A stretch of DNA of 64,000 nt from Gekko japonicus. Taxonomy: Eukaryota. Each line of letters starts with the position of its first letter. Positions within the stretch are counted from its first letter, which is position 1. Where the stretch lies: contig NW_015167545.1 of assembly GCF_001447785.1 (NCBI RefSeq), positions 693,555 to 757,554 on the forward strand, written 5' to 3'. Below, piece by piece: positions 1 through 64,000 of the stretch. The notes below the pieces were generated by a model that saw only the letters and a list, made by a program, of their open reading frames with translations, searched no databases and was not told the origin of the DNA. Both the position numbers and the translations under genes were made by a program.

Positions 1-1022
1 TGACAGCATACTTGTGCTGCAAAACTAACCGGGCTGCCAACTCAAGCCATCCGTCTTCAACTAGAGAGCTGTAAACAATTACTGAGTCCTCCTCATGCAA
101 TATATCCTATAGACCACGAGAGTGACATCACAACCATCATTTGGAAACCGAGAAGGGGGGGAGAGAACAAGGACAAAAATGGAGAGGCTAGAAAAAAGGC
201 AAGATCTGGAGGGGAAAAGTTTATACACACAAACACACACACTGAATTAAAACACATTCTATGTTGTAAGATTCCCTAAGAATCTTTTGAGAGGGTACAG
301 GTCACCGCTTAAGTAAAGGGTAGCCAGAGGGGCAAGGCAGCGTGGCATCAGAAGCAGGGCTCAAAGAACAATAATGGCAGGTGCCTTATTTGGAGCCAGA
401 ATGATCACTCAAGTAGCCCAGAATTGCCCAGTCTGATCAGCAGCTGACAAAACTTTCCCAACACCTATGCTTTTCCATAACACTTCATATCCTGCTTTTT
501 GATCTCTGTTCTCACAACTGCTACCTAGCTGCCCCCTAGAAGGGCAGGACCTAAAGACAATGGCACCTTGCAAAGAGGTAGCCATGTTAATAACATAGCA
601 AATTCCAATGGCATCTTCAAGACTATGTTTATTTCACCATGAGCTTTCAAAGTCACAGCACTCTTCTTCAGACAGAAATGAAGGGGGTTCTGCCTCATGA
701 ATTCTCCTAGGGAAATAAATGGTGTTAAGTCTTTAAGGTGCTACTGGATTTCTATTTTCCATCGAGTCAAAAGCCTTCCTCTGATCTCTCCCCCCCCCCC
801 ATCCCAAGGGTCCCCTTAGCCATCGGGGCTGCGATGAACTACATCCAATGATGAATTTCCTTTTCTCATCCAAACCCCCCACCCTTGAAAGGAAGCCATC
901 TAAGTGAGCGGTCATCACTCCATCTAGTGGGAGCAAGTTCCGTAAGTCAATTCCACCAACCGAGTCCAATAATATTCTGGTCCGGAGTTGGGGGGGGGGG
1001 GGGACACCCGAAATGCTGTCGC

Positions 1023-1060
1023 NNNNNNNNNNNNNNNNNNNNNNNNNNNNNNNNNNNNNN
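1023..1060. other. Assembly gap (38 N) between G/C homopolymer runs
   Basis: Run of n in the sequence. Confidence 0.99.
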
Positions 1061-1600
1061 CGCGCCCCCCCCATCCCCCCCCCCCCCCCACACACACACA
1101 CTTCCGCCCCTAAACGCCACGCGGGGTAGCCCCGCCTCTCGTCCCTTCCTGCCCTCCTTACATCTTCATGGTGCCTTTGGGGCCGAGGTTGGTCCTGAGC
1201 ACGTCCTGCAGGCCTCGGGCTGCGCTGATGTTGACGGCCAAAGCCGCCTGCGCCCTCGCCACCTCGGCCTTGGGGTTGAGCGATTTCACCGCCGCCATCT
1301 CGCCTCAGCTACCGAGACAGAGGGGCGGAAAAGGGAGTAGGAACTGCGCGCGCAACTCGCGGCCGCCTGACTGAGAGAGGAATGAGAGGCGGGACGGAAT
1401 GTCGTTTCTTCGCTCCCTTCTGGAAGTCTCCACCGCCACGTGGGGCCGCTCATTGGCTTGGCCGCAAACCGGAACCAGTTTTCAATTGGCCGACGGTGTG
1501 TCACTCAAGCATTGCCGCGCGGACTAGGGGGCGGCTGTTTAGAGCCGTTGGAGACCGTTACTAAGCAAAATGGCAGACCTGGGTGTGGAATAATTGCAGA
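1061..1600. promoter_or_regulatory. CpG-island bidirectional promoter shared by CCT6A (-) and PSPH (+)
   Basis: CpG-rich. Imperfect HSE TTCtgGAAgtCTC at 1418, CACGTG 1437-1442, two reverse CCAAT boxes (1452-1456, 1485-1489), ETS CCGGAA 1469-1474, YY1-like AAAATGGC 1567-1574. The head-to-head arrangement matches mammalian synteny. The PSPH TSS itself is not identifiable from sequence. Confidence 0.75.
1162..1298 (-). CDS. CCT6A: T-complex protein 1 subunit zeta, coding exon 1 (the rest of the gene lies left of the window)
   Basis: Minus strand reads [45 protein letters not shown](M), the CCT-zeta N-terminus with the LGPKG chaperonin motif. ATG at 1298, 137-nt exon, GTAAG donor starting at 1161, inside a CpG island. 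Confidence 0.96.
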
Positions 1601-1715
1601 CAGATAGATAGGCATATATAACATAAACACACACAGATACATATGTCGATCGATATATATACTTTTTAATGTTTTCAAATGTATATTGATATATATGTAT
1701 TTCTATGTAGACAGA

Positions 1716-2091
1716 AGTCCGCATGGTCAAAGCAATGGTATTCCCAGTAGTCATGTATGGCTGCGAGAGTTGGACTATAAGGAAGACCTACCGAAGAATA
1801 GATTCTTTTGAACTATGGTGCTGGAGAAGACTCTTGAGAATCCCTTGGACTGCAAGAAGATCAAATCAGTCAATCCTAAAAGAAATCAACCCTGACTGTT
1901 CCCTGGAAGGCCAGATAATGAAACTGAAGCTCAAATACTTTGGCCACCAAATGAGAAGGGAGCACTCCCTGGAGAAGACCCTGATGAAATTGAGCAAACT
2001 TTAGAGGACAGCGGAAAACAGGAGGGCCTGGCGAGATCTTGTCCATGGGGTCCTGAAGAGTTGGACTCGACTGTGCCACTGAACAACAAAA
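1716..2091 (+). mobile_element. RTE-BovB LINE, 5'-truncated 3' fragment
   Basis: Translates VKAMVFPVVMYGCESWTI...FELWCWRRLLRIPWTARRSNQSILKEINP, typical of the BovB ORF C-terminus. CAA-type tail. 11-bp TSD atgtagacaga at 1705-1715 and 2092-2102. Confidence 0.92.
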
Positions 2092-2189
2092 ATGTAGACA
2101 GATATGGGTGGGGCACATCAGTATTACAAAATGAATACATATTACAAAAATGTGTAGTGGTTAGAGTGTTGGACTAGGATCTTGGAGAC

Positions 2190-2393
2190 CAATGTTCCCT
2201 CTAAGCTATGGAGTCTTGTGAGCAAAAATTCTACTTTGTAAGCTACTGGCATTAAAGTTGTGAGCGAGTGATTCGGCTACTGTGTAAATTAGTTTGCTCT
2301 GGAGCCATCCTTCCTGAGCTAAGAGAAAAATCTGTGAGCTGGAGGCTAAAAAACTGAGCTAGCTCACACTAACTCAGCTTAGAGGGAACACTG
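2190..2393 (+). mobile_element. hAT-type MITE, family C (CAGTGTTCCCTCTAAG TIRs), inserted in a tRNA-derived SINE
   Basis: TIRs caatgttccctctaag...cttagagggaacactg. Perfect 8-bp TSD ttggagac. Confidence 0.88.
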
Positions 2394-5300
2394 TTGGAGA
2401 CCTGGTTTTAAATTCTCACTTTGCTATGGAAACTCTCTGGGGTGACCTTGGGCCATTCATGTACTCTCTGAGTAACCTGTCTCACACAGAATGTAAGCTG
2501 TTTGGGGGTCTATGGGGGAGAAAGGCAAGATACAAAGTAAATTAAAAGGATTATTAAAATGCAATATGAGATATATACCATAGAATTTCAAGATTAAAAC
2601 TTCCTTAAAATTCTCTTGTGAGAATTCTAGTGTGAGGCTGAGGCTGATACGGTATTTTTATCATTCATTTTAAAGGTTTGTGTTCCACTTTTCTAGCTAT
2701 CACCCTTCCTCCAAGGTGCTGACTGAGGGTGGCATACATGAGGCTTCTTTTTTTAAAAACGGTACTTACTGGTACAGAGTACCAGCACTGTTTTTCAGAG
2801 ATCTCCCAAGTCTTTATCATGCTCTGATCTGCTGCCCCACTCAGCCAGAGAGTGGACCAGGAACAACCTAGTGAGGGTCTGCTGAGGAAGGGGGGAATTG
2901 GTGGAAACTGGCACCACATTATATAACTGTAATTGTGCCTTTTTCACCAAAAAAAGAAGAAAAGCACTGGATCTCCAAGTGGCCAAGGCACGAGGTAGGT
3001 CTGGCTGAGTGAGTGACTGGCCCATAGTGGTCACCCATTGAGTTTTATCAGCATGTCATGGCTGAGAGACAATTCGAAAACATGCCTCCACAGTCAATGT
3101 ATGACGTTTTAGCCACTTTTCTAAAACAAAGGTCATAACAGTGAACATATAATACATACATAATTAAAATCAGCAGGAGTAGTTCACCAATGGGCTGCAT
3201 GTGCATCCAAACAGTTGGAAGGAGACTAATAAATGTTGAACATTGTCAACTTGTTTTTCTTAAATGTGATTTTAGTATGTTGTACTGGTCTTTTTAAATT
3301 GTTTATATTGGTTTTTGTCTGTAAGCTGCCTTGCACACCATGGAATGAGTAAAATCAACCAATATAAATAAAATACATATTTGTCTTATTCTTTCTGGGG
3401 CAAGAACAAATCACATTGATACACACGCATTCTATTATGTCTCCAGTCACTCTCAGGTGGGCTGTTGAGAAAGGGTTAGGTTATTATTTATATGCACAAC
3501 AGATTATCAGTTATTAATGTTTGGGGTACATCTTATTGAATTTTTTTCTGTCTGTGTATTTATGCAAATTGTGTGTATGTGATATTTCAGTACATCAAAA
3601 TATTTTATATTTGATACTCTGTTGTGGGCACGTATAAAAGACTTTCTGGTGTACATTTTTTGCCATTTGCAGTGTCTTAAATTGTGATTCTTTTCTATTA
3701 TAATTATATACAAGTGGTTTTATAGATTACAATGAAGTATTAATATTCAGATTTTATATCAGATGTCAGCATATAACATTTTTTGCAATTTCAGTGTTTC
3801 ACTGTAGAAATGTTAAACAAATTTAATTTTCCAGGTATTTGTAGGTTCAGACTTCACTTCAGACTCCTCGATGGGCAGTATTTCAAGAAAGGGAGGATAG
3901 GTACCTGAACTTCTTGCTCTGTTTGCATTTATTAAATATATTGATTTCCCTCCCCCAAGCATTTAAAAGGTCTATTTCATCTGGACTTTTTCTATAGCTA
4001 TCTGTATTTACATAGGGTTTCTATATATCAGTATTAATAACCATAACACAATAGCCCTGAAAGGTAGGCCACTTTCATTATACCTATATGAGATACAGAC
4101 ATATAGAATCTTTCACTGTTCACTGTGAAGTCAACTGCCAAGGCTGTCAGATAAATTCTGGAACAGGCATATGGAGAGCCAATGTAGTGCAGTGGTTAGT
4201 ATTGGATTTGGAAGACACAGGTTCGAATCCCCACTCTTCCATGGATCCCCACTCTTCCATGGGCCAGTCACAAGCTCCATCTAACCTACCTCACAGAGTT
4301 GTTGTGAGGATAACATTGAGGAGAGAACAATGTAAGCCATTTTGGGTCCCCACTGGGAAGAAGGCCAAGGCATAAATGAAGCAGATAACTAAATATATAA
4401 ATTTAAACCTCGGATTTTCTAGCTGATATTGCAGTACCAGATCAAGATCTTATATGTGTGAAACTGTCATCTCAAGTACACTTACTGGGGGGAAATACCC
4501 ACTGATTTCAGATGGATTTGATTCTGAGTAAACATGCTCAGAACTGGGTTGCGTGAGCTGCACAGAAAGAAGAGCTTTGCCAATGTGCAGCTACTCCCTG
4601 CTGGGCAGCACTACGAAGCAGCACCAGGTGAGGTTGTTTGTCACTTGCAGCAGAGGATATATTCCGAAGATGCCCAGAAGTTTATATTTGTGTTCGTCCT
4701 TGAAGAACTCTTGTGAATAAGCCTGTGCATTTTCCTTCCCTCTTCTGTTAAGCCATCTGTAGGAGGTCTCAGGTTTGGCCCCCAAAATCTGCAATTGAAG
4801 GATCTCTCAGGGTAGCAGATTTTGCAACAGACTTTTTTCCTAACTGACCCATGCAGAGCCATTGTCAGTAAGAACAGAGTGCTCATTTAGATGGAGCAAA
4901 GGCCTGAGGCCGCATAAAGCAGTGTCCTGTGTTTGTAGGGGCTCATTTGTTGTGAGTACATGAACTGCACTAGTTTGATTGGAATTTTTATGATTGTTTG
5001 ATGTTTTAGCCAGTAGAGGGCAATACAGCCATTCCTAACTGGAAAGCTTATGTAAACTTGCATCTACCTGCACATGGTCAGAAATCAAAGCTTCTCAACC
5101 TAAGTTAAACTCTCTAAATTAAAGAAATAACCCCTTGAGCCTGGGACTCAGTCTGAGTAAGCCAAAGATGTATCCCAGAAGTTTGTTTATTTATTGCAGG
5201 ATTTATCCCTATTCAAACAAATGGGAGTCTTGTGACCCCTTAAAGGATAATACATTTTTAGTCTAGCTTTCATGTTCTGCCAGGATAGTCATGTTTATTT

Positions 5301-8024
5301 TATCTGCAGCAAACGAACACATCTACTATTTTGGAATTACACTTGGTGTTGAATTATTTAAGCAGTGCTATCAGTGTCTTCAGTACTTTTCAAAGTAAAA
5401 AAAAAGTCCCTGCCCCAAGGAACCTACAAACTAAAAATTGATATAAAGGATCTAGAAGAGGAAAAATAGAGGAAGTATCTTTATTTGTTCCAGTCACAGT
5501 GCTTAGGATGTGATTCAGTACCGGGAATTCTGTGTAACCCTTAAATCCCCATACTGAATCAAATCCTATGCACTGTAATTGGAATTAATGTAAGATTTCA
5601 CAGAAAAGGTAGGTTTTGAGGAAGGAGTTTGACGAGGCAATCATAAAGGCTTTTTCTGGAGCATAAACACCATTGAGTAAAAGGAGCCTTACTTCTGAGT
5701 AGACTTGCTTTGGATTGCCTCTAGTAAGTGAGAGAGGTGTTCTAGGAGGTGGTTTAAGCCATAAGGGCCAGAGGGAACAAAGGGCAGAGTCATTTGAGAG
5801 AGCTGGTGGTGTGAGATCAGTGGAGCTGGATGGGAGGAGTGGGGAAATAATGGGGAGGGGGAGAACGCAAGGCCATGCAGGGGGTTGAAAATAAAGACAA
5901 GGAATTTATGGTGGAACATAAAAGAAGATAGCAGGACGATTTAATTTTGTTAAATGGAGATGTGAATAAGGAACAATAACTGAAAAAGTCTAGACTATCC
6001 CGTCAGAAGAAAGGACCTCTGGCAAATCAAAGACCACTGCCCAATGCTAAAAAACAGAGTTGGGGCAGTCCTCTCTAGCAGAAGATCCCTAACAGCAGCC
6101 CAGCAGCCCTGAAGGATAGCTTTCCCACCACATTCCCCTAAAAAATGGAACATTAAGGCTTTCTGTTCAATGCCTTTGCCTGGCTGCCAGTGCTCCATGC
6201 AGTGGCTTCATGGCAGGCAAAATGATGTGGTGGGAATACTTGTAAAAAGAAAGCTTGCAAGTGACAAATTAAGGGACCTGCAACATGCTGCTTGGTCCCC
6301 CCAGCCCCCCCCCCCCCGCTTCAGCCCTTCTGGCCAATCCTGATGCCTTCTACGATTCTCTCACTGTTTAGAGCCACATCTCATCTCAGTGTGCTCAGCC
6401 TTCAGCATGCTGTTCCTTCGCCTCCACTTGGCAGGCTCCCCCCCACCCCCAGACTCCAAACCAAACTCCCAGCCCAGTTCGATGAGGCCTTCATCTGACG
6501 GCTCCTGGAAACTTTGCAAGTTCAAGGTGACTTCTTCAGACCGAGCCCATTCTCCACCTCCTTCCACACAGCTTGCTATCCGCCGGCTCTTGCCTAGCCA
6601 ATCAGGGAGCAAGCAGGGCTGGGTCTGAGGGGCTCCTCCCCTGCAAAGGGCGAAATTACACCTCTTTGTAAATAGCCACTTTCATGTCGGCAACGATATC
6701 TTTGATTAAAAAAAAAAAAGGATCGTCCAAGCTTACTCAGCAGAATCCACCGCAGCTGTTGTTGAAATGTGGCTGACTTCCAGATCACTTGGTGCCTGGG
6801 CATCGATGTGACTGAAGGGCTTAGCTGATTCTTTTCCGTGCTGCACACAGCCAGTAGGTGTCCACCGGCAACAGCGACAATTGCAACAGGAGCCACAACG
6901 CTGTAAGTTCCGAGGAGCTTGGGCTGGGGGATTGAACTTGGTTTTGCTTTCTGTCCAGTTCTGTGGCACACTTTCCCTCCCCATGTGGTTCCGACTTCGC
7001 TTGTTAGAACTGACAGCTAGCGCTGGTAATTTTCCTCCAATTCCCTCTGCTGGTGGCTAATTTTTTTGCAGGGGCAATGGAAAGGTACAAGGCCTGTTTT
7101 GTAACAGCAGGATGAATGAATGATGCAATTCTGCGCGGGGGCATCATCAGCATCTTACTGGGAAGCAGAAACTTGCTGATATTATGTACTGGATGTGACC
7201 TTCTCCTTCCTTTTTTCCTGTTGTGTTTTTGAAAGGATAGCTGAAGGAACTTCAGAATCCAAACTGGAAACATGGTCACAAAGTTACAAATAAACAATTA
7301 TTTACTGCCAAGTTTAGGAAGTATTATTTGTTTGCTGCACAAATTACCCTGTTGTCACTGCATTGCTTTCTGATGATGTAACAGTATTTCATGCCTTATA
7401 TTTGCACTTTGTATCATGTTTAACATGTTATTCTTATACAGATTTCTTCAACCCTAGTCCTAGTACATTGCTTATTAGATGTCTCCTTGTATTGATTGTA
7501 TCAGTTTATACTATGTAATCCACTTTGAATCTCAGTGATTTATATACATTATTTATATAATTTATACAGACATAAGTGCCATCCAGTCACAACCAATTTA
7601 TGGTGATCTTGACAAGGGGTTTTTGAGGCAAGTGAGAAGGGCAGGAGGTTTGTCATTGCCTTCCTCTGTAGAATCTTCTTTGGTGGTCTCTCATCCAATT
7701 ACTAAGACTATAACTATAGTAAATAAATAAATTGTTAAGAACATAAGAAACGCATTGCTGGACCAGACTGAAAGTCTATCTAGTCCAGCACCTGTTTCCC
7801 AACAGTCACCAGCTGTATGCTTCTAGAAAGCAACAACTATCCCTGGCTGTTCATCCACATCATCTAGCAGACTACCCCTGAACAAGGAAGTTCCATCAAA
7901 CCACCATTATAGCAGATGGCGTGCAAGAGTTTTGGACTAAGACCAAGGATACCTGAGTTCAACTCCCTGCTTAGCCTTGTGACCCTGGCCAGTCACTCTC
8001 TCTTAGCCTAAACTTCCTCACAGG

Positions 8025-8280
8025 ATTTGTGATAGGGTATGAGTTTTTGTGGGTCACTGCTCACCTCTTCAGAAGTATCTGAAGAAGTGAGCAGTGACTC
8101 ATGAGAGTTCATACCCTACCACAAATTTTGTTAGTCAAATACCTTTAATGGCATGGCAGTAAGATACATAGATATGCAATAACACAGTATGGGATTTTTT
8201 GTTAGTCTTTAAGGCGCTACTGGACTCTTACTGTTTTCTGCTGCTACAGACAGACTAACATGGCTGCCCATCTTGATCTA
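8025..8280. mobile_element. Penelope-like palindromic remnant with a degenerate minimal-hammerhead-like motif
   Basis: Inverted repeat centred on cttcagaagtatctgaag. Related copies lie at about 580-765, 18850-19055, 21845-22050 and 44290-44425. Confidence 0.65.
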
Positions 8281-8451
8281 CCTCACAGGGTAGTCGTGAG
8301 CATGAAATAAGGGCGAGGGGAACAACATGTGGTTTCATGAGCTCCTTAGATGAAGGATAGAATAAATGTGTGGCTCAGATTGTACAAGGAAGAGATAGAT
8401 TGTAATAGATCATGGCTAGGAACTGTCTATAGACTTATTTTTATCTCCATT

Positions 8452-9131
8452 TTTTAAATAAACAATTTTATTTTTGACAAGACAAACAAAAAACAAGCAA
8501 ACGTACATACAAAAATTTGGGGATTCCAGTTACAACATTATTTATCTGTTAAGTTACCTCATACATTGTCTAACTATATTTTTTATTTCATCATATATTT
8601 TTGAATAAATCTTTGCTTATAACTAAAAAAATATAGTTCATATCTTCTTCAGATTCGGTTGTATATCTACACGTCTTATTCCATCAATTTATAAAACCTT
8701 GTCCAAGTATTCTCGAAGTTCCTCTCATTTTGTCCTCTCAATATTAAAGTTAATTTGTCCATCTCTGCAGTTTCCAATATTTTATTTATAATTTCTTCTT
8801 TTAAAGGTACCTCATTTTTTCTCTAATATTCGGCATATAATATTCTTGCAGCTGTCACTACATGTATAATAAGATAGGAATCTTCCTTTTTACAATTTTC
8901 AAGTAATATATTCAATAAAAACAATTCTGGAGTATAGGGTAAAGTACATTTTAACATTTTTTGTAGCAATTCATGAATCCAAGACTAATATTTTTAACTC
9001 TATCACAGGTCCACCACATATGAAAAAAAGAACCAACATTTTCTTGACATTTCCAGCAATCATTAGGTAATTCAGGATAAAACTTTCCTAGTTTATCTGG
9101 AGTAATATACCATCTATAAAACATTTTGCAA
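8452..9131 (-). mobile_element. L1-clade LINE 3' fragment (ORF2 C-terminus with CCHC zinc knuckle)
   Basis: Minus strand reads KMFYRWYITPDKLGKFYPELPNDCWKCQENVGSFFHMWWTCDRVK (C-x2-C-x8-H-x4-C). AATAAA and a short A tail. TSD ttttatctccatt at 8439-8451 and 9132-9144. Confidence 0.88.
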
Positions 9132-10160
9132 TTTTATCTCCATTAATCCTTTCTTAAAGCCATTTAAATCACCGTCATATCTTGTGGAAGAGGAGTCCAT
9201 AAGTTCAGGATGCATCATGTGAAGAAATATTAGTGAAAGACAGTGTAGAGTTTTACAAAGTTTGGAAACTTCTGCCTGCTTTTATTAACAAAAACAAGTG
9301 CATCAAAAACAGGTCTAAAGGTGAGTATCTGTGTAAAAGGCAAAACAAAATCTTGCCTTAATAGACTCCTCCCTTAATTTTGCTCCAATAATGGTTTATG
9401 TAAATGCAGTTCAATTAACTTAGGCTGCAATCCTGCATTCAATTATCCCGCAAAGCTGTGTCCTTCCAATTTGACTGGAAAGTACATGATGTAACTTAGT
9501 GCAGGATTGCAGCCTCTGTTTGTATAAAGCATTCTTGTGGCAGAACTCATTTCTCTTCAGGGTTTTGTGTGCTTTGGCATAGAAGGTGATGTTCTGAGCT
9601 GGTCAGTGAATCAGTAAAGGGACAAGAAAAAAGTAACCTAAGATAAAAGCAATGTTTGGATCAGACAGGAGTTCTCAGCCTTTTTGAGCCTGTGAACACC
9701 TTTGGGATTCTGACACAGGGTGGTGGGCACAGCCACAAAATGGCCATCACAGGAACGAGAGCTGGCTGTACAATAGCTGCTGCAGCTTGCCTTCAGTCCC
9801 CCGGCAAATATCTTTGTGCTGCGGTAGCAGCTTCTGTCAAAGTAACATTTCTAAAAATCTGCAGTGCCAGTCACATTTTCAGTGACCAATCAGAAAAGCC
9901 CCACTCAGCCCCACCCCGTCCTACTTCCTGAAAATATTTGGCAGGCATGAGGAAAGGTGTTGGTGGGTGCCATGGTGTCCATGGGCACCACATTGTGGAC
10001 CTCTGGGACAGGGCATAGAAGCCAGTCCCCAGTCAGTGGAAACCCTTCTGATTCTGAGCCTCCAATAGACAGTTCATCTCTCATTGCAGCCAAAAAGGCT
10101 TGGGTGGGGGTTTTGAGAAGAGATTTGAATTAGGTACTGAGACCGTGCCACAAATAATTT

Positions 10161-10399
10161 GGAGGAGGAGGAGGAGGAGATTGGATTTATACCCCACCCT
10201 TCTCTCAGAGCAGTTTACAGTCTCCTTCCCTTCCTGTCAGGTGGGGCTGAGAGAGCTCTGAGAGAACTGCTCTCGAGAGAACAGCTCTGAGAGAACCGTG
10301 GCTTGCCCAAGGTCACCCAGCAGCTGTATGTGGAGGAGTGGGGAATCAAACCCGGTTCTTTACAGATTAGAGTCTACCACTCCTAACCATGACACCAAA
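10161..10399 (-). mobile_element. Squam3-type tRNA-derived SINE
   Basis: Reverse complement of the copies at 29285 and 46494, with a simple-repeat tail. Confidence 0.75.
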
Positions 10400-10954
10400 A
10401 TACGAAGTGAAAGACATGTGAACAGCAAACTGCCAGCAGGAAGACCCTGCTGAGATAAGATGAGATTGGCCTGTACCATACCATTCCAAACCCCATTTTT
10501 TCAGTAGAGAAATAGAATTCTGGGTACCTTCTACCTGCTAAATGGGGAGCGTCCAATGCCTAGGTGCAAAAGATTTGTCACTTCCAGGCACAATGATGGC
10601 ACACACAAACACCCCAGCTCCCTACCCTTTTGCAGGATCTTGGCATGGCCCTTCTTAACATGGAGTTTGATAACAGTTTCACCTATTACCTTGCACAAAT
10701 AATGGAGGAGAACATATCTGAGACAGATTAAAGCTTATGTGTTCCACATCTGTCTGAGAGATGTCTGAGAGATGTTCTCCTCCATTATTTGTGCAAGGTA
10801 ATAGGTGAAACTGTTATCAAACTCCATGTGAATTGGGCAGCTTTTCCATTGAAGTGCAATTTTTCATACATTATTAAACTAATGGCCCTTCTTAAGCCAG
10901 TGAACAGCAAGAGAGAGGTCTGCTGCAGCATTCCTGGACACAAACATGTATACT

Positions 10955-11166
10955 TTTTTGCCCTTATGGCAACAGGTGACTTATGGCAACCACAAAAGGT
11001 TTCCAAGGCAAGAGACATTCTGGGGTGGTTTGCCACTGCCTGCCTCTGCATCACCGCCCTGGTATTCCTTGGAGGTCTCCCGTCCAAGTGCCTGCCAGGG
11101 CCGACCCTGCTTAGCTTCCAAGGTCTGATGAGATCAGGCTAGCCTGGGCTCTCCAGGGCAGGGCAG
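10955..11166 (-). mobile_element. 5S rRNA-derived SINE
   Basis: Minus-strand head resembles the 5S internal promoter (GGAAGCTAAGCAGGGTCGG...ACTTGGACGGGAGACC), followed by a non-5S body. Confidence 0.75.
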
Positions 11167-11277
11167 AAGAGGAATATACAGCAAATAATTTTGCATGGAT
11201 AATATTTTTACGTATTCTAACAAGAACAGAAGGGTGAAAGAAACATATACCATAAAATATATCTATTTACCAAACAT

Positions 11278-11618
11278 CAGGGGTCATTTCGTAGAAAAAG
11301 AGCTAGGGGAACTCATTAGCATAACTCATTAGCATATGCCACACCCCCTGACATCAGGGGCCCGGCGGTGGACCTGCAAAGCCAGCTGGAGTGCGAGGAA
11401 GCCCCGCGAAGGCCCTCCCTGGCCCCAGGCAGGCAGGGGTGGGGAGAGGCAGGGAGGAAGCAACTTACCCTCCCTCTTCTCCTGCTTCCTCCTGGCTGAA
11501 TGAGGGCTGGAAGCGGGGCGGCCGGAAGCAGGGGGCGGGACTTTGTCATGTGCCCCGCCCGCTGCACCTCACCCGGGGGAACTGCGTTCCCCCGCGTTCC
11601 CCCCCGAAATGACCTCTG
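11278..11618 (+). mobile_element. hAT-type MITE, family B (CAGGGGTCATTTCG TIRs)
   Basis: TIRs caggggtcatttcg...cgaaatgacctctg. Perfect 8-bp TSD ccaaacat. Confidence 0.9.
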
Positions 11619-12859
11619 CCAAACATGCACCAATCTTGTACCTGCCACAAATGTACAGTAACTGATTTATAGAAAATCAATAGCTGTTACCAATAATTGG
11701 CTTGTGACTTGTGACAATTCCGAACCATAAGCACAAACAAATGTGAGCAAAGGAAAAAACTTTGAAAGTGAAGGAGCAGTAAAACGTTAAAGATGAAGCG
11801 AGGAAGGTGTTTCACTCTAGGCCCTAGCCTGGTAAATTGTGAATAATGTGGCTGAAGAGGCCCCTTCCAGCAAGCCCCTGCTGACCCCTTGGCTCTTAGC
11901 ACCTCCTAGGTAATCCCACCGCCCCCAGGGGGTGGTACCGCCGCTTTGGAAACTTCTGCCCTAGAATGTTCACAAACATTTTACTGCTCAGGGGAAAGGT
12001 TGCAGCAGCAGGATGTTGACAGTTTCTATGAGGGAAGGGAAAGGACAGCATGCATTGGATGAATCCCAATCCCAGTTATCTGATCTACCAAATGGAGGAA
12101 AAGTTGCCTGCAGCAAATGGGCAAGGAAGCAATTTGATGGATTTGCATACTTGATCATGGATCTCAAATTCAAGTCGGTAACAACCCTGTTTGTACATCC
12201 AAATGAAATCTAGCTCACAGAGCTCTGTTGCCTGCATAGCATGTCCACCATTGTAAATGGACAAGTGCCATGGGTGGTTCTTGAAGTCATGCCCTAGTGG
12301 AACTTATTCCTCATCCTATACGTATTGCAAGGCAGTGTGATGTAGTGGTTAGAGGGTTGGGCTAGGACTAGGAGACCCTGGTGCCCACTTGCCATGAAAC
12401 AAACCGGGCGAATTTGGGCCGGTCATTCTCTCTAAGCATAACCTACTTCACAGGGTTGTTGTGAGGATAAAATGGAGGAAAGAACCACATGCACCTTCCA
12501 GGGCTCCTTGAAGGGAGGGCAGGATAAAAATGCACTCGATGCATAAATATAAATATGCAGTCTGGTTGCGGCTTCTTATGGAAGCACTCTTCCTTTGTTC
12601 AGAGGCCCTTTCCATATTTACAAGTTCCTAATCAAAAATACCAGTTCTGGGGATGATCGCTGGCTTTTACTATTTAGAATTTTTTAAAAAGTAACCTCAT
12701 GTCTCCACTTCCAAAACCTATAAGGTAGTTCTTCTCAGAATTTAAAAAAACCAGTATCGGAAGGATATTTAAAACAATATAATAACACCAGTCACCATCA
12801 TAAAACATCAGCTTGAGTGATGCTGACACTAAGCCTTCATGTCCAGCTATAAATAAATC

Positions 12860-13256
12860 CAGGGCTTTTTTTGTAGAAAAAGCCCAGCAGGAACTCATTA
12901 GCATAATAGGCCACACCCAACAGCAGAAACTCATTAGCATATTAGGCCACACCCTTGACAGCACAGCTCGTTAGCACATTAGGCCACACCCCTATGTTAC
13001 CAGAAGTGTGGTCATCCAGCCACACCCACCTTTTGCTTCTTATTCTGTTTACCTTGTTTGTTTTCAAAACCCAGGGCTTTTTTTTGAGCAGGAACTCCTT
13101 CGCATGTTAAGCCACACACCCCCTAATATAGCCAATCCTAATGAGTTCCTGCTGTTGGGTGTGGCCTATTATGCTAATGAGTTCCTGCTGGGTGTGGCCA
13201 ACTTGGGAGCCAGCCGGAACTCCGTTCCTGTGCGTTCCTGCCCCAAAATAGCCCTG
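12860..13256 (+). mobile_element. hAT-type MITE, family A (CAGGGCT TIRs, ACTCATTAGCAT/GGCCACACCC subterminal repeats)
   Basis: Termini cagggcttttt...aaatagccctg. Perfect 8-bp TSD aataaatc. Confidence 0.9.
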
Positions 13257-13323
13257 AATAAATCACCAGACTCCAGAACTGTGGGTCGCAGGGCAAAGCA
13301 TGTGGCCATTTCCCATCAACACC

Positions 13324-13542
13324 TAGGGTTGCCAGGTCTGGGTTGGAAAATACCTGGAGACTTTGGGGGTGGAGCCAGGAAAGGGTGGGGTTTGGGGAGG
13401 GGAGGGGCCTCAGCATGGTACAAGACCATAGAGTCCACCCTTCAAAGCAGCCATTTTCTCCAGGGGAGCTTATCTCTGTCAGCTGGAGATCAGTGGTAAA
13501 AGCGGGAGATCCCCAGGCCCCACCTGGAGGTTGGCAACCCTA
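13324..13542 (+). mobile_element. hAT-type MITE (TAGGGTTGCCA TIRs)
   Basis: tagggttgcca...tggcaacccta, TSD tcaacacc/tcaccacc. An inverted sibling is at 24631-24851. Confidence 0.85.
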
Positions 13543-15469
13543 TCACCACCTCAGGTTTAAAATCTGACAAACCGAGGGACCTGCAAGAGTCATGGGCGGG
13601 TTGATCACATCGACCACACTGATCCCTCTCTCTTTCCAACTGTTCCCCACTCCACCCATTTTCCACTTTCTTTCTTGTCAGCCCTCTTCCCCCATTTCTC
13701 ACTGACCTTCCCAGACTTTTCTCCTTGGTTTTTTGTCTCTATTCCCAGCCCTTTCTCTTCTTCCTCCGCTTTTCCTCCTGCCCGTTGCTACTGCAACCTG
13801 CAGTCACTCTGGAGTTGTGTAAGGCCAGGCTGCACTGCCTCAGTGGCTGGGCAGTCCCACAGGACTGAAAGAGATTTCACAAGATTTTGTGAGATCTCAG
13901 CCTGTGGTCTCAATTTCGGGAAATTGTAAACCCCCTCGCCATTTTTATTTTTTAGTTTGGGGTTTTCCCTCAAGCATATTGAATAATCCCATCTGGGCAA
14001 GGCCCTGTTCTGCAGATTGTTTGATCTGCATTCTGGGGCTATTGTTCAGAAATTGATATATCCCTATTTCTCCCCCCCCTTTAAGGAAACTCCTCTTTGA
14101 ATATGTTTTTGGCCAGACCAGTGTCATCTTGTGGCAGCCGTATCTTCGCTTTGCATCATGCAAGAACTGTTCCGCAATCCAACCTCGGACTGCAGTTGAG
14201 GCAATGCAACATCATTACATAATGGTTTTGGGGACATCGTGACGCAAAGGCCTTGGCAATGACCCACAACCTGCGCCTTTCAGAATTAGCAGACTAGCCT
14301 CGGACTCAATTCTGATCGAACATGCCACCTCCTAGAGCCTAGGAAAAAATTAACAGCTGGACATGTTCCAAGGGTGTTGGCCGGGACACGTGTCTTTTTC
14401 CATTCTGTTGTGCAATGATGCGTCACGGCACATGGGGTTCCAGCCCTGCCCAAGAGCCAAATCTCCCCCTTCCCTGTCTGGCTTAGAACAAATAGGCATT
14501 TTGGGTGCCTTCAGCAAGTCAAGGCTGCCACTAAGCAAATTTAAAGTCCTGATGCACTCATTTTCTCAACACTGCCCCACGACAACCTATCCTGAAGGAG
14601 CTCTAAGGCCTTTTCAGATTCTGGCCATTCCTGTATCACAAATCTGAACTGGCTGTACCATCCCCATGGAGTCTTCGGAACTCTAGTTGTGTAAGGTCTC
14701 TAACAACATCCTCTATTAAACTACAGTTCCCAGGATTCTTTGAGGTTAGCCATGGCCGTTAAACTGGTATAAAGCCAGTGTGTGTGTCACTAGTGTCATT
14801 TGAGTGCCTGTATGTGCTGGGTTCCTGCATTAATATTGCAGGACCACAAAACCCAGCTCTCCTGTGAAGGAAGGATCATCCTATGGTCAAATGCAATGGG
14901 CTAGCTGTTGCTGTTGCCCAACCCTCCAAGGGGACACAAAGTAATTGGAAGCTTCTAATAACATTTCCAGGAACAACCTGCACCCGGAGAGCATATTGCT
15001 GGGGTACATGTTGCACTTTGGAAGCACCCCTTGGATTTAATCAGTGAATGGCCAGGCTTTCGCTATACCAGACCATTCAGCAAGGCCAGATCCAAAAGCA
15101 TTGATGCCTAAGGTGGAAGATCCAAACGGGACCATGTTTATGTACAGCTCTGGAGCCTGAGCAGGAGAACCTTCTGTCAGGTAGTTTCTCTTGGTTGTCC
15201 AGATCTGTCTGGGTCTCACTTTGCTGAAGATCTGCTGCCTTGGTGTAATGTATCCAGTCCAGACAAGTCCTTTGGCAGGGTTGCCGCAGGCCCTTGGCAC
15301 AGAGCTCCTTCTGTATATCCTTCTTGGTTTCTTCCTTCTCTCTGAGAGGTCTAAATACTTGGGGTTCCGGTTTCTAAACTCATGAGTTACCGGTAGGTCG
15401 CGAGCTGCCCCAGAGTGGCTGGGGCCTCCCCCAGAAGACCCGAGAAAAGATCACAAAGAGTTCTACTCT

Positions 15470-16525
15470 TATTTATATTTATTTATTTATTATATTTATA
15501 CCCCGCCCATCCTGCGAGCAGACTCAGGGCGGCTAACAAAGCGGTACAATGTACCTAATTGGCATACCCATAAAAGTCTTAAAACTATATAAAACCAGAG
15601 GTCATTTCGGGGGGGAACGCGGGGGATCGCAATTCCCCTGGGTGAGGTACGGGGGCGGGGCACATGATGAAGCTCCGCCCCCTGCTTCCGGCCGCCCCGC
15701 TTCCGGCCCTCATTCAGCCAGGAGGAGGCAGGAGAAGAGGGAGGGTAAGTTGCTTCCTCCCTGCCTCTCCCCACCCCTGCCTGCCTGGGGCCAGGGAGGG
15801 CCTTCGCGGGGCTTCCTTGCACTCCCGCCGGCCTTGCAGGTCCACCGCCGGGCCCCTCATGGGGCTCGGCAGTGGAGCTGCAAGGCCATGGCGGCAGCCG
15901 GGACCGTTGGGGGCGGGGTGTGTGACCTTATGACACACTTCCGGTGATGTCATGGGGTGTGGCCTTATGACAGACTACCGGTGATGTCAGGGGGTGTGGC
16001 ATATGCTAATGAGTTATGCTAATGAGTCCCCCTAGCTCTTTTTCTACGAAATGACCCCTGTATAAAACTACATAAAACATAGTCAAAACATAAATTAACA
16101 ATTAACAGTAAAGTGCATACAGTACTGAAGATTCGATGGCGTGCTTCCAGATCTCAATCTGCGTTATTCATCCAATCATCATCCCTCGCGCCGATAGGCC
16201 TAGCGATATATCTGGGCCAGGCCTAGGATCCGAGCATTCACTAGGATCATTGGTGGTAACAATAGTGGCGGCTCCTATTGAAAGGCTTGGCGGAAAAGCT
16301 CCGTCTTACAGGCCCTGTGGAACTGTAGAAGGTCCCGCAGGGCCCTGATCTCCTCCGGGAGCTCGTTCCACCAGTAAGGAGCTGCCACAGAAAAGGCTCT
16401 GGTCCTGGTACTGGTGAGCCTTGCATCCTTGGGGCCCGGAATAGTCAATTGATGTTGGGCCCCAGACCGTAGTGCTCTCTGGGGTATAAAGGCGGTCCCT
16501 CAGGTAGGTCGGTCCCTGGTCATGT
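15470..16525 (-). mobile_element. L2 LINE 3' fragment, interrupted by a family B MITE
   Basis: Minus-strand GPTYLRDRL followed by frameshifted L2-like C-terminal sequence, with a (TAAA)n-type tail near 15470-15500. Confidence 0.75.
15596..16060 (-). mobile_element. hAT-type MITE, family B, longer variant
   Basis: Same TIRs as the 11278 copy, perfect TSD tataaaac. Carries about 120 extra internal bp (around 15860-15985) absent from the other two copies. Confidence 0.9.
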
Positions 16526-17263
16526 TGGCTTTTGAAAAACCCTTTTATTTCACAGGATTTGTTTCTGTGCTGCTTAGATGATAGTTTCATTTCTGGGAGT
16601 CTTCCTTGTCCATATTCTTTTTTTCTGGGATAGAACAAAACTTAATAATGTGCTGGGGGGGATAGTAGCTTGGGATATTTTTCATTACTCAGAAGTAGCT
16701 CTCAAGAAAGAAGCGGTTGGAGACCCCTGCTATAGGTGATTTTCAATCAATTGGGTTATTCACTTCCTCTCCCACCCCCTATCCTGGCTAGAGAGTGGAG
16801 GGAAAACCACTTTGAAATGGGGTGCTTTTTTGTGGGGGCATTACTGGATTGCAGAACGCACCTTTTGGTAACCGGGGAGTTTGGTTGACCTTGGAGTAAG
16901 GAGACGGTTGTCCTGGATGGAAGATCGTTTCTCTTTAGGGGGTTCATTAAATAGGAAGCCTTAGATTGGCTCTTTACGTCAATGGTCAGCTCCAGGAAGG
17001 GTTAACTGTGCAGGAGAGCCAACCTTGACTGATTGCCCATCTCTGTGCTGCCCCTACAGCCAGCAAATCAGCGAAGGCAGTGTCCACCCTCCACCGCCAC
17101 CCACTTCTGCTCAAAAGGAGCTGTTCCCCGATAGCTCGGTCTCTACACATAGCTCTCTCTTGGGCACAGAGGGCCTTGTAAAATGTCTCAACACAGGGTG
17201 CAGGGTGGCGATCTCCAAAACAACCTGATCTTGCTCTCGCACAACAGGAAGGTCCCCTCCAGA

Positions 17264-17403
17264 ATGTCCTCCCTCATGGAGATGAAGGAAATCTTCCAAA
17301 ACGCGGACGCCGTTTGCTTTGACGTGGACAGCACGGTCATCCGAGAGGAAGGCATCGACGAGTTGGCCAAATTCTGTGGCGTTGGAGACGCAGTGGCGGA
17401 AAT
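17264..17403 (+). CDS. PSPH: Phosphoserine phosphatase, coding exon 1
   Basis: [46 protein letters not shown](M) with HAD motif I DVDST. Acceptor acaacag ends at 17247, donor GTACGT at 17404, 140 coding nt. Confidence 0.95.
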
Positions 17404-18696
17404 GTACGTATGCCTGTTGCTCACTTCCTTCTACAGAATGAAGACGGTGGGGATAGCAAAAGCATTCCAATATATCACTTGCCTGAATTGGGCTGTCTCT
17501 CACCTATTGGTGTACTTTGCTGGTTGTCACATTCTCTCAGATGCTGTGTCCTACCTTTGCCAAACCAGGTTGCCTAATTTTTCTGTAGACAGTGTGATCC
17601 CCCCACCCCCCAGGAGACCAGGTTGAAAAGTTGTGGCCATTTATTTTTTTTGTAAACTTGGGAAAGAGCTGTCTTCTTTTTCTTTCAGGTTGTCAGTGTG
17701 CCTCAAATGATTAACATAGTTATGGGTGGTTGAGGGGGGTTGCAAAACTGTGCTGGTTAGAGATTTTGGGACCTGTTGCCAAGACTGTGCAACTCAGAAG
17801 CAGTTTGGGCGCCTGTTGAGATTCCTTCCTGAGATAACAGCAAAGGTGAATCTGGCCAGCTGGGTTGTTGCAGGACTGGAAGTTGCTTGCCCGCAATGGA
17901 AACGTGAACTGTGCTCTCCTGCTTCTTTAGGTAGCACAGAAGCTTTAAAAAAGAAAGGAACGATAAGGAAATGATTAGAATGGAGTCAGGCACACCACGG
18001 AGTAAACATCACCCCACATCATTTGAAGTTGATCCGGTCACTTCACTCCCAATCTCTTCAACTAATCAGCACCGGTTGTCTGCAGATGATAGCTCTGAAG
18101 CCAATAACCTCCCCCACTTCAGCAGAGAGACTGAGGCCAAAGTCAGGGTAGAAACATATGGACAAACGTCTTTAAAATCATGATCCTGCCTGTTGTTTTA
18201 TCTTTTTATTCCCTATTTTGGCTGTTGTTCTGTTTTAACTTGCTATTAAGCTTTCCTTGAATAATTTTCCTCCCACGAGACAAACCTTGGCTCCTCTGCT
18301 GGATCTTTTGTTGTTTCTCATGTTGTACAGTGCACAGAATGTTAGCCAGATTAAAGCAAGGGCATGTTTTTGCAATCAAGATTTGGTGGCTTTATCTTGG
18401 GGTTGTTTCATGAATGTTATTCTGAGAATAACCCCGGTTACTGTGTGTCTCTGGGGAAGGTGGAAATGCTATACTGTTGTATTCCTGATGGCTTATTCTG
18501 GGCTAAAATGAAATGATTCCATAATTGTGCCTGTAATTATGGCAACCAAGTGTGGTTAACTCTCTTCATTAGATTAGTGGGCCTGTTATCCTGGTATAAC
18601 TGGTTGCAGAATGAGAGAGAGAGAGAGCGAGAGAGAGAGAGAGAGAGAGAGATCTTCTGAAAGGTTTGACCTAAATTTCTCTGGATCTTGATTTAG

Positions 18697-18831
18697 GACG
18701 CGCAGAGCTATGGGCGGTTCAGTAACGTTCAAGGCAGCTTTAACGGCACGGCTGGGCCTCATCCGCCCATCCTACGAGCAGGTGCAGAAGCTAATATCAG
18801 AGCATCCACCTCAGTTAACTCCAGGAATAAG
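18697..18831 (+). CDS. PSPH: Phosphoserine phosphatase, coding exon 2
   Basis: TRRAMGGSVTFKAALTARLGLIRPSYEQVQKLISEHPPQLTPGI(R). tttag acceptor, GTAAG donor, 135 nt, phase-compatible. Confidence 0.96.
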
Positions 18832-20142
18832 GTAAGATGCCTTAGAACTAGATCAAGATGGGTAGCCATGTTCATCTGTCCGTAGCAGTAGAAAAGAGCA
18901 AGAGTCCAGGAGCACCTTAGCAACTAGCACAATTTGTGGCAGGGGATGAGCTTTTGTGAGTCACTGCTCACTGATGTCTGAGTGACTCACGAAAGCTCCT
19001 CCCCTTCCACAAATTGTGTTAGTCTTTCAGATGCTACTGGACTCTTGCTCTTTCTTATTGCCTTAGGACTGGTTGCATTGTCCCAGGATGACGAGACATG
19101 GGAATCAGTGCCATATCGATTTGTTCATATTAATCATGAAGGCTTGGCAGTAGGTTGAGGAACATAAAACACAGGCCGTGTTGAAACAGTGCCCCCCACC
19201 ATTGAAAGTAGAAGCAGGATGGCTTAATTTTCAGCGGAGAAAATCTGTATCTGTGTCTCCTTTTCATTATCTTCCTTTGGCGTATTTACAAAGCGAAAAG
19301 ATCCAAGGAATAGTTTCAAGGGTTGGATTTCAGTATAAAAAGCAATTGGGTAGCAGTGTGGGGAAAGCGCAGAAGCCGCTGCACCAGGATCTAATACAAT
19401 TTCAACTATTTGGGCCATAGGGGCTCCCATTAAGTTGGGCCCCAGTTTGCTAGGCCTCATGGGTTCCAGAGAAAACCTTTGAAACACAGAACTGGAAGGA
19501 ACCGAAAGGGAAGCTAGTCCAGCCGCCCCAAAGCCAGGCCTGTAGCCAGGATTCTGTGGCTTGTGGGGCAAAAATGTTGCTGGTGGGGCTGCCATTATTT
19601 GTCATAATGAAGGGGGTGGCACGCACCCCTCTCCCTCCCCTCCTGCAAGATTTAAAGGGCCCTCCAGCTGATTGATGGGCCATGCGCTCCCTGCCAATCA
19701 GCTGAGGGCCCTTTACATCTTGCAGGAGGGGAGGGAGAGGGGCACGTCCCACCCCCAGCTTCTTCTCAAAAGCATTTAAAGGATCCCTTTAAATGCTTTT
19801 GGGGAGAAGGGGACCGGCCCTTTAAGGAAGCCAGCCCAAGGCAGAACTGTCCATACATCGAGAGAGTGCGCTTGTTTAGCTGGCCCATTTACACACCTGA
19901 ACCTGTGGTCCCTTTCATTTAATGAGCCCCCTTCTGTGTCCATTGCTGTATATGAACCCACAACATTTTCTGACTCTTTATTGTGCTTCTTATAAGTATG
20001 TGATAACGGCATTATGGAGGCGGGCGGGGGGAGGAAGCAGAAGATAGTCCCTTTCAGTGCAGTGACTGCATAAGCTCTTCTTCCAGGCTTGACATTTACC
20101 TTGACGGGCGGCCTTGGCCATTGTCTGTTCTTTTCCTCAAAG

Positions 20143-20288
20143 GGAACTGGTCAGCCGACTCCATCAGCGAGGCGTCCAGGTCTTCCTAGTCTCTGGAGGG
20201 TTCCAGAGCATCGTCGATCATGTTGCTATGCAGCTGAACATCCCAACAGCCAATGTATATGCCAATCGATTGAAGTTCTACTTTAATG
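20143..20288 (+). CDS. PSPH: Phosphoserine phosphatase, coding exon 3
   Basis: ELVSRLHQRGVQVFLVSGGFQSIVDHVAMQLNIPTANVYANRLKFYFN(G) with HAD motif II SGG. 146 nt, GTAAG donor. Confidence 0.96.
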
Positions 20289-20737
20289 GTAAGAGTGCCT
20301 GGATAGCAAATCAGGCTGTTGGATTCTCTTGGGAGTAATAAATATGGACCCCAGGAAACCAGGCTGACTGTGAATTTTTAATCAACAGCTATTACAGATT
20401 AATCTGTACTAAAGGCACAGCAAGAAAGAGTCACATGTGTAGGCTTTTTACATATAGGACCAGATCAAAATGTCCACCTTCCCCAAGATTCTTTAATTAT
20501 TCCCCCCTGCTCAGCCAAGTCCTTTCTCCTCGGTCCAGAACTTAACCCACAACTGCTCCTTTGATGTGTCCTTTGTTTGCCTGTAATCCTCAGTCAACAA
20601 GCAGAGATTAGTTTCACATTGGGAACTCTTGCCTGAAAGTTGCACACCATCCCGTTTTCCATACTCCCGCCCCCCCCAGAAACTGATAAACAGAGCTTAG
20701 CAACTTTTATGATGGCAAGAGAAAAAGAATTCTGAAA

Positions 20738-20938
20738 GAGCCCTGACCTGGATAGTCCAGGCAAGACCAATCTCGTCAGAACTTGGTAGCTAAGCAGGGT
20801 TGTCTTTGGCAACTACTTGGATGGGAGACCTCCTTGGAATACCAAATGTCAGGAGACGGGGGCAGGCTTTATTCAGCCACCTCTCTGAATATCCTCCAAG
20901 CCCCCAGGAGGTGTCAGTCACCAGAGGTGACTTCCAGG
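20738..20938 (+). mobile_element. 5S rRNA-derived SINE
   Basis: aatctcgtcagaacttggtagctaagcaggg...tacttggatgggagacc resembles the 5S box A/C region. Confidence 0.7.
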
Positions 20939-21325
20939 CAGGGCTATTTTTGGGCAGGAACGCACAGGAACGGAGTTCCGGCTGGCTCCCAAGTTGGCCA
21001 CGCCCAGCAGGAACTCATTAGCATAATAGGCCACACCCAACAGCAGGAACTCATTAGGATTGGCTACATTAGGGGTGTGTGTCCTAACATGCAAAGGAGT
21101 TCCTGCTACAAAAAGGCAACAAACAAGGTAAACAGAACAACAAACAAGGTAAACAGAATAAGAAGCAAAAGGTGGGTGTGGCTGGATAACCACACTTCTG
21201 GTAACATGGGGGTGCGGCCTAATGTGCTAATGAGCTGTGCTGTCAGGGGTGTGGCCCAATATGTGAATGAGTTCCTGTTGTTGGGTGTGGCCTATTATGC
21301 TAATGAGTTCCTGCTGGGCTTTTTC
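20939..21325 (-). mobile_element. hAT-type MITE, family A (one end truncated)
   Basis: Near-identical reverse complement of the 12860 and 22784 copies. Confidence 0.88.
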
Positions 21326-21349
21326 CAGTTCCAGTATGGAAGCAGCAGC

Positions 21350-21830
21350 TGAAAAAGCCGTCCTATGTATCCCACAAAACTCACCTCAAATAAGGTTAGT
21401 TCCTGCAGGAAGGCGGCATCACTGAAGCTCTGAGCCACTCTGGGGCTTTAGAGGACAAGGCCAGCACCTTGAACTGAGCCCGGAAGCCGGTTGGCAGCCA
21501 GGGCAACTGATATATCACTGGCGTGGTGAATCATGACCATCAGTGAATACTCTTCCTGCCTTGCTTTGCGCCAGGTGAGGCTTCCAAACTAGCTTTAGGG
21601 CAGCCCCATGTAGAGTGCAGTACAGTAATCTAGCCTAGATAGTTATCAAAGCATGCGTAACCGTGATCAGGTCCATTTCCTCCAGGAATGGCCAGTGCTG
21701 GCATATCAGAATACAGTAGTTAAAAGCACTCCTCAATCACCTGCTTATCCAGGCAGAAAGAAGCATCCAGAAGTATCCCCAAGCCGGGCACTTGCTCCCC
21801 CAGACACCTAGAACAAGCCAAACACCAATT
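21350..21830 (-). mobile_element. L2 LINE ORF2 fragment, degraded
   Basis: Minus strand gives WLPTGFRAQFKVL, resembling the L2 LHWLP...FK motif. Confidence 0.6.
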
Positions 21831-22577
21831 TCCACACCAGCTTTAGAAAAGAGCAAGAGTCCAGTATCACCTTAAACACTAACAACATCTGGGCAGGGGA
21901 TGAGCTTTCGTGAGTCACTGCTCACTTCTTCAGGTCAAGTATCCGAAGAAGTGAGCAGTGACACACAAAACGTCAGGCCCTTCCACAAATATCATTAGTC
22001 TTTTGTGCTATTAAACCCAATGTAATAACATGGCTACCCCTCTGGATCCATACCAGTTTCATTAAGATTAATTTGTTTTATTTATTAAGCTTTATTAAGA
22101 TTCATTTATTAAGATTCATTTTTTCCCACCCATATCTGGTCTTTCATTGGTTCCAGAGACTGAGAGACTGAGAGACTGAGTCAGAAAATACTCAGAGTTG
22201 GAGAGAGGTCGTGGAGTATATGAGCTAAATGGCCATCTCCAATATCACCATGCTTCAGGGGTCGAAAAGAGCTGAGGACGTTCCAGGACGTTCTAAGTTT
22301 ACTGAGCCAGGGCTCAAATCCAGCCAACGCTTAGCCCCAGAGCTTGCTTTGTAATCAACCATGTTTGTGATGTAAAACTTGCTTCTGACCATGGGCAGAG
22401 TATCTGAGTATTCATGGCAAGGAGACTGAGTTCTCCATCAAAGAAGATATTATCTAATGCTTGCGTCTTTATGCACTAAGCACTGTTCTGAAACCCTTGC
22501 AGCAATCCACAGCAGCTCAGAGACACTGCACAGCTGCCATGACTGAATTTCTCTTTGCGGCGTGCATCTCTCTAGGG

Positions 22578-23301
22578 CAGTGGTGGTGAACCTATGGCAT
22601 GGGTGCCAGAGGTGGCACTCAGAGCACTCTCTGTGGGCACGTGTGCCATCGCCCTAGCCAGGGCCAGACCATCATTAAAGTGTCGAATTCTCTGCCAAAT
22701 AATTTTAAGTAAATGAAAGCATTTGGGATTGCTTTCCTTACTTTGTTTGGATCATCTTAAATTAACGTATAAGTGTTTTTCCCCACGGCTCTTTTTGTAG
22801 AAAAAACCCATCAGGAACTCATTAGCATAATTGGCCACACCCAACAGCAGAAACTCATTAGCATATTAGGCCACACCCCTGACAGCACAGCTCATTAGCA
22901 CATTAGGCCGCACCCCCATGTTACCAGAAGTGTGGTCATCCAGCCACACCCACCTTTTGCTTCTTATTCTGTTTACCTTGTTTGTGGTCAAAACCCAGGG
23001 CCTTTTTTTGGAGCAGGAACTCCTTTGCATGTTAGGCCACACACCCCTAATGTAGCCAGTCCTAATGAGTTTCTGCTGTTGGGTGTGGCCTATTATGCTA
23101 ATGAGTTCCTGCTGGGCATGGCCAACTCGGGAGCCAGCCGGAACTCCGTTCCTGTGCGTTCCTGCCCAAAAATAGCCCCGTTTTTTTCTAAAGTAAAACC
23201 TCAGTATTCAGGTTAAATCTCCGTGTTGGCACTTTGTGATAAATAAGTGGGTTTTGGGTTGCAGTTTGGGCACTCGGTCTCTAAAAGGTTCGCCATCACT
23301 G
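22578..23301 (+). mobile_element. hAT-type non-autonomous DNA transposon inserted at the acceptor of PSPH coding exon 4
   Basis: TIRs cagtggtggtgaacct (22578) and aggttcgccatcactg (ending 23301). Perfect 8-bp TSD ctctaggg at 22570-22577 and 23302-23309. Confidence 0.92.
22784..23180 (+). mobile_element. hAT-type MITE, family A, nested in the 22578-23301 element
   Basis: Colinear with the 12860 copy. Slightly mutated termini, imperfect T-rich TSD. Confidence 0.88.
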
Positions 23302-23307
23302 CTCTAG

Positions 23308-23456
23308 GGGAATATGCAGGCTTTGATGAGACGCAGCCGACAGCCGAGTCGGGCGGCAAAGGAAAAGTAATCAGCTACCTCAAGGAGCAGTTTCAGTTTA
23401 AGAAGGTGGTCATGATTGGAGATGGAGCGACAGACATGGAAGCCTGCCCCCCTGCG
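23308..23456 (+). CDS. PSPH: Phosphoserine phosphatase, coding exon 4
   Basis: (G)EYAGFDETQPTAESGGKGKVISYLKEQFQFKKVVMIGDGATDMEACPPA with the HAD motif III Lys and motif IV GDGATD. 149 nt. The acceptor AG at 23306-23307 lies in the TSD copy. GTGAGT donor. Confidence 0.95.
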
Positions 23457-23973
23457 GTGAGTATTCCAGTTTGTTTATTACAGGGTTCTCCATGGAGGTC
23501 AAGTAGATGCAGATGCCAGTGAACCTGCTGGCTGAAGACTCGGATACAGTTCTAGCATTAAAAAAAAAAATCATCACGTGTGTGTGGGGGCCCGAATTCG
23601 AATCATGACCACAGTGTGGATGGAGGCGAAATTGAAGCCTTTCCCACCTGCGCCATTTTCCTATCCTGAAAAGGACCTGGGGAGCTGCCAGGTGAAGAAG
23701 GCACGGGGAGGGGAGTTTAAACTTAATGCTGTAGTCCTGGTACAAATCAGGTTTCTGCCTATCCTGTTTTTGAAAATAATAAATAATAAAAATAATACTG
23801 AGAGTTAGGTTCATGGAATTCCAAGCATCACGTATAGCTGAACCTGTTGGGCTCTGAACCTGGTTCTTCCCAGTCCAACTATTCCTGGCTATCCACCTGA
23901 CCACACTGGCTCACAGAACCTATCCAAAAGTGGACTCCCTAATAGCTGGCTCTTTCTGGCATCAGACAGCACT

Positions 23974-24311
23974 TGTTGTTGTTGTTCAGTCGCACAGTCG
24001 AGTCCGACTCTTCGCGACCCCATGGACCAGCTCCCGCCAGGCCCTCCTGTCTTCCGCCGTCCTTTGAAGTTTGCTCAGTTTCATGTTCGTTGCATCTATG
24101 ACACTGTCTAACCATCTCATCCTTTGCCTTCCCCGTCTTCTTTGACCTTCAATCTTTCCCAGCATCAGGGTCTTCTCCAGGGAGTGCTCCCTTCTCATTT
24201 GGTGGCCAAAGTATTTGAGCTTCAGTTTCATTATCTGGCCTTCCAGGGAACAGTCAGGGTTGATTTCTTTTAGGACTGACTGATTTGACCTTCTTGCCGT
24301 CCAAGGGACTC
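23974..24311 (-). mobile_element. RTE-BovB LINE 3' fragment
   Basis: Minus strand KLKLKYFGHQMRREHSLEKTLMLGKIEGQRRRGRQRMRWLDSV, (CAA)n tail, 12-bp TSD tcagacagcact. Confidence 0.92.
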
Positions 24312-24630
24312 TCAGACAGCACTAGACTTGAGCAAAGCCATGCTTCCACAAAAAGAGAACGGACATCTCATCCATGTCTTCCACTGGGAGACAGAATTGC
24401 CCATTCATCAGTATCGTTCTCCCTGACAGTTATCTGCTCAGTCTGTATTTAGTGTGCTGTAAGCAGATAGCAAAAATCCTACAGAAAGGGGATAAGTCAA
24501 GCAGCTCCAGATGACTCAGGTCAGAGAGCCATGTTGCATATTGCTGTTAAAGGCTTTTTCTCTAGCCGCTGCCAGTCTCTCCCAGAGAAGCGATGCCTTC
24601 CAAACCCCTAACAGGACAATCAGCTAGACC

Positions 24631-24851
24631 TTGGGTTGCCAACCTCCAGGTGTGGCCTGGAGATCTCCCGCTATTATAGGCGATCCCCAGGTGATAGAGA
24701 TCAGTTCTCCTGGAGAAAATGGCTGCTCTAGAGGGTGGACTCCATGGCACTGTACCCTGCTGAGGTCATGTCCTACCCCAAACTCCATCCTCTCCAGGCT
24801 CCACCCCCTCGAAAGCTCTAGGAATTTCCCAACCTGGATCTGGCCACCTTA
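24631..24851 (-). mobile_element. hAT-type MITE (TAGGGTTGCCA-like TIRs)
   Basis: Reverse-complement sibling of the 13324 copy. Perfect TSD gctagacc. Confidence 0.82.
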
Positions 24852-26767
24852 GCTAGACCCACTGAGCACAAGCAAAATCAATCCATTGTGTTATCTGAAA
24901 GAAAATTTTTATCGACGTCAGCAGGACCATCCAGTGTGGCGACACCTGAGGAAGTGGGAGGAAATCCCCTAAGATCACACGCAAGAGTGAAATGCAGTAG
25001 CGAAAACCCTGGGCAGTTCCGTAGCCTGCAGGCCCAATGCTTGCCCCTGGTTAATGATTTCGCCTATCGGTTAATGATTATTTCTGATATCTCCCAGGGG
25101 AGGTGAACGAGGCCAAAACGAATATGTCAGGGAGGCCAGCCAAGTCAGGAGCGGGGATTAAGAAACAAACTCCTTCTGGAGTTCATGGTTGAACAAGGAT
25201 ACGTGCCAGCAAGAACAGGAGGGCTTCTGTACTCAAGATGTTTTTCTTCCCTACAAAAAGAATACCTGCATATAACTGGTGCACCATAAACATGTGTCAA
25301 TCACAGTACAATCTGTCCTGCCTTGATTAAGCACAGTCGGGAGCTTCTGAGTCTCCCAAGCTCTTGTAACTGGGTAAAAACAAGCACGTGTATTCAATTG
25401 AGGCAGAGGCAAGGGTCTCTTCTAAAAGGGCACATTCTGAGCATGTCTGCTTAAGCTGGCCTAACTCCCAGGCTTCTCTCCCCCCACCACCCTTCCTGAA
25501 ACCTGGGAACTGTAGTTCTGTGACAGGGGATGGCCTAATGGGGGTCAGTCATAAAATATGAAACAGCAGACTTTTGAACCTTGCAGTTGTGCAATTCTCA
25601 GGGTTCCTTGGGAGACGCAAGGGCAGCTAAACTGGATTAATTACATTTGTATTACATTGGTTCTTGGTTACATTTGAATGTTATATAATGACATTATATA
25701 ATTACATTATATGTTATATAACTACATTTTATTCTGTCCTCCTTGTATTTCGTGGCTGCTTGGCCCTGCTGTTTATTTTATTTTTCTAACGTTGCCATCC
25801 ACCATTACTTTGCATCTGACAAAGCGGGCACAAAAATATATGCTGGAATAAAATCTTGTTAGTTTGAAAGTGCTCTAGACCCCTTTCATTTTTGCTCCCG
25901 CAGAATTTGATTTAGGCTTACAGCCACTGAAAAGTCTAAATAAGGAAGGGCATTTGCCAAAGCCTGGCAGAATGATTCTTCTATATACAAAGACTGCTTG
26001 GTTTATTTTATGTATTTAAAAAATGTGCAGATACTGCCTGTGCCCTTTTCGCCTGGCAGCTCCCCAGGTCCTTTTCAGGATAGGACAATGGCGCAGGCAG
26101 AAAAGGCTTCAATCTCACCTCCATCCACACTGTGGTCATGATCCGAATTCAGGGCCCCAGACACGTGATGGTTTTTTTTAAAAAAATGCTTGAACATCTG
26201 TATCTGTGGGCACTTACTAGATGCAACTTAAACCAAGGAAGATGTACTTTTGCTAGAAAAGAGATTTATAGAAATATCAAGAAACAAGGGTAACACAGTC
26301 AAAACTGCTGCGTCTGCACGAACGATGCGAGGAATAGATTATGTTGCACCAGGAAAACGTTACTTTTGAGAATGCACACAATGGAATTTGGAATGACTCT
26401 TTGATCATGGGCATGATCCTTGCAAACCAGTTCCCAAAACCCCATCATGCTTTCTGGAAACATTTGCACGAATCCACTTGATTAGTTAATGTAGCTCATT
26501 AACAGCTAGTTCATTGTCTCTGAATAGTCTTTTGATACTCAAACTCCAGATCACTCTCATTATTTGCAGATCCCTGGCAAAACGTAAGCGACAGCCCATA
26601 TTCTGGAGCTCTTCCAAAGGGGCAGAGGATGCTTCTACATCCAGCCACCCTGCTCTGCACCCCCCTCCACCCCCACCCCTGTGCCAGAATCAGGGTCTTT
26701 CACCCCTGACTTGGAATCCTGAGATCCATTGCAGAAATTACCATGCTGTCCCTTTCTGCTTCTGCAG

Positions 26768-26878
26768 GACTGTTTCATTGGATTTGGAGGCAACGTAGTG
26801 CGGAAACAAGTAAAAGAAAAGGCCAAATGGTACATCACTCACTTCGATGAGCTGCTGAAAGAACTGGAGGAGCGATAA
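26768..26878 (+). CDS. PSPH: Phosphoserine phosphatase, coding exon 5 (last)
   Basis: DCFIGFGGNVVRKQVKEKAKWYITHFDELLKELEER*. ttctgcag acceptor. The spliced CDS totals 681 nt (226 aa). Candidate ATTAAA signal at 26941. Confidence 0.96.
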   Translation, partial: DCFIGFGGNVVRKQVKEKAKWYITHFDELLKELEER

Positions 26879-28487
26879 ATTATAGCAAAAACTAGTCTTA
26901 TTTTATTAACATTTGTCATACATAGATGTATAGCAATGCAATTAAACATGTTCTTATTGTTGTTTGCAAATAGAGGCGTTTGGGCTTTTCATTTATGGCA
27001 GGCCCCCATCCTTGGAAGTGGTGTTTGTTTAAAGTGCGGTGAATGTCACTCACAAGGTGTTGCAGTGGAAAATGGCTCCATCACACACATACCATCCTTC
27101 ATGGTTTTAGATTCACTGGTATGGTACAGCCAGGAATCTCTACACATAGCAGTGCACTAGGCTACACGCAGCAGCAGATTCTTGGTACCGTGTGTGCCAG
27201 CAAGGTTATAGAGTTACATGGGGCCACTTCAAACTAATACAAATCCTTTATTCAAGGAACTACATTCTAGATAGTGCAGGCTGAGAGGCAGGAAAAGAAT
27301 CTAACTAGCTAGATGGATGCAGATGGAGAATGCCTGTCCTGCATCTATGATGGTAACGATAGATATCGTGCCTCCTTCTTTGTGTGTGCGAGAGAGAAGT
27401 GTCAAGCCAGAAAGAAGGAAGTCTCATCCCTAAGATTAGCATTCTACTTCAAAGGATAGTATCAGATAGCAGGAAGGAAAGGATGATCTACGCGTCCTGA
27501 CCTCTCTGTCTCTAAATCTATGGTGCTGTCTCTCTGAAGGCTGAGGCAGGGGACAGTGTATGCTCCTCCACTTCCACCACTTGGATGGGGAAGCCTTGCC
27601 TCTGTTGAAGCCATTGGGATGAGGATGGAGGCAGGATTTTACCAGGAAAGTACCATTTGCGCCCATTTCTAAAAACAAAAGTCTGAGGCTTCAGCCACCT
27701 TCTCCAAAGCCGCACTGCCTGATCTCGAAGCCTTGCCCATTAATCTCAGATGGAAAGGAATGGGCAGTCATTACCCCACAGTAGCCAAAATGTTCTCTGC
27801 ACATGCTCAAAGGGGCTGGTTTAATTAATACTTATAAGCTGCAATTCTGTGGCCTAATGTTTAAACATTAGATTCCCTTGCTGAGTCCTGGCTTAGATTG
27901 ACTCCTCCTCCTTCTGCTGGTATTTAATACTCTGCAAAAGCAGCCCACTGGAGGTTGCTTTATGAGGAAAGGGAATGGCATGGGTGGTGGGAGAGACAGA
28001 AGAATAAAAATGTTAACTGTTTCCTCCCTGGACTTTCCCTGCTAGGAAAAGCCACCCCAGCTGCTGGGAAAACATACTAGGGACCATTTTTCCGCCTCAA
28101 CAGGGGTAAAAGTAGCTCAGGGATGGCTTTTTCCAGCAAGAAACAGCGGGGGAGGGAAGTTTCCTCCTCTCCTGGCACCATTCTTTTCCTCGTTGAAGCA
28201 ATCCCCAACAGCTACATCTGCAAAAGAAGAAGATGTTGTTCAAAATAAACACAGAATAAACTGTATGTTGTGTACCAAGGGAGACTGCTCACACGGTTGG
28301 GCTCACACGTGGCCATGCGGACAGGTTAAGCTTCACATCCAAAGATGCAAAATGGTGGGAGCGGGGATAAGCAAGAGCTGGAACAGAGAAGTAAGGAGAT
28401 GCAAAGATGCTCAGTGGGACACAGGAGGCAGGAAGAGGGAAGGGACAGGCGATAACAGCGGATGGGAGGCAGGGGAAACAGGAGAGG

Positions 28488-28849
28488 CAGGGCTATTTCT
28501 GGGCAGGAACGCACAGGAACAGAGTTCCGGCTGGCTCCCAAGTTGACCACGCCCACCAGGAACTCATTAGCATAATAGGCCACACCCAATAGCAGAAACT
28601 CATTAGGATTGGCTACAATTAGGGGTGTGTGGCCTAACATGCAAAGGAGCTCCTGCCACAACAGAATAAGAAGCAAAAGGTGGGTGTGGCTAGATGACTA
28701 TACTTCTGGTAACATGGGGGTGCAGCCTAATATGCTAATGAGCTGTGCTCTCATGGGCGTGGCCTAATATGCTAATGTGTTTCTGTTGCTGGGTGTGGCC
28801 TATTATGCTAATGAGTTCCTGCTGGGCTTTTTCTACAAAAAAAGCCCTA
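28488..28849 (-). mobile_element. hAT-type MITE, family A
   Basis: Family A sequence with perfect 8-bp TSD aggagagg. Confidence 0.9.
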
Positions 28850-29284
28850 AGGAGAGGAAATAAGAAATGAACTTCTGCAGGAGGGGAGGGAAACACGTGC
28901 CTGTCTTTCTGTACATTGTTCTGCAGGCTTGGAGCTAGCCCTATAAAGGCCAGGCACAAGCCACAGTTGTCCTTGTGACCCTTGTGGATGGTGTTCTTCA
29001 GCCGGGCCTCCGTATTAGAGACATGGGAGAGCATCAGATCACAAAAGGCTTAAGGATGAGAACCAGCCCTTTGACTTGGGGTTCTTAGAGATAAAAAAAG
29101 AGGGCTGGCATTCACTGGCCACTGCAGCGTTAGGCCAGATCTCCAAAAGTTTCCATCCTTGCCACCCCACCCTGAAGTTCTTACTCTCCCTCTACAAACC
29201 CAATTTTAACATTGTTGCAAATACTCAGGCTGTGTGCCTGCTGTTTGCTTTCCCTAAAGGTCAGAAGTTTTTTCCATGTCCTCT

Positions 29285-29578
29285 GAGAGCCACTTCGGTG
29301 TACTGGTTAAGTGCGCGGACTGTAGTCTGGGAGAACCGGGTTTGATTCCCCACTCCTCCACTTGCACCTGCTGATATGACCTTGGGTCAGTCACAAGCTC
29401 TGGCACAGCTGTTCCTGAAAGAGCAGTTTGTGTCAGAGCTCTTTCAGCCCCACCCACCTCATAGGGTGTCTGTTGTGGGGAGGGGAAGGGAAAGGAGTTT
29501 GTAAGCCGCTCTGAGACTCCGAGTGAAGGGCGGGGTATAAATCCAATCTTCTCTTCTCTTCTTCTTCTTCTTCTTCTC
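29285..29578 (+). mobile_element. Squam3-type tRNA-derived SINE, full length
   Basis: A-box-like ggtgtactggttaa, B-box-like ggtttgattcc, (CTT)n tail. Near-identical to 46494-46780. Confidence 0.82.
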
Positions 29579-30637
29579 TGGTTCAAGGGATGCCATAGAA
29601 AGCTCTCTGGATTTCTGGATGTTGCTCTTAAGCAAAAATCTTTTGGCACCTGGAAACTGTAAAGCTGCTGTAACTCGGGTTAGAAGAAAGTGAACATTCC
29701 TGTGCAGTGAAAGCCTTTTACAGTAGCATCCTCTTGCCGAATCCTAGTGCTCTGCTGAAACAATAGCAGTACTGTGCGGGAGCCAAGGAACTTGAGACAT
29801 GCCAGAGTTTCTCTTAGGGAGAATGTAAAAGGGGGCCCTTTTCTACAGGAACCAAAGCATTGTTGAGTTGTGGGGCTGAAATCAGGACTCCGTTTTAACC
29901 AGTTCTAACTCAGAGTGCTGGTGGTGCTCACCCTCGGAAGACGTGAAGTACAAATAATGATCCAAGAGCATTTCTTTCACTGCTAAGTGCGCCACAACCC
30001 GCCACAAGGATTGAAACAAGCAGAGCAGGGGGAACAGAAATATCTTACGCTCCCCAAAGACTACGACCCAATGAAACTAATTGGTGGCAGGCTCAGAGGA
30101 GGAACGAATTAGCATGCAATTCCTAGTCACAAGATGTGGCAAAGTGGGCTGCTTTAGGTGGCTTCAAAAGGATTTGAGAAATTAATAAAAGGAATTAGTA
30201 TAATTAATACATGCCAAAAGGGAGCCAACCATCCCCCAGGGAGCATTCCTCCAAGCTCAGGAGCCCCCAACGGAAGAGCCACCTAAGCTGGAGGAAAGCT
30301 TCAAACTTGGCTCAGTGGACTGGTAGGACGGGTAGGACCCACCCCGTTATCAATGCTATAAGTGAAAATAGAAATGTCCTTGCCTCTGCTGAGCTTACCA
30401 TCTCGAAAGCGGGAGAGACAACAGGACAGGAAAGAATGAAAACGAGAAATGAATTTACACATAATAAATTTGGTTACAGACAGGCCTATTAAGAGCTTAA
30501 GCCAAGGTCTCAGAGAAAAATGGATTTTGAAGAGGGATGTGAAGGAAGACAGAGAGGTGACACTCCAGACATGTCTAAGCCGAACAGAACCTCCACATCC
30601 AGAGGCAGCATACCTCTGAGCACCTGATGCTGAGGAC

Positions 30638-30990
30638 CAGGGCTTTTTTTGTAGAAAAAGTCCAGCAGGAACTCATTAGCATATTAGGCCACACCCCTGA
30701 CTGTACCACTCATTAGCATATTAGGCCGCATTCCCATGTTACCAGAAGTGTGGTCATCCAGCCATGCCCACCTTTTGCTTCTTATTCTGTTTACCTTGTT
30801 TGTTGTCAAAACCCAGGGCTTTTTTTGTAGCAGGAACTCCTTTGCATGTTAGGCCACACACCCCTAATGTAGCTAATCCTAATGAGTTCCTGCTGTTGGG
30901 TGTGGCCTATTATGCTAATGAGTTCCTGCTGGGCGTGGCCAACTTGGGAGCCAGCCGGAACTCCGTTCCTGTGCGTTCCTGCCCACCCAA
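30638..30990 (+). mobile_element. hAT-type MITE, family A (right terminus eroded)
   Basis: Colinear with the 12860 copy. Confidence 0.86.
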
Positions 30991-31205
30991 AAAAGAGGCC
31001 GTCTTCCTCATGGCCTACTCAGGCATTTGGCCAATGCTGGAGGCAGAATGCTGAGCAAGATGGACCTCTGGGTATAATTAATGATTTCCTGCCCCAAATG
31101 TTTATGCTTGTAATTATTAATGCTTGTCATTGGGACAGGGATCAGCTGAATCACATGCCTCAGTTAGTATCCTATTTTTCCAGCAAGGTGCTGCTTTGGA
31201 ATGAG

Positions 31206-31572
31206 CAGGGCTATTTTGGGGCAGGAACGCACAGGAACGGAGTTCCGGCTGGCTCCCGAGTTGGCCACGCCCAGCAGGAACTCATTAGCATAATAGGCCC
31301 AACAGCAGAAACTCATTAGGGTTGGCTACATTAGGGGTGTGTGGCCTAACATGCAAAGGAGTGTTTGACAACAAACAAGGTAAACAGAATAAGAAGCAAA
31401 AGGTGGGTGTGGCTGGATAACCACACTTCTGGTAACATGGGGGTGCGGCCTAATGTGCCAATGAGCTGTGCTGTCAGGGGTGTGGCCTAATATGCTAATG
31501 AGTTTCTGCTGTTGGGTGTGGCCTATTATGCTAATGAGTTCCTGCTGGGCTTTTTCTACAAAAAGAGCCCTG
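31206..31572 (-). mobile_element. hAT-type MITE, family A
   Basis: Both termini present, flanking direct repeat gaatgag. Confidence 0.88.
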
Positions 31573-33283
31573 GAATGAGTACTGTGTAATCCAGCTGGTC
31601 CCCCATAGGAAGTCAATTACAGCCCTGTGGGCAGATGTCTGGGACTCCAACCATGAGAAAGCATACTTTGATGACAACCGTCTGCTATTGCAACATTTGA
31701 ATCAGGCCTGTCTAAGCCAGCAAGGCCTTTCTTATGCTGTCTTGCTTAATCACTGAATCTGAATTTATAAGTTTTTAAAACGTCTCTATTTTCATTCAGG
31801 AGTTATAAAGGCAAAGGTGTAGACTGCACATTTCCCCTTATAACTCTGCAAGGAAAAGTGCTAGAGACTTCTTTTAAAAACATGAAAACTGGAAAGTAGT
31901 AGATCATGGTAACAGATCATTATACTGTTCTGACACTATAGCGATTTAATGATTCCTGATTTTTTTTTTATTTAAAAGCCATCTGGTGAAAGGGGGAAAT
32001 GCTGGCCACAAGGGGCTGTGGCAAGGAAAGTACAAGAGGTGGTGTGTTAATGCTCCAGTGAAGTAATGAAAGCTATACAGAGAACTGTCAGTGTGTGGAA
32101 ACAGCCAAAGGCTTCAGGTCAGAGAGTACACTTGCAGCCAAGTTAATCGATTCCACCCAACTAAAACAACAGGCTAGACAGCCAGAAGATGTTCAGGAGC
32201 ACACATGAAACTGTTGCTCCCCTTGCAGTTCTGAGAATTGTTTTTCTGAAATTCACAATGATATGTTACTCTAATTTCCCAGTAGTTCTCCTCCCACTGG
32301 TACAGGAAAATCCAGTGTCATTGTGCAAGGTGGCCATTTTTCCTAATTCTTCACTACTACCTCTGTTGCTCTCATGGAATGCCCAGAAACTAGATTCTGG
32401 CTGGCCCCAAATGTTCTGATGGGTGGAACATCCAAATGGCACCTAGATGCACAACACACACAGACTGTGATACCACCAGCCTGTCTTACAGCACTTTTGA
32501 GTTACTGAGATAATACATATCAAATGCTTTGAGCACTTGAAATGTGCTTATGCAGTGCTAAGTATTATTTCTAATAATAATAATAATAATAATGTCTGAA
32601 GCAGAAGACTTAGCCATTCCAAAACTGTGCTGCAAAGTCCATGTTTGGTTTGCCGAGCCTCCATCCAAACCCTCTCAAAATAAATTGGGACTTTTGAGTT
32701 TTAATTGCCGTTCGGAAGGGGGGCCTGCAAGGGGATCTGTGGGGAATTTGCAAGACAACCAGCACCAGTTTGCTGGTCTGGAACATTTTAAAATATAACA
32801 ACTGATTTTTTTAGAGATGGGAAATGGTGTTGGAGATGCGAAATGAGGAAGTAAGAGAGTTCATTAGGCCTGCATGGGAAAATTCCATGACTGACAGGCA
32901 AAACAAACATCCAGCCGTTGGAGTCAGAGTAGAATGTGCTTGGAATACATTTCAGAGGTATTGTTTGCACATGGGGAATTGTCAGGTGAGGTTACTTAAA
33001 CTCTGCCTTTATTCCCAGAGAGCCATATTCACATCCCAGCTATCCCCATGTTCAAAAGGGCTTCCATTTGGCTCAGCTAACTGGCTCAAAACAAAATAAA
33101 ACAAAGACAAGACACTGGAGGTTAGGTTTGTTGGTTTCTTCCCAATGGGAGATTGGGAAACTGACCATACCATACGCCCTTCTAAGTTCACTAAAGTCAA
33201 TGGGCTTAGAAGGGTGTTACTGCTTAGGAGAGCATCACAAGTTTTCTTTCATGTGCTATCCCTATGTATATCTGACAGCTAAA

Positions 33284-33550
33284 CAGTACTGGTTAAGTGC
33301 GCAGACTCTAATCTGGGAGAACCGGGTTTGATTCCCCACTCCTCCACTTGCACCTAGCTGGATGACCTTGGGCAAGCCATAGTTCTGTCAGAGCTGTTCT
33401 TGAAAAAGAGCAGTTTCTGTCAGAGCTCTCTCAGCCTCGCCTACCTCACAGGGTGTCTGTTGTGGGGAGGGGAAGGGAAAGGAGCAGCTCTGAGACTCCT
33501 CTGGGTAGTGAAGGGCGGGGTATAAATCCAATCTCTTCTCTCTCTCTCTC
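33284..33550 (+). mobile_element. Squam3-type SINE, 5' end clipped
   Basis: High similarity to the 29285 copy, (CT)n tail. Confidence 0.8.
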
Positions 33551-33826
33551 GCTTCAGGTTGCTCAAATCTACACATGCAGTCTAATATACTTCCATAACC
33601 ACCCCTCAAAGTTCTTGGCTTGTTACTCTGGCCCATACAACTTCTGTGTTCTGATGGTGCAGTGCCTAGCACATGAGTAATAATATCCAATTGCTCAGCT
33701 GTAATAACTATGGACCATCTGAATTAATTCTGTGCCATCTTAAATCTGATCAAATCCATACATTTGGATCCATAAATGAAGATTCAGGTTCCAACAGCCT
33801 GTACCTAAGATGTGAATGTAGAACTA

Positions 33827-34314
33827 GGCTGTGGTCAGACAATAGGTTTGGCGTGGTCTGGCCGCGCCTCTTATTGCACCGATTTCAGTTGTAGCGGGAA
33901 GGTTTGATCAGACATCATGCCCTGAATTGGCTGCACCACGTGCACAATCTGTGGCCAATCGTTCAGATTACTGATGGAGCGCGCTGTCTAGGTGGTTTTC
34001 TAAAAAATGTTCTGGGTGTGCTCATGTGCAGATCCCAAGGAAGAGGGGAGGGGGCTGAGATGGAACTGAATGTTCACACTTCCCAACCAGCTTGTAACGG
34101 GGATGTTCAGACATCCAGAAATGTGGCGTGAAAGTGTTAACATCCATAAAGACTGGACTTTTCCTGGTGCCTGGTAACCCCGCTTTGAAGTCAGGCCAGA
34201 ATGGGCTGCCAACGACTGGAGAATGGGAGGCAGATGTTGCTGTCTGATCATGCACTTCAAATTCGGCAGGGAACAGCAACTGCATTGGATCAAACTGCTC
34301 GTCTGCCTGCAGCC
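33827..34314. mobile_element. Probable PIF/Harbinger-type MITE
   Basis: Imperfect TIRs ggctgtggtcagac / gtctgcctgcagcc with a 3-bp direct repeat cta on both sides. Confidence 0.55.
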
Positions 34315-34336
34315 CTAGAATCTTAATTTACACAGT

Positions 34337-34372
34337 ATTGCTTCTTGGACTTTTGGCTACGATCAAGTGTGT
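34337..34372 (+). pseudogene. RNU2: 3'-truncated U2 snRNA retrocopy (about U2 nt 1-35)
   Basis: attgcttcttggacttttggctacgatcaagtgt matches the recalled vertebrate U2 5' end at 30/34 positions, two of the mismatches being CpG decay. 11-bp TSD atttacacagt at 34326-34336 and 34374-34384. Confidence 0.85.
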
Positions 34373-34482
34373 CATTTACACAGTAACTTCCCAGCTAACT
34401 GAACTTTAAATTCGCTTAGGGATCAAAGCTCCCTTTGCTCTCTCCCAAAGCTTAATACCCTGAAACTCTGGTTTGAGGTACT

Positions 34483-34825
34483 AAAAAGGTAAAGGTTTCC
34501 CTTGCTCGAGAGCCAGTCAAATACAACTCTAGGGGGTAGAGCTCATCTCCGTTTCCAAGCTGAAGAGTCAGTGGTGTCCGAAGATGTTTCTGTGTTCATG
34601 TGGACGGCATGACTAAACGCCGAGACGCACGGAACACTGTTACATTCCCTCCGAAGTGATACCTATTTATCTACTTGCAATTCCTTGCTTTTGAACTGCT
34701 AGGTTAGCAGGAGCTGGGGAGACGGGAGCTCACTCCGTCATGTGGCACTCGGGTCTCTAACTGTTGAACTACAGACCTTTTGGTCTGCAACCCAGAGCCC
34801 TACTGCAGACCAACACAGCTACCCT
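34483..34825 (-). mobile_element. Sauria SINE (Squam1-type)
   Basis: (ACCTTT)n tail read as aaaggtaaagg, with a body shared with the 39374 and 47048 copies. Confidence 0.82.
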
Positions 34826-37192
34826 CTGAAACTGTCTTTAAATTTGCTGTGGACTAGCTTGCTTGTGGCCAGAGAGATCACCTTGGGGAAAACTCAAAAT
34901 CCAACATTATTGAAAGAAATCCAAACAATGCTGATGGTGTGCGAAAATCAAAAGGATTTTATTGACACATTCTGGCAGAAAACTCACTGAAATGTATAAA
35001 GTGGATGTTTTGTAGGCAACTGGACACAGTATATTGCACTGATTCGTTAGCCAACAGGATAATTATTTCAACGCACAGGATGTTCTTAGAATTACAGACA
35101 CCAACAAATTCCTCTATTCTGAAGTAAAATAAAAAACCCCAGAAAACTGGACACAGGAGACACAGTGATTTTGCAAGTCCAGAGTGATTTAATAGGTTTC
35201 AGCCTGACATATCTTTTCAGAATGACCTTCTGTAGTCCAGGTAGTGAAACCACACAACTGGTTGAAATAATGAAAGCTTATTAAGTGACCCCCCTACCCC
35301 GCCACATGCCCGTTTGCTTCACGGCTGTAATCCAGGAGTGCTTGCAAAATTTTCATGCTGCCCGTTCTGGTTGAGTTGACTTGAATCGTGTAGGCTGTGG
35401 AATTCTCAGACTTTATCACTCAAGCGGATTCACTTCCAAAGTTCAGAACACCGAATCCGAACCTCTTCCGAATGTGACTGACTGCACATTACACCCACAA
35501 CGCAATCCCTTGTGGGAACTCCTCGACACTGCCTCACCTCCCAACGGAAGAGTGGTGTCAAAAGGGGATGGTTTGCAGGCAAGAAGCAATCCTCTCTCCC
35601 TGAGATCTCCAGCCCCATATTTTTGATGGAAATATGTATCTGGAATATGGGCTGGGGGGTTCTTTATAAATATTTGAAAACCGAGTTGCAGGGGGGAAAG
35701 TGGAGGGCAGGGGAGGAATTCGGCACATAGTACGGAGGCAAAGGGAAAGGTCTCCTAATACATACTCCAGACAGACTTTGCGGCTCAGTCCTAAAGCTGC
35801 AATGCTTTGTGGGCTTATTCCAGAGCAAGCTCTACTGAACACTGTGGGACATTTTGGGGTAGAAATACATACAATCAAGCGGTGTGAGAGCCTTCACACA
35901 GAGCACTAAGAAGGGTATATGGATTTTCTGTTTCTGTTCTAGGACATTACATCAATATTAATTATTCCTTAACACTGACGACTGTCCGAAACAGTCTACC
36001 CCTTTCTAGTACAGAAGGCCATCCTCCTCGGGCTCTATATTTTTATAGCCATAACGGCCATCGGCAATTGGTAACACGTAACTTTGAGAATGCCTGTGTT
36101 CACAGGAACGGAAAAATCCACATGCTACATTCTCATAACCTTTATTAGGTCAAAACAGCCAGTCTATATCCTCAGCACAATCAAACCACATACAAAGGAC
36201 TGCACCCATATCAATGCGTTTTGCCTAGCAGCTTCCCTGACAGGCCAGTTTTTACAAGCAGTGAGGTTCCTCTCATGCAGAAAAGCATTTTTCAAACTAT
36301 TTTGCCCCACACCCAAAATTGCCACCCACAGCCTGTAGCAATACAACCCAGGAGATTTCCCAGTTGACTTATCTGATTGGCTAGGACAAAAAAAAGACAA
36401 CAATATGGAGTGCTCCCTCTGTTCCCTGATAGATCAATGGACATGGGGAAGAGAATTAGAAGCTTTAGAGGTTCCCAACGAAGAGGAAAGCAAGGCGCCT
36501 GTTTGTTAACTTTCTGCAAATCCACAAAATGAGGGCAGAGGAATCAGAGAGGAATGAGCAGTCTCCCTGGCAGCTGTTTATGAAAGGCCCTGCATACACA
36601 TGATCAAGAGCAAACATCCCAAAGGCCTTTAGACCCTCTGGCTGTTTTCCCTTCAAGTTTCAGATCCAGGATGGAACTGGGTAGATACAGTAAAATTACA
36701 CATCCTTAACAAGTGGGTTGACCAGGCAGTAAATTTGCTGGAGTGTCAGGAACAGAAAGAGCTATTTTAGGCAGAAGAAAAGCTCTGTAAGTTTGACAAT
36801 CGACCATGATTTTGGAAAAAAAAAATGCAGAGGAATTCACTGGAGAACCCACCCCCCTGATTAAATACAGCATTCATTCAAGATATTAAAGCTCGTGCAA
36901 CTACTTAAATGTGTGCGTTTTCATCAGCACCTGCCGGCTCTTGGGAGTATCTGTCTGTGTTTCAAATCACAGAGAGCCAGGTTATGTGGCTGGACACTAA
37001 ATCTTAAATTATGGCCCTATGCTTTTCCCCCAACACATCTCTAAGTGCTCCTGCAGCGACTTAAAAAAAAAAAGAGGTATGCAGTCCTTTCAAAAATCAA
37101 CGTTTCTGTTGTCACACGCATACCCTCAAATGAACTTAAAAGACATACTGGTCAGTTTAAATCTACAGGCAGATGCCATTCAATCTGTGACT

Positions 37193-37257
37193 TTACTGCA
37201 AAGGAGAAATCTTCAATGGTATCATAATTCTGGATTCCATTTCCTGAATCAGAGGGA
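37193..37257 (-). CDS. NIPSNAP2: Protein NipSnap homolog 2 (GBAS), exon 10
   Basis: (V)PLIQEMESRIMIPLKISPLQ*. ttccag acceptor. The spliced CDS totals 858 nt (285 aa). Candidate minus-strand AATAAA signals at 36141-36146 and 34958-34963. Confidence 0.96.
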
Positions 37258-37647
37258 CTGGAAATAAAAAAGAAGACAAAGGCCTTGTTTGTTAATTCAA
37301 AAAGGCTTATGCAGAAGTTACACATGAAACATGGGTGGGACTTGACCGCCAACAAATATTACACAAGTAAGCAGAAACGTCAAAATTTCCTAGGGGCGGA
37401 GGCTGGCACACCCTCAGCCGGCCCTCTGAACTTGGAAGATGCAGACTATGCAAATGAAGAATTCTCTCAGTCCGCCTGCGATCCTCCTGCGTGCTCCGTG
37501 CAAAGTGGGAATGGTGGAATGTTTAGGGTAATAACGATCCCTTTGCCAGTCATTGGGACAAACCACAAAGGAGCTATGGCAGAGACTCAAAGGGAGAGCG
37601 GTGCAGGAATTCAAAACACCCCGTGGCCAAATCCCTCCGTTGGATAA

Positions 37648-37989
37648 CAGGGGTCATTTCGTAGAAAAAGAGCTAGGGGAACTCATTAACATAACTCATT
37701 AGCATATGCCACACCCCCTGACATCAGGGGCCTGGCGGTGGACCTGCAAGGCCGGCGGAAGTGCGAGGAAGCCCCGCCAAGGCCCTCTCTGGCCCCAGGC
37801 AGGCAGGGGTGGGGAGAGGCGGGGAGGAAGCAACTTACCCTCCCTCTTCTCCTGCTTCCTCCTGGCTGAATGAGGGCTGGAAGCGGGGTGGCCAAAAGCA
37901 GGGGGCGGGGCTTCATCGTGTGCCCCACCCCCCTGCACCTCACCCGGGGGAACTGCGTTCCCCCGCGATCCCCCCCGAAATGACCTCTG
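37648..37989 (+). mobile_element. hAT-type MITE, family B
   Basis: Same TIRs and body as the 11278 copy. TSD not clean. Confidence 0.87.
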
Positions 37990-38061
37990 GATATGAACAC
38001 AGCGAAGTCTCAGAAGGGATGGAAATTCGGTTTCTGGATCACGAGAGCAGCAAATTGTTAC

Positions 38062-38145
38062 CTGTGTAGTACACCAGCTCATCCCATCCAGGTTTGTGCC
38101 ATGCAGAGTTTCTTGTGTCTTCTCTGGACTGGAGATCTTTGTAAG
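38062..38145 (-). CDS. NIPSNAP2: NIPSNAP2 exon 9
   Basis: (A)[27 protein letters not shown], 84 nt, bounded by AG/GT. Confidence 0.96.
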
Positions 38146-38726
38146 CTGGGAGTGTTAGAGGAAAAGAAACCGGTGCCTTGATTTGCATTCACATCCTCCT
38201 TTCAAACAGAGCTGAATACCACAGACAAGCAGGTCTGCGGTCAGGTCTCCACTATAGACCCTGAACGGCTTTCACTGTCATAGCACCACCCGCCCTTCCC
38301 CATGGGGCTGCATCTCAATGAGGAGGCTTGGATGAACTGCTTGCAAGTGACAGAGGATTCATTTGTAGGAGGGGCAGCACAGACTCTTTGTTAAAGGGGA
38401 GTGCACACCCCTGGCTCTTGAGATGTTCAGATGCCAGAGTTACTGCCTGTTCCATCCCTCCCCAGGATGCCTCTTGTTCAGCCATAGACAGAAGGACGGC
38501 TGCCTCCCTAGAAAGCAGAGCAGAGGAGCTCTCTGGGATATTCTCATGTCAATTTGGTGGTTCTTATGCATAAAGTGTGCATGGACGGTGCATAAGTAAG
38601 GTATGCCCTGCTATATAACCTGTGGCGTATGCAACGCTGTTTGCCTTTCCCAGCCCCAAATGCAGTGATAAAAACACAAACAAAACCTGAGCACTCTTCT
38701 GGGGGGGAAATTATTGGGGTGCCAAC

Positions 38727-38906
38727 CAGTGTTCCCTCTAAGTTGTGGAGCAAAAATTCTACTCTGTGAGCTACTGGCATTAAAGCTGTGAGCGAGCAAT
38801 TTGGCTACTGCAACAATTAATTTGCTCTGGAGCCCTTTCCTGAGCTAAGCCAGAGGCTAAAGAACTGTGAGCTAACTCACACTAACTCAGCTTAGAGGGA
38901 ACACTG
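38727..38906 (+). mobile_element. hAT-type MITE, family C
   Basis: TIRs plus perfect TSD gtgccaac. Confidence 0.88.
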
Positions 38907-38988
38907 GTGCCAACTGCACCCTTATGAGTTGTAACAGCAAGGAGCAAAGGTAAGGTGTGCTTACCGAATCACACTGAAGCCAACTTAC

Positions 38989-39083
38989 CCCAGAGATGAT
39001 GAACCATATACAGCTGCCCAATCTGTGAGAAAAATCCTCCAACGGCTTCTTCGTTGTCTTGTCGGAAACGAATGGCACGGGCC
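38989..39083 (-). CDS. NIPSNAP2: NIPSNAP2 exon 8
   Basis: [31 protein letters not shown], 95 nt. Confidence 0.96.
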
Positions 39084-39373
39084 CTGAAAAGAAAAGATGG
39101 GGCTTTAAAAATCGAACGTGAGTTCCGGAGCTGAGACAGCAAAGGCAGGCATAGTTACCATGGCACCAGAATGCAGCAATGCCCTGGGCACCCCATATTT
39201 AAAAACAAACCAGCCCACCCAAGCCATCAATATTCAGAGCTTAATATTTCAAGTTCCGACAAGCCCATATTAATTTAGTTTATATCAGAGCACCTGTTAT
39301 AATTTCAGCCAGATCATTGTATATATACAGCCTATAAAGCTTTTAATATATTCATTGTTTTATAATCTTTATT

Positions 39374-39680
39374 AAAGGTAAAGGTAAAGGTTTCCCTGGC
39401 TCGAAAGCCAGTCGAATCCGACTCTAGGGTGCGGTGCTCATCTCCGTTTCCAAACCGAAGAGCCAGCGCTGTCCAAAGACATCTCTGTGGTCATGTGGCT
39501 GGCATGACTAGACACCAAGGCGCACAGAACGCTGTTACCTTCCCACCAAAGTGGTACCTATTTATCTACTTGCAATTTCTTGCTTTTGAACTGCTAGGTT
39601 GGCAGGAGCTGGGGCCAGAGACAGGAGCTCACTCCATCATGCAGCACTTGGGTCTCGAACTGCTGACTACCAACCTTCCA
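39374..39680 (-). mobile_element. Sauria SINE
   Basis: (AAAGGT)3 tail on the plus strand plus the family body. Confidence 0.82.
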
Positions 39681-41776
39681 GTATTTTCCAAACTCCTAAT
39701 CTCTATTTTTGCATATCATTAAAACACAAGAGCAGGACCATTCAGAGTTGGGGGGAGTAGCTATCATTCTGAATTTCTCCTTCAGTTCAAGTCAGCTCTG
39801 CTTGAGAGGAAGTTATCAGATAGTTATTGGACTTTTATGTGACAACTACACAAAACCTTTCATTGTTCATCTTGTTTAAAAACCACCTTGCAGAAATGGG
39901 TCTCATCTTCTCATTTTAAAGAACAACTGCTGCTGCTTCTTAATTACTGTTTCCACAACAAAAGTCATAAAAAGCGATTAAAGAACAACTAAGGAATTAA
40001 GACTCAAAGACTCAGCAAAAATTACTTTTTAAACGTTGATGGATGAAGGGCTGTTTCAGTAAACAGCAAACCAAAAGGTTGTTTTTCTCTGAGAACAACT
40101 CTGATATTTTCCCCTTGTATGGGTTCTTATCCTCCTGGGTATTCACCCTCTCTGCGTGTCAACAAATTCAGTTAGCCAAACAAAGGGTGAGTGAGATTGC
40201 TATCCAGGAGGACAGTGTCCTGAGATGAAGTTTCAGGTGCTCACCTTACCAGCTTGTTCTAAAAACAGTCCAGTGTTTTTGAAGGTTATTTACATTAAAG
40301 AATCAGTCAATGCACCATGAAGGTGCACTCATAACCTTCTGGCCAGATGTATGTTATCCTTTCCAGGAACAAGTTCAAGGAAGACTGTGGGTTTGCAGCA
40401 GAAACAGGATGTGCACAGCACTGACAGACTGGTGACTGTGGCATCGTGAACCCCCATTCACCCATGCTTCTAAAATGATTGCATTTTTGTTTCTAAAAGG
40501 GTGTGTGTGCACACACATTGAATAAATTTTAAACTGAATCAGCAATATTTTATGAAAAAAATAAAAAGCAGACAGTCTCGGTGGGGGTGGGTTGAAGACT
40601 GAAACCGCTCCTAAGTACATTTATTTTTAACAAACCAAAGGAATGAGAAAGTTGTGCCTACCCCAGAGGTAATCATCTTTCAATGAACAACGTTTGTATT
40701 CATCTTTTTTTTAAAAGCTGCTTTGGCATGCATTTTGCAAAGCACACACCCATTTAGAGTTTTAGTCTATGGTCTGCAAAGTCATGCCCACAGGGAAGCC
40801 TTCCCCAGACTATAGTGGAAAATCAGTCCAATACAATTGCTGAAAACACCTAAAGGACCACAATGGCTTGAAGTCCTAAAAAATAGATTTCTGGGATTGG
40901 AAACTAAGAGACTGGTTGAGCATATCCTAAAAAAAGCAACATCCAAGAAGCAATTCAGCAATCCTAGCAAGAAGGGTTGCCATGAGTCACTAGTGACTTG
41001 ACGGCACTTAACACACAAAAAAGCACAGCAAGACGTCGCTTGGGAAACTAACACCTGGGATGCAGAGCAAGTGGAAGGAGGAAATCACTCAGTGGGCAGA
41101 AAGCAAGTTAACCCAACACAAATCCTGCCCAGAACAATTGTGCAGAAACCATTACAAAAGAGACTGCTATGAATTATTTGGAAAGGAACTGAAAAGAAAA
41201 CAGCAAGTATTATAGCATCACTAAACTGAGCTATGATATGGAACAATTACATGACTGCATTTAGAACAAGTATTCTTAACGTGGGGTCTGTGGATAGATT
41301 TCAGGGGGTTCATGAACTTGGATGGCAAAAGATTACATCTTCTTTTCACTAACCTTAACTGAAATATACCATTTCCTTCAATTATGAATGTAGGCATCAA
41401 ACCACAGTACAAAAAATGTTAAGACCCCTGGTTTAGAAAGAGATAATGGATACTAGCTTGATTAAACAGGATGAGGAGTCTTGGTTTATCAAGAGCTAAT
41501 GACTGTAATGGCTAAATCCTTCACATTGACAGGCACTATATCTCTGATTACCATACATTTTCGTGCCTTGCTCGTGAGTTTCTAGAGAAATATGGCTGGT
41601 CTCTGTTGGAGGCAGAATGCTAGATTACATGGACCGTCATCAGACCTGGCAAGGCAAGTCATATATTCACCGAAACCTCCTTCCAACACCTTCTTTACCG
41701 CTAGAATACAATATATAGATGACTGCTTTGCGGGTAAGTCTAGGATGCCATTCATAATATAGTGAAGGACACTTAC

Positions 41777-41808
41777 CAGTAGTTTCCCCACTCAATCATT
41801 GTTCCAGG
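41777..41808 (-). CDS. NIPSNAP2: NIPSNAP2 exon 7
   Basis: PGTMIEWGNY(W), 32 nt, tttcag acceptor and GTAAGT donor. Confidence 0.95.
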
Positions 41809-42609
41809 CTGAAAGAAAAAGAAAGGATGCAACTAAATAATCAAACCAGAATTCCTCTCTCCATTTCCCAGATTGGGAAGAGAACACAGGCTGCCCCCTT
41901 TACCTCTACGAAACCTTTCATGTTCTATTTAGTGAGTAAAAAGACAATTCAAGAGACCAGCAATAAGTATGCTTCCAGTAGGGTTGGCCATCATTAAAGA
42001 TTTGGTCAACGACAAGGCTAAATATTGTCAAATATGATCAAATAATGGTCAAATATTTTAAAAGTATTAACTTTAATTTTTAAAGACTCAAAAGATATTG
42101 TAATGCTAGTTACAAAAACAATTAATTAACTAGCACTGCAAAACAGTGACTTTGTTTTTAATTGCACTGAATTACTATAACATTTAAAAATATTAGGTAA
42201 GGTTTTTATAAATGTGAACAAGTCTTCTCCTTGGCCTTTATCCTGGAACTTCAGGATCAGCCTGCAGTTACATATTTTTGTTTTTTTTAATGTAATTAGA
42301 ATAGAAATAAAACAAAATATCAGCAACTATTAGAAAACAGAGGTCCCGGTCACACGGGCAGGATATCGCGGGGGGGAGGCGTGGCTGTTTGCCCCGGAGC
42401 GAACTACCGCGCGGCCGCCGGATCAAACGTCCCCCCGACATCCCATAGTTCCGGGGGGAGGTGCCGATCATACGTAAATCCTGCGGCACGGCAAAGAAGC
42501 GGCACGACGGGGGTTGTGTGTTTTTTAACCGAAGTGTGCGCATGCGCCGTTGGGTGCTTGTGCACATTCCATGTTTTTTTTTTTAACCGAAGTGTGCCCA
42601 TGCGCCGTT

Positions 42610-42848
42610 GGGCATATGGAGCAGAGGTCCATCCCTGGCTATTAGCCACAAGGTACAGATGGATGTCTGGGGCAGTGATACTCTGTATACGTGGTGCTTG
42701 GGGGGCCACAGTGGGAGGACTTCTGGAGTTCTGGCCCTGCTGGTGGACCTCCTGATGACATCTGGGTTTTGTCCACTGTGTGACACAGAGTGTTGGACTG
42801 AATGGGCCATTGGTCTGATCCAACATTGGCTTCTCTTATGTTCTTATG
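42610..42848 (+). mobile_element. CR1 LINE 3' end
   Basis: Ends in ...tggtctgatccaac...ttctcttatgttcttatg, the octamer-repeat tail typical of squamate CR1. Confidence 0.72.
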
Positions 42849-43245
42849 AGCACAGCTATTGGCATTAGTAGGGGTGTGGTCAGGAATACTATTTAGTGGA
42901 TGTGGCTTTTGCCTGTTCAAAAGACAGAACTTCCAAGAGAAAACCAGCAAACATGGAACCACTGGTGCAGTACAATCTCTGTTACCGGCATCTAGCAGTA
43001 GCCAGGCTGCCCTGTACTCTACCAGTAATAGCCTTCTAACAATATTTACAGGCAGGCCTATACAGAGTGTGTTGCTGGAGTACAGTCTGAATTTTAAGCT
43101 CCAACGTGACTAACTGAATCCCCTGTTACCTTGGTAAAAGAGATACTCATTTCTGAGGGGAACAATTCTGAGGCAAAGATAATGACAGGCACAGTTTTAT
43201 TGTATTTTTTTAAATCATATTCTAAAAATCTAAAAGGGCACTCAC

Positions 43246-43386
43246 ACGAAGTTGGTAAGACCTCAGTTCATAGATATTGGGGCCTGCCCTGGGAACTGGT
43301 TCATTCCAGAAACTGAACTCCAGCAGCAGCTGATTCTTGCGCGAAAGAAGCATATTTCCCCTTGCTTTGCGAAACTCCATGAACTC
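43246..43386 (-). CDS. NIPSNAP2: NIPSNAP2 exon 6
   Basis: [47 protein letters not shown], 141 nt. Confidence 0.96.
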
Positions 43387-43567
43387 CTAAAAAACAAAAA
43401 TCCAGAGTGCAGAAGTGTAACAACAAGATGCTCTACATGCTTATTAAAAACTAATCCAGAGCATGCTATTTGGTTCCGGGGCATTAACAACTTAAACCTT
43501 GAATTCTACCAAATCTAATAATGTATTTGATATACAAATTTTGGGACACCTGGTTGACGTACAAATA

Positions 43568-43815
43568 GGGGAGGGGCTGTGGCTCAGTGGCAGAGCCATT
43601 TATTTATTTACTTATTGCATTTTACCCTGCCCTCCCCGCATGCAGAAGGTCCCAGGTTCAATGCCCAGCATCTCCAGCTGAAAGGATTAGGTTGGAGGTG
43701 ATGTGAAAGACCTCAGCCTGAGACCCTGGAGAGCGGCTGCCAGTCTGAGTAGACAATATTGACTTCAATGGACCGAGGGTCTGATTCAGTATAAGGCAGC
43801 TTCATGTGTTCGTGT
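43568..43815 (+). mobile_element. Squam2-type tRNA-derived SINE
   Basis: gtggctcagtggcagagc (A box) ... ggttcaatgcc (B box) ... tataaggcagcttcatgtgttc tail. Confidence 0.72.
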
Positions 43816-45455
43816 CAAATTCTTGCAACAATTATACGTTAAAAATTCAGAAGGCAACAAAAATTCTTTTTTTCAGAATTGATTGCCACTGAAGGCCAAA
43901 GCAGAAGCAATGGGGATGAGGAATCCACACATATGTATTTATATGTAAAGCAGGAGTGGGGGAATCTTACTTTTTATAGAAGTTGGAACATGCAGGTGCT
44001 TTATCTATTTCCACCCTAAATTACTTCTTGCATCAGAGCTGGTCTGGGAGAAAAATGTTTTGAATGGTGGAAAGCAAGGAGGTAAAGAGGGAGTAGGGAG
44101 AGGATTTAACCTCACTTGCACGCTCTGTTTTCTGTAAAAAGTAGACCCCCCCAATTTACATATGAACAAGTGGGCATATGTATAAATACACACTGATCAT
44201 GTTTAGTTGGATCCTGAGTGCTGGGACAACACACAAGTACATTCATCAGAAGAGGGAGAGCAGGGTGGGTGGCATAGTTTTGTAACAGATTCAAGTGGGT
44301 AGCTGTGTTGGTCTGAAGCCACAGAACAAAGTTTGAGTCCAGCGGCACCTTTAAGACCAACAAAGTTTAGTTCTGGGTGTAACTTTGTTGATCTTAAAGG
44401 TGCCACTGGACTCAAACTTTGTTCTATTGGTTTTGTAATGTAATGGCAAAATGTCACCATACAAAAGCCCACCCTTCTTCTTAAATGCACAGTATAAAAG
44501 ATGGTTACAGCAAAGTGTATCCTGTACACAGCAAAAGTCAGGGACTACTTGACTCTGCCTCGGGGGACTAGAAGAACAGGCGCTGCTAACCTCAACCTGG
44601 ATGGAGCAGCCAATGCCCTAAAGCAAGTGTGAAGTTACCAAAAAATGTTTCTACATGACGCTTCAGAGACAAATTGAGTCTGGCCAAAAGATATGGATCT
44701 TCACCAAGATCATGACGGTCAGCTTCACAGGAACAATACTTTTAAGTTAACAGCTTGCTTCCGTGACAGGTTACAGCAGGCTTAACTTGGAAGTAGATGG
44801 AACAGAGATTTCCTGGCTATTTTCTTCACACTAAGACTAAGGCTTCAAGCAGCTGCCCCTAAGTTTCCATTCAGTTAGTAAACTTGCTTATTGCCTCTTG
44901 CTAATCTCATGACAGAAGAAGTTCCAAAGGCCCCACATGCAGTCAGCATGTACTCATCCTTTTAAGTGGGAAGAAACAAGTGCCTGTCAGGCTCCTTCTG
45001 AGTCAAAGGGCAAAGAACTGGAGCAACAGCAACGTAGGCAGACCACTGAACATGCCTGGCCTGGAAACTTTCACAGCAGTCTATTGAAGAGGACTGTAAA
45101 GGAGTGAAGAGCTTCCCTGTTCCTGCCGTCTGCTTCTTGTTTATTGTTTATTGGCATAAGTACAAGTGATGATGCTTCATCCTAACATAACTGAAAGTTA
45201 GAATACTTTCAACACCAGCATACCTTGCACAGTTTATGCAATGACAGCAGTGAGTACAACACTCTACGGCTCTCGTTTTTCAAGCCACAAGGCAGCCTTT
45301 GGAAACCTGGAGTTTAAACTTGCAGCTTATGCTCTGTTAGAGGATGCTTCTAGCAGAGGTCATAGTATCTAAACCAAAACCCACTGAAATCGGCAGTGTC
45401 ACCCGGTTCTGAATAGGGCGGAGCTGATACAGTCCAGCTTTATACTTGGCCTTAC

Positions 45456-45526
45456 CTTATCATGTCGAAGCTTGCTCATGACCTCCGTAAGGGCTGGGTA
45501 GCCTCCCTCATATCGCCAGAGGTGGA
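45456..45526 (-). CDS. NIPSNAP2: NIPSNAP2 exon 5
   Basis: (V)HLWRYEGGYPALTEVMSKLRHDK, 71 nt. Confidence 0.96.
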
Positions 45527-45744
45527 CTGGAATCAAAAGGGGCAAGTTTTAAAGTCCCCTCCTCTTTAGAGAGACACTCGACTGGCTCGTTCTGCCCACC
45601 TCTTTCCCTCTGTTTCAAGTGGGCTTCAGCTCCATACCTCTAGCTTCCACATAAGTGGATAAACCACTTTGCTCTCTTTCGGTGCCCATTAAGACCACTA
45701 GGGGTCTCAAGACAGGAAGCCATGCTGGAGACCTGCCTCCTGAG

Positions 45745-45950
45745 CAAAGTTCCCTCTAAGCTGTGGAGTCTTGTGAGCAAAACTTCTACTTTGTGAGCTA
45801 CTGGCATTAAAATTGTGAGCAAGCAATTTGGCTACTGCATAAATTAGTTTGCTCTGGAGCCATCCTTTCTGAGCTAAGACAAAAATGTGTGAGCCAAAGA
45901 CTAAAAAACTGTGAGCTAGCTCACACTAACTCAGCTTAGAGGGAACAGTG
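45745..45950 (+). mobile_element. hAT-type MITE, family C
   Basis: TIRs plus perfect TSD ctcctgag. Confidence 0.88.
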
Positions 45951-46178
45951 CTCCTGAGCCACCCACCACTCCCTTGAAAGGCTTCTGAGCCTTGGTCACC
46001 TGGAGATTGACTCTGCTCCATGCCCCACCCTCTCAGGCTCCTTAAGCCACTGGCTGCCCTTTGACTCCGGGACCTTGTTTGGCAACCCACAGGTTCTCAG
46101 CCTGGCTAGAACAGAACACCTGTCGCAAACACACATCACCGGCACGGTTGCAGGTTGTGTTGTACATCTATCTCCTAC

Positions 46179-46273
46179 CAGCCTGATCTTGCTCTCCGTA
46201 CCACGTGTTCCACGTCCCCACCAGTGTACATGGATACTCCTTCCCTTCGTGGATCTTTGGCAGCACCTCTTTA
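46179..46273 (-). CDS. NIPSNAP2: NIPSNAP2 exon 4
   Basis: [31 protein letters not shown], 95 nt. Confidence 0.96.
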
Positions 46274-46493
46274 CTTTAAAAAAGAAAAGAAACAGACACA
46301 TCATGTTGAATTTCCTTCACTGTGACCAATCCTCAGAACAAAATCGCAGCCCTCTCACCTGATGTTAAACGTACAATTTTAAAAATTGCTACCAAAAGGG
46401 AAAATAATAATAATTTGAGTGGAGGAATTATTTTAGAATGAACACTCTAATGCATGAGACCGGAAGCTTCTTCACTGTGCAGCACAAACTGAT

Positions 46494-46780
46494 GCAGCCA
46501 GTTTGGTGTAGTGGTTAAGTGCGTGGACTCTAATCTGGGAGAACTGGGTTTGATTCCCCACTCCTCCACTTGCACCTGCTGATGTGACCTTGGGTCAGTC
46601 ACAAGCTCTGGCACAGCTGTCCTTGAAAAAGAGCAGTTTGTGTCAGAGTTCTCTCAGCCCCACCCACCTCACAGGGTGTCTGTTGTGGGGAGGGGAAGGG
46701 AGAGGAGTTTGTAAGCCGCTCTGAGACTCCAAGTGAAGGGCAGGGTATAAATCCAATCTCTTCTCTTCTTCTTCTTCTTC
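46494..46780 (+). mobile_element. Squam3-type SINE, full length
   Basis: tggtgtagtggttaa A box, ggtttgattcc B box, (CTT)n tail. Confidence 0.82.
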
Positions 46781-47047
46781 AAACGTATATCCCAGAATGC
46801 TCATTGGTTTACATTTAACTCAATCTGTATCAGACTGCAATTTTAAGGAGAAGCGTCTTTTAAAAATTCCTGGGCATCTGGGATAGCGCACTTCTTCGGT
46901 GACTTTGAGCCAGTCTCCCTCTCTCTCTCAGCCTAACCAACCTTACAAGAGTCTTTTTAGGGTTCCTCTCGTCAGTTTAGCTGCTGCATGACTATACAGT
47001 CACAGATGGATTAAAAAATAGCCTCTACACTGGTTGTTCTTGGTTAT

Positions 47048-47397
47048 AGGTAAAAGTAAAGGTTCCCTTGCTCGGAAGCCAGTCGAATCTGACTCTAGGG
47101 TTGCGGTGCTCATCTCCGTTTCAAAGCCGAAGAGCCAGCGCTGTCTGAAGACATTTCCGTGGTCATGTGGCCGGCATGACTAAACGCCAAGGCGCACAGA
47201 ACGCTGTTCCCTTCCCACTGAAGTGGTACCTATTTACCTACTTGCAATTTCTTGCTTTCGAACTGCTAGGTTGGCAGGAGCTGGAACTAGAGACGGGAGC
47301 TCACTCCGTCATGCGGCACACTCGGGTCTCAAACTGCTGAACTACCTTCCACAGCCTGCAGTTCAGCGTCTTAACCACTTGAGCCACCGCAGCTCCC
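47048..47397 (-). mobile_element. Sauria SINE, near full length
   Basis: tRNA-like head (minus GGGAGCTGCGGTGGCTCAAGTGGTTAA) and ACCTTT-type tail. Confidence 0.85.
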
Positions 47398-48136
47398 TAC
47401 TTGCTTTATTGGTTATACTTGGCTATAAATCAAAAGCCCTGTTTTTATAACCACTTCTGAACGCTACAGTCCTGCATGTCATTTTTCTAACCCTGAGGAG
47501 AAAATAACCACATTAGTTGTGCTCATTTTTGCCCACAAAATGGACATGGTATGAGGGGCTGGACAGGAAACCCTAGACAAGCTGATTTCGTTACACTCGT
47601 AAGAGCCACAGTGTTCCAATTTTCCTTCTTCTAAACCAAAAGTCAGTATATTGTTATTGATATTTGCATCATTGATGTACACGGCACTTGAAAGGATACA
47701 GAAACACAGATCCCTGTTTCCTAAAATTTGACACAAGGGAGACGACAGACAGGGGAGGAAAACCGAGGAGGGGATAAACATTCATTTCAGTTATATGAAT
47801 TTAGTCTGAAGCTTCAAGTTTTAGTAGAGGATTTTAAGAAGTTTGCCAAAAGCTTCACGGAAAAGGTGGGTTTTGAGGAGAGATCTGAAAGAGGCAGGTA
47901 GCATCAAGCAGATGGTCTGCGAGGCAACTCTAGACATAATTCACAGCTTCTAGCTTCAAATCAGTGGCAAATACCTTGTTTCTTTTTTTTCTTTCTTTCC
48001 TCCTTTTCCTCATTATTCTTTCCCACTGTCTAAATCAAGACTGCTAGCTCCTTGGGGGCAGAGACCTGTTTTTTTACAAATTTATGCTGCTTTGTAAAGC
48101 ACCATAAGACATTGGTGGCACTGCATAGCCAACTAT

Positions 48137-48500
48137 GGCTGCGATCACACGCACTAAATAATCCACTTTCATTCAATTTTAAATGCACTTTCCAACTGGA
48201 TTTTATTGTGTGAACTGGCAAAGTCCAGTTGGAAAGTGCACTGAAAGTGGATTGAAAGTGGATTACCGTATACCCTTGACCAAAGGACAGTACACGCCTA
48301 TCTGGGATGGTCGTCCTCTTCAATAATCGAGCGCGCAGTTTTGGGAGGGAGGCACATGGAGCGGTGAGGGAGGTCGGGGACACCCGCCTAGCCAGCCAGA
48401 TCAGCCGAATCAACCCTGGCGATCAATGGGGTGACAGATGCCGCAGCCAGATCACCCTCACTTCCTGAAAGTGGATTATTTAGTGTGTGTGATCGTAGTC
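48137..48500. mobile_element. Palindromic PIF/Harbinger-type MITE interrupted by a 7SK retrocopy
   Basis: TIRs ggctgcgatcacacgcactaaataatccactttca / tgaaagtggattatttagtgtgtgtgatcgtagtc, 3-bp TSD tat. Confidence 0.8.
48266..48465 (-). pseudogene. RN7SK: 3'-truncated 7SK snRNA retrocopy (about 7SK nt 1-200)
   Basis: Minus strand GGAAGTGAGGGTGATCTGGCTGCGGCATCTGTCACCCCATTGATCGCCAGGGTTGATTCGGCTGATCTGGCTGGCTAGGCGGGTGTCCCC...GGTCAAGGGTATACG. Starts at 7SK +1. 13-bp TSD tgaaagtggatta at 48253-48265 and 48466-48478. No 3' hairpin or poly-T terminator. Confidence 0.95.
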
Positions 48501-48554
48501 TATGAAACTCCAGTTTAAAATCCCCAAGGCACTCAGTACAACACCAGGACTTAC

Positions 48555-48600
48555 CAAAGCTGGTTGTAGGAGTCTAGGCATTCTGGTTTGACATTGTGAA
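48555..48600 (-). CDS. NIPSNAP2: NIPSNAP2 exon 3
   Basis: (F)HNVKPECLDSYNQL(C), 46 nt. Confidence 0.95.
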
Positions 48601-48961
48601 CTGAAACGGCAACAGTCAACAACAAAGGTTTAAAGTAAGGGACTAGTATGAGCAATAACCAATTAAATACACATGAATTTGCATATGAATAACACAACAA
48701 TTCAGAAGGGGAAGGACGCTGTTTTTGAGAATGCCTGCATGTGTTATAGCAGGCGCTAATCAGGAAAAGGAATCTTTCCTGTGTGTGTGAGAGAACAGGA
48801 AATACCCGCCACCCAAGGATCTGTAACTACTTACAATGAAATAATAAACCTCTGAAACGTCTTCTACCCAATTAATCAGGAGCAACGTTTAATCAATGAA
48901 AACCTTTTGAATAGTTAAACCTAGAAGACTAATTAACTAAATACTTCAACCAGTGACTCAC

Positions 48962-49101
48962 ACTGTATTTTATAGAGACTGCTGGTCTCCCTTTTGGCTA
49001 AGAGATTGGAATGAGCATCTTTCCTGGGATCAACCTTGCGGACAAACAATGATTTTAACCAGCTGTCTTCACCAGATCGGTTATTGGATGACACCAGGCC
49101 C
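48962..49101 (-). CDS. NIPSNAP2: NIPSNAP2 exon 2
   Basis: [46 protein letters not shown], 140 nt. Confidence 0.96.
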
Positions 49102-49319
49102 CTGCAAGTTAAAAAAGATAGCATTAAAACAGTATTCCTGCTACCTCAACTGCATTCTGTGCCATCATCGTTAGATTTCGCAGTCAGTTTGTGAATGGTG
49201 CTGAACACCATTTTGTGAGTCCACTTGATGTGTCTAAAGCAAGACATGGTTTGGACCATCCTGACTCCCAGCACTACTACTTTTAAACCATCACTATATA
49301 CAGAAGTCAAGGACACATT

Positions 49320-49538
49320 GCCTTGATCTGGATAGCCCAGACTTGCCTGATCTTGTCAGATCTTGGAAGTGAAGTAAGGTTGGCACTGGCCAGTGTTTAT
49401 ATGAGAGACCACCAATAAATAGCAGGGCCAGTAGGCAGAGTCAAGGAATGGCAAACCACCTCTGAACATCTCTTGCTTGAAAACCCTGACAGGATCACCA
49501 TGGGTCAGCTGCTGCTTGACGGATTAAAAAAAAAAAAA
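49320..49538 (+). mobile_element. 5S rRNA-derived SINE
   Basis: 5S-like head, ggcaaaccacctctg body, A tail. Confidence 0.7.
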
Positions 49539-52107
49539 GACATATTATCCAGCAGGAGACAGATGGTGCATCTTTGCCCCATCTTCTGGAAAGAGCATAA
49601 TTACAGTTTAAAATGTACATGCTGACTCAAGGTTATCTGGAGGATTAAAAGATAAAACACCTGTTTCACTGCAAGCGCCCATGTCCTAGACAAGAATGGT
49701 CTACAAAAAGCAAGATGTGTCCTGCAGGATTCTGACACTGCAGCGAAACAGAGCCAGAACAACAGAAGAATGATGGCACTACCAAATCAAAGGCTCAAAA
49801 GAGGGTCCTTTCTAGAGGTCCTATTGTGGTTTACCTATATAGGGTCTATATAGCAACAAAGGAGATTTTGACTGCCACTAGTGGTGGCAGAACTGAATGC
49901 AGAGAAATCTGAGGGGGGGGGGTACAATCTGCCAAGAAGTTTCCCTGCACATGCCTCAGAATGAAAGCTCTGTGACAGCATGTTATAAGCCTCATGTTAA
50001 CTATTGGGATATGTGTGACGCCTAGATTTCTTACCTGGGGCCCTAAAATGCCTGGCCATGAATTTATATATATTAGTTAGCTAGGAAAGTCACTTAACCA
50101 GCTACATGACTTTATCCCAGTGGGCACTACAGCTGCAGGAAAATAATGGCTTACCAATACAAACTGGGAAGAAAAACAGGCATTTAACAATGGAGTCCTA
50201 AGCAGAATTATGCCCTTCTAAGTTCATTGATATCAGTGGGCTGAAAAGGGTGTTAACTTTGCTAAGGATTCCACTGCAAGTTACCTTTTAATCAGATCTA
50301 GTGCAGAAGGGAGTGAGCCAGCACATAAGTCATTCCGAGAGTCTTTGACCGTCTAAAGCTTGGAGCCCTATTTATATCATCCAAGTGTTCTGCAGCGTAA
50401 CTATCTTTGTTGTGTTTCAATACAGCTGACGCAAGGCTAAAAGACAAAGACTAAGTAGGAAGACTCTCTCCCACTATCCAGATTTGCAAACAATGTTTTT
50501 GTTATCTCAAAGAACCCACTTGTATCTTGTTTCCCACAGTATATGGCCTAGAGAGCATGACTTCTTAAAAATCTTCCATGCAAGATAGTGAGGATTATAC
50601 GATGTTTGCATAGTTTGCTGAAGGTAAAAGTTAAGACAGCATACATCCTTGTTGACAGACTGAGTGTGGGGAGGGAAGGATCTGAGAGGCTGTTGGTTCA
50701 AATCTAATCTTGGCCCCATATTCAATAGGTGGTCTTTAGCAACACTGTCCGTCTAGTATCTAGGAGCTCAGAGTGGTGCACATTGTCCTCCCTTATTTCA
50801 GCCTCACAACACTACTATCAGGTAGGTTAAGCTCAGAGATAGTGCCTGGATCAAGGTCAAGTCCCTCTCTGTCAGCCTCAGTCACCCAGTCTGCAGTATG
50901 GAATGACAAGCAGGTGACCCACAATGATATGCAAGGGCCATCTCATTTCCTCACTATTTCCAGTTTCCCTTCCCTAGTTTCCCCCGTAGTCTCTCCCCTA
51001 TTCTTGCTTCCTTCTCTCCTTCACCTCCGGCCAACCTACCTTAAGGTCCCCTCTCCCCCCATCTTCAGCTTTCCCTCCTCCTCTCCCCAGGAAAAGTCTG
51101 GCTAAGTTGCAAAAGTCACGTGCTGCCTGCCAGGCCTGGGTTGCACAGTACCCACTGGGCCCAAGCAAGTTGTATGAGTTGTGAATCACTTGCCAGGCCT
51201 GCTCCTAATGAGTCTTCCTGTATTAGGAGACGTGACATGGGGGGTGGAGGAGGCCCTTTTCCAGGTTGTTTTGGCCTCCTATTCTACCCCTGCCCACTGC
51301 CATGTCTTTGCTTTACAGAAACCAACGCTTGGAAAGCTCTGCAGTATATGGTTGCCTAGCCACACCCAAAATGGTCACTGAGAGCTCAGTGGGCATACTT
51401 TTCTTAAAGCTATGGGTGTTGTTTTGATAATTTTGAGGAATTTTAATCCCTTGATGTATTTTTTTTTAACATTTCAGATTTTTCTGTAAACCACGGACTT
51501 CCTCCAGTTTGTGCAGAAACCCTCCTCTGTCTCTGCCTCCATCCTGCTGTTTTAAAATCCACATTCTATGGCTCAGTTTGAAATTAGATATGACAATACT
51601 GGCCTGCCTTACATGGTTGTTGTAAAGATTACTGTGACAATGTGTCCAAGGATTTTGAAGAATCGAAAAGCTATAAAAATATGAAGTATAATTACTAGCA
51701 GAGCCTTTGCCCAAGGGTGGACAATCACTGTCAGCTAAATAGGGATGTCTCACTTAAACATTTGACTCCTGAACATATGCTTCCAGGAAACTGACATGTT
51801 TTTCAATTCGGTTTGGTTTGTTGTCTTGACCATAGATCCAAACACAAATTTAGAGAACAGAAGGAAACATATACATCAGATAGAGCCAATACAAACAACC
51901 CCTTGTCCTTGTGTCTCTACAGTTATTTACCTCAGTTTTTCAACTGCAAGAGCAAACATAGCCACTTCATGCATCAAACGTCTGACATTAAACATCTGAT
52001 TTACATTGATTTGACCAAGACGAGAAATAGGAAGGCAATGGAGACAATATATAAATAGTGACGGACATCCTCACCTGGGCCTGCACTACATACACAATGT
52101 ATACTAT

Positions 52108-52731
52108 GGCCCCGTTCACATGGAGCATTTGCTGTGCTGAAGGCACAATAGTCCCACGGATTTTCTGGGCGCGATCACACTGGAACATCTGGGAAGCGTA
52201 GTGCACCCGTGGCTAACCCGTGGCTTTTCGCCGAAGATGCGGAGTAAAAAACTACTGCAGAAAGTGTACTAGTTTCCGGAAAACGTGGGGCAGGGGTGGG
52301 CATCTGATCGCGTTTCCGCTTGAATCCCGTGGCATCCAGCGCCCGTCCATGTCCCATTGCAAACCGGATGTTGTTGTTTTTTAAGTCTCCACAGGATGCG
52401 CACAAATGCCCAACGGCACATGCGCACAGAGAGGAAAGCGAAAGTTCCGTTGGTCCACAGAATGGTGCTTGCTCGATCATGCGGGTGCGCAAACTTTGGT
52501 GAGAAAAAAAAATCCCGTTTGCCACGGAAGCGGCGCCTAGCGATTGCCAGTGTGATCACGCCGCGCCGCTTCTTTGCAGCGCTTCAGGATAGCTGTGTGA
52601 TTGGCACCTAACGGCGTAACCACAGGAACTCCACGGGACGTGCGATCGGGCTGCCACGCTTTACTTTGCTCCGGGGCAAACAGCCCCCCTCCCCCCCCCC
52701 CCGGCATTTTCCAGCCCTTGTGACCGGGGCC
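52108..52731. mobile_element. CpG-rich PIF/Harbinger-type MITE
   Basis: TIRs ggccccgttcaca / tgtgaccggggcc, 3-bp TSD tat. Confidence 0.8.
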
Positions 52732-52824
52732 TATGTGTACTATCAATCAGGCCTGACCTGACCATCCTGACTCCCAGCAGTACTACTTTCAAACCATCAC
52801 TATATGTGGAAGTTATGGACACAC

Positions 52825-53030
52825 CTGGACAGCCTAGATCAGCAGCTAGCCTGATCTCATTAGATCTTGTAAGCAAACCAAGGTCAGGCCTGATTACTAT
52901 TTGGATGGGAGACCTCCAAGGAAGTCCAGGGTTGCTATGCAGAGGCAGGAAATGGAAAACCACCTCTGTTCGTCTCTTGGCTTGAAAACCCTACAAGATC
53001 ACAGAGTTGGCTGCAACTTGATGGCACTTT
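52825..53030 (+). mobile_element. 5S rRNA-derived SINE
   Basis: gcctgatctcattagatc...tttggatgggagacc 5S-like head plus the family body. Confidence 0.7.
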
Positions 53031-53036
53031 ACATAA

Positions 53037-53359
53037 TAGGGTTGCCAAATGAGGCTGGGGGGCAGGGAATCCCCCGCTTTGGCGGCCCAATTTCCGATGC
53101 GACGGAATCGGGCCCCGGGGGGAACCCCGCCCCCCGAAGCTGCGTCACCAGAGGTGACGCACGACGTAGGGCACGTTGGGGGGGTGGCCCAGATCGTCGG
53201 GGGGGGTCCCCCTGACGATCTTGGCCACGCCCCCAACATGCTACGTCGTGCGCCACTTCCGTTGATGTTCTGGCGGCGCGCACGCGCACATCCCCAGCCA
53301 GGTCCCGGAGCGAGAAGATGCTCCCCCCGCCGGTGAGTAAATTACATTTGGCAACCCTA
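53037..53359. mobile_element. CpG-rich hAT-type MITE (TAGGGTTGCCAAATG TIRs)
   Basis: Perfect TIRs and perfect 8-bp TSD ttacataa. Confidence 0.88.
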
Positions 53360-54522
53360 TTACATAAACACACACAGAATGTTTCACTTTCCCCCCAAAT
53401 TGCTATTTTCCTCCTGGAAACAACAAAACAAAACCAGAAAAAAACTGTCCCCCCACCATGGCTTCAAAATTTCAAGAAATTTTACATCTCTAAAAACCGG
53501 CCAGAATTTTAACCAAGTAAAAACTCTCCTGTTTTGTATAATCCTAAGAACAGAGCACTAACTTCAAAATCAAGCTCGATCATCATGCAGTACCAAGGAG
53601 CTTAAAACAGTCACTAAATACCACTGAATATTCTTTTGTGAGTTGTCTTTAGCCCTCTGGTGGGAAACATGTCCTGCCTGGATAATGATATTTCTTAAGC
53701 TGTTTTTGAATTCTACAACAGTAGCTGGTGGTTCGAAAGGTGAAAAAATGTTCAGGAGAGAAATAAAAGGGTATATTGTTAGGATTATTTTTTTCAACCC
53801 CATTTGAAAGGCCACTTGAGGAACTCTTTCTTAAGAAAGTTTCAGTAACCTCTCATTGTTTACGGCTAGACTCTTAAACCAGAAAATAAGTACATAACAT
53901 GTTAAATTCTGGTCTCCATGGGCAATGGCCTGTAGATACTTTCTAGCTAGAAACATTTTCTTGTTCTTTCTTTGCCAAAGAACCAAAGAGCAGATAAAAC
54001 AATGCTAATTCCCAAAAAACTACCGTCACAGATTACAGGATTGTTCTTTTATCTGTTTTAAACAGATGAACAGAGGGAAATTCATTTGGACCAAGAAAGG
54101 GAGGCATATGTTTGGATACAGAAGAAATTCGTATTGGAAGGTGTATGGAAGATTTTTTTTTAAATCACCATGTGGCAAGAGACCAGGGGTTTGGCTATTA
54201 TGCAGCTTCCAGAATCGGGGATTATGTGGGTGGGGTGGTAACAGCAGTCAGAATAAATCAGACATTTGGGGGAAACCTCTAGAATACGTTGCAAGCTAAT
54301 GAGGAAGTGGAGTTGGGGGGACACACGGAGAAGAGATGCAAATGGTGCAAACTGGAAGGATACATGAAAAAGGGCTGGCGAGTGGCGAAGATACAGCCTC
54401 CTCCCCAGCAGCTAATTCACACATTCAGCGCAGCATTTTGCTTGTCTAGGCTCACTAGACAGACTGAGGAGAGGTTTAACGTGTGTATGAGAGGATGGGA
54501 GATTAGTCGCTTGGGTTGCAAG

Positions 54523-54728
54523 CAATGTTCCCTCTAAACTGTGGAGTCCTGTGAGCAAAAATTCTACTTTGTGAGCTTCTGGCATTAAAGTTGTGAGCAA
54601 TCGATTTGGCTGCTGCCTAAATCAGTTTGCTCTGGGGCCATCCTTCCTGAGCGAAGACAAAAATGTGTGAGCCGGAGGCTAAAAAACTGTGAGCTAGCTC
54701 ACACTAACTCAGCTTAGAGGGACCGTTG
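54523..54728 (+). mobile_element. hAT-type MITE, family C
   Basis: TIRs plus perfect TSD gttgcaag. Confidence 0.88.
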
Positions 54729-54949
54729 GTTGCAAGCCCTCCTGCCCATGAGAAGGAGGGAGAATTGAGAGAGTGAGTGAGTGAGTGGGTGGATGGATGG
54801 GGAGGGCTATGAGGTGAACATCTAGGCAGCTGCCAATGGGAGCCCTGAAGTGGGGTTTGCACATTTCCACCTGCTCATCCCCTCAGGAACACTCCCCCCA
54901 AGTGTGTTTCTAAGACTCTGAGGAGAACCCTCGCAAGGGGGCTTTAATA

Positions 54950-55650
54950 ACGGGAGGGGCGGGCACGGGATTGGCCACTGTCCGGCGTATGTTTACTTTT
55001 TTTATTTAACACATTTTTATGCCGCTTTTCCATCCAGTTCAGGGTTCCCCCCCCCCCCTTCTTACGAGGACGGGACTATTCGACTGACAGAACGGGTCAG
55101 CGAATTACGATCCTCCCCCTTCCCCCCCCCCGCGGAGGCAGAAACCCCCAGGCGAGGCCTTGACCTTGACGGTGGGGGGGAGGAGGCGGAGACCCATCCG
55201 ACCTTGCCCCCTCCTGCCCGCCTGCCTCCCGCGCGCGTCACATACACACACCCCTCCCGCCATGTTCTGCCCCCTCCCACCGCGGCTCCCCTCACCTGAG
55301 GAAAAAAAGGCGGGAACTGGCCCCCTGTTCGGCGAAGGGGCGGAAGCGGGCCCCGCTCCCCCGCAGCAGCGCCCCGGCCGCCATCTTGACCACTGAAGCT
55401 GAAGGCGGGCGGTCGGGGGGAGAGGAGGGAAGGGGGCGCAGTGTGCCCCGGCAGCCGCTAGAGGGACCTCCTCGGGGGAAGAATTAGGATGGGAGGGGGG
55501 AGAACAGGTGGGAAGCGCTTCCCAGCCCCAGCCTCCCCCCCTCAGGATCTATGTGGACGCCCCAAACCCACAGTGTCAAGGCTAAGCCCTATGCCGTATG
55601 TCACGGCGGCGATGGAGAGTGTCCCCGCCAGATTTCCGCCCCCGCTTCAC
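54950..55650. promoter_or_regulatory. NIPSNAP2 CpG-island promoter
   Basis: GC/CpG-rich with GC boxes and a CTCF-like CCGCTAGAGGGA at 55455-55466. Confidence 0.75.
55296..55384 (-). CDS. NIPSNAP2: NIPSNAP2 exon 1 (mitochondrial-presequence-like N-terminus)
   Basis: MAAGALLRGSGARFRPFAEQGASSRLFFL(R), Arg-rich, 89 nt. Phase 2 matches exon 2. GTGAG donor, ATG in CAAGATGGCGGC, inside a CpG island. Confidence 0.88.
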
Positions 55651-58507
55651 AATGTCCAAATTATTTCAGTTGTACCCCTCATGCATTGTATGTTGTTTTT
55701 TAAAAGTATTTTTTAAAAGGCAAAGGCCCTCTGAGCATAGACAAAGTGCATTTCACTTGTGAAATAGCAGGCCAATTTCTGCAGGACAAGCCCAGGAACA
55801 GCTGCTGCAGGATATCGTATTGATATCTCTATTATACTCCAGGGTGCAAAGGTTATCTCTTATTTTAAGTGTTCATCTGATTGTATATTAAAGTTCCTGG
55901 ATAAGCCTTCAAGTAAGATAAAAGACTGAACAGAGCTTATGCCCTCTAACAGCCCCCCCTCCCATTTTTAAATCAGTTTATGGAAAATTAGTGCATAGAG
56001 TGTACAGTTTATTTTAAAAAGTAAAGTAGCATTTTTTTTTTAAATGAATACATTATGCTCCGAGTTTCTTTTTGGAGTAAAAGGAAGACTTCTGGTCCCT
56101 GAAAGGTGAACAAAATAATTACACCCAAGATAATGCACATGAAGTATTTTCAACCCTCAAGACACTTCTCTGTTTTTATTACTAATATCAACTAAAACAA
56201 GAACAACAGATTTATTTCTAATTTTAAAGTGCCTCAAGATTATTTTTATTTTTTGGCTGCAACAGACAAACATGGTTATCCCTATAGAATACATTTTTTC
56301 CCCTGGCTTTACATCCCCTCATTTTGGTAACAGGCAAGGAAGACGAAATTCTGCTGGGACTTGATTTTTGGCCAGTTGTCAACCATAATATAAACAGAAA
56401 CAGTGCCTATTATAATAGTTTCCTCTCAAGAGAAAAACAACAACAACCCTTCTACAGAGAGACGGTGCGGGGGGAGTGGACAGAATGCTAGTCAAGGAAT
56501 GGGGAACTCCCTGGCTTCGAATCCCTAATAATGATAGGGCCATTTACTATCACTCAGTAGAATCTCATAAGGTAAGGGATGAAACTAAGCCACTCTAACC
56601 TCCTCTGGAGGCAGGCTACAATAGGGATCTACTAAATAAGTAAGGAAAAAGCATGAAATAGACCATCATACCTCCCCTGAGCACAACCCAAAAATTCCAC
56701 ACAAGTCTCACTCAACTGGAGCCATGCTGTCCTGCACAGCCTGTTCATTTCAATGGGGTTGGAGCAGAAGAACTGATCAAGAACAGACTGTAATCCAACC
56801 AATCCACCTTGCCAATTCTTCATGGAACTCAAAATATGCCAATTGAGCTGATTGCCTCACGTTCTTACTTCATGATAGAGCCAACACTGGAAAGAATATT
56901 TGGTCAATTTCTTCCCCCTTTTGAGTACAACCAGCGTAGACTTAAGTTAGAGGATTTATATCCCACTTCTGAGAGCTCAAAAACAGTATAGAAGAGTTTC
57001 CTTGAAACGCCCTTCATTTATCTCCATCTTCGACATCATTCTATGCACAACTAAAGCCAATTGTTTTGCCATGCTATTGGGATTTATAGTACAAAGAGTA
57101 ATGGTTTCATGTGGGTCGATGAATGGATCTCTGACAAATGGATGATCTCTGACAAATTAACTGTCCTCAAGGAGCAAGCTCCCCCCCAAAGAAAAATCAT
57201 ACAAGAAATCAGAGTTGCGGGGATCATAGCAGACCATTTTTCAAAATATTGTTTTCAAATTTTTATCAGCTGAATATTCTGTTCCTCATAGATCCCCAGA
57301 AGTCTGAAATTTGATGTGAAGAATCTATCTGATATGGGGTACAAACTGCCCAAATATTTCCAAAAATATCTGAGATAGCTAGCTCAGTATTAGCAATTAA
57401 AATATCTGCTTTTGCAGTCACTATTTCCATATCCCCATTTATTGAGACATTTTAAAAGGGGGGCATGTCAAATTCATGAAGATGCCATACAGCTCTTAGA
57501 TGTGATCGCCATGAATTTGACAAGCCCCCCTTTAAAAAAGTATAAATAAGTGCAAATATGGAAATACTGACACCAAAAGCAATTTTTTTCTCCTCCCTGC
57601 CTTTCTACTCCACTTAGACCAACTGTGAGAGTGCTGCTCTTTGAACTCTGAATATAATATTCCCATGCATTCTACCCCCCTTCAAAATAGGCATGAGCAA
57701 GGATGCCCTCTTCATCTTTTTCTGTATGCTTTCCCCAAACACACAGGCTGTTTTAACTCTTTCCCACCTCGTTAGGAAGATCGTGGGACAATCCATACTG
57801 TGACTCAGTCCAATGTTTTGCCCCACTGATCTTTAGGGTTTTCAGCTGGTAATACTAAAACCTATCAGTCTCCTCCACCTGACAGTATCGCCAAATAGAT
57901 TGTGTTCTTCCTGATGTTTAGCTCCATAAATGTATGTGTTTCCTACCAAGTTCAACATGAGGGTTTTAGGGCAGCGTTCACATAGACATGTGTATTTTCA
58001 TAAGGCCATCAGCTTCTCATCCACGACGAGGGACACCAGCATGAGAAGACTTCTTGCTCAGCACACAAACATGACTGGACTGTGCATGTTTCCTCTGAGT
58101 ACTTTCATGGGAAAGAACTGAATCCAACTATTAATGGAGGAGGAAGAGTCTGTCGTGCATGCCCACCTCCTCTGTGCAGCTGTGAGATCCTCTTCCTTGC
58201 ACTTTCTTACCTGCTTTCGACTGCAGGTTTTATAGCACTTACTGAAATTCAATATTAGTTTTACATGTTGTATGTTATCCCCAGTGGCTGCATGGCAAAG
58301 AAAAGACTTGAAAGTTCTATAAATAATCAACTTAAGGTTATTTGTGATTTTTTTAAAGAGTGAATGTTTCTGTTCATAGCAACAGTTAACTCCATTTTAT
58401 TATTATTAACTGCCACCATCTTAAAAACACAGAAGCACCATGTCACGTACAACCCCTTCAAAGAGACATGAAAGAAAAGTCCCGTCTTACAAAGCCTCGC
58501 CTCCCCT

Positions 58508-58798
58508 TCATTTATCTGGAGAGGAAACAGTGAGCTCTTGAAGTTTTTCACTAAGGAAGCTGGTGTCTCTATCAGTGAGGTTTTCTGAGTCTGTTACACT
58601 TTCCAAGAGTTTCGATCCTGCACAGGGCTTCCCGGTCACAGGATCAATGACTTTCCCAACCTTGTACACGATTTCTGCCAGTTCATGTTTCACATGCTTG
58701 GTCCTCCGCACTGGCAAAGCTTTCAGAAGGACGATGTCTCCCACAAGGCACTGCTGCTGAGGATCGTGAGCAAAATAAGTTTTCCTCTTGTTATAGAA
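58508..58798 (-). CDS. MRPS17: Mitochondrial ribosomal protein S17 (uS17m), last coding exon
   Basis: [61 protein letters not shown]...SSPDK*. ctgcag acceptor. Minus-strand AATAAA at 58396-58401. Confidence 0.96.
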
Positions 58799-60399
58799 CT
58801 GCAGGAGAAGACAGAAGAATTAGAGTCAAATAAGTTTAAAGCTCTACTGTCAGTAGGCATTTTCCCCCACCCAAATTGCACTCCGTTCAGGTTGGAAGGA
58901 AGCAATGGAGATGTGAATGAATTAAAATACTGTTATTTATCTAAAACCTTTTGCTAATGGTAAGAATATAACATTATGCCTAAACTATGAAGTTCATAGT
59001 TCTCCTTTTAAGCTATGAACTCACTTCAGTGGTCTAAGCCATTATTCTGTCAATCTCAGCCCCACCCCATCCCACTCCACTTGATTCTCTGTCATGAAAG
59101 ACAGCTCATCCTGGAAGGAGCAACTGATTTCTCCCTGACTGGCTAAAAGGACATTAAATATCTCTCAGCTTGGAAGGAAAGGGCTAAAGCATTCACTCAG
59201 CCACAGGGAGTAATATTTTGGGAATGGGACAGGAAAAATAAGAAATAGTTAATGTATTTTTAAAGTAGTGAGGATAACTGAAAATACATGATTTATAATA
59301 AATAGCCATTATTCCTAAATTAAAAATATGGGAATTCCAGGATCCCACATGCAACCCACTCAAAAGAACTTCCAAGGCGACTTTCAAACTGTAACTTCCC
59401 AGTGAGCTCTATTCTACGAAAGCTTATGCTAGGAACAAAGACTTATTAGCCTTTAAAACAGCATAAGAGTCTTGTTTAGTTTTGCTGTATCAAGCTCACA
59501 CAACTTCCCCATGAAATTCAAAGTGCCTTAAACACTCCCTGATGTCTTGTTAATTGGTCCAGCAGCACTCACACCGTCTGCATGTAAACAGAAACATTGC
59601 AAGTGCACATTTTTGGACACTCCTTGCACTAAACAGCATCTGGAAATGAAAATGTACAGCTCCCTGCTGCCCCTGTCTTTCTGCACTTTAAAATACACAT
59701 TTTCCCGTAAGCTCATTGTTATTTTATCTTGTCTCTTTTTCTTGAGTAGAAGAGGACCCAGGAGCAGAACCCCTCAGGTGGACAGCCAGGTCATCACTTA
59801 TGCTTGTATTATGCAAGCATAGACCTGCTCCATTTCAGAGACAGTACCAGAAGCTCCCTGCTCTTACCTTAGCTGAGCCATGTAACCACCACCATAAAGC
59901 ATCATTTGGGGATGGAGGAGAAAGACAGCAAGGGAGAGAGAGAGAAATGAAAGAAGCAGGGAAGCTTACAAAAAAAAGAAATATTAAAATCAAGAGTAGA
60001 TCTTTCATTACATGCTAGGGATGAAAAATCAGGTTCTAATAGTGCCACCCTACATAGGGTTATACTCTTCTAAGCCCATTCACTTCATTAGGCTTAGAAG
60101 GGTGTAATTCTGCTTAGGATGGAACAGCAAATGTATAAAATAAGGCTATGGCTGGAGACCATAACTGGACAAAGACAATCGTCACTTACTTGCAACCTCT
60201 GCAACTTACTTTCCCTCTAAGGAGCTAAGACCCGTGTTTTATCCTTACAACCAGTGTTGGATTTACGCACAGGATTCAGTAAACAACACTTCGGGGTCTC
60301 AGATTATGAAGAGTTTTTAAATTTAAAGAAACCTATATTTCAAGTGTTATACATTTCTGGCAATGCCATGGGGCCTCTTAAACTTGACATACTTTAGGG

Positions 60400-61722
60400 T
60401 AGAGGTATCGAACTCATTTGTTACGAGGGCTGGATCTGACATGAATGTCACCTTGTCGGGCCTGGCCATGTGTACCATGAAACGTAGTGCCAGGTACCAG
60501 GGATATAAACTTCATAAAGGAAAGCAGCTGGTAAGCTTTGAGTTGGTGTGTCCTCTTTGCGAGGCCCCCCAGGCTACAATGGGGGGTGCAGAGGAAAACC
60601 CACATGGGCAGACTGGAGAGCCAGCAGTGCAGTGCTGGGCAGACGCCCCCATGCTGCCCAGAAGGGGGGGGAAACCCCTTCCCCAGCCTGCTTCTGCAGC
60701 AAATGCTGTGAGCCCTGGCCCCAGGGGAATGAGGCGAAGTGGCTGGGTGTTGTGAGCTCCCCCCACCCCTGAGCCACAGTGGAAGGGAACTGGGAGGATG
60801 GGTTGAACTAACTTCCTCTGCTTGTTGAAGTGTGTGGGGGGGCCCGCGGCGGCCCAGGTGCGAGGCTGCATGCGTGGCAGAACCCAGGCCGAGCAAAGCC
60901 CAATAAGCCAGAGACTCCCGTGTGGCAACCGCCACCTCTGTCCAGGGCCACCAGGTGATCCATGGAGGTTGATGCCAGGGGTTCAAGCCAAAGATCACTG
61001 GCAAGCCACCCCATCCCCATGCAGCGGCAGCCACCCCAGGCCGAAGGCCACCAGTATGTCCAATGGGGGGCAGGCACCACGGGCACAAGGCCCCGTGTAT
61101 GGCAGAAGCCCCAGGCCACCCAGCAACCGGGAAATCACCGGTACCACCCCCTCCCATGAGGCAGTAGCTGCCTACGGCGGAAGGCTGCCAGGTGGTCCAT
61201 GGGGGAGGGAGGCCTGGCCGTCGTATTGTGTGCTTGGTGGCAGGACTAGGGCCCCGATGTGCAGAAGGAACTGCCAAAAATGCCCCCCCCCCCTGGGCTG
61301 AAGCACAGCCGCTGAATGGGGGTGCATGCAAATATCGCAGTGCTACCTGATAACTGGCCCCGGCAGAGGATCATCTGTGTCACCTCCCCACGCAAACGCT
61401 AATTCCCCGCAGCCATTTGGGGCAGCATCCTTGGAGCTGCAGGCCGAGTGGAGAGGTGAGCGACCCTGCCCTGGAACCCTGAGCTGGTGAGAATGCAGCT
61501 GCGGCAGTCCCGACTTACCACTGAGGCTGCCGCTGAAGTGAAGGGGTTCTGCTTGACTGCTGCAGACGAGGCTGCTCCGCTGCGCTGAAGCCACAATCGG
61601 AGTGGCTCCGCCCCCCCCCCCAGCAGCCTCCTGTTCCCTCCCCCACACCAGTTGCTTGCACGTTAGATAAGAGCCCTGGGTGGGCCAATTCTAGCCCGTA
61701 GGCCTTACGTTTGACACCCCTG
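60400..61722. mobile_element. GC-rich hAT (Charlie-like) non-autonomous element
   Basis: Degenerate TIRs tagaggtatcgaac / gtttgacacccctg, imperfect TSD ctttaggg/cctgaggg. Confidence 0.65.
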
Positions 61723-61845
61723 CCTGAGGGCCTCAGCACGTCTTAATCCGGCCCTGCTCACAACAACGATGGGAGGCAGATAAGCCTGAGAGATGATTTG
61801 TCCAAGTCCTTCATAGCTGTGGCAGAATTTAAACTCGGTATTCCC

Positions 61846-61972
61846 NNNNNNNNNNNNNNNNNNNNNNNNNNNNNNNNNNNNNNNNNNNNNNNNNNNNNNN
61901 NNNNNNNNNNNNNNNNNNNNNNNNNNNNNNNNNNNNNNNNNNNNNNNNNNNNNNNNNNNNNNNNNNNNNNNN
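61846..61972. other. Assembly gap (127 N) overlapping an MRPS17 coding exon
   Basis: Run of n directly abutting the MRPS17 reading frame. Confidence 0.99.
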
Positions 61973-62014
61973 TACGATCCATCGGGCATGGACCGCTCCA
62001 CGTAACGCAGACAT
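61973..62014 (-). CDS. MRPS17: MRPS17 first coding exon, readable part (the rest is in the N gap)
   Basis: MSALRGAVHARWIV matches the MRPS17 N-terminus (VHARWIVG). Pyrimidine tract and ccaatag acceptor just upstream, with the exon starting at 62021. Confidence 0.92.
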
Positions 62015-62289
62015 GCTTCAGCTATTGGGGGGGAAAGAAGAAGGAAAACTCTACATGACTGGTCCTGGCGTCCCATGGCCCTATGAATATTGAGTCTGGG
62101 TGTCAGGAACTGAAGGTACCCATCCAACTGTCACTCCAGCACCTATCAAAACCATAGACTAGCCAGCTTAGCCTGAGCTCATCATCAGAACTTGAAAGTT
62201 AAGCAGGGTTGACCACAGTTAGTACTTGGATGGGAGACCACCAAGGAAGACTGGGGTTGCTAGGCAGAGGAACATCCTGTGGAATAGTA

Positions 62290-62650
62290 AAAGATCCCAC
62301 AGGGCCCTTATGTCACGCGGAAGCATGTTCCACCAGGCTGGGGCCAGGGCAGAAAAAGCCCTGGTCAAGGCTTAACGCAGGGCTATTTTTGGGCAGGAAC
62401 GCACAGGAACAGAGTTCCGGCTGGCTTCAGAGTTGGCCACGGCCACTAAAGCCAAAACCTCTGTGTGCGTCACTACAGAGGGAAGGCCTGAAGAGCGACA
62501 CCTCCCCAGTGACTCCGAGGCAGGCAGGCTCTCCAGGCCACATATGGGGAGAGGCGGTTCCTTAGGTATGTCGGTCCCAGGCCACGCAAGGCTCTGAAGG
62601 CCAGGATTCTTGGTAGTCGCAGCCATTTGGCACTGGGTGACCCTGAGGTC
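62290..62650 (-). mobile_element. L2 LINE fragment containing a partial family A MITE end (62378-62445)
   Basis: Minus strand ILAFRALRGLGPTYLRNRLSPY, an L2 ORF2 C-terminal motif. Confidence 0.7.
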
Positions 62651-64000
62651 TCTTCCTTTGATTTCTGTGTAATTGTAAGAATACTGCAACGAGGGCAAAC
62701 CCTCTCAAGAAAGCTGGTGGGCATGACTTGCAAAACAGATTAATTCAGTTTCCCCTGGATGTTCTGAGGAAGGTCTTGATTGGCTGCTGAGGTCTTGAGA
62801 AGTTTCACCAAAATGCAGGACTTTCGCTTTTAGTGAAATCAGTCCAAAAAACAGTCATTCGCTGGGTCACCTCCAGGAAGGAAGAATCTTTCTAAGGCAA
62901 CCGCATAAAGACTTTTTACAAAACTTGGCACTCACGCACAGGCAGGCTGATACAAGTTTGGTTTGCAAGGCACGTTCTTGAAGGGGGGTAATTTGGTGGC
63001 AGGGATATTATGTTTTCCCAGTGCACTATCATGATGATGGACTAAGAGCCAATGCTCCTGTAATGGCACATGAGTCATGTAAGCACCATAGCTAAAGGAA
63101 CCCTCCCAAAACAAACATCTCCAATTTAAAAACAAGTTACTCCGGAGCAACTAGTCTGCCTTGACTCTTGAACAGATGCAATGGGCTCAGAGGCTGAAAC
63201 TCTCATAAATACTGGTTTTGCTTTCCATTTAGAAAGCCAGCTTATACACTGGTTTGAGTGTTGGACAGGAGCGAGGAGACCTACCTCAGTCATCCCTATA
63301 GCTCACTGGGTGACCTCAGGCCAATTACTTGCTCTCTCTCGACCTACCTCGCAGGGTTGTTGCCAGGATAAAATGGGAGAGGGGGAAAACCGTTTAAGCC
63401 ACCCTGCTGTCCTTGGAGGAAGCTCAAGGTATGAATGTGGTAACCAGAATTACCAAAGCTATTTAAGAATATGAACCAGCAGGAGGGCAGTGCCAGAGGA
63501 AGGAAGATTCAGTTAGTCACAATAACAAGGGAGCAATGAGGGAAATCCGACTAGCTTCCTCCATTTCTATTTTTTGGGGGTTAAATGCTTTTTACAATAC
63601 AGAATCTTAAAGTTAGAATGCTGGTACTATGCCATGGTATTAACACTGACCAATCCCAGCAGCACTTAATAAAGTTAGCTCTGGGACGTTATTCTGTACA
63701 AGAGACCTCAATGGCTCAGATTTTCTCTGGAGAGATACTGTTAATGCAATTCGCTTTCCATCTATTTTAGGGAAACAATGGAAATGCAAACATTGATACT
63801 TACACCCTACCGCTAGTGCACTTTGACCACATATGCAGGACCCCAGCAACTCTATGCCAATAATTTATTTCCATGATCATCTTAAAAATACACATTGCAT
63901 TAAAAGAGACCAAAAGATTCAGAGGTTAAATTGTCCTCAGCTCAATGGAAATTCCCTGCAACTCCAATCTTCCACTCAAAAGGTTTCCCAGCAGAGCCCT

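What the first reader, a model, noticed from the sequence alone, without database searches (positions are those of the whole stretch)
22541..23309. hAT transposon inserted 2 nt inside a PSPH exon: TSD-duplicated acceptor rescues the gene and the original becomes a poison site
Seen: the 724-bp element 22578-23301 is flanked by the TSD CTCTAG|GG, which is the last 6 intron nt plus the first 2 exon nt. The original pyrimidine-rich acceptor (gaatttctctttgcggcgtgcatctctctag, AG ending 22575) now leads into GG CAG TGG TGG TGA, a stop at 22587-22589 that would remove HAD motifs III and IV and should trigger NMD. The intact exon must use the duplicate AG at 23306-23307, whose branch point and pyrimidine tract come from the transposon end (tctctaaaaggttcgccatcactgctctag). 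The downstream CDS is intact, which suggests the new site works. Inference: a natural acceptor replacement by a DNA transposon in a core metabolic gene, related to intron gain by TSD duplication, and possibly a lineage-specific AS-NMD switch on serine synthesis.
Basis: partly seen in the sequence, partly recalled or inferred. Interest (0 to 1): 0.85.

Follow-up and report, generated by a model that had tools for sequence, protein, structure and literature searches.

The report
Transposon end replaces PSPH splice acceptor
A small DNA transposon landed on a splice site of the serine-synthesis gene PSPH and copied the site's AG behind itself; RNA from the same species is spliced to that copy, so the gene likely works normally, and no use of the stranded old site as a regulatory switch was seen.

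Summary
The sequence observation is exact. The 8-bp duplication CTCTAGGG flanks 22578-23301, and the old AG leads to a stop at 22587-22589. The element is two nested transposons: a 319-bp hAT-type MITE with a 397-bp MITE inside. A DNA contig from a related species joins 22569 directly to 23302, which is the empty site. RNA joins donor 20288 to the new acceptor 23308: one contig at depth 2714, plus 1 read in each of two raw runs. Intron retention is about 0.3% or less. No joint to the old AG was among the 15 joints listed (567 hidden), so the 'poison switch' is unsupported but not excluded; NMD inhibition was not tested. The rescue follows from the family's target preference: 28 of 46 duplications carry YTAG, there are about 4,900 copies, and roughly 3-6 acceptor hits are expected by chance. 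A partial screen found no second case. Closest known cases are the dog merle PMEL SINE and introner AG co-option. The scan earlier noted hAT MITEs spliced out in Euglena, by a different mechanism. Verdict: real and neat, a new member of a known kind.

The parts
20143..20288 (+). PSPH upstream coding exon; donor ATG|GTAAGA at 20288 (phase 1)
   Evidence: joint in RNA
20939..21325 (-). Second, inverted copy of the inner MITE (91.7% over 385 nt). With 22800-23178 it brackets the old AG.
22539..22575 (+). Ancestral intron end: branch-point-like CTGAA (A at 22546, inferred), pyrimidine tract, old AG 22574-22575, now stranded
   Evidence: X15 contig runs 22176-22569 straight into 23302. Read-through resembles unnamed proteins P0001/P0002.
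22570..22577 (+). Left TSD copy CTCTAGGG (6 intron nt + 2 exon nt of the original site)
22578..22775 (+). Left part of the 319-bp outer hAT-type MITE (TIR 22578-22593). Holds the in-frame stop TGA 22587-22589 and a weak donor-like TAA|GTAAAT at 22708.
22784..23180 (.). Nested 397-bp second MITE (ends CAGGGCT/AGCCCTG in most copies). Its 8-bp TSD at 22776-22783 / 23181-23188 has 2 mismatches.
23181..23301 (+). Right part of the outer MITE (TIR 23286-23301). Supplies the inferred branch point CTAAA (A at 23284) and the pyrimidine tract of the new acceptor.
23302..23309 (+). Right TSD copy; its AG at 23306-23307 is the acceptor in use
23308..23456 (+). Intact 149-nt PSPH exon (human residues 141-190), donor GCG|GTGAGT
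26768..26878 (+). Last coding exon of PSPH; its junction lies downstream of any old-AG stop, the condition for NMD

Best explanation
A 319-bp DNA-transposon MITE inserted 2 nt inside a PSPH exon and duplicated the acceptor AG in its 8-bp target site; RNA of the same species is spliced to the duplicate AG at 23306-23307, likely using a branch point and pyrimidines from the unchanged transposon end, while the old AG is likely silent or used only at noise level. The whole insertion is removed with the existing intron and the mRNA is unchanged. Shown: TSD, empty site in a relative, junction 20288>23308, low intron retention. Inferred: (a) Exon definition picks the new AG, because it keeps the 149-nt exon with its donor, whereas the old AG would define an 881-nt exon (476 nt before the second MITE arrived). 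(b) The family's nnYTAGRn target preference makes AG duplication automatic whenever it hits a TAG acceptor, and the allele survived because the MITE end happened to be an adequate 3' splice signal. (c) The allele is old and probably fixed, and arose near or after the split from organism D.
For: RNA: joint 20287>23307 (GT..AG at cut +1) in an unbroken 299-nt X1 contig at depth 2714.3, plus 1 read each in raw runs X21 and X22. X1 intron depth is 0.9-7.25 in this intron against 10-32 (and one piece at 192) in the next., DNA: X15 record 11 places 22176-22569 (record 23-451) directly against 23302-23588 (record 452-741). TSD positions 4-5 are T in 45 of 46 and A in 46 of 46; YTAG core in 28 of 46. 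The window copy differs from the column majority at 13 of 317 outer and 8 of 397 inner positions, with no difference in the last 34 nt before the TSD (chance 0.24), so no adaptation of the end is evident. X1 differs from the window at 9 of 2,943 intron bases, X15 at 231 of 3,507; another PSPH acceptor (18696) also has CTAAA, at -23; the upstream exon has 1 match in the genome, so there is no sign of a back-up paralogue.
Against: The spliced junction is the same with or without the insertion, and no laid RNA record was shown to span 22577|22578 or 23301|23302. That the RNA donors carry the insertion is inferred from age, not observed. Raw-read depth was tiny (2 junction reads; 0 of 2 bounds old-AG use only below 78%). 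Contigs drop rare variants, and 567 joints were not shown. The branch point was not mapped. The new site has a short pyrimidine run (longest 4) and an AG at 23286-23287 between the putative branch point and the acceptor. Copy divergences are from copies selected as best hits to the window, so they are biased.
Confidence: 0.85

Rival explanations
1. The old AG is used in a regulated way as an AS-NMD switch on serine synthesis, either as an 881-nt extended exon or as a 133-nt poison cassette 22576-22708 ending at the MITE's TAA|GTAAAT. Both carry the stop at 22587.
For: The old branch-point-like motif, tract and AG are intact. The stop lies upstream of later junctions and would remove 85 residues. 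A donor-like site gives a normal-sized cassette. NMD would hide the isoform in ordinary RNA-seq (established knowledge).
Against: No joint into 22576 or out of 22708 among the 15 listed joints, whose lowest X1 depth is about 103 (roughly 4% of the main junction, if the list is ranked by depth). The cryptic donor matches 6 of 9 consensus positions against 7 for the two flanking donors. There is no conservation evidence. A search for PSPH + poison exon + NMD listed only 3 general reviews (listing only).
Confidence: 0.07
2. The old AG is silenced mainly by RNA structure. The inverted inner-MITE copies at 20939-21325 and 22800-23178 would pair and loop out 21326-22799, which contains the old AG.
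For: The copies are 91.7% identical over 385 nt in inverted orientation, with a predicted duplex of -702 kcal/mol.
Against: The family has about 7 long copies in this 64-kb window, so such pairs are common by chance. The inner MITE arrived after the outer one, and the gene had to splice before that. No structural or editing evidence could be separated from multi-mapping reads.
Confidence: 0.12
3. The insertion is a polymorphic, mildly harmful allele, and the observed junction comes from insertion-free alleles.
For: Presence of the insertion in the RNA donors was not observed directly.
Against: The outer and nested copies have drifted 4.1% and 2.0% from their families and the nested TSD has 2 mismatches, while X1 differs from the window by only 0.3%. 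The allele is much older than within-species variation.
Confidence: 0.05
4. Assembly artefact.
For: The assembly is fragmented (191,500 contigs) and the element is highly repetitive.
Against: The TSD is perfect and matches the family's target motif, the copy has private substitutions and a nested insertion with its own TSD, and the relative shows exactly one TSD copy.
Confidence: 0.01

Closest known systems
Dog merle allele: SINEC_Cf at the PMEL intron 10/exon 11 boundary (PMC6091007, PMC7349775; passages read)
   Same: Transposon at an intron-exon boundary, flanked by a TSD that contains the splice acceptor. The exon-adjacent acceptor is used normally in cryptic merles, with a competing upstream acceptor.
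   Different: Merle is a polymorphic retroposon whose oligo(dT) length tunes use of a cryptic acceptor inside the SINE, giving an in-frame 52-aa insertion. Here it is a nested DNA-transposon pair, apparently old and fixed; the competing site is the original AG and would give a stop; and no competing use was seen.
Introner elements / TSD-assisted intron gain (PMC11282704; bioRxiv 10.1101/2022.06.06.494994; passages read)
   Same: A MITE-like element with TIRs whose 3' AG is co-opted from the TSD, leaving the mRNA unchanged.
   Different: Introners make new introns and bring or co-opt the 5' site, family-wide. Here the donor is the old upstream donor, intron number is unchanged, and only one case was found.
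Alu/SINE insertions at 3' splice sites: NF1 (PMC3219598) and canine FAM161A (PMC3976383); passages read
   Same: The insertion separates the exon from its branch point and pyrimidine tract.
   Different: These cause exon skipping and disease. Here the element end substitutes for the lost signals.
Maize Ac/Ds elements spliced from transcripts (recalled, not read)
   Same: hAT-family element removed by splicing with the help of the duplicated target.
   Different: Ds usually supplies donor sites and splicing is often imprecise. Here removal is precise and uses the host donor.

Membership tests
hAT superfamily (non-autonomous MITE), outer element | 8-bp target site duplication | tested here: met
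   Exact in the window; 46 of 54 full-length copies with at most 1 mismatch. Feature stated in PMC3942097 passage.
hAT superfamily (non-autonomous MITE), outer element | Short TIRs (10-25 bp) | tested here: met
   16-bp TIRs with 2 mismatches
hAT superfamily (non-autonomous MITE), outer element | High copy number, uniform short length, no coding capacity | tested here: met
   9,751 exact TIR ends; most copies 319 bp
hAT superfamily (non-autonomous MITE), outer element | Autonomous partner encoding a hAT transposase with the same TIRs | not tested
   No search made
Buster group of hAT | TA at target positions 4-5 (motif recalled; the paper read says only that Ac and Buster differ in target choice) | tested here: met
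   T in 45 of 46, A in 46 of 46
Buster group of hAT | Transposase phylogeny | not tested
   No transposase identified
Introner | 3' AG co-opted from the TSD with mRNA unchanged | tested here: met
Introner | Insertion creates a new intron | tested here: not met
   The junction uses the existing donor 20288; the relative has the same intron without the element
Introner | Repeated, family-wide splicing at coding sites | tested here: inconclusive
   No second case among 72 evaluable copies of 84 examined that follow a pyrimidine tract. Sensitivity is low, and about 4,900 copies exist.
Poison exon / AS-NMD switch | Alternative site yields a premature stop upstream of a later junction | tested here: met
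   (sequence logic only)
Poison exon / AS-NMD switch | The unproductive isoform is actually made | tested here: inconclusive
   Not among the 15 joints shown; 567 hidden; contigs drop minor forms; 2 raw junction reads
Poison exon / AS-NMD switch | Rises on NMD inhibition and is regulated or conserved | not testable with these tools
   No NMD-inhibited run and no second insertion-bearing species was available

The most novel reading that the evidence does not exclude
The stranded original acceptor, alone or with the MITE's own donor at 22708 as a 133-nt poison cassette, is used at a low, regulated level that NMD hides. A single DNA-transposon insertion would then have both rebuilt a constitutive acceptor and created a lineage-specific AS-NMD control point on serine synthesis, through a TAG-targeting hAT family that duplicates any TAG acceptor it hits.
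Probability: 0.08. Interest if true: 0.75.

Novelty: new member of a known kind. Interest (0 to 1): 0.4.

Why it matters
It is a clean natural case, with an empty-site outgroup and RNA support, of a DNA transposon end becoming the working 3' splice signal of a constitutive exon in a core metabolic gene. The better-known vertebrate insertions at acceptors (NF1, FAM161A, merle) disturb splicing. It shows how a target preference for YTAG makes such hits survivable, and it offers a ready minigene for testing exon definition between two identical AG contexts. It does not reveal a new mechanism unless regulated use of the old AG is shown.

Tried and rejected
1. Recurrence screen. Pattern Y10-TAG-RN-TIR gave 29 hits; 24 of 29 had a right end; 0 of 29 downstream ORFs hit Pfam at E<=0.05. 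Pattern Y14 with <=2 mismatches gave 152 hits, of which 100 were listed. I fetched 55, chosen by eye as new places with an intact TAG (one CAG); 48 of 55 had a right end; 1 of 80 ORFs had a weak hit (E 0.02, judged chance). Sensitivity is low: the PSPH exon itself scores only E 0.009 in Pfam, and the PSPH site matches neither pattern.
2. The best look-alike, L172 (long pyrimidine tract, 111-nt open frame to a GTATGT donor), had no homologue. It lies inside an intron of a uromodulin/GP2-like gene whose flanking exons join without room for it, so it was rejected. A deeper profile search for it was still queued and was not collected.
3. Reading the 724 bp as one element: rejected.
4. Post-insertion adaptation of the new acceptor: none seen.
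5. Skipping of the 149-nt exon (20288>26768): not among the listed joints.
7. No MaxEnt-type splice scoring was available; only pyrimidine and consensus counts were made.
8. Literature searches listed no report of this locus, or of a vertebrate hAT MITE replacing a constitutive acceptor. The library lacks most subscription papers, most hits were seen only as listings, and no supplements were read. 'Gecko' was my guess, not a tool result.
9. The scan's own notes had nothing near this place or like this sequence.

Full report
Observation. The 8-mer CTCTAGGG occurs at 22570-22577 and 23302-23309 and flanks a 724-bp insert with 16-bp TIRs. The gene is PSPH. tblastn of snake, bird and turtle proteins places coding exons at about 17183-17403, 18697-18831, 20143-20288, 23308-23456 and from 26768, and exon 23310-23456 matches human PSPH 142-190 at E 1e-25. 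The upstream exon has 1 match in the genome. With the phase-1 donor at 20288, the old AG (22574-22575) reads G-Q-W-W-stop with TGA at 22587-22589, losing 85 residues. These include the lysine and GDGATD motifs (motif III/IV labels recalled). The duplicate AG (23306-23307) gives the conserved FYFNG-EYAGF junction.

What the element is. It is two elements. The outer parts match a family whose copies are mostly 319 bp, and the TIR pattern has 9,751 exact matches against 2 for the control, so there are roughly 4,900 copies or more. Of 54 full-length copies, 46 have 8-bp TSDs with at most 1 mismatch. Among these 46, position 4 is T in 45, position 5 is A in 46, the core is YTAG in 28 and YTAGG in 12. 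A second 397-bp TIR element sits at 22784-23180, with a degenerate 8-bp TSD. The window copies differ from their column majorities at 13 of 317 and 8 of 397 positions. These comparisons use copies picked as best hits to the window, so they are biased.

Empty site. In run X15 (organism D, guessed DNA; its contigs run unspliced from exon into intron), one 750-nt contig aligns to 22176-22569 and then, with no letters between, to 23302-23588. X15 differs from the window at 231 of 3,507 aligned bases (6.6%, 8 listed pieces). Independently, the in-frame read-through of the old intron end resembles the N-termini of two unnamed genomic read-through proteins, P0001 and P0002, which is weak further support that 22539-22577 is the ancestral intron end.

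RNA. I laid 4 of the 24 listed runs on 20050-27000. X1 (organism A; library not on record, but spliced; 9 differences in 2,943 intron bases) holds one unbroken 299-nt contig joining 20288 to 23308 (GT..AG) at depth 2714.3; the next junction has depth 4974.1. Raw runs X21 and X22 each have 1 read on this junction and 8 on the next. X1 intron depth is 0.9-7.25 in the affected intron (about 0.3% of the junction or less) and 10-32 in the next, with one piece at 192. No joint into 22576, out of 22708, or skipping the exon is among the 15 joints shown; 567 were not shown. Limits: contigs drop rare variants, raw depth is too low to bound minor use, NMD would deplete the isoform, and the junction looks the same from an insertion-free allele. 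Presence of the insertion in the RNA donors is inferred from its age (4% and 2% drift against 0.3% within species).

Mechanism. Shown: insertion at CTCTAG|GG, duplication of the AG, and splicing to the downstream copy. Inferred: the MITE end offers a branch-point-like CTAAA at -24 and 13 of 18 pyrimidines at -20..-3, against CTGAA at -30 and 12 of 18 for the old site and 13-15 of 18 for the other PSPH acceptors. The last 34 nt equal the family majority, so the signal came ready-made. With similar local strength, exon definition (established knowledge) should favour the AG that keeps a 149-nt exon over one that makes 881 nt, or 476 nt before the nested insertion. An inverted copy of the inner MITE at 20939-21325 could also loop out the old AG, but such pairs are common here.

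Is it special? With about 4,900 copies, 28 of 46 targets containing YTAG, and recalled figures for acceptor number and TAG share, about 3-6 hits on real acceptors are expected before selection. One surviving case is therefore unsurprising. A screen of copies that follow a pyrimidine tract (84 examined, 72 evaluable) found no second coding acceptor. The best look-alike, L172, lies inside an intron of a uromodulin-like gene and was rejected. The screen is partial and insensitive.

Known parallels (passages read, no full texts or supplements). In dog merle, a SINE at the PMEL intron 10/exon 11 boundary is flanked by a 15-bp TSD that contains the acceptor, and splicing is normal when the tail is short (PMC7349775, PMC6091007). 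Introners co-opt the 3' AG from their TSD (PMC11282704 and bioRxiv 2022.06.06.494994). Alu and SINE insertions at acceptors usually cause skipping (PMC3219598, PMC3976383). The hAT features are from PMC3942097. Maize Ds splicing is recalled only. This case works like an introner at the 3' end but is not one, since no intron was gained.

Verdict. Acceptor replacement is real and supported by an outgroup and by RNA (0.85). A regulated poison switch is unsupported but untested where it matters (about 0.07). New member of a known kind; interest 0.4.

Noticed in passing
window 20742-20854 (+): 5S rRNA-like sequence above the Rfam gathering score (42.9 bits) inside the same PSPH intron; probably the head of a 5S-derived SINE or a pseudogene.
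   Followed up: no
window 26237-26795: An X1 contig at depth 191.8 (about 4% of the last junction) covers the 3' part of the last PSPH intron into the last exon. No AG lies right before 26237, so it is partial retention or an unknown upstream start.
   Followed up: partly
window 23246-23247: An AG in the MITE end 60 nt upstream of the used acceptor is in frame and stop-free; it would add 20 residues. No use seen.
   Followed up: partly
window 12859-13254, 20939-21325, 28490-28846, 30637-30985, 31208-31573, 62380-62445: Further copies of the 397-bp inner MITE family in both orientations; the family is very dense.
   Followed up: no
L172 / L176-L177 (G000:C8960:631000-650800): Uromodulin/GP2-like gene (D8C, ZP-N, ZP-C) on the minus strand. 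It has the 319-bp MITE behind a long intronic pyrimidine tract, followed by a 111-nt open frame and a GTATGT donor, a possible cryptic exon.
   Followed up: partly
L176:1838-5055 (+): LTR-retroelement-like stretch (protease, RNase H, integrase Pfam hits) next to that gene; observed only.
   Followed up: no
L129, L166 (and L098, L118, L142 with other lengths): Other copies of the outer MITE measure 724-725 bp or 640-660 bp, which suggests repeated nesting of second elements inside this family; not analysed.
   Followed up: no
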